Below, piece by piece: positions 1-64,000 of a stretch of DNA of 64,000 nt. Origin of the DNA: Yuukianura sp. NJ FZ-2021 (taxonomy: Eukaryota); contig CM102285.1 in NCBI GenBank assembly GCA_046563655.1, positions 4,712,001 through 4,776,000 of the forward strand. Reading direction: 5' to 3'. Under the pieces are notes generated by a model. It was not told the origin of the DNA. It saw only the letters and a list, made by a program, of their open reading frames with translations, and made no database searches. The translations under genes were made by a program, and so were the position numbers. Position 1 is the stretch's first letter. Each line of letters starts with the position of its first letter.

Positions 1-59
1 TTGATTAAGTGTATTTGAATTTGTTGATTTGCAGAGTTAAACTGATGCGACAAACAAGA

Positions 60-728
60 ATGGCTGACACGGCCATCGCTACACCCGACGCACCAGCGTC
101 ATCTGACGCTCCAAAGAAAGTTACGAAGAAGGCTCCAGCAACTAAGAAAACCGCAGTTGCTAAAACCCCCAAAATCAAAGCTCTAAAAGTCACGAAGAAG
201 GCGACGACTCATCCCAAGATTTCCATCATGGTGGATGACGCCATCAAAGGCCTGGGTGAGAGAGGCGGATCGTCCCTTAAGGCCATCAAGAAGTACATTC
301 TGACCAAGTACAAAGTGGATGTCGAGAAGCTTGCCCCCTTCATTCGCAGATACCTCAAATCTGGGGTAAAGAGTGGATCCATTGTACAGGCCAAAGGGAA
401 GGGAGCCAATGGGTCATTCAAGCTTCCACACAAAGGGGGCGCTGCAAAGGCATCTTCCGCAGCTCCAGCTAAACCAAAGAAGAACATTGCAGCCAAGAAG
501 GCCAAGACTTCACCAAAGGTTAAGGTCACTGGAGCCAAGGCCAAGAAGGAGAGCATTGTAGGAACTGCTGCAAAGAAAGCGTTGCCACCGAAACCGAAAA
601 AGATGACGACCACGAAGAAAGTGGCGGTTAAGAAGGTCGCCAAAGCAAAGTCGGCGGTTAAGGCTCCCAATCCAAAGCAAGTGGCTACAAAGAAGCCAGC
701 TCCCAGAAAGGCCCCAAGCAGGAAGTAA
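60..728 (+). CDS. H1: Linker histone H1 (solitary copy)
   Basis: Globular domain motif [31 protein letters not shown]...[11 protein letters not shown] with Lys/Ala/Pro-rich tails. ATG at 60 (alternative at 45), TAA at 726-728. Confidence 0.95.
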
Positions 729-1815
729 GCGGCAGCGATTTGCAGCGCAGTGGTGAACTACAGTTTTAGTGAAGGTCGTCACTAACCTCGAAGTTCAAGT
801 ACCTCTTAATTGTTTTAAGATTAGTTAAAATTATTATTAATTTAATTACATATAGTTGTTAAAGTATCTAGATAATTTAGTATTTTAGAAATTTATATTT
901 TCTTCCACTTTAGCCTTGAAAGTAGCGATAGAATTTGGTAATTAGCTTAAAATTTATTATCGATAAGGCTTTATTTTTATTTGAAAATTCCTTCAACCGC
1001 AACCAGAAGAGCGAATCTGTCGATTCAGTATTTAGACTATCCAGTGACGACATAACTTCGCGTTTATACTTACACACAAATACCCATAAGTAAATACTTT
1101 AATCGCTTCTTATGCTTTACATGGCAAGTTAAATATTATTGCCATCGTTGATGATTGTATTATTTGAGACAAGCTGAGTCAACGAAATTTGAAAATTTTG
1201 AACGTGGCGTCTCCCTCGTTCTCGTTGTTTAAACGCTTGCTGCTGCCGACGTTTTGTTTAATAAAAGGCAATAACTTTCTTTTACTATATCGTCTGAAAC
1301 TCGAAATGTAATCTTCGGAGAGACATGCAGTATTACAACAACAGTGGTTACGTTTGACGTTTGTTATGTTTCACATTTGGTTATGTCAGCAAGTTCGACA
1401 TGTTTACATTTACTAAAAGAAAATTACTACTCTTCAAAAGGCGCCTGTTTCAAAAATAATGAGCAAGAAAAAAACGATTTAAATAGTAAAGTCGAACTTT
1501 TTGCAAGGAGCGACAGTAATTTATTAGAATATAGACGCTGAAGTCAGCAGTAAACCAAAACAACAAATGTCATAATTGTAAACTAATTTCTACCAATAAC
1601 TAGTGAATGGCATATTGGAATTAAATAATTATCGACGGCTCGGATATAGTGTGGACGAGTACCGAAATTGGCAGATTTGTTCAAGAAGATAAATTGCAGT
1701 AATGAGGTTGGTCGAATTCATGGTTGATTCTCTAAGAACGCAAATTACACGTTAGATTCAAACGACGGAAGTCTAAATTAAGATAAGACTACATGAATGT
1801 TCTGTAGTTTTACCT

Positions 1816-2031
1816 TCAGGAATGGACAATGACAGTGGTTGGAGCTCCAGCGAAGTTTCTACGTTTCGTGTTGTCTGAAATGACGCAACAGGCGTGGATT
1901 ATGCCTGGCAAAATCAAGAGACAGGTCAGGATGATATTGATCAACAGATCTGATCCGCACCCGCTTGACATGAGAACAGCAAATGGTGGGAAGATGCAGG
2001 CGCAGATGTAGCTACAGCAATTGTTGCCCAT
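1816..2031 (-). CDS. Pmp3/UPF0057 family small membrane proteolipid
   Basis: 71 aa with two hydrophobic segments and the family motif IFPPFAV...GCGSDLLINIILTCLLILPGIIHA. Probable 5'UTR intron at about 2181-2067. Confidence 0.88.
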   Translation of the reverse strand: MGNNCCSYICACIFPPFAVLMSSGCGSDLLINIILTCLLILPGIIHACCVISDNTKRRNFAGAPTTVIVHS

Positions 2032-3825
2032 ACTGTCAGTGGTTCTTTAGAAAGCAGCGATGAAGCCTAAAAATTTGAAAGAGAACAGTATTAGAATGAG
2101 CAATTTCCATTAATAGCCACATGGAGGAAAAACGTCCGCACAATTGATTTGAAAAAGAACAGTTTGAAACACATTACATACTTTGGTCACATTCATTTTC
2201 TGAATTTTGAATTTAGGAACGTTCTGTGACTAAAGCGGATAGATCTTTTTTCTCGAGTTGTCGTCGCGCTGAAAGCAACTACGCAATATAGTAATTAATC
2301 AGGTACTGGTCTATATGGCATTGGCAACCAGCAACGCCAATCGATTGAACGAATTCTACGTTTTAAATACAATGACAATGTCGTTTAATTAAGTAACTCT
2401 CATATTTTCGTGGAAATGGTGCCGCAGCTAATTTTGTAACTGTATACTAGTATACTAGCGTGCAGCGATTTGTGTTCGATTTGTATTGTGTTGTCTCTTA
2501 AAATGATCAAAGAAACGCTTTTGAAATGAAAACGCTAAGCTAAAGTCAAATGGGACTTTACCTTACTCAATGTCGTTTTCCTGTCGCGAGTTGTCGTTGT
2601 CACCTGCGCTGTTTGTCTTGTGTTGACCTTTGACCTCCAGCCACTTGAGACTGTTCCGATTTGTGACCGCTGCTTATAGATCTTGCCTCTCCGCTGTCTC
2701 CTGTCCCACTACACTGGATCTGTGGAAAGAACAAACTCTAAAACAAATCCTCCAAGCAACCCTTCGTGCAACATGAACGCTGACCACACAAGTGAAGGAC
2801 GACGGGAGTCGCTTTTGAAAGTTTGTCCAGGACCCAGTACACACGACAAGCCACTACATAGTGTTTCGTTGGTAGTATTACCTTGGAATACACATGTATT
2901 CAACAAAATGTAAATTAAAAAAAAATTAACTCTAGCTGCAAAAGTATTAACACTCACCCCCAAGCGCCCACCCCGACCGCCCGCCCTGGTTGCATTAACT
3001 TCCAAATTTGCAACAATAACTGCTGCACAAATAATTAGTATTAACTAATAAGTGCAAAAAGAATGTCAATCATTGTTACGTTTCTTGCACTTATTAGCTA
3101 GCATGCACTGAATTACGCAGATTGTTTGATTGTTTTTCTTACTTCTTTGAATGCGTCGCTGCTAAACGAAGTGGTAATTACAGAAAATTTTACTCCCGTT
3201 CTTTAGAGTAAAGAAACAAGGCGAAAAGCTAATTAATTATCAATCTGGAGTTCGTGCGCATGAGCATGAATTCGATCAAAGCAATGCAAAGTGTTGGTTT
3301 AGTATTACAGAAGGTTGCTGTTTTCTTCGACAAACAAGATATGACGTTATGAGTCACATTAGTTTTGTATCTTCTGTATTCTTAATTTGACCTTGAAAAC
3401 CCGAAACTTTTTTTTACAGTTACACTCTTACTGCTGTCGTTTGTTTTGCTTACTAATAATGAGATGGGAGGGCGGATTTGCGTTTTAGTGTATTTCTGCA
3501 GAGAATTGTACGGATTTGTATTGTGATTTAATTCAATTCGTTGTTCTGTTGTAATCATTGAGATGCAACCTCGATGAAGTCAATTAGGAATAAAAAGCAT
3601 GTTTCATAAAAAGGATGAACAAAGTTAAAAATGCATAATTCGAAAGGATATAAATTCAGCCTATCAAAAGGAATATAAAATAACAAATAATGCACAAATA
3701 AACGAAGCTTTTTCGTCTCGAAATTTTATATTGAGTGAAATTAACAAAGCGAATGCAAGTTGGTTTTTTTGAATTGCACGCAAAGGTCACGTATGCATCA
3801 ACGTCACGAAAACACGACAAGCCTA

Positions 3826-4060
3826 CAGGGTGTCCAAAAACTTAATCCCCACTTTCTCCAAAATATAAACTCGGGAAATTGCCAGCTTCGCGTACATTTG
3901 ACATTGACATTTACTTTTAGCTCAACCAGTATCAGGGATGACCCCTTGATCATCATGATTAGCATAAAAATCGTCAAACTCGCAAGAAATGTACGAGTTG
4001 CGCACAATTTCTTAAGTCTATTCTTTGGTAAAAGCGGATATTATAAGTTTCTGGACACTA
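3826..4060. mobile_element. Possible degenerate Tc1/mariner-type MITE
   Basis: Left end TA-CAGGGTGTCCAAAAACTTA, with an imperfect inverted copy TAAGTTTCTGGACAC near 4044-4058. Confidence 0.35.
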
Positions 4061-4334
4061 TACAATGCCAAAAGTTAAGTGTAGTGTAAGTGAAAGCAGA
4101 CTCATCATAGCCTATTTTGCAGCTTTCTTCATTCAGCAGACTGAGAGAAAGGTTTTTAAAACAGCTTTAGCAAATCAATATCCCACGAAGTAGAACCCAT
4201 CCGCACCCAACATTTTATACCCAGCACATCCATAGCCAACCAGGATACTTTGCACTCAAAACATTGCAAATTCAGATCAGTCAACCTTGGAATCGGGAAA
4301 CCCCGTGCTGTTTACGCCGTTTCCTTTTTCCATC

Positions 4335-5322
4335 ATGGCTGAGACCGACAGTACTTCGATACTGGCAATCCTCTGGACGGAATTCTGCACGCATTTCAAG
4401 ATCCCACAGGAAACTGTTGGTGAAAAGTGGTTGGGATGCATACAAGCTCAGTATCAACGACCTTGCAATGACCTCGATTCCTTGGCGTTCAAGCTTCAGA
4501 AATTCGAGTCTTGCAAGCAGTATCTCAACTACCCCGACACAGTATTTTTGGCACTCATATTCCAGTCGTAAGTTGCTTAGTTTGAATGAGTCATATGAGT
4601 CAAAAGCAATGAAAAACTCTTGACATGTTTTGATTTCATAGAATACATTATGTGACTAATGCCACGGATAATGTGGACAAATCTGTCGCCAAGTTTGAAG
4701 AGTTTGCCTCGGATGCGGGGTTCAATACGGTAAGGAAAAAGACTATGAAAAATGTTAGTCCTATCTCATGCGTTTTAGCCAAAACTGATAAGTTGAGTTG
4801 AATGGCATAACATGAATTAGTATTGTTGATGTCAACTGGATACTGATTACTATAAATATTGAAAACAAACTATGATAAGGAACACGCTGAAATGGTCAAA
4901 CGAGTGTCCGACCTCATTGAAATCTCAGTCAACAACTCTTGCAACGAATTTTGGGAAGACGGAACATTCGGGACAGCGGACACACATTACTTCATGGACA
5001 TCAACTTTGCTCATTTGGGGCAGGAATGGAATGACTACAAAATTTTGTCGGAGAAAACGAGAAATGAATATGAATTCCTCGATGGTGAAAGTTATGCAAA
5101 GTTGAGAAGGAAGGTCAATTGCAATTTGAAATCCTCATTCCAAAAATTATGCCTCCAAAAGTATCATTAAATCTTAAATGCTTATTTTTGAATACTTCGC
5201 AGATTCTTCAAAGCTTTCTTCACATCCCAAAAATATTTTCAACTGCTGTATTCCGAACCGAATTGGAAGATAAGGCAAGGAAAAATATCCAACAGGAAAT
5301 TGACGAGTTAAATCAACAGTAA
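4335..5322 (+). CDS. HD-superfamily-like (COG4339-like) protein with degenerate metal-binding motif, 4 exons
   Basis: Exons 4335-4567, 4642-4729, 4880-5113 and 5203-5322 join in frame. Motifs LALIFQSIHY..DNVDKS..FEEFA, YFMDINFAHLG, RNEYEFL..YAKLRRKILQSFL, ARKNIQQEI. Confidence 0.7.
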
Positions 5323-5512
5323 TTCGATCACATCATAACCCTGAATGCTGAAAAAAATGAGAATCTCACCACTACAATGTCCGGACAAAGTAATTCACGC
5401 TTATGATGAAGCTTTAAAAATTGTAATAGCTATTTGCTTTATGTCAAATTCGATTACAGTTAAGAAAAGTTAGCATTTAAAAACAGAAACCAGTTAAATT
5501 CTAACTGCAAAA

Positions 5513-6808
5513 TCAAATGTCCATTAATTCCTCATCGTCGTCATCGTCATCAATATTTAGATTTATGTGTTTAGACTTCTTTCCTGTGATTGCGGCCGTT
5601 GCTGTAATGAGTGTGGACGCCAGCGGTGGTGCAGGTTTCGTTTGGCCCAATTTCATCATCACCGCTGCCTCCGTTATAGCGCCTTTCTTTTCTTGGCGTG
5701 GCGTAGACGGTGATGAAGGAACGGAAAGCGATTGCGGATGGCTATGTCTTTCACGTCGTTCCCTCGGTGGATCAGGCCGATCCCGATCTTTCTGTTCAGT
5801 TCGATCACGTTCCACGGTTTCACGATCTCTTCGCTCATGCCTGTCTCGTTCCATCTTTTCGGCACGTTCCTTCTCCAGTTCATGGCGACTCCTTTCCCGA
5901 TCATGGCGTTCTTTGTCTTTGGATTCTTTCTCTTTTGGATTGTCGGCTTTTTCTTTCTCTATCTTTTCGTTTTCTTTGTCCGGATCAACACGATCTAGAA
6001 GAACAATTCCACCCATTTCACGTGCAATGTTATTCGGAGAATTCGTGGTAACGGTAGAGGTACGGTCGGTCATTGTAACGGCTGGGCTAATAGGTGCTGG
6101 AGAATGCAGTTCGGCGGGACTAGGGATATTGATATCGGGTAGCTGATTGAATACTGATGGATCTCCGTAGTCCGGCACTTTGTCTCTGGCTTGATATTCG
6201 TAGGGCAAGTAAGTTTCTGATGTAGTTTCCGCCCCTTCTTCTGATTCGACTGATTTGAGATCTTCTAATGTCAAATGGGCCAAGGCAATAGAACGAAGTA
6301 TTTCCTTCATAGATTCTCGAATATCGGATGGAACTTCGTCTATAAAATAGAATTTAATGACAGTGCGTCAGAGGGGCAGTGTTATTATTAGTCCGAAATA
6401 AATTTTATGGGTGTAAGAGTATCAAGTGTAATAATAATTATTCCTTTGTACATCTCCTTTAGTAAACTTACTCCTTGCATATGGAATCATGTCGCATAAC
6501 ATGTGTGAAAAATTGACATTTTCAATTCCTTCTCTTTTAATATATTGTGTACATCTTTCCCGTATCATTGCACTCCAACCCGAAAACCGTAGAATGTCAC
6601 TCAAATGGCTCTTGACCCTGAAAGTTCAAGTTAAACTAATTAGTTTCAAAAACACCGGTGGTAAACGGAACTTATTCACTTACGTATAGATCTTGCCGCT
6701 TCGAACTAATTTGTCGTAAATCAGATTTCTACATTGGACGACGTCCACCCCTCTGACCTCACCCTTGGGGAGAGCCGGTAAAAATTCCGTTTCATTTGGC
6801 ATTGGCAT
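5513..6808 (-). CDS. ENY2/Sus1-like N-terminal domain plus long charged low-complexity tail, 3 exons
   Basis: Exons 6808-6684, 6617-6472 and 6339-5513 splice in frame. IYDKLVRSG..VKSHLSDILRFSGWSAMIRERCTQYIKREGIENVNFSHMLCDMIPYARNEVPSDIRESM fits the ENY2 pattern. Confidence 0.7.
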
Positions 6809-7286
6809 GCTTCTTGTAATCTTCCTCCTAGTGTAACAACCTAACCTGACCCTGACCGTGTACTACAGCCACAGCCGCCGTATCGTATTGCTAGAAGTCC
6901 CAGTTTAAATTTCAGGACACAATCAACTGGGAATGGTATGTCGGGATATTCATGGAAACTGTCTGATACCGATTGTGTTTTTCTAATTCGTAAAATTCTA
7001 ACTTTGTTGAAATGTTGAAGTTAAACGCTCTCATACAGTTCAAATGTAAACAATGCAAACCAAAAGATTATCTGGGGCTCACTAAAAACCAGAATCTGTG
7101 TAATCCGCAGAACGCTAAAGCCCGAATCACATTGCAAACCTTGCGTCGTGCGTCAACTTTAAAGTTGACGCTCAGAATTAAAGCGCGTTGATTTTGACGC
7201 AGACCCGAAGGCTATCACACTGCGAGCTCTGGCGTTGAAAAAAAAGCAGCTTCAAAAAAAGCGCACAGATTTCCCTACACCTACTA

Positions 7287-8893
7287 CAGAGACACCTCTA
7301 AGATACAAACTCTTTTTCTCCTTTCTCTCAGTGGCGGGATACCGTAAGACTCAAAATTCTGGAGGGAATAGTTTCCGTTGTTGTTTTTTTTTCTCTTTAC
7401 AAAACGAACTAAGTAATGTTCTCACCTTAACCTTTCAGCTTTAATTGTCTGGTATTTTGTTTAAATTACTTAAAACACTTAATTAACTAAAAATGCCAAA
7501 AGTTGTAAGTCCGACTCTGTTTACCAAGAGAAAAATACTGGGAGAAGTTGGCAATATCCCGCGAAAAGACATCTGTGCCAAATATTCTATCGCTAAGTCG
7601 ACATTGAGCCTGCTGATTAAGAAGAAAGATGAACTGGAAAACTTCAAGGGGAATCCAAAGGTCAGTAGATTTTTGAATATAATTACGATTAGTTTTAAAT
7701 GACCTACGAGAGTTATTGAAAATTTTTTGATTTTTGACCAATGTTCCTCATGTTTTTTTTTTTGCAGAAAAGGAAGTCTGTTGTTCAGGGGAAAGTAAAA
7801 ACAATGGACGAAGTGCTTATGGGATGGATTACTGAACAACGAGCAAATGGAATTCCGCTTTCCTGTTCACTAATTAAAGAAAAGGCTCGAACTCTGGATC
7901 CAAATGGGAACAAGAAATATTCTAACGGTTGGTTCGAAAAATTTCAAAAAAGGAACAACCTAACCCATAAGCGAATTTGCGGTGAGGAACTGGAAGTTGA
8001 CCTCGAAAACCTGGACAACTGGAAACTAAACGTTTTAGCCCCCACAACACGAAACTACAGTGACTCCGACATTTTTAACGCTGACGAATCAGCGCTTTTT
8101 TTCAAAAAACTACCCGGCACGACATTTGATGTAAAAGGTGGGAAGGTCACTGGAATTAAGTTTTAACTTCTAATTTTATTTTAATTTGTATTTAATTTAT
8201 GTTTTTTTTTTGAATAGGAAAAAAGTGCTTTGGCCTGAAAGCTTCAAAGGAAAGAGTGACTTTCCTAGCCTGTTGCAACAAAACCGGCGATCAGAAGCAG
8301 CCACTGCTAATTATCGGGAAATCTAAAAATCCGAGGTGTTTCAAGAACACTAAATTCGCCTCAGAATTTACTTATCGTTCGTCAAAGAGGGCCTGGATGA
8401 CACGGGAATTATTTTCCGAGTGGCTGGCAACGTTTAATTCAAACATGGCAGACCAGAAAAGGAAGGTGTTGCTCATACTGGACAATTTTAGCGGACATGT
8501 GGTTGAGGAGGAACTTTTTCCAAATTTGCAACTTTTATTTTTGCCACCGAATACAACTTCAAAGAGTCAGCCACTGGATTGCGGAATTATTCAGTCCCTG
8601 AAACAAAATTATTGTCACCAAATTGTTAAAGTTTTGGATTCTGGGAAAGATCTGAATGATGTGAAACTTTCGGTTGGGATAGAAATGCTTTGTCAATCGT
8701 GGAATGATGTCAAGCAAGAAACAATTGTTAATTGTTTTAGAAAAAGCGAGAAAATTGGTTAAGGCTCTAAATTGCAAATCCAAACAATAAATATCTGCAC
8801 GCCTCGTCGCTTTTTGAAAATTTACGGTATCGGCGTCCTTTCACTTCCTAAAACAACCAATCACAGCGAGTTTGTATCTTAGAGGGGTCTCTG
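7287..8893 (+). mobile_element. pogo/Tigger DNA transposon, full length (1607 bp)
   Basis: 26-bp TIRs CAGAGACACCTCTAAGATACAAACTC (7287-7312) and the inverted copy at 8868-8893 with 1 mismatch. TA TSD at 7285-7286 and 8894-8895. Confidence 0.93.
7493..8762 (+). CDS. pogo/Tigger transposase (CENP-B-type HTH plus DDE_1), about 360 aa, 3 exons
   Basis: Exons 7493-7660, 7768-8137 and 8218-8762 join in frame. Motifs SNGWFEKFQKR, FNADESALFF, KERVTFLACCN, LILDNFSGH, LPPNTTSKSQPLDCGII. Confidence 0.92.
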
Positions 8894-10614
8894 TATGACT
8901 GATCCTAGGCTATGACTTATAGCCTATGAGGAACATGCAGAAAAGTATTGGATATGGATGAACAGCTGAGAAGCTGAGCTTAAATGTAATTCTTGGTCAA
9001 TTTCAGTGCTTGACTTTCCGTTTCTTAACTTTCCCATTAAAGTCAAGGTTTTTCATCCATTTTTCTATAAATTAATTAAATAAAATAATTAAATAAAAAT
9101 AACAAGTCCGGCGCCGGAACTTCTAACAATATTTTGATTCAGTAATGCAAAATGGACATTACCTGACTTGAAACTGAAGTTAAACCATGTCATAGTTAGT
9201 TAAAGTTCAAATAGCAGATGTTAAACAATTAAAAAAACAGACGATTCGATTTTGACGCGAAGAAAAGTTGAACCAAGTTCAACTTCTCATCGCGTCAACT
9301 TTTCTTGACGCGACGTCAGTTTTGAATCGGAAGGAGGCAGTGTGATAGCTCCCCGATTTTGAGCTCGCGTTGAGTTTGAGGCTGAGAAAAAACGCGCGTC
9401 AACTCAACGCAGCCTCAAATCCAATGTGATAGCCTTTTTCTCGCGTTGGATTCAAATCCAACGCAAAAAGTTGAGGTGCGTCGGCAATGTGATACGGGCT
9501 TAAGGATTCTCATTCTCACTTGATTTTCAGCATTTAAATGTTAAGCAACGTCAGATACACAAATAATAAATTAAGACAAATTTTTCGAAGCACACATTTT
9601 TTTTGACTCTTCGAGAAACGAAGTTGCTGCATAGTATTCCAACATTGAACATTCCAATGGGTTAGTACTTTTTCTTGGTTTAAGCAATGTCATTGTGGCA
9701 AGGGTGATCAACATGTCGCTTATGCTCGGCTAGATTCAACTTTTTGTAAACCGCAAAGCAATTTTAGTAAACGGTTTAGATTCACTCAGCATATTTTTGC
9801 AAATGGTGGATGCAGGCAACAACACTCATTGAAGTTTTTTAGTCGTATACGTTTTAAGAGATTTTTCTTCAGTTGACTCAGAAAAATGGCGGAGATTACA
9901 CTAGTCAAGCTCAAGACGACGCTTTGCTGAGGAAATGACTACACCACGCCCAGAAACCCTTTTGGTTTTGTCCTAAAACTACAGTTTCAAGGACTAGGAC
10001 AAGGTCAAGGACTTCAAGTTTAAGTTTTTTTTTAACTGGAGAGAACAAATATTGTTTGGCGCCCGGCTTTTGAGTAAGTGTTCGTGGGTTTTCGGTCATG
10101 GTGACTTAAAATATGTAATTCATAAATATATTTAAGAAATGTGAAAATTACTTTTGAAATGTAAAATTACATGTACAATTACATTTCTGTAGGATTAAGG
10201 CATAATCCACTGATGACGTCAACCAAGCAAGATTTGTTTGTCCATATTGTTTGTCTCAGGACTAATAAAAGGAAGTGTGAACTTATAATTAACACCTAAA
10301 GACGCGTGCTTATCAATACCAAACAAACGTTTATGACTCGACTTTATCAGCAAAGATAATGCAGACTCATAACTTCAGTGTTTTCGCCAGGTTATGTTAA
10401 ATTATGCCTTCCGTACCACTCATTGGCTAGCGCTACGTCTTGAACGAAAACTTTTCCACAAAACGCTTCCGACGTTCTTCAAATTTCGACATCCAACGCT
10501 TTGTTCGGCGACTAAATTGTCAGCGTTCTACGAGTGAAAGTGAACAGTTTACTATGTGAATTAACATTAATCAATTTGCACTTAATATACGCGCAAAGTC
10601 GACGATTAAAAGTC

Positions 10615-11016
10615 ATGAGTGACGAAGTGAATTCCACTTCCACTACAGTTCCAACGATTCTGACGGCGGGAATACGGTCCACTTATCATACAGAATTATA
10701 CGTTGCAGTTCAAATTGTGACTGCAATTTCGTCATTCGTCGCCGTCCTAGTGATTTCTTTCATGGCATTCGTAGTCTTGTATGCGAAGCACACAAATAGG
10801 AAAGAAAGACAACAAAACTCAATTGTAATTGAGCAAGAAGAGGCCATCATGGACGCTAGACGGAGGAAACACCTCTATGCCAACAGAAACAGTGTCAAGA
10901 GAGATGTGATAGTGGTCGTAACTGATAGTTGCGAAGCATCTATTCCCAAAGACACAGGAGGTAACGCTGAAGTTCGATCCAATGGAGACGACGGAGTGTC
11001 GAACTCCGCAGTTTAA
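10615..11016 (+). CDS. Small single-pass membrane protein, unknown function
   Basis: Ser/Thr-rich N-terminus, one hydrophobic helix (IVTAISSFVAVLVISFMAFVVLY) and a basic juxtamembrane segment. Confidence 0.6.
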   Translation: MSDEVNSTSTTVPTILTAGIRSTYHTELYVAVQIVTAISSFVAVLVISFMAFVVLYAKHTNRKERQQNSIVIEQEEAIMDARRRKHLYANRNSVKRDVIVVVTDSCEASIPKDTGGNAEVRSNGDDGVSNSAV

Positions 11017-11488
11017 GTGAAATCTATAAACGGGAAGCAAAAGACACGCCGCAGTCCCATCGTAGCCTTCACTGCCAAGTCAGTGGCAAGAATCGAAGGA
11101 AAAAAGTGAATTTTAGACCGTAAGGTGCGTGGAAGGCTTCATTTGACACCAACATTACATACGCTTCATCAGTGGAATCTTGAACTTGAAATAGAAAACA
11201 AAAGTTAACTCGAGCTTAGGTTTAATCTTATAATTCCGCAACGTTTGCTGTCGTACTATTACTAGTTCCGTACGTAGCTGGAAACTAAATACATTTTTAT
11301 AACTCAAAAGACTAGTCGCTAAATGTTAGATAATTAATCAAGAAAGCAAAGAAGAAGAAGCTGAATGCCGAAACAAATAAGTTTAGAAATTGTATCGCGG
11401 TTCAAAAAAATATTGATTGAAAATGATTAATGATACTTGCGTGATTCGGTGAGTAATTTTAAAGAATTCTAACGTTGTCTTCTTGTTC

Positions 11489-12790
11489 TTATTCGTGTCG
11501 TATTTCAACAACAATTGATTTGGCAGCCAAGTCATACATAGTCCGTTGATGTTCAAATTGGAAGAGCGTGAAGCAGAAGGGGAAGAGAATTGCTAGACTC
11601 AAGTTCTTTATGCAGGAGCGAAGGAGTGCCCTCTGGAACGGAAGGAAGGAGCCAGGGGAAACTAGAACTCGAGTTGCCGGGAGTCCACCGGCGTAAAACT
11701 GGATGTTGACGTTGTTATTTTGGTACATGTCGGCGGAGATGGGTATCACTTGGTTACTGCAGTCCAAGACTCTCAAACGCATGAATCCTTTTCCTGGAGT
11801 TGCACCGCCTTTGAACAAGCAGTACGTCTGCAAAGATTAAACAAAAAGTTAAGACGTCTAACAAAAGGAATTGGCAGATATTGGAACAGTAAGTGAGAGA
11901 TGTTTTCAAATGTACCTCAAAAAAGCAAACAATAATACGGTGAGTAACTTCCAGTACGAACAATTCCCAAGAAATCGTCATTGCCAGTTCAATGAGGTCT
12001 CCAGATTCCTGTAAAGCTTCCAAATCCACGTTCTCAAGGTTTCTTGAAATTATAAACGGCAAATAAGTTATTGCTAAGTTTGAACCATTCAAATTCATTA
12101 AAAGATTAATTTCAAATAAGTTTTTAAAGTCATACATGAGTTCAAAATTCTCGATGATGGAAAACGTAACAAAGAGTTTGACCACCAGGAGGAGTAGAAA
12201 GTCAATACATTCTGCGACGACTCTTTTCCACAGAGGAGCGATATTAAAATCTATATCGAAAGTAAAACATAGTAAGTTTACAGAAACTACGACTAGCACA
12301 TAGGGTTTTCAAGCAGTTGAAATAGAATAATCTTACCAAATGCAATGTTGTTCTGATTTGTTCGGATTCCGCGAACCAAAAAACGTCTGTATTGTGGATT
12401 TTGCATATTGAGGTTTGGCTCGACCACATTATTGTTGTTCAAACCCCGGAAATTCAGATTGTAGAACTCGCGACCAGGAAGGTTTGCATTTTGGGGTACA
12501 GAGGATGAGGAAGACGTCTGCATTCCGCGATGCCAAGGATACATCATTCCAAGGGCAGTGTAGTAAGCCGAAACTGCGCATTCTCTCTGCCAATATGCTC
12601 TTCCTAGCCAGTTTTCAAGCTGCTTGAAGTATTCTGCCATGTTTCCGTTATATGGTTTATATTCCATCACTGGATATTGCGAAGGTGGGATGGTAGAGTC
12701 GCTGTCTGTAGCTTGACTGGAAGAGCTTGGATCATTTCCATTGGAAGCAGACGCTGGTTGTTGTGAATGATTAACCGCGTTGTCGTCCAT
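11489..12790 (-). CDS. FAM8A1: FAM8A1-like RDD-domain protein (multi-exon)
   Basis: EYFKQLENWL, IAPLWKRVVAECIDFLLL, GGATPGKGFMRLRV, RALLRSCIKNLSLAILFPFCF and RTMYDLAAKSIVVE lie across GT-AG-bounded exons. Confidence 0.9.
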
Positions 12791-14021
12791 TATTGAGACA
12801 AGTAACCAGAAATCAAACGCGCCTTCTCTTCTTTCCAAGTACTAAATAACCTGTAAATTACAAACGTTGTTAATTGTTGTAAATTCTTCGCCCTATGCGT
12901 ATGTTTACAATTTTTACACCTATTCCTTTTCAAACAGTGGAAAGAGAATCCGAATGAAGTCTAGGGAACCTAGGTGAGGTTGTGAACGATTCTACGAAAC
13001 ACGAAAAAAAAAGGAATCGATGGTAGATAAAATGTTTAACTTTAAGCTTCATCAAACAATCAAATATTGAGAGTTATTGGAACCAACAGATTAGAAATCC
13101 AAACGAAACCTTACTCCAAGTGTCCAAGTCCAAATGATAGTGCGATATTCGGGCAATATAAAAATATTTCTTACCACCGTTTCACACGAACCCCCCGTTC
13201 GGATTTTCGCAAATATCAAAACAGTACGAATATTTATTGCCCCGCTTATTTAACTCACCGATCGATGCTCCGATGCTCGTGGAAATCAAATCACACGTGT
13301 ACGACGTCGACGTGTACAATGCAGAATTGTAGCACCACAGGCGGACTGGAATCTGCAAATTATTTAGGCCGTGAAATCAATCAACGGAAGGTAGCCAGTG
13401 AAGTACAGGAGAGGGAAGACCATGAAATAAATAAAACAACAGCTGTGAGATCAATCATTAACCTAAATTCTATTCTAAACTAGTAAATAGTACGAAGATT
13501 TAAATTCAGATTTTTCAATTTAGTAGGATTTCAAACTGTAGGGTTGGCGCCTCTTATTGGCGGTTGAAGTACGGGTTAACAATTACAACTAAACACACCA
13601 TGAAAGTGTAACACATTCCCGCAGGCAGACGCTGTGTAACGGCTTGCCTTACATTGCTAACCTAACCTACCCCACCACGATAAATATACATGGGGAAAAT
13701 ATTTCCTTAAAACAGGCGAAATGTTTAAGTATTAAATATTTTTAATGCAAAACCTCGAAATATTTACTTAATTAACATTAATGGTATGCGGAAAATCAAT
13801 AAATATTTAGCAATAAAAACACCCAAAATATTGATTTCACTAACATTACGGGCATGAATGCATAGTTTTTCCACGTATAATGATAACGTATGTAGCCACA
13901 CCTTAATGTAACTTACGGTGGTGATTACACCTAACTGCATGGTGTATACACCATTGTACCTGCGCCCTGCTGCAACACTCCAGTCAACCAGTAAATCAGA
14001 ATTCAACATTACATATATGTA

Positions 14022-14170
14022 CCGTGTAGTATTTTGCTAACGGGAATGACTAGGGTCCGACTATTCCCTTGACATGTGTTTTTCTCCTTTACCTCAATGA
14101 GAAAAACGACGTGGCAGGGGAATAGTCAGACCCTACTCATTCCCGTTTAGCAAAATACTACACTACACAG
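14022..14170. mobile_element. Short palindromic MITE-like element (about 150 bp)
   Basis: Imperfect hairpin GTGTAGTATTTTGCTAACGGGAATGA...TCATTCCCGTTTAGCAAAATACTACAC, flanked by TA on both sides. Confidence 0.6.
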
Positions 14171-15321
14171 TATATATCGGAATACAATGAATGAGCTAAA
14201 TATACGCCTGGCTAAACGTCGCATTTCGGATTCCACGGAAATGTGCGATGGTGCGTACCCAAGGTAAATAAAATACTCCTAGGTAGTGCGGATAGAAAGT
14301 TTGTTTGGTTGCCATGTGGAAAAAAAAATGACGTCACCCGCTGAAAAATACCGGAATTCTGCGTATTAATGATGGTGTCCTATAGAAACCCGCAAACCAC
14401 ATCTTGTTTACATAGATGCCAGCGGGTTAAAATATCACGATTACGGTATTTTTTCAGCTAGTGACGTCACAAACAAAAAATTGCGTTGGTTGCTAATGGT
14501 GCTGATTGCAGGGGGCTGGTGCGTACCGAGTTTAATAGGAAAGAAAGAGGCTTGGTTCTGAAAGAAAAAACTCTAACCAAATTGAAATCTAATGTTATTG
14601 AAATATTACCGCAAATTCTCACTGACCGACCGACTACTCTGGTGTAATTTTTAAGAATTCGAGGAGTCCGAAGTGTACAACTTACAATCCGAGGAACTTG
14701 ATACCACATCGCATACTATGCACACATCGCACAACATCCGAGGAGTCCGATATCCGACGAATCTGGTCTTTAGCCGGACCAGAAATTTATTTGAATTTGC
14801 AAAGCGCCAAGATTGATGTGAGAATTCTGAATCTTTGCCGTGGTCGCGGTGCTTGAGAGTGCTGCTGCTGCTCCTTCTCCATCAATGGGTGAGGTTACGT
14901 TTCTTTTCATCTTGTCTCCTCTCATCGCCATTTGGTAGTGTCTCCTCTGTCGTCTTCGTCTCGTGGGACTGTTGTCGGTCGTCGGTGTCAATTTTCATAA
15001 GTAGCGGTAACTTATAATTTGTAACTCATTGAACTTGAAGTTGGAGATAGTAGTAAAAGGCTAGGTTACCTAACCCAAAGAAACGTGTTGTTGAGTGTTG
15101 ACAATCTGCTCTTCTGCCCGTCGTAATCTGCTCGTCGTAAAGGAGCAGCAACAGCAATTAGTTTCCAGCAATAGTACATAGGACTGTCAACCATCTTATA
15201 ATCTTCATATTTTCCCTTATTCACAGCTGCCGGTAATGAAAAAATCTAGTGAGACGAATTTCATGATGAATTTGAATTGAAAGTGTAGTTTTGGTTTTTA
15301 ATTGTTCAACAGGTTTTCGAG

Positions 15322-18300
15322 ATGTCTTTGAAGGATGCACTACTGGAGTGTATGGAAGGCACCCTGTCCCCAGATGGAACCCTTAGGAACGCTTCTGAAG
15401 AAAGACTGAAAGTGCTCGAAGTTACGGAACGCTTTGGAATCGACTTGGTTGAAGTGATTCTGGAACCTTCTTATCCCCTCCTCTGCGACAGCTCGCCAGT
15501 GTCCTTCTTCGGCAGTACGTCGATATGCACTGGACTTCAGTTGCAGAAAAGTAAGTGATCATCAATCCATAACTTTTTAGCTACTAGAAAGAACTCGATC
15601 GAGTGCAGCGTACGTGGTGATGGTACTTCTCTATATTTAATTTACTGTGGGCTTTTTTATGCGCTGCCTTAGAACAGCTGGAGCTGGAGCTGCGGAAAAC
15701 ATCCTAAGACCTCCGTCGTCCGTCCTAAGAACGATTTATTAACCCTTTTTATTTTCTAGGTTTTCTGTGCCGGAAGTAAGTGATGAGGTAAAATGTGCTT
15801 TGAAATCCACGGTTCCACTCGCACTGACGGATCCAAACAGTAAAATCCGTAATTCGGTTGCTTCTGTTATTTCAAAAATTGCACATTGGGACTGGCCAGA
15901 GTGTTGGCCAAATTTGTTTCAAGTTCTGCTAGAAAATCTCAAGGATCCAAAGGTACGATTATTTAGCATAAATATTTTTATTGATGTCACGTGAATTTAT
16001 ATTCAACTGCGTTATGTTCGCTTTGTGTTCATCAAGGGAGTGCAAGGGGCCATGAGAGTTCTTACGGAACTAATGAAAGAAGTTACTGATGCTCATATTG
16101 TACAAGTTGTGCCGATTATTTTGCCGGAAATGCTTCGAATCTTGGCTGACCCCCTAAATTACACTGTGGATACTCGCATGAGGGCGGTTGAAATTTTTCG
16201 GTAAGAAATCTCCGAATTCAATCGATAAATTGCTCTTCTTTTCGATTTTGAGGATTTTCTTACAAACTAATGACAGTTTATAACAAGGTTAATTCAGGGT
16301 TACGTGCTAGCTATTATAAATATCGAATGGGCAATGTGATTATCATGTAGCCCCATATCACTCGCGCGTCAATGACCTGTCTGTTTATTTTGTAGTACTA
16401 CGGTTCGTCTGATTACGACAGTGGCTGACGTTGACAAGACTGCTATAAACACTTACTTGGGGCCGAGTTTGGAACCTTTTCTCCAGCAATTCGTCGTCTG
16501 CTTACAAGAGAAGAGCACAGAATATAAAGTTTACGGTCTTCAAAAGAGCATCGTTAAGGCCATCTCGTTCCTACTCCGTGAATGCCCCAAAAGGATGGCT
16601 CCGTTTCTACAATTTATTTTGAAGCCCATTTGGGATATTCTTACTTCCAATATTGACGAATTTCGTCGCTACTACAACGGCGAAGCTGACGATCCAGACG
16701 TAGATTCCGACGGAGAGGAGTGTGGGATTGAGGGAGCAGTTTTTTCCGTTTTTGGTCTCATCCAGATTATGCTGGAGAACCCGTCGATGAATGGACTCGT
16801 TAAATCTGGACTTGTAGACTTGATTTACTACATCATATTCTACATGCAGGTTCCACAGGTAAAGTGGCCAAGCCAAAGCAAATAGCTTTCTTAGTATAAA
16901 GCATTATCATTGTTCTCTAGAAATTGGGAAGTGTTTAAGATTGACTATCATGATTAGGAGCGCGTCGAGACGTGGATTTCTTCACCATCTACATTTGCAG
17001 CGGACGAAGATGATGACAATGCGACGTACACACTCCGTGTTTGCGCTCAAGATCTACTTGTTCTTGCTTGCGATGAATTCCCGGAGTCGTATGCTGCGTT
17101 GGGGCAGGCCGTAGACAGACACCTCTCCGGGCCAACTGATTGGAGACTTCAAGAAGCGTGCCTTTACGCCGTATGCTCGCTGGGCACGCGTATTGTGAAG
17201 CCTGTTGGTAAAGATGCTGAGGGTTCTCCCATTACGAACCAGGAGTATTTCAACATCCATGGATTTATCCAAGTAAGTTTACCCAATATTCTGTCATTTA
17301 CTACTAGTTGACCATGGAGGTGACGTTTTGATTTTGCGGGGGATCTGAAATGTCTTTTTTTATTCATTCAACAGAACATTGTGTTTCCTGGCCTGCAATC
17401 TCCTGACATTCTTTTAGCCGGAAGGTGCCTTGTGCTGGGAAGTAACTTTTGTACCGTTTTGACGCCGGATTTGACAAGACAGTTTGTCCAGGCTGCCGCC
17501 CAATGTATCATACAGCAGGATCGAAATTTGATTTCCAAGATACTTGCTGCTAAAGCAATTAATACGTTTGTGGAGCAAGCCAAGGAGAACTTGACAGTGA
17601 AGATGGTATGAACACTTAAATAGCATTGTATACATCAAGACTGCCGTTTCCAGTGGAACTTATCGTGATGATGACGTAGTAATTAATATATGTTCATACT
17701 CTTTATTTTGCATAGGCGCTCTTGGAGTTCATTCCGGATGCCGTGGATTCTTTAATTGCATTTGCTGCTACGCAACCCGTGGAGATTTCTGCAGGTTGTT
17801 TGGAGACAATGGTTCTTATGCTTCAGCTGGACGAGGGCTTCACGACGCTGGTTGGATTTAGAATGACCACGCTTGCTATTGCGTGCTTTGTCAAATTTAA
17901 CGGTGATCCGGTGATCTGTCCAATGTTGGAAGACATGGTACGTGCACTATGTCAGAACCAAAGCTGCGTTCTTCCTTTGCAGCAGCGATTTACACCTACT
18001 CTGGTCTCAGTATTGAGTAGCGAAAATCCTGACTTCGGTAAAGCAAAATAGTTCATACTCAAATGAGATTGCTATAACTATAAAATACTTGAGCGTTAAT
18101 TCTTGTCTTAATAGTTGGTGCTCAAGGAGTGGCACTCGACATTCTATCGGTGATTATCAAAGCGTCTCCTGTTCCTTTAAGCCCGACTCTCATGAACGAC
18201 GCTTTTCCAGCAGTTATTCACCGTGTCTTCAATTCGGACGATCACACAGTCCTTCAAAATGGAGGAGAATGTCTCAGAGCCTTCACCGCAACATCTCCAC

Positions 18301-19357
18301 AGCAGGTTTACGAATACAGGTACGTTTAAAATTTTCCGTGTTATTTTCATACTGTGTTCTTTAGTCAAACAAGTTCGTCTGATCAAAACGTAATCTTTTT
18401 ATTAGAGATGCTGAAGGAAACTCGGGACTGATTCATGTTGTTGAACTCGCTTGTCGCCTGTTAAATCCAACCACATCCGAATTTTCAGCCTCCTTTGTAG
18501 GGAAATTGGTGACTACACTTATAATGAAGACTGGAGATAAATTGGGGGACCAATTGGAACTTCTTCTGCGTGCCGTTTTGAGTAAACTTCAGTCAGCAGA
18601 TACATTGAGTGTAATTCAGAATCTTTGTATGGTTTACGCTCATTTGATCAACACACAACTGGAGGCAGCCTTGAATTTTTTGGACAGCGTTCCTGGGCCG
18701 ACTGGTTAGTTACTTTTTTTAATGTTTAGTTTGCTGTTACCTTTAAATTTATTTTTTATTTTTTTTTTAGGTCAGTCTGCTCTCCACTTTGTAATGACCG
18801 AGTGGACTGCTCGGCAGCAGTGTTTTTTTGGAATCTTTGATCGGAAGGTGAGCGCCATTGCGCTGAGTAAGCTTCTCCAACACGGAGTTACTCACAATGA
18901 TCCCAGATTGTCTCAAATACAAGTCAGAGGAGACCCAATTCCAGATCCAAGCAACGTTCGAGTAACTCGAAGCAAGGCGGCTGCCAGACAAGAACAATGG
19001 ACGATTATTCCCCTTCTTGTCAAGATTTTCAAACTACTCGTCCATGAACTTTCTACTTTTACCTACGAGGAGTACGACTCGGATAATACGACAGATTCTG
19101 ACAATGAGAAAGAAAATGACACATATGGAATTGGAGGGATGCCTCATGGCTACTTGGGAGACGAATTGTTCCAGGACACTATTGAGCTGCTGGACGATCC
19201 GGACTTAGTTCATGATCCCATCTACTCCGTCGATTTGGAAGCTTACCTGAAGAAGTACCTAGCAGATTTTAGCACACATGTTTACTACAGAGAATTTATT
19301 CAACATTTGACGCCGTTGGAAAGCAAAGTACTCCGCTTAGCAGGAATTCTGTGTTGA
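15322..19357 (+). CDS. IPO9: Importin-9 (multi-exon; one apparent frameshift in exon 1)
   Basis: EERLKVLEVTE, RQLASVLLRQYVDMHW (shifted frame), IAHWDWPECWPNLF, DVDSDGE, VLQNGGECLRAF, LLLRAVLSKLQ, VPGPTGQSALHFVM, WTIIPLLVKIFKLL. Confidence 0.95.
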
Positions 19358-19619
19358 CTACGATTCAAAATTCTACACAAGCCTTTTATTCCAGCCTCTT
19401 CAACCCAATAGTTGCTAACACTGTAATGTGAGTTGCTTTAATTTTGTTATTATTATCTATTCACCTCGCAATAAACGGTATTTCGGTATTGCAATTGTTT
19501 GGAGATTCGTGTTTTGACGTTCCAATTTAAAAGCATGTCACACTAAATATGAACAAATTGAAATGTTAGAATCATTTAAGGTCCACAGTACTAATGAGTG
19601 ACTGTTTTTGTTTTCAACT

Positions 19620-22600
19620 TTAGCAGCAGCATATCCCTTGCTGCGTGTTTCCGTTCACTGGTTTTGGTTGACATAACTTTGATTTCCCATTGGTGTCAAA
19701 AATCACAGTGCATTGAAACGTCACCACATGACAGCTAGGACTAACCTGACCGGGGTTCATTTGCTGTTGTCGGAGTCCATTGGCGGTGTAAGGTTGTGGT
19801 TGTCGTCCAGTCATTGATTGTTGGACGTAGTGTTGATTAACCGGAGTCATTTGGCCAGGGTAGTACGTAACAATCCTTCGCTGGTAAACACGGCGTCCGG
19901 TAGTAACTGGATAAGTAGTCATCATAGGAGTATCATCTGTGCGTTGCGGAACATAAGGTCTCTGTGCCATACCCATGACAGAATCTCCACTTTGATGTTG
20001 GACGCTCGGTGTCACTTGTGAAGTATATGGCCTGTTTCCGTTTTGAATTTGAGGGGTTTCTGGTCTTTGTGCCTGGGCATTCGCTTGGGGTGCCTGAAAC
20101 ACTGCTGACAAATCAGTTTCCTGCACATTGGGCGTTGCGCCACCATTTGACGACGGAGTGCCTCCATACTGTGTTTGGCCAATTGCAGGTCGCCGTTGCT
20201 GACCGTTTGGGTTTGTTGTTTGGAATACTGCAGAAGTTTGTGTTTCCGATTCGTGAACTTGCTGAACCGTACTTCCAGGTTGGCGAGGGGTGATGTATGG
20301 CGTTCGGCCTGAATCTGAGATTGCTCTGTTGCCATGTTGTGGTGAAGCCTGAAACATCGCTGAAGTGTCCGTTTCATCCAGTACTTGTCCTCTTCCAGTT
20401 AGGTGATGCTGGTTACGGTAACCATTCTGAAGTTGGTAACCATTCCCGTTTCTAGGTTGGTTGCTGTAACTGTATTGCGGTGGAGTCGGTTCCGTTATTT
20501 TTTGTTCCGGTGTTTGAGAAGCTCCCAAAGTTTCGTCTTCTTCTTCTTCTCGTTTTTGGGCTTGACCTTGGCTTTCCGGAGTCAATGGGCGTGGAGCGCC
20601 ATTTCGAGGCTGCTGTGGGATCATACTATCTTGATGGGAATCTTCAACACGTTGGACACCGTTACCATTAGCTGGATGGACGGGAGCCGGATATGGCTGA
20701 AAACCGTTCCCCCGAATTCGGTCTTCTGCGGTGGGAGATCTGTCCACTGGCCTTTGGACTTCCGCTGCTGCTGTTCTACTACTCGCTTTAAACCCATTTG
20801 ATTGATACCCGTTTGTTTGAGACCGCATTTTTACTATCTCTGCCTGCGATTCTTGGTAGTTTTGCTGCTCGGTTTCATGATGGGTGGATATCTGGTCACT
20901 GGTTTGGCCAATTGCAGACAATGAAGACGTCACTGGAACGTCTTTGACATTGACAGAGTCCGTGTGGAATTGTGCTTGTCCGTGTCCATTGATCCTCTCC
21001 AGCGGGGCCTGTATAGCATGTTGGTAGCCCCTTCCCTGTCCCGCTCTTCGGGCAGTGTATGAACCTCCGTTTTTCCCATTTACTGCTTGACCATTTCGCG
21101 TAGTACTTTTGAAGTCCCCTGACATCGTTGATGCTGACGATCCATCGTACTGTGATCTTGTTCGATCCTCACGTCCATACCCTAATGAGGAATCTTGCGA
21201 TGTTAAAACAAAAAGAAGTAAAGAATGAAAAGTTGATTCTTATGGGAATTGAAATCTTTCAGCTTGTCTTTACATTTATCAAAAAATTAATTAAGGTGAC
21301 CTCGTGAGACCGTGACATCCCAACATTGCACCATCATCGGCGTCCTCTTTTCTCTTTGAAACACCGTAGGTAAAACCTAAAGTTTTTGGAGGCAGCCCAA
21401 GAACGTGAAATTTGCGTAAAATCTTGCTGCTCAACTTACAACCAAATAAGCTATTCACGCATTGTGTTCCTTTATGTAGTGTAACTACCTTTGATTATAT
21501 GACCACAGAAGTATTTGGACCACCCAGTTTATTTTCTTAAAAGTTCCCTCCAAAAACTTTCTTTCATGGCGTTTCTAATAGAAAAGCGGATGGAGCAATT
21601 TGAGGATATCACCTGTGTGAATTCCGAACTACCTTGAGTGGATGTTCCATCGCTTCCTCTTCCTCGAATCTGGCCATTATTGGAAGAAACGCGCTGATGT
21701 TGGTTGCTATCGTATCCGGAAAATCCGAAGCCGCTCTGTGAAAGACGCTGTTGAAGCTGTAACAATGGTTGACCTTGACCGTCGACTCCTGGCTGATGTT
21801 GTTGCATCACCATTGCATGAGCCCTTGACTCTTGACCTGGTTCTCCAAGGTTCAGTTGGAGTTCAGAAGCCGAAGGGCCATTTCCTGAACTTGAAATTTG
21901 TCCAGCACCAGATCTGGTGCCAAGTCGAAGGGCTGATTGTGCTCCTCCGGCGACGCTGCAGGCACAATTAAAATCTCGGTTTATAAGTTTCGAAACGACA
22001 AACAAGGAATGGTAGCAAGGGTTCATTTAGTGCAGCACAGTCACCATTCCAGCATGACAGAATTCTTTCGCGCTTCGAAAATTAATATTCGTTGGAATCA
22101 GAATGAACATAGTTACTCCCGCCGCCTACTTAGATGAATTATGAGGAAGACGTTTTTCGACTCCACTAGTTTACGTAGTGCAAATAGTTACTCCCACCGC
22201 CTGATGAAATTCTGAAGAGGAAGGTTTTTTGCTAAAGACTATTGTTTTAACAGAGTACTGCGCTTGCTTGTTTCCCATTCTGAATGAGTCCAGTAACTTC
22301 AGCACAGTTAGTACAATAGTTACTCCCATCACCTACTTAGAGTGTGGCAAGCCCCCAAGTAAATCGCGAAAGAAAATTTTCTAAATTTTACGAATTTTTA
22401 GTGCTTTCCCCCATCTCACAGCATTGGACCACCCACGCTATAAAGGAATTTACTCCCCACCCAAGAGAAAATTTTTACTGGGGGTAATGCCGCTCTCTAG
22501 ATGAATTTTGACGAAGATGTTTTTCGAGTCCAGTAGTTTCGGTAGTACAAATAGTTCCTCCCACCGCCTGTTCAGAGGAAATTCTGAAGAGGAAGGTTTT

Positions 22601-24511
22601 TTGCTAAAACTATTGTTTCAAAAGAGTACTGCGCTCGCATCTTTAGCATTCTCAACAGTACAGTAGCTTTAGTACGGTTCCATGTGATTTGGTCAGAAAG
22701 TGAAAAGATCAAAAGTGAAATGATCAGAAAAAAAAGGTCAGAAAAGGAAAGAACGTAACCAAACCTAACCTGAGATCTTTTGAATTCTGACCTTTTCACT
22801 TCTGATCATTTCACTTCTGACCAAATATTTCTGACCATTTCACCTGCTACGCTTTAGTACAGTTTAGTACAAATAGTTACTCCCACCACCTACTTAGATG
22901 AATTCTGAGGATGTTTTTCGAGTCCAGTAGTTTCTATTGTGCAAATAGTTACTCCCGCCGCCTGATCAGATGAAATTCTGAGGAAGACGTTTTTTGCTAA
23001 AACTACTGTTTCAAAAGAGTACTAATGCTGTTCTTCCTCTTCTTCTATTTTCTGAATGAGTCCAGAAGCTTTAGTTCAGTCTAGTGTAAATAGTTACTCC
23101 CTTCCCCTGTTCATATGAGTTCAAAGTTTTACGTTAAATTTATTATTTTGAAACAGTGCTATGAAACGATTCCTCTGCACTCCCAATGAGTCTGTGCACC
23201 TGGTAAATAGTTCAAATAGTTACTCCCTCCAACTGTTTCACCAGATTCCACATTTACAGTGCTGTTTTATCGCGTTGTGCTAATCTAAATACATCTAACA
23301 TGTACAATCATTCACAGGGGTTTCAACTCTTCCGACGAAAACTATTCCATGCAAAGTATTGTTATTAACAATCACCTCGACATACTACCAGTGAGACCGA
23401 CCCCTCCGAGTTGGATGTGCGACTGGCTAAGGCCTCCATACGTAGACTGCGCTTGACCAGAAAAACGTCCATTCCCAGCCACATTTCCTTCAACTTGGGT
23501 TTGGCTACCTGTAAAATTAAAACCGTTTGTAACGCGGCTATTAAATCAAACTAAAGCTACTGAATCGTGAATTGAATAAGTGATTGAATACAAGTCCGGG
23601 TTTGGATGGGTCTGGGCCACGGCCGAAGCATGCATTGCGCGAGATAGGAGATGAGATGAGGGAAATGAATGGGAGAAATTCTCCATGCTATGCTAATTCT
23701 CCTACTCGCCGTACGTAAAACTCCTTAGTGGCCCAGCTCCTATCTTTTTCTTGAGCAAACCCAGACTACTCCGGGAGTAGTCCCACAAGCGTTTTACAGC
23801 AGAAAGTACCTTGCCAGTGTAACTGGTTTTGGTTTGTCCGTTGACCTTCCATAGTCNNNNNNNNNNNNNNNNNNNNNNNNNNNNNNNNNNNNNNNNNNNN
23901 NNNNNNNNNNNNNNNNNNNNNNNNNNNNNNNNNNNNNNNNNNNNNNNNNNNNNNNNCGTTGACCTTCCATAGTCGAGTCTTGAGCCAAACGTTGTTCGTA
24001 TCCGCCAGCAGCGTTTCTGCGCGTTCTATGGAACCTCCGTCGTTCTTTTGTCGAAGTGGAATTCATCTCCATTTGAAGAAGCGGCAAATTGGAACAAAAT
24101 TCCTTTTGAAATCTGGAAACCTCCACACCATGAGAGCCAGTCAAGGGTTTTCCAGCCAACAGAATCCCATGACTCTGACGGTCTGTTGTGTCTTCGATAT
24201 GCTGGACGAAGCAAGCTGGAACTGTCGGATCCTTGTACAAGACAATGTTCGCTTCATGATCATAAAGTGCGCGTACTTCAAAAACTCCTGTTCCACCTTT
24301 AGATTCCTAATAAAAAAACAAAAAAAATAAGAGCACGATTTGAATTATTTAGCTACTATTTATGTTGCTTTTTACTTCCGAGCCCCGTACATTTAAAAAC
24401 ATATATTTCAATTTGTTTAAATGGTCTCACTTGATTCGCTACTGATTTGGCAGAAGTCCTTGTATACCCAAGGATCAAACAAAGAAATAGAGCAAGATAC
24501 TCTTTTAGCAT
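19620..24511 (-). CDS. Large secreted Gly/Gln/Ser-rich low-complexity protein with Cys-containing N- and C-terminal domains
   Basis: Signal-peptide exon (MLKEYLALFLCLILGYT), then exons at about 24307-23810, 23508-23377, 21956-21613 and 21181-19620, plus a possible exon at 21376-21301. Contains an RTRR furin-like site and ends CHVVTFQCTVIFDTNGKSKLCQPK...CCC. Confidence 0.7.
22338..22498. mobile_element. Small TIR element inserted in the tandem repeat
   Basis: AGAGTGTGGCAAGCCCCCAAGTAAA and its imperfect inverted copy TTTACTGGGGGTAATGCCGCTCTCT split the repeat unit CTACTTAG|ATGAATT. Confidence 0.55.
22675..22851. mobile_element. Small non-autonomous DNA element with 8-10 bp TSD (MULE/hAT-like)
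   Basis: Direct repeat GCTTTAGTAC at 22666-22675 and 22851-22860. Subterminal inverted GGTCAGAAA/TTTCTGACC arrays and a central AACCTAACCT. Confidence 0.65.
23857..23956. other. Assembly gap (100 N)
   Basis: N run flanked on both sides by the identical 18-mer CGTTGACCTTCCATAGTC. Confidence 0.99.
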
Positions 24512-25936
24512 TTTGTTTTCGAAAGGCCTGACTTGTTTGAAAGTTAGATCTGAACTGAACTCTGGATCAAAGAACTGAAAAATCCTGTAAACGCCAAGCC
24601 TTTTCAAAATGACCTGAACTTGAAATTGTTTGGCTTTATTTAGTCTACCGAGAAAAATCCAAATGAACCATGAGCATTAATTTTTCTAGCTAAACACTTT
24701 GCTGCGCTTGCAAAAAGCAAAAAAAAAATATATGCTGACATTTCTCGGAGATTTGGCAGAATTCCAAAAACACTTGCGAACGTTATTTTGAATTTTGACT
24801 TTGGGCTGACTTTTGAACTTCCTCCGAAATTTCCACCGAGTGAACCCGAATGATTAAAATTATTTGTTTAACAGCAACTTACGGCAAAAACTATCAAATA
24901 CTCCTAAAACTTACCAGTTAGTTCTCGTTAGTCAGTTAAATCATATCATTTTCATGTGATTTTAATCGTTTACAATCTGCATAATTTGTTGTTTGTGATG
25001 CATTAGTAGTTTGCAGTTACTGTATTTTAGGTATTGAAAGTGGCGTGCTTCTACAGCAATTATTATGTTAACAGTGTCTTGTCGTTTGTGAGCATGTTTA
25101 AACGGATTTTGGAAGTATTTATATCACCAGTGCTAAAACAGTCTTTAAAAAAATTGAATATGGGGGTTTATATGTCTTCATCCCGAATCCTATGTGAATC
25201 TGAAGTAAGAGTATTGACAGTTTTAGTTAATATTAGCAGCGTTTCGGATATTGAAAATAAAATATTGAAAAATGGTTTTCGAAATGAGCCAAACGGCTTC
25301 TCGCTGCTTTATTTTGGTTGCTCAAAAAGTGATCCTTTCTGAGTTCAAAAAATATTTCCTCTATTTCCTCTCAAACTTTTCTTTAAAAAAAATTTTTGTC
25401 TGTTTTTATTTTTAAAAAATAGAAGAACAAGTTTCTGCTTAAAACCTATGCCATGAAGGAGTACTTAAAAAAGAAACCCGGTGAACTGATTTTTTTTTGG
25501 GTTGATTTCCAGATGAAATAGAAGTTATTGGCGAATTGCCACGGAAGAGGGTAGTGTCGTTTGGGCGTTTAAAAGCGGAGGAGTGAAGTCGATTTCCACC
25601 TTGAAGAAGAGCCTGTTGGCGAGGTCAAACGACAAATGAAATGATTTCACACGCGTCTTTTAAACTGAAGTTTTCACGTCCAACCAACAGTAAAGACGAC
25701 TTTTAGCCAGAGGAAGGCGTGACCTCTCGCACTTCCTTAATTGGAATTACCTAAATCAAACAATTTGCCTTACATAAATCATTTACTTCAAACAGTGCCA
25801 GTGCGATTGTCGTAGATTGGCTTAGTATTTGTAAATTAAACAGGACAAAATTGATTCCAGTTCTTTAGAAACTTCTTGTTTTAAACTTTAAACCTTAAAT
25901 TTTATACTCACGAGTGTTTCAAAATTTCTAACTACG

Positions 25937-26711
25937 ATGAATACTCAAAGAGTCGTTGGAATTATCGGCCTCCTCCGAATTTTTACGTTGGTAAGTTTGA
26001 CAAAAGTAAAATTTCGGAAATTTTCAAACGAGTTCTTTAGTTTAATGATGAAAGGAAATTTTAGCGGACATATTGTATTTTTAGATTCTAGGTTTGATTG
26101 TGCTGATTTTAACGGGGCTTTATCACTACCCTGACCTAAGAGAGCAGTTTTTCTTTTCAATTGTGAGCATCATGTTCTCTCTGTCAATTCTGCTCCTCGT
26201 CATTCTACTATTGGATCTGCTGCAACCAAATCTCGCAAATTCCGTGGTGAATCATTTGTTTTATCTTTCAAATGTTTTCGATATCTTCCTGCTTTCGATG
26301 AATTAAATTAAAAAGAATCTTATTCATACAGGATATGAGCTTTCATCTGATTGGTGGGATCGTGCTCCTCCTGGCGACGGGAATGATGATGTACTCTGTG
26401 TTCTCAATTGGAAATAGTTGTCACTTCTATGACAAAGTTTTCGACTGGTGTCCATACTTGCCATTTCCTCCTCGTGTGGCGCTTGTAGTAAGCTTTCGTA
26501 TAACTTGAAAACTAAAATCTACAAAAAATTATAGAGAGAGTAAAAGTACGGAGTAATGTGCTTGTCCAATTTTAATTCCTTCTCAATTACAAATACAATT
26601 TCGCCTGCAACATGTAAGAGACGTATTTGTATTTTACAGATTCTCGCGGTTATCAATGGAATTATCTACGTGATGTGTGGCAGCTTTATCAGGGGAACCG
26701 AATATTTCTGA
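25937..26711 (+). CDS. Four-transmembrane MARVEL-like protein, 4 exons
   Basis: Exons at about 25937-25990, 26085-26246, 26332-26487 and 26640-26711 join in frame. GLLRIFTLILGLIVLIL start and ILAVINGIIY last helix. Confidence 0.65.
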
Positions 26712-27984
26712 ATTGCCCGCCCTTCCAAAAAATACCTCGTGACTAATTTTCGCCTGCAAAGTTAACAATAACAAACCCAAATCCGCGGCTTTTACTTATA
26801 GAAAGTTGACGCCAACTTCAAACCAACCTATACAAATATGTCGCTGAATAATAAGTAATCGTCAGAAATTCATCGCTTACTTTTCTGGTAGGACATCAGG
26901 ATAGGAGGCCAATGCTGTGGACGATTTTTTTTTCAAAAACTTTTGCGAGGTGGAGGAAGTAACTAACAATAGGAATAGCTTTTTGTTGAGTTTTTTGAGG
27001 TTTTCTCTAATAGTTTCTCCCTCCACTTTGAGAAACAACAAAAGAAGTTCTAAAAGTCACATCGATTTTAGCAATTACAAAGTCCCGGACGCCCTCAACT
27101 CAACTTTCCAATGCTGAAGAAAGTCAAAAAATACCCATGTTTTCAAAATTCCATTAAAAATTAAAAATTAATTACACCATTTGTTGTCAGATAACGGAAG
27201 TTTTAAGTACTTACACTGCCATTTGCCCACCTGAAAACAAAACTCAAATTCGCTAAAAATTCAATGCAAAATTGAGATGAAAACGAAAATTGAACTAAGC
27301 GTTTCCCTAAACCACTGCCCATGGGCAGTCTAACATTGAAGCTGGATTGTTAAGTTTACCGAATGAACACAAACGGTTCTGTAAACAATCAAAACTTTAT
27401 TATAGTATAATTTGACATTAATTTTAAAAAATCAAACAAACTCTGAGGCACAAAATACGAATTCTAACATTGAAAATTAAAATTTATCAAACCTTTAAAG
27501 TCAAATACTTGTTTTGTTCTTTGCAAAAAATGGACTAGGGTAACACACTCAACAAGGTTCCCTTTGGGTGACATACTATCTCTGTGTAACATCGACATCA
27601 CTTTTACATAAGTTTATCTTAAAATCTACTATGATACAAGAAAATACTGTGCTTTGGTAATGGCTTATTCGCAGAATAAACAACAAAATATTTCTGCTGT
27701 TGTACTCGTAGCGAACTTAAAGCTTATCTAGACCCTAAATCGTAATTTTGCACATTTGTTGCACACTTTTGAATTCAAATTCCCTATGTCAAAAATAGAC
27801 AGACTAGTCTTTTACAACTACTATGGACTCATGCGCAGTATGTTTAAGTATAACGATAAGCTACCACTAACAGTCAAGCTATGTAGAATAATTTTCCTAA
27901 GAAGTTACATTACTGTCTTTTACAGGATTCTTTGGACATGAATGAAGAAAGGCAAAATGGAAGTTCTATGTTTGCTTTTACACT

Positions 27985-29419
27985 TTATGCGCCAGAGGTC
28001 GTGAGTGTTGACATTGCGGAGATTTCAGTATCTGAATGCTCCTTGGGACTGTGACAGTTGGACTGCAGTCCTGCGCAGCGATTTGAGCGCATGCATGACG
28101 ATTCAATGTGTTTACAGAGATACGATTTCAGCGCAAACGTCTTCTGGCAACGGGAACAAGTGAAGGGCTTCTCGGAGGAGTGCGTCTGAACATGCGCACG
28201 CAAGTTCGATTTGTCGGCGAAGGCTTTGGTACAAACTGTGCACTTGAACGGCTTCTCGCCTAAAATTTTGAAACAAACTTTTTCCTTCATAAAAAGAAAC
28301 ATGAAAAAGGAGTTGCTTTAAGCTGCAATTTTCCTGAACGTTTATAAAAAATTACGAAATTCATGACAATGCTATCTTAATACTTTTGATTTGAGTGTAC
28401 CACCCGGGAAACTTATTTTAAACCTTACCCGTATGCGTTCGCAAATGACCTTGCAGAAGCCATGGACGAGAAAACCCTTTTCCGCAAAAATGGCACTTGC
28501 ATCCCTATTTAAAAAATATTAAAATTTTTAGTTCAAATATTATTTTGGCGACAATGCAAGTTTGAGGCTCAAACTTGGAGCTGAATTTGAATCTGCGAGT
28601 TACCTGGTTATGTGTTCTGAGATGCATTGAGAAAGCAGGCATTGAGACGTAGACCTTGTCGCAGTTGGGACATTTCTTCACTGCAGAAGAGTCCGTTGGA
28701 GAGCGATGCGTTTGACGATGGCGTGCCAAGTTGCTGAGTGTTGAAAATCCACGACCACATTCAACGCAGACATGACGACTATTTCCGGAATAAGACTTCG
28801 TTCCGGTACTACCCCTCTGACGGAGCTTCTTGTGACTATTCGGAAAGGATTCTGGTTCTCCCTCTTCTGCATCCAGCGTCGCCGTGGAAGATGTAGACGA
28901 CTCGGCTGGCGACTGCTGACTGTTGCCATCGTTGCCTCTGGCCAAACTAACCTGAAATCAAGAAACCAGTAGCAATTTACATCAAAATCCATTATTGTTC
29001 AAAAACGCTTTTCTGTGCTCCTGAGCAAAAACTGTTGCAGGACATCACCTAAGTAAACAAAAACTTTGAAATGTATCCAGGAAAAAAATGCAAACCTCTG
29101 CCAATTGCGTCAAATTGAAAAGATCCAACTTCTTTAATGACAAATTGACAGGCTTGTCTTCGTCTATGACCAGAGTCCATTCTCGCTCATCCGGTGAATG
29201 CCGATCGTCTTCGTCCACTTCCGGTCTCCTCGTCCACGACGATGAACGGACCTCAGACGTGACAGAATTCCGACAAGAGTCTTCGACGCCTTCCGTTCTG
29301 TAGTGGAATCCATCTTCATCTTTGTCTTCATCACACTTGCTACTTTCTCGCCATATCCTAGGTATGTTAAGTTTGTAGAGATCGTAGCGCTTGTTGGTGA
29401 GGAGAAAGGCTTTTGGCAT
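27985..29419 (-). CDS. Scratch-type (Snail superfamily) C2H2 zinc-finger transcription factor
   Basis: SNAG-like MPKAFLL start and five fingers including [56 protein letters not shown] and FALKSYLCKH. The exact paralog cannot be determined. Confidence 0.93.
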
Positions 29420-32400
29420 GGCTCGGACAGTACTTGGGCTCCGCAGATTTGGGACACGTCCACGTCGGAAGACAGCCCGGACAGTGCTGGCGAGGCACAG
29501 TGCGGATGAGCCAGTGGCGAAGTGTGTTGAGCTTCAAGTAGTTGTTGGCCCACCACTGCTTGGGTCCTGCTTCCGAAAATAAACTTGGAAGATGGTAGGG
29601 GAGACGGAAGCATTCCTACGCTCGGGGAGAAAGCAATGAATAACGACTTCGGCTTGTGCCTCAGATGCTTAGTTCATACAACTACGTTTGTTCAAACAGA
29701 ACCTAATGGAAGGAGATTATTATTTAAGATTCCGGGCATCTTTTTTGCCCTGGTTCCCCAGCCTCATCTGCCACAGCCTCTCAAGACACCTTTTCTCCCC
29801 GGCCCAACAAAGCGGAAGTGCTAAGATTCATTTTTGACAATTCCAAACGCAGCTTTCGAAGCCAAATGCATCTTACCACTTTCAACCACCAGGCGCTGCC
29901 AGATCACATCCAGATTTACCTACCATGAACATAACGTTCTGTTTTATGAACCTCTTCAATTTAGTACTATCTAATCTGCTAACTTCTTAGACGTCACTAC
30001 ATTGGAAAAACCACCTACCAAATACTTCAAACTTCCACATTTGCCAATAGTTGCTCAAATATATTTAAAAAAAACTGAGTTTTTCAATTTTTTTCTGACG
30101 TCGAAAGAAAAGCAAACTTAAAACTTAGACACGCAAGGCCCCGTTTCTAATAATAACATTTTGTTCTTAGATGAAAGTGATTTGAAGATGATTAGCATGT
30201 AGAAGTCATTGTATTCGGGTCGAAAGATGTGCTATGTGTGACATCCGTCGTCAGGAACAACAGAATGGAAAACTTTTTACGAACCAGAATGAGTGACTTG
30301 GCACCAAATACTTTAGAAATGACTTACGTCTTCATATAGTATACTATGCTCGTGTGCTAATATTTTAGAACATATTGCCTTCTAAATTCAGAAGTACATA
30401 GGTACTTCTGAATATTTTTCAGTAGTCTCATATACGACTACTGAAAAAATATCATAAGTGTGGAACGAAAACACAGTTCCATAGTTGACAAACCACGTCA
30501 ATAGTTTTGAGGAACTATGAACTTATTTTTTGAAACTAATTTAAGACGAAGTTCATTTGAATTTTTATAAAAAGCTTTTTTAAAACATCGTAGGAGCCAT
30601 TCCAATTGGTTCCAATTTTTCTGTGGCAAGACACCTGTGACATGGGCTGAAAGTGGTTTTGTTGGCCATGGCCCAAGTAACCACCATTTCATTCGAATTG
30701 CGTTTTTTGGTGACTTCTGGCGCTCGGTGACACGTCAATCGCCCCCTCAAAAACCAGTCCACCCAAGTTTTTGAATGAAACACTTTTGATAGTGTGCCAA
30801 TGTCGTAGTGAAGCGTTCATCTCAGACTGAGATGAAGAAAACTATATCCTTGAGTGTGTGACATATTTTCAGTTTTCAACAGAATTCAAATTAGTTTTTG
30901 CAAATTCTGGGGAAACCGCAACAAATCCGAATTCCCATTTACTTCCGCCACTTTAAGCCAAAATAAAGCCAATGATTTCGGACCAAACGTCATTTTGTGG
31001 ACAATTGAGCATCAATTCAGCGTAGCTTCCGGTTTGCCTGGAGAAATGCAATGAGGAACCTGTTTCTGTGATTCATTGATGCGGAAGTTAGGATGATAAA
31101 AATGAATCAGTCATGTTATGTTGAAGAAGTAGAGGAAGCAGACCGACTCGTACAGTAAACTTCCCCTGGACCACACATCTGCTCGTGCGTCTACACTTTA
31201 AAAAACGCCCAAACCAAAACCCGCTTTTCGGTGTTTTCTGCCCCGTCAAAGTCCAACCCGAAGTTTTCAGGGCCCACTGCTCTTTTGGTCTGAATGGCGA
31301 CCGTCAGTATTTAGGAATTCATCCATTCCCGCACATTCGATTGACGTAAAAAGGGTTCCGTTCATGGGCTTCTGTGTTTTAAGTTCATACAGCACCTCAT
31401 AAGAAAATCGGTTTTGAATACAAGTTTCGCTATTATAATACTAGTAATTCCAATTCCCTCACTCGTATGGAACGACACTGGACCAATAATGCATCTCTGG
31501 ACTTAAATTAGCTTATCCGTAGAGAGGGTTTTCAATATGCGTGAATTCCTCGCATCTCTCTGAAGAAAGTTTTTCAACTTGGAAAAAAATTGTATTTCGA
31601 ACTTCATGTTTTGTTTAGGTTGTCCGACCGATTGGGAAAAAAATTATGACAATTTTTTACAAGAACGACTGAAAACAGAGAAAGATTTCAACATCAACTA
31701 AAGATTGAAAAGATTGAAAAATGCGTAAACTGACGTATTTCCTGGTTGAAAAGTAAATCCCAGAATATAACAATTTGGGAAAAATGTGCAGCATTATTAG
31801 GTGTCTCAATAATGTCTTTAGTCTAGACTAAATTGTTAAGCTTAATTATAGTTTAGAGCGTCGTAGTTCGTCAGTATAAAAATGCTATTGGTAAATCTCC
31901 CCGTTGAGTCTCAAAAAAGTTGTTAAGGTTTGTACGGAGGATCTCCAAAATTAGGATGAGATTTTGTTAAGAATTGGGATTGAATGAACTGCCACCAGTG
32001 TAGGTATGAATAGAAGTTGTTTGGATATTGAACGATACTATAAACAACTACTCAAACACAATGCTGCCACCATTTCTCCGAAATACATGTGCCTTCACTC
32101 TGGCACATGCTTTCCAGTAGCCCTCAGAGGCACCATGTATTTATTCGTAAGGGACTGATGAACTCCCTCCACTGCATTCCCTTCATTATCCAAATAAACA
32201 GTCATCACTTCAAAGTTCATGAACGGCCCAAGCCACCTACAGCTTCTTTCTTATGCCTTCCACTTTGGCGAAACTTTTTTTAAAAATAACAGGATACTTT
32301 ACCGCCGAATTGAAGTTTCAGCGATCTGTTGCTTTTTGCAATAATTAGATATTCACTCAAGGATTTTCGTGCAGCATTTTAGCAGTATATGCGTTGAAGA

Positions 32401-33240
32401 GTTTGCAGCGGATATGCGCATGTGTTGCTTGTTTGGTTTGAAAGGTCCTGAGAGGGCTAGATTTCATTGAAGTGGAACCATTACTGGTTGCTGTTGCTGT
32501 CACTGACACCTTTAGTTTTCATGTGTGTAGAGTAAGGGGATACTTTCGGAGTATTGAAGGTGCGTGTGGTGGTACTTAACCCTTAAGACGACATTTGGCG
32601 CGTGCCAGAGTCCGGGGGATGAAATGTGGTCAATTAGAACTTTTGAAGTAAAATGTGGAGAAAGGGGATGCTTTTACAGGAGTTTCTTCCAGAAAGTGCA
32701 GTTACACTTACAATATGGGGATGAAGATGCGGAGGGGTGAAAGACGTGAGGGCTTCAGCATCCGTAGGGATCAGTTTCCTTGGGACACGAGACATTGCAG
32801 ATGCTGAGTGAAATGACCAAGAAGTGCGCCTAATTTCTTAATGGCTTTCCTCGAACTATGAGATAATCTATGAAAACCGAAATCTAAGCATTGTGTTACG
32901 GTGCATTTGGTTTGGATTACCTTTAACTTAATAGTTAATAGGTTAGGTTTGTCTAGCATAATTTCATTGTTAATTACCTAATTTAGCTCGCTAGGATTTT
33001 GGTGTGCTTAGATTTTTGGATGCTTTGTTATGACCTCGTCCTGGGTAAAGTTCAATTTTTTCATTTTACAGATCTTAAGCATAGCGCGTTACGGTTAACC
33101 ATGGTGTCTCCGCGTGACCTGCCGTTTGTGGCGTTTGGGAAGAAACCCATTCCCACTCGCCACTGGATGAGGATTGCATGGAAGAGATAGCTGGGATAGC
33201 TGCCTTCCAATTGCTCCATCCTTCGAGAGGTTTGTAGAAT

Positions 33241-33316
33241 GTGGCCTGATAGCATAAGGGCAGTGCAGTCTCCCCGGATTGGAGAAAGACGTGGGTTCGA
33301 ATCCCACTCGGTCACT
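33241..33316 (+). ncRNA. tRNA-like Pol III cassette in 5' LTR
   Basis: Acceptor-like GTGGCC/GGTCAC, A-box-like TAGCATAAGGG, stem TCTCC/GGAGA, T arm GTGGG-TTCGAAT-CCCAC and a downstream T6. Confidence 0.7.
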
Positions 33317-33539
33317 TATTTTTTCTACACTCTCGTTCTTTGTCTCTCAAGCCATGTGACCCCTGAACGTCACATATGGCGCCCAACGCCGGGATACGGC
33401 AATAGGGGGCTTGAGGGGCGGGTGGTGTGGCGTTTGGGAAGAAACCCATTCCCACTCGCCACTGGATGAGGATTGCATGGAAGAGATAGCTGGGATAGCT
33501 GCCTTCCAATTGCTCCATCCTTCGAGAGGTTTGTAGAAT

Positions 33540-33614
33540 GTGGCCTGATAGCATAAGGGCAGTGCAGTCTCCCGGATTGGAGAAAGACGTGGGTTCGAAT
33601 CCCACTCGGTCACT
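33540..33614 (+). ncRNA. tRNA-like Pol III cassette in 3' LTR
   Basis: Same as the first copy, with one C fewer in the anticodon arm. Confidence 0.7.
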
Positions 33615-33750
33615 TATTTTTTCTACACTCTCGTTCTTTGTCTCTCAAGCCATGTGACCCCTGAACGTCACACGTTCCAGAATGCTGGGTCATGTTTCGT
33701 TACTTTCGTACACTTCGATTTACAACCGATTTAACGAAAAAGTCAATACT

Positions 33751-36384
33751 TTATTTAAGATATTGGTACATTGTATTGATTTGGTTGAGTTCCAACTTCT
33801 TCGGATTGACTAGCAAAATTATTCGAGCTGTGCCATATTCTTTTCTGCTTATGTGGGCAACAAATTCCGCAAGAAATGAAACCAGAGTTAGCGTAATACA
33901 GAACGCATAGATGTAAAAGAGAACGCGGATTTTAGTATTTAAAGTCAGCACCTTTGGAATTTTGGTTTGATCTTCCAGTTTTCCAAAACTCTCCCTCAAC
34001 TCCTTCATCCACTGTATGGAGTCGTTCAGTTTTACTAATTCGTCTAGTCTGTCGTTGATTCCCGCTTCCACAAAACCAGCTAGACGGCGTTGTAGTTCCG
34101 GCCGAGCGATATGTAGCGGATGGAGGGTGATGCCCCACTTGGTACTTCTGAGTACTTTAGTCTTATCTTGCAGAATGTAAAGGCTCTGGTTCAGTGACCT
34201 CTGGGGGTCAAACTGGTCCAGGTACAAATACTTGCTAAGCAGATCAGCCGAGTCAATGTACATTCCGCCATCGCAAGTATCCACTTCCTTTTTAACAGTG
34301 GTGTTACATCTACGCGGTTTCGTGTTTTTTGCGAGTTTCATCAAAATTTGACCTTTACGTGTGTCAATACTCGATTCGTTGAATTTTTCAAACGATTTTG
34401 CTTTTGCCAGGTTTTGGTACAGCGTGAGCCTCGCATCGGTAGACTGCGGAATATCATCTATCATTTCGACGCGTGCGTGGAACGTGAAGTAGTCTGCACA
34501 TGTCTCTACGAGTTCAGTCCCCATCAGAGGTGCATGAAGTTCAATTCCTTCTGTGAGGAAGTCTATGAGAGGTTTGAATGCAGTGTCAAGGTCATTCGGG
34601 TAGTTACAGCATCCGAGAGAGAAAGGAGCGACGAATTCGTAGTGTTCGCTTACGGAAGTTAACCCGAGGTCGATTGCAGCTTCGAGTGATTCTATGCCGG
34701 ATTCGTCAAAAGGTTTAACCAAAGATGTTATGACTGTTCCCTTGTAGCCATTAGAAAGAACCACGCCAGTTACAATGAAAACGGCAAAAATTGGCGGGAA
34801 AGACAACATTTTAAATTTTTTGCCCGTAATGCTGAAGGACGCTTCCATAAAAATTGAGATGAGCAGAAACGGGAGAATAGGTTGGAGCTGCTTGTACTGT
34901 GGCAAGAACCAGTAGCCTATGCACGGGACTGCGCAAGCGCAGAGGAGGCCAAGCCAAACTGCCCAGGTGAATGGTTGGACATAGTCGTACAAGCCCATTT
35001 TCGTTTGGAGTCCGGAACATGTGATAGCAGCTCGGTTGACGTCGGCCACAGAGACAAATAGTGTGTCTGACCCCACATTCTTCTGGAGAAAAGGCTTCAA
35101 ACTGAGGTCAACGACCCATTCGCTGGGTTGCCACAGAAGACCAAGCATTCGAAGGAACAGGGTGTCCATACTTGCATAGATGACGCGTGACGAGTTAAAT
35201 CCTCTACCGATCAGCGCAATAATTTCCGACTGTGTGGCGTTGACACTGGGGTAGTAAATTTTGTCGTAGGGTTTTGGCGGGTCTTTGAAGTGGGAGTAAA
35301 TCAGGATACTAATCTTAGAATTCTTAAACTCAGCAACGCTCTTCATGACCTTAGTTTGATTCAAACCTGAAACATAACGGCAATAATTGTCATTACTAGC
35401 TTGGACCCGTGGAGTGGCCTAGTATTAACAAAGGTCAAAACCAATGACCTTTGTTTGATTGGTTTTGACTTAGGTTTTGGTTTCATTAAATTTAACTCTG
35501 GCTTTAGCTTGGGCACTTGACTTGACCGTGACCATTAACCCCGCTCATTGACCTTTAGCCGAAATTACGTGTCGTACAAATATCTTACCGCTCAGGATAG
35601 AAACCCTTTCCGCATATTCTGTGACGTACAAATTGTTTGCTAGAGAAATTCCAATGTAGCAGCTCACGCCTTCAGGAGTCTCAGTTTCCCATTGCGGTGC
35701 CACCGTCACGATGGGGATGTAGAAGAATGACATTGAGGTTCTGTCGTTAGCGGATACGCTGTCATGCTCTGATTTCCGAGACCTTCTATGGACATCCAGA
35801 AATTCCTCCGGAGAGGTCAGGATACCGATAAAAATTTGAGCGGGAGAAAATGGCGGGAAAGTATATTCTTTGAGATCCAATTCCAAGGCGTAAGATTCCG
35901 TTGCTCCCTTCGTGTGCCATGAAAATTGTTGCATCTCTGCCCTGCTCCAGTATTGGTTCATGTACCAGTAAATGTCAACCTCATCCTCGACCTCTTCCGG
36001 TGGGTAGAGGCTAAGGACAGCTAGACACCTCATACCTCGTATCATATAGTTTTGGGTGACGTAGGGACATAAATGGCCGTGGTAGCTGAAGGTATGGTTG
36101 GATCCAAAGCTGCGTCGCCTGTTTTTAGTGCTGTTCCCTTCGTCGCATGACTTGTTGACATAGGGGTCAAAGTAGGGCGTCGCCAGGGCAACCGGCACGG
36201 AGGACGAGAAAATGTCACTGATGATTGGCGGGAGTAAAGGGATGATTGTGTGATTGTAGAGAATGAGCTGCACGTAACAATTTTTCCATTGTTGAATGAA
36301 CGGACTCACATTTATTAAATCTTGACGTGAATTTTGAAATACGTATTGCAGAAAGAATATTTTGGAAAAATACCTGTACCCCAT
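33751..36384 (-). CDS. Divergent ionotropic receptor (variant iGluR)-like protein, 2 exons
   Basis: Exons at about 36384-35589 and 35366-33751 join in frame. Motifs YVQPFTWAVWLGLL (M1), VLSNGYKGTVITSL (M3), FVEAGI and LFYIYAFCITLTLVSFLAEF (M4). Confidence 0.8.
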
Positions 36385-37629
36385 TTTCTCAACTCCTTCA
36401 AAAAAGAAATTCAATACAGCTCACATTCCTTCAAAGTCAAACTTATTTCTAAAATACGATTTTGAATCTCGTGCAGTTCACAAAAATCCCATGTGACTTT
36501 CTCGTTGTCAACAAAGCTTACTATTTGCACAATTTCTTTTTCATCAAAAATGACATAGCACGAAGTTTCAAGTTTGAAATTTTTGATGCTGGACTTTGTT
36601 TTTCATGAATTCAGATAATCCCACAAGGGAAATCGCATCCCATAAGACCCCATAACCACGATATAGTTCGTTCAAAAATGTAAATGAATTATTTTAATTC
36701 ATTTCACTTTCTTATTAAAATTTAGAGGACAGTGTACTAGGTCAAAGGTCAACGGGTCTTTCGCTACTTACGTACACCGCGTAACCTAACCTTACAAGTT
36801 TTACGGTGAAAGTTTGACTATCAGAACAGTCTCCTAAATTTTTAAGTGTAGAAAAAATGATTTGGTTCTAATCTTAATGCTGACTGATTAGCATTAGCAG
36901 AGGTCATCCGTCAGTCAGGCGTCGGACTGCAGATTCCACAACTCCGTGTGTGGTTTGGTTTCATTCATCTCGCATTGACTCAAGAAAGAGTTTTCGCTTG
37001 GGTCAAACTTCGAGTTTAAATAAATCTTACGAAGAGCACACAAACGCAGCACAAAACTTTCTGTTTGTTTTTGCATAACTTGGACTTTATGCCACAGAGC
37101 AAGAAATGACTCACGAAAAAAAAATACTGCAGTTTTTATGGGGTTGTTTTCTATAAAAACTAAAGTTAAATAACATTTCATTCCAATACGTTGACCTCTG
37201 ACCTGAAGACTGATGGACTTGAAGACTCAATTGCAATCTTGTACATTTTTTTTAGTAAAATTACTTATTGGTTTTATTATTTGAAAATTGCAGCATGTTT
37301 TACATGTACGTAAACTTAAGAACGCCGATAACGCATAAATGCATCGTACAAGCCAAAAATAAATTAAAATGATGATCAGTGAGGTTTCTGAAAACTTAGG
37401 CGTTTGGAACTTTTAGACGTTTTAGTGAAAGCGGAATGACTAGAATTTAATAATATAAAAGTAGCTAGTGAAAACAACTTATTATTGTAATTCGGTTGTG
37501 AAGGTCAGCATATATGGCTTACAATTATTAGTGAGTTCGACAATAAATTATTCATAGTCAGTGATATGACAAGTGACCGGGCCATTCTAACTTTTCAGTT
37601 CCTTTTCCCAACCCCTTATGCAGACTTCT

Positions 37630-39501
<1,872 letters not shown>

Positions 39502-40036
39502 TTTTAAACAATTTGAAGTTAGACCTAGTGAACTGATATTTTTTTGAAAACTAAAACTCTCCCGAAATGCAAAAGCGTTTAGCACAAGCGTATAATCTTT
39601 TAACCCTTAGTTGACACTAAACTTTTAAAATTTAGTAAGTATAGGCGTTTACTACCCTCAAATTGATAGAAATGAAAGACTCTGCGCCCCTTGTCATTTT
39701 GAGGACAGTCAAATTGGATCGATTTGCTTCGGAAACCTTCGAAGTTCCGAGTAGAATGAGAGATGAACTCCGAATTTGGAATCAGTCGGAACAGATGAGA
39801 TCACTTCCAATAAGAGGAGAAGATGCAAAAGGAAAGGGAGCCAATGAACCCTAAAAGCTACGATGCAAGAAAAAGTTTCGTCCACTTAATTAAGTAGCGA
39901 AAGAATCTCTTATTACATTGTAATATTTGTCTGTAGCTAATGAAGTAATTTACAAAACTTTATTTCTAATTTACATAAGATGTTTTTAACTTTCGTTCCA
40001 CATAAAAATGACTTGAAGAATCGCAATCGGCTAATT

Positions 40037-64000: not shown

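Follow-up and report, generated by a model that had tools for sequence, protein, structure and literature searches.

The element and its surroundings

The window, by which we mean the whole 64 kb stretch of DNA that was analysed, is eukaryotic, with a linker histone and spliced genes, and a repeat search and alignment across its full length delimited within it a non-coding element of 546 bp, made up of two direct long terminal repeats (LTRs) and a very short interior (248 + 51 + 247). The parts of the element are as follows.

33123..33126, plus strand: left copy of the target-site duplication, CGTT; the flank (...GCCGTT) directly abuts the LTR
33127..33374, plus strand: 5' LTR, 248 nt, TG..CA; the same as 33426-33672 bar one C
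33241..33316, plus strand: tRNA-like sequence of the 5' LTR; ARAGORN tRNA-Ser(gga); RF00005, 34.6 bits
33319..33324, plus strand: T6 run of the 5' LTR, a polymerase III terminator motif, 3 nt past the tRNA-like sequence
33377..33388, plus strand: primer-binding site TGGCGCCCAACG, putatively for tRNA-Lys, 2 nt past the 5' LTR
33405..33425, plus strand: G-rich polypurine-like tract abutting the 3' LTR, 16/21 purines, ending GGGTGG
33426..33672, plus strand: 3' LTR, 247 nt, TG..CA
33540..33614, plus strand: tRNA-like sequence of the 3' LTR; ARAGORN tRNA without an anticodon call; RF00005, 33.3 bits
33617..33622, plus strand: T6 run of the 3' LTR, from a motif scan; candidate 3' end of the element RNA
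33673..33676, plus strand: right copy of the target-site duplication, CGTT, directly after the 3' LTR

The sole difference between the two LTRs is one C in the C-run at 33272-33275, and the first 10 nt of the LTR match the reverse complement of its last 10 nt at 8 of 10 positions. The interior (33375-33425) opens with TA, followed by TGGCGCCCAACG, and its 3' end is GGGGGCTTGAGGGGCGGGTGG; the primer-site 12-mer has a single match in the 64 kb window with up to one mismatch allowed, where the chance expectation is 0.07. An earlier reading of this DNA, made from the letters alone (the sequence-only reading), had described an LTR pair with TG..CA ends and short inverted termini, a CGTT duplication, a 51-bp interior, a primer site two bases past the first LTR and a G-rich tract at the second, and every one of these was present and could be given its place. 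The 64 kb window yielded neither a second copy nor a solo LTR, the motif scan found no AATAAA, ATTAAA or TATA[AT]A on either strand of the LTR, and, among the 206 open frames of at least 70 aa in the window, the 89 longest showed no reverse transcriptase (RT) or integrase domain. A 19-nt repeat at 32730-32748, 84% alike to the LTR, was taken as a chance resemblance, its surroundings being without tRNA-like or LTR features. What lies at this locus is a recently inserted, non-coding LTR retrotransposon of 546 bp with a tRNA-like polymerase III unit in each LTR.

The two tRNA-like copies are the only Rfam matches in the whole 64 kb window, and the cloverleaf is the minimum-energy fold for both, at energies no better than those of shuffled sequences (z -1.0 and -1.4). 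The sequence-only reading had seen in each LTR a cloverleaf with an A box, a perfect B box and a T6 terminator, and had proposed a tRNAscan-SE/Infernal check of 33241-33316. That stretch scored 34.6 bits, above the RF00005 gathering score of 29 bits; the cloverleaf was recovered in both LTRs by Rfam, by folding and by ARAGORN (2/2), and the terminators stand at the positions listed above. As for the boxes, the B box (GGTTCGAATCC at 33294-33304) is indeed perfect, and the A box turned out to be an imperfect one, since the A-box-like TAGCATAAGGG at 33250-33260 has TAGCA in place of the published TRGCY, and AGGG with no YGG. T runs of four or more occur in the element as the two T6 runs only, the first of them 50 nt upstream of the LTR end and 52 nt upstream of the primer site; the absence of any further T run between the two is not significant, as about 50% of composition-matched shuffles are likewise free of one (8% of background windows).

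That ARAGORN and Rfam label both copies as tRNA would suit a reading of the locus as a pair of functional tRNA genes, duplicated along with the sequence on either side, yet both scores are barely over the Rfam cut-off and the copies depart from tRNA in several respects. Serine tRNAs have a long extra arm, and the Ser(gga) call comes without one; U33 is near-universal in tRNAs, and the 5' LTR copy has C at that position; the 3' LTR copy has an anticodon loop of 6 nt, one base short, and no ARAGORN anticodon. We regard two working genes as scarcely credible. A tRNA-like part that is not credible as a tRNA is also what most families show of Helenus, a group of elements described in 2024 (Kojima, Biology 13:119, PMC10886601).

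A 25-nt stretch of the tRNA-like part had no matches in metagenome, viral and prokaryote contig collections. One metagenome contig, found with a gapped pattern running from the T-arm to the primer site, was dismissed as a chance match: it holds a bacterial tRNA-Ser and then high-G+C protein-coding DNA, which by eye we take to encode NADH-dehydrogenase subunits. Scans for bacterial-type promoters and terminators are inapplicable to a eukaryotic element such as this one.

The remainder of the window contains the following.

7738-8759, plus strand: pogo/Tc5-like transposon gene in two adjacent frames; Tc5-type HTH 4e-14, DDE_1 endonuclease 1.5e-43
23857-23956: assembly gap, 100 N
33754-35418, minus strand: 555-aa open frame, ending about 80 nt from the right end of the element, which lies just past its stop
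35548-36420, 37633-38460, 43693-44667, 50483-51493, 54331-55176 and 57410-58681, minus strand: long frames without a family
48066-49058, 50205-50498 and 56421-56837, minus strand: galactosyltransferase (PF01762) exons
40695-41090 and 63431-63748, minus strand: GFO/IDH/MocA oxidoreductase C-terminal exons

The pogo/Tc5-like gene belongs to a DNA transposon and is either split or interrupted by an intron, and the repetition of the PF01762 and the GFO/IDH/MocA exons suggests local gene duplications. Neither a Pfam family nor, among proteins of 305-972 aa, a homologue was found for the 555-aa frame beside the element, so that this frame is uninformative for placing the host. Two other genes proved more helpful: proteins of Orchesella cincta and O. 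dallaii share 79% identity with a conserved carboxylesterase exon (60059-60370), against at most 69% for the other named matches among the 120 listed, and the best named match of histone H1 is in O. cincta. Judged by these protein matches, the host is an arthropod closest to springtails, not necessarily near Orchesella.

Copies, mobility and age of the family

Contigs of public sequencing runs that were at least 85% alike were placed on 32627-34172, giving 255 contigs from X1 and 71 from X3 (DNA runs of organisms A and B, respectively), and two each from the metatranscriptomes X4 and X6, which cover 6/30 and 3/30 bins, so that the stretches they leave uncovered are uninformative. Taken as a sign of a repeat family and not as copy numbers, the summed depths in X1 are lowest over the single-copy flanks (about 170); they reach 920-1310 in the 5' part of the LTR and 1540-3830 in the interior, and peak at 8200-12100 in the tRNA-like 3' half together with the 50 nt downstream of it. 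The same profile was seen in X3 (4.7 over the flanks vs 174-324 over the 3' part), so that in both DNA runs the element is covered 5-70 times as deeply as the flanks, and among copies at least 85% alike the tRNA-like 3' half with its downstream stretch has 7-10 times the depth of the upstream part of the LTR. Six X1 contigs turn to unlike sequence directly after 33672, which is the terminus of the LTR. The LTR-interior-LTR junctions were confirmed independently of the assembly by an X3 contig that spans 33339-33455 with 1 difference, and again by an X4 RNA-library contig over 33305-33547, which has 0 differences and crosses the first T6. The element is a member of a multi-copy interspersed family whose copies share an LTR terminus; the 4-bp target-site duplication, CGTT, was seen at one copy, i.e., that of the window locus.

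It could be asked whether a tandem duplication that arose locally, or a dimeric SINE of tRNA origin, merely resembles a pair of LTRs, given that the repeat occurs as two adjacent copies and that the window contains no further one. Such an origin is very unlikely. The order of the parts is A-B-A, not A-B-A-B; the repeats have TG..CA ends with termini inverted at 8/10 positions; the 12-nt tRNA-primer site begins exactly 2 nt past the first repeat, and the purine tract adjoins the second; and the whole unit is flanked by the 4-bp duplication. The repeat also begins 114 nt upstream of the tRNA-like head, unlike a SINE, and in the sequenced contigs the terminus is shared by other copies and the interior, too, is multi-copy.

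Evidence on the age of the insertion came from element-free contigs that join 33100 to 33710: X1 has one of depth 109, whose flanks are about 97% alike to those of the window, and X3 has one of 1138 nt, for which the figure is about 95%. The skip of 609 nt is larger than the 550 nt of the element plus one duplication, and the lengths of the bridging contigs fit a precise empty site of 59 nt (X3: 164 = 45 + about 60 + 59; X1: 210 = 102 + 59 + 45 + 4), while being compatible with other splits as well. From these lengths, a precise empty site at the locus in the relatives is likely. Since the LTRs differ by a single indel, set against flanks of about 97% and 95%, the insertion is younger than the divergence of these genomes. 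Both of the points that the sequence-only reading had made on this subject were upheld: mobility, for which it had proposed looking for dispersed copies and an empty site, by the multi-copy depth, the shared end at 33672 and the element-free locus in two genomes, and recent insertion by the LTRs being one indel apart at a locus that is element-free in the relatives. At position 32657, all of the X1 depth carries a letter other than that of the window, so X1 may be another individual, and a heterozygous insertion in X1 is not claimable given this difference.

Two further observations were made on the same contigs. To the left of the element, X1 and X3 both cover 32939-33042 at 4-6 times the depth of the flanks, and an X3 contig skips 32898-33055, which is probably another small repeat or an indel ~85 nt from the insertion. 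Two contig forms in X1 (depth 92.6 and 39.9) run to 33662, continue through 21 letters resembling a variant LTR start, and resume at 33500. These forms suggest a subfamily with a shorter upstream part of the LTR, in which one LTR directly follows another, either as an array or as an assembly artefact.

Helenus affinity, host range and primer sites

The structure of the element fits the published definition of Helenus (TRIMp3 sensu Kojima 2024) and lies within the ranges given for it (PMC10886601), i.e., LTRs of 104-323 nt (248 here), internal parts of 43-621 nt (51 here) and total lengths of 311-1263 nt (546 here). The primer site after the 5' LTR, the purine tract before the 3' LTR and the duplication of 4 bp are further likenesses; in all animal Helenus families with a determined duplication, it is of 4 bp, and Gypsy elements have been proposed as the partners of animal Helenus. 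The conserved boxes reported for Helenus are TRGCY ... YGG for A and GGTTC for B (PMC10886601), the latter of which is found in the window element and the former in part (TAGCA and AGGG, at 33250-33260). In the published LTR consensuses that were compared, the tRNA-like part is likewise followed at once by a T run. Interior length varies with the host group, from 197-621 nt in wasps to 43-48 nt in fish and 58-60 nt in Lingula, so that the interior of the window element, at 51 nt, falls far below those of wasp Helenus and nearer to those of fish and Lingula.

The primer site provides a closer parallel. The primers listed for Helenus of wasps, vertebrates and bivalves include tRNA-Lys (PMC10886601), and the TGGCGCCCAACG 12-mer has 7 occurrences in the available supplement of that paper, including Helenus-3_CGi and Helenus-3_CVi, in whose internal parts it follows a 2-nt spacer, as in the window element. 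On four counts, then, the sequence-only reading agreed with what is published on Helenus: it had taken the element for a TRIM with a tRNA promoter, the structure for which fits as described above; it had read the primer site as that of tRNA-Lys, the same 12-mer serving as primer site in the two bivalve families; it had taken the 4-bp duplication as a hint of a Gypsy partner, in keeping with animal Helenus; and it had supposed mobilisation in trans, with which the non-coding structure is consistent, the supply of enzymes being presumed. That reading had itself named Helenus among known non-autonomous LTR elements with LTRs derived from small RNAs.

Relatedness to particular published families was gauged by word search of the same supplement, in its available form. 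The D-arm 9-mer of the window element had 0 occurrences there and the T-arm 14-mer had 1, in a fungal family, so that by this type of search there was no sign of relatedness to the published Helenus consensuses. What is new is limited to the host lineage and to this family, for which the word search turned up no published counterpart. With regard to hosts, the arthropods with published Helenus are chalcidoid and cynipid wasps only, Hymenoptera being the only Arthropoda of Table S1 (PMC10886601), and springtails are absent from the hosts named in the available main text and supplement of that paper; in the literature from 2024 on, no later report of such elements in springtails was found. The window element would thus extend the patchy host range of TRIMs that carry tRNA-like sequences to a basal hexapod lineage, an extension that lends support to the published view that such elements arise repeatedly. 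There is also a practical side to their presence, in that such copies inflate the tRNA gene counts of genome annotations.

A related copy in X1 and X3, seen as loose contig ends before 33404, has the primer site TGGTGCCGAAAG in place of TGGCGCCCAACG, a difference at 3/12 positions, and keeps the CCGGGA directly behind that site as well as the end of the interior with the purine tract. The variant site is, we assume, tRNA-Phe-like. As judged from the contig sequences, this copy is a sign that organisms A and B have a sister subfamily, which may use another primer tRNA, and the comparison of the two sites suggests that the primer site of the window element could be composite, with 12 nt of a tRNA-Lys site placed onto an older site. 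A chimeric site of this kind would be the expected remnant of mis-primed reverse transcription in which the new primer was copied. Primer switching within lineages was inferred for Helenus by Kojima (PMC10886601), and the variant site is in agreement with it.

We are highly confident of the assignment of the family to Helenus and of its mobility. The best overall explanation, one we consider strongly probable, is that the element is a Helenus-type TRIM that is mobilised in trans and has a tRNA-like internal promoter; the last of these properties, as set out below, is where an alternative has to be weighed.

Transcription of the element and other known systems

In the scheme that we propose, RT and integrase would be provided in trans by an autonomous element of the Gypsy type, with the same tRNA primer and 4-bp duplications. 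The tRNA-like part would yield no working tRNA and would act instead as an internal polymerase III promoter, from which an RNA is predicted to start near 33241 and read past the first T6; it would then include U5, the primer site and, after the purine tract, U3, and end at the second T6, in the 3' LTR. What goes beyond the structure in this scheme is modelled on retroviral-type replication and on Kojima's model (PMC10886601). The crux is the first T6: because it lies 50 nt before the end of the 5' LTR, polymerase III must read through it, and efficient termination there would give only an RNA of ~85 nt that is not reverse-transcribable from the primer site. Read-through of the first T6 together with a stop at the second would, in turn, make the tRNA-like segment (about 85 nt) the R repeat that is needed in strand transfer. 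In the available text of PMC10886601, read-through of the terminator is not discussed, the one mention of a terminator there concerning Cassandra.

Three observations make the tRNA-like unit the candidate promoter: the LTR has no TATA-like, AATAAA or ATTAAA motif, no part of the family is more widely shared than the tRNA-like 3' half, and an X6 metatranscriptome contig is exact over the 80 nt of 33240-33319 and unlike the window upstream of them. Two X6 contigs stop at 33319 and include, ahead of the tRNA-like part, 82 and 111 nt of U3-like sequence, and the X4 contig passes the first T6 and goes on through U5, the interior and U3. These RNA-library contigs, which have depths of 3-12, may be DNA carry-over and show no transcript starts, are weak hints that fit a scheme of read-through followed by a stop at T6.

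In a different account, the element is an ordinary TRIM whose transcription depends on polymerase II or on read-through from its surroundings, and the tRNA-like part is a passenger, a SINE or tRNA relic copied between the LTRs. A T6 right after the tRNA-like part should halt polymerase III before it reaches U5 or the primer site, and the A box departs from Kojima's consensus; the X4 RNA-library contig that passes the T6 would be readily explained, and the molecules behind the two X6 contigs with 82 and 111 nt of upstream sequence did not start at the first base of the tRNA-like part. Kojima's own proposal for the origin of Helenus, the insertion of a SINE into the LTR of a TRIM (PMC10886601), is of the same tenor. 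However, an LTR without a TATA-like motif, AATAAA or ATTAAA on either strand is not what this account would favour, and neither is it favoured by the tRNA-like 3' half and downstream stretch being the most widely shared at the level of 85% or more, at 7-10 times the depth of the upstream LTR. The exact 80-nt match in X6, with its unlike upstream sequence, suggests that the tRNA-like part is under constraint, and the X6 contigs that stop at 33319 also fit the U3-R 3' end of an RNA terminated at T6. We see the passenger account as a serious possibility that falls short of being probable; it concerns the promoter step only, and under it the element would still have the structure that defines Helenus.

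Our preferred reading remains that of transcription from the tRNA-like unit, and for its most demanding step, the production of the full-length RNA by polymerase III, we consider the chances to be evenly balanced. A broader reading, that springtails have an independently born and active Helenus lineage in which a constrained tRNA-like core common to several subfamilies, a polymerase III leak at T6 that gives the full-length RNA, and switches of primer tRNA between subfamilies go together, is a speculative one that we put forward as rather unlikely in its entirety. All TRIMp3 elements pose the question of how an RNA of reverse-transcribable length can come from a polymerase III unit that includes a terminator, and the window element is a convenient test case for their transcription, being a young copy, absent at the same site in relatives, and of simple anatomy.

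Three known systems invite comparison. Like the window element, SINE2 elements have a tRNA-like head with A and B boxes, are non-coding and are mobilised in trans, whereas SINEs are copied by LINE enzymes and have no LTRs, primer site or purine tract; as the head begins 114 nt into an LTR, and primer site, purine tract and TG..CA are all present, the element is not a SINE2. Retrozymes, too, are small non-autonomous LTR elements with LTRs unlike those of autonomous elements, but retrozyme LTRs contain hammerhead ribozymes, and the window has no Rfam match to a ribozyme family, by which this identity was ruled out. The third system is Cassandra, which has 5S rRNA in the LTRs of a TRIM (Kalendar et al. 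2008, as cited in PMC10886601). It differs in its 5S rather than tRNA-like sequence, its restriction to plants and its 5-bp duplications, and identity with Cassandra or Ajax was ruled out in the absence of any 5S rRNA match in the LTRs, even with E up to 1 over 32000-35000. Nevertheless, both Cassandra and the window element are non-autonomous LTR elements with a polymerase III gene, complete with promoter and terminator, in each LTR, and the transcription of Cassandra reportedly starts in the small-RNA part of the 5' LTR and ends in that of the 3' LTR (PMC10886601).
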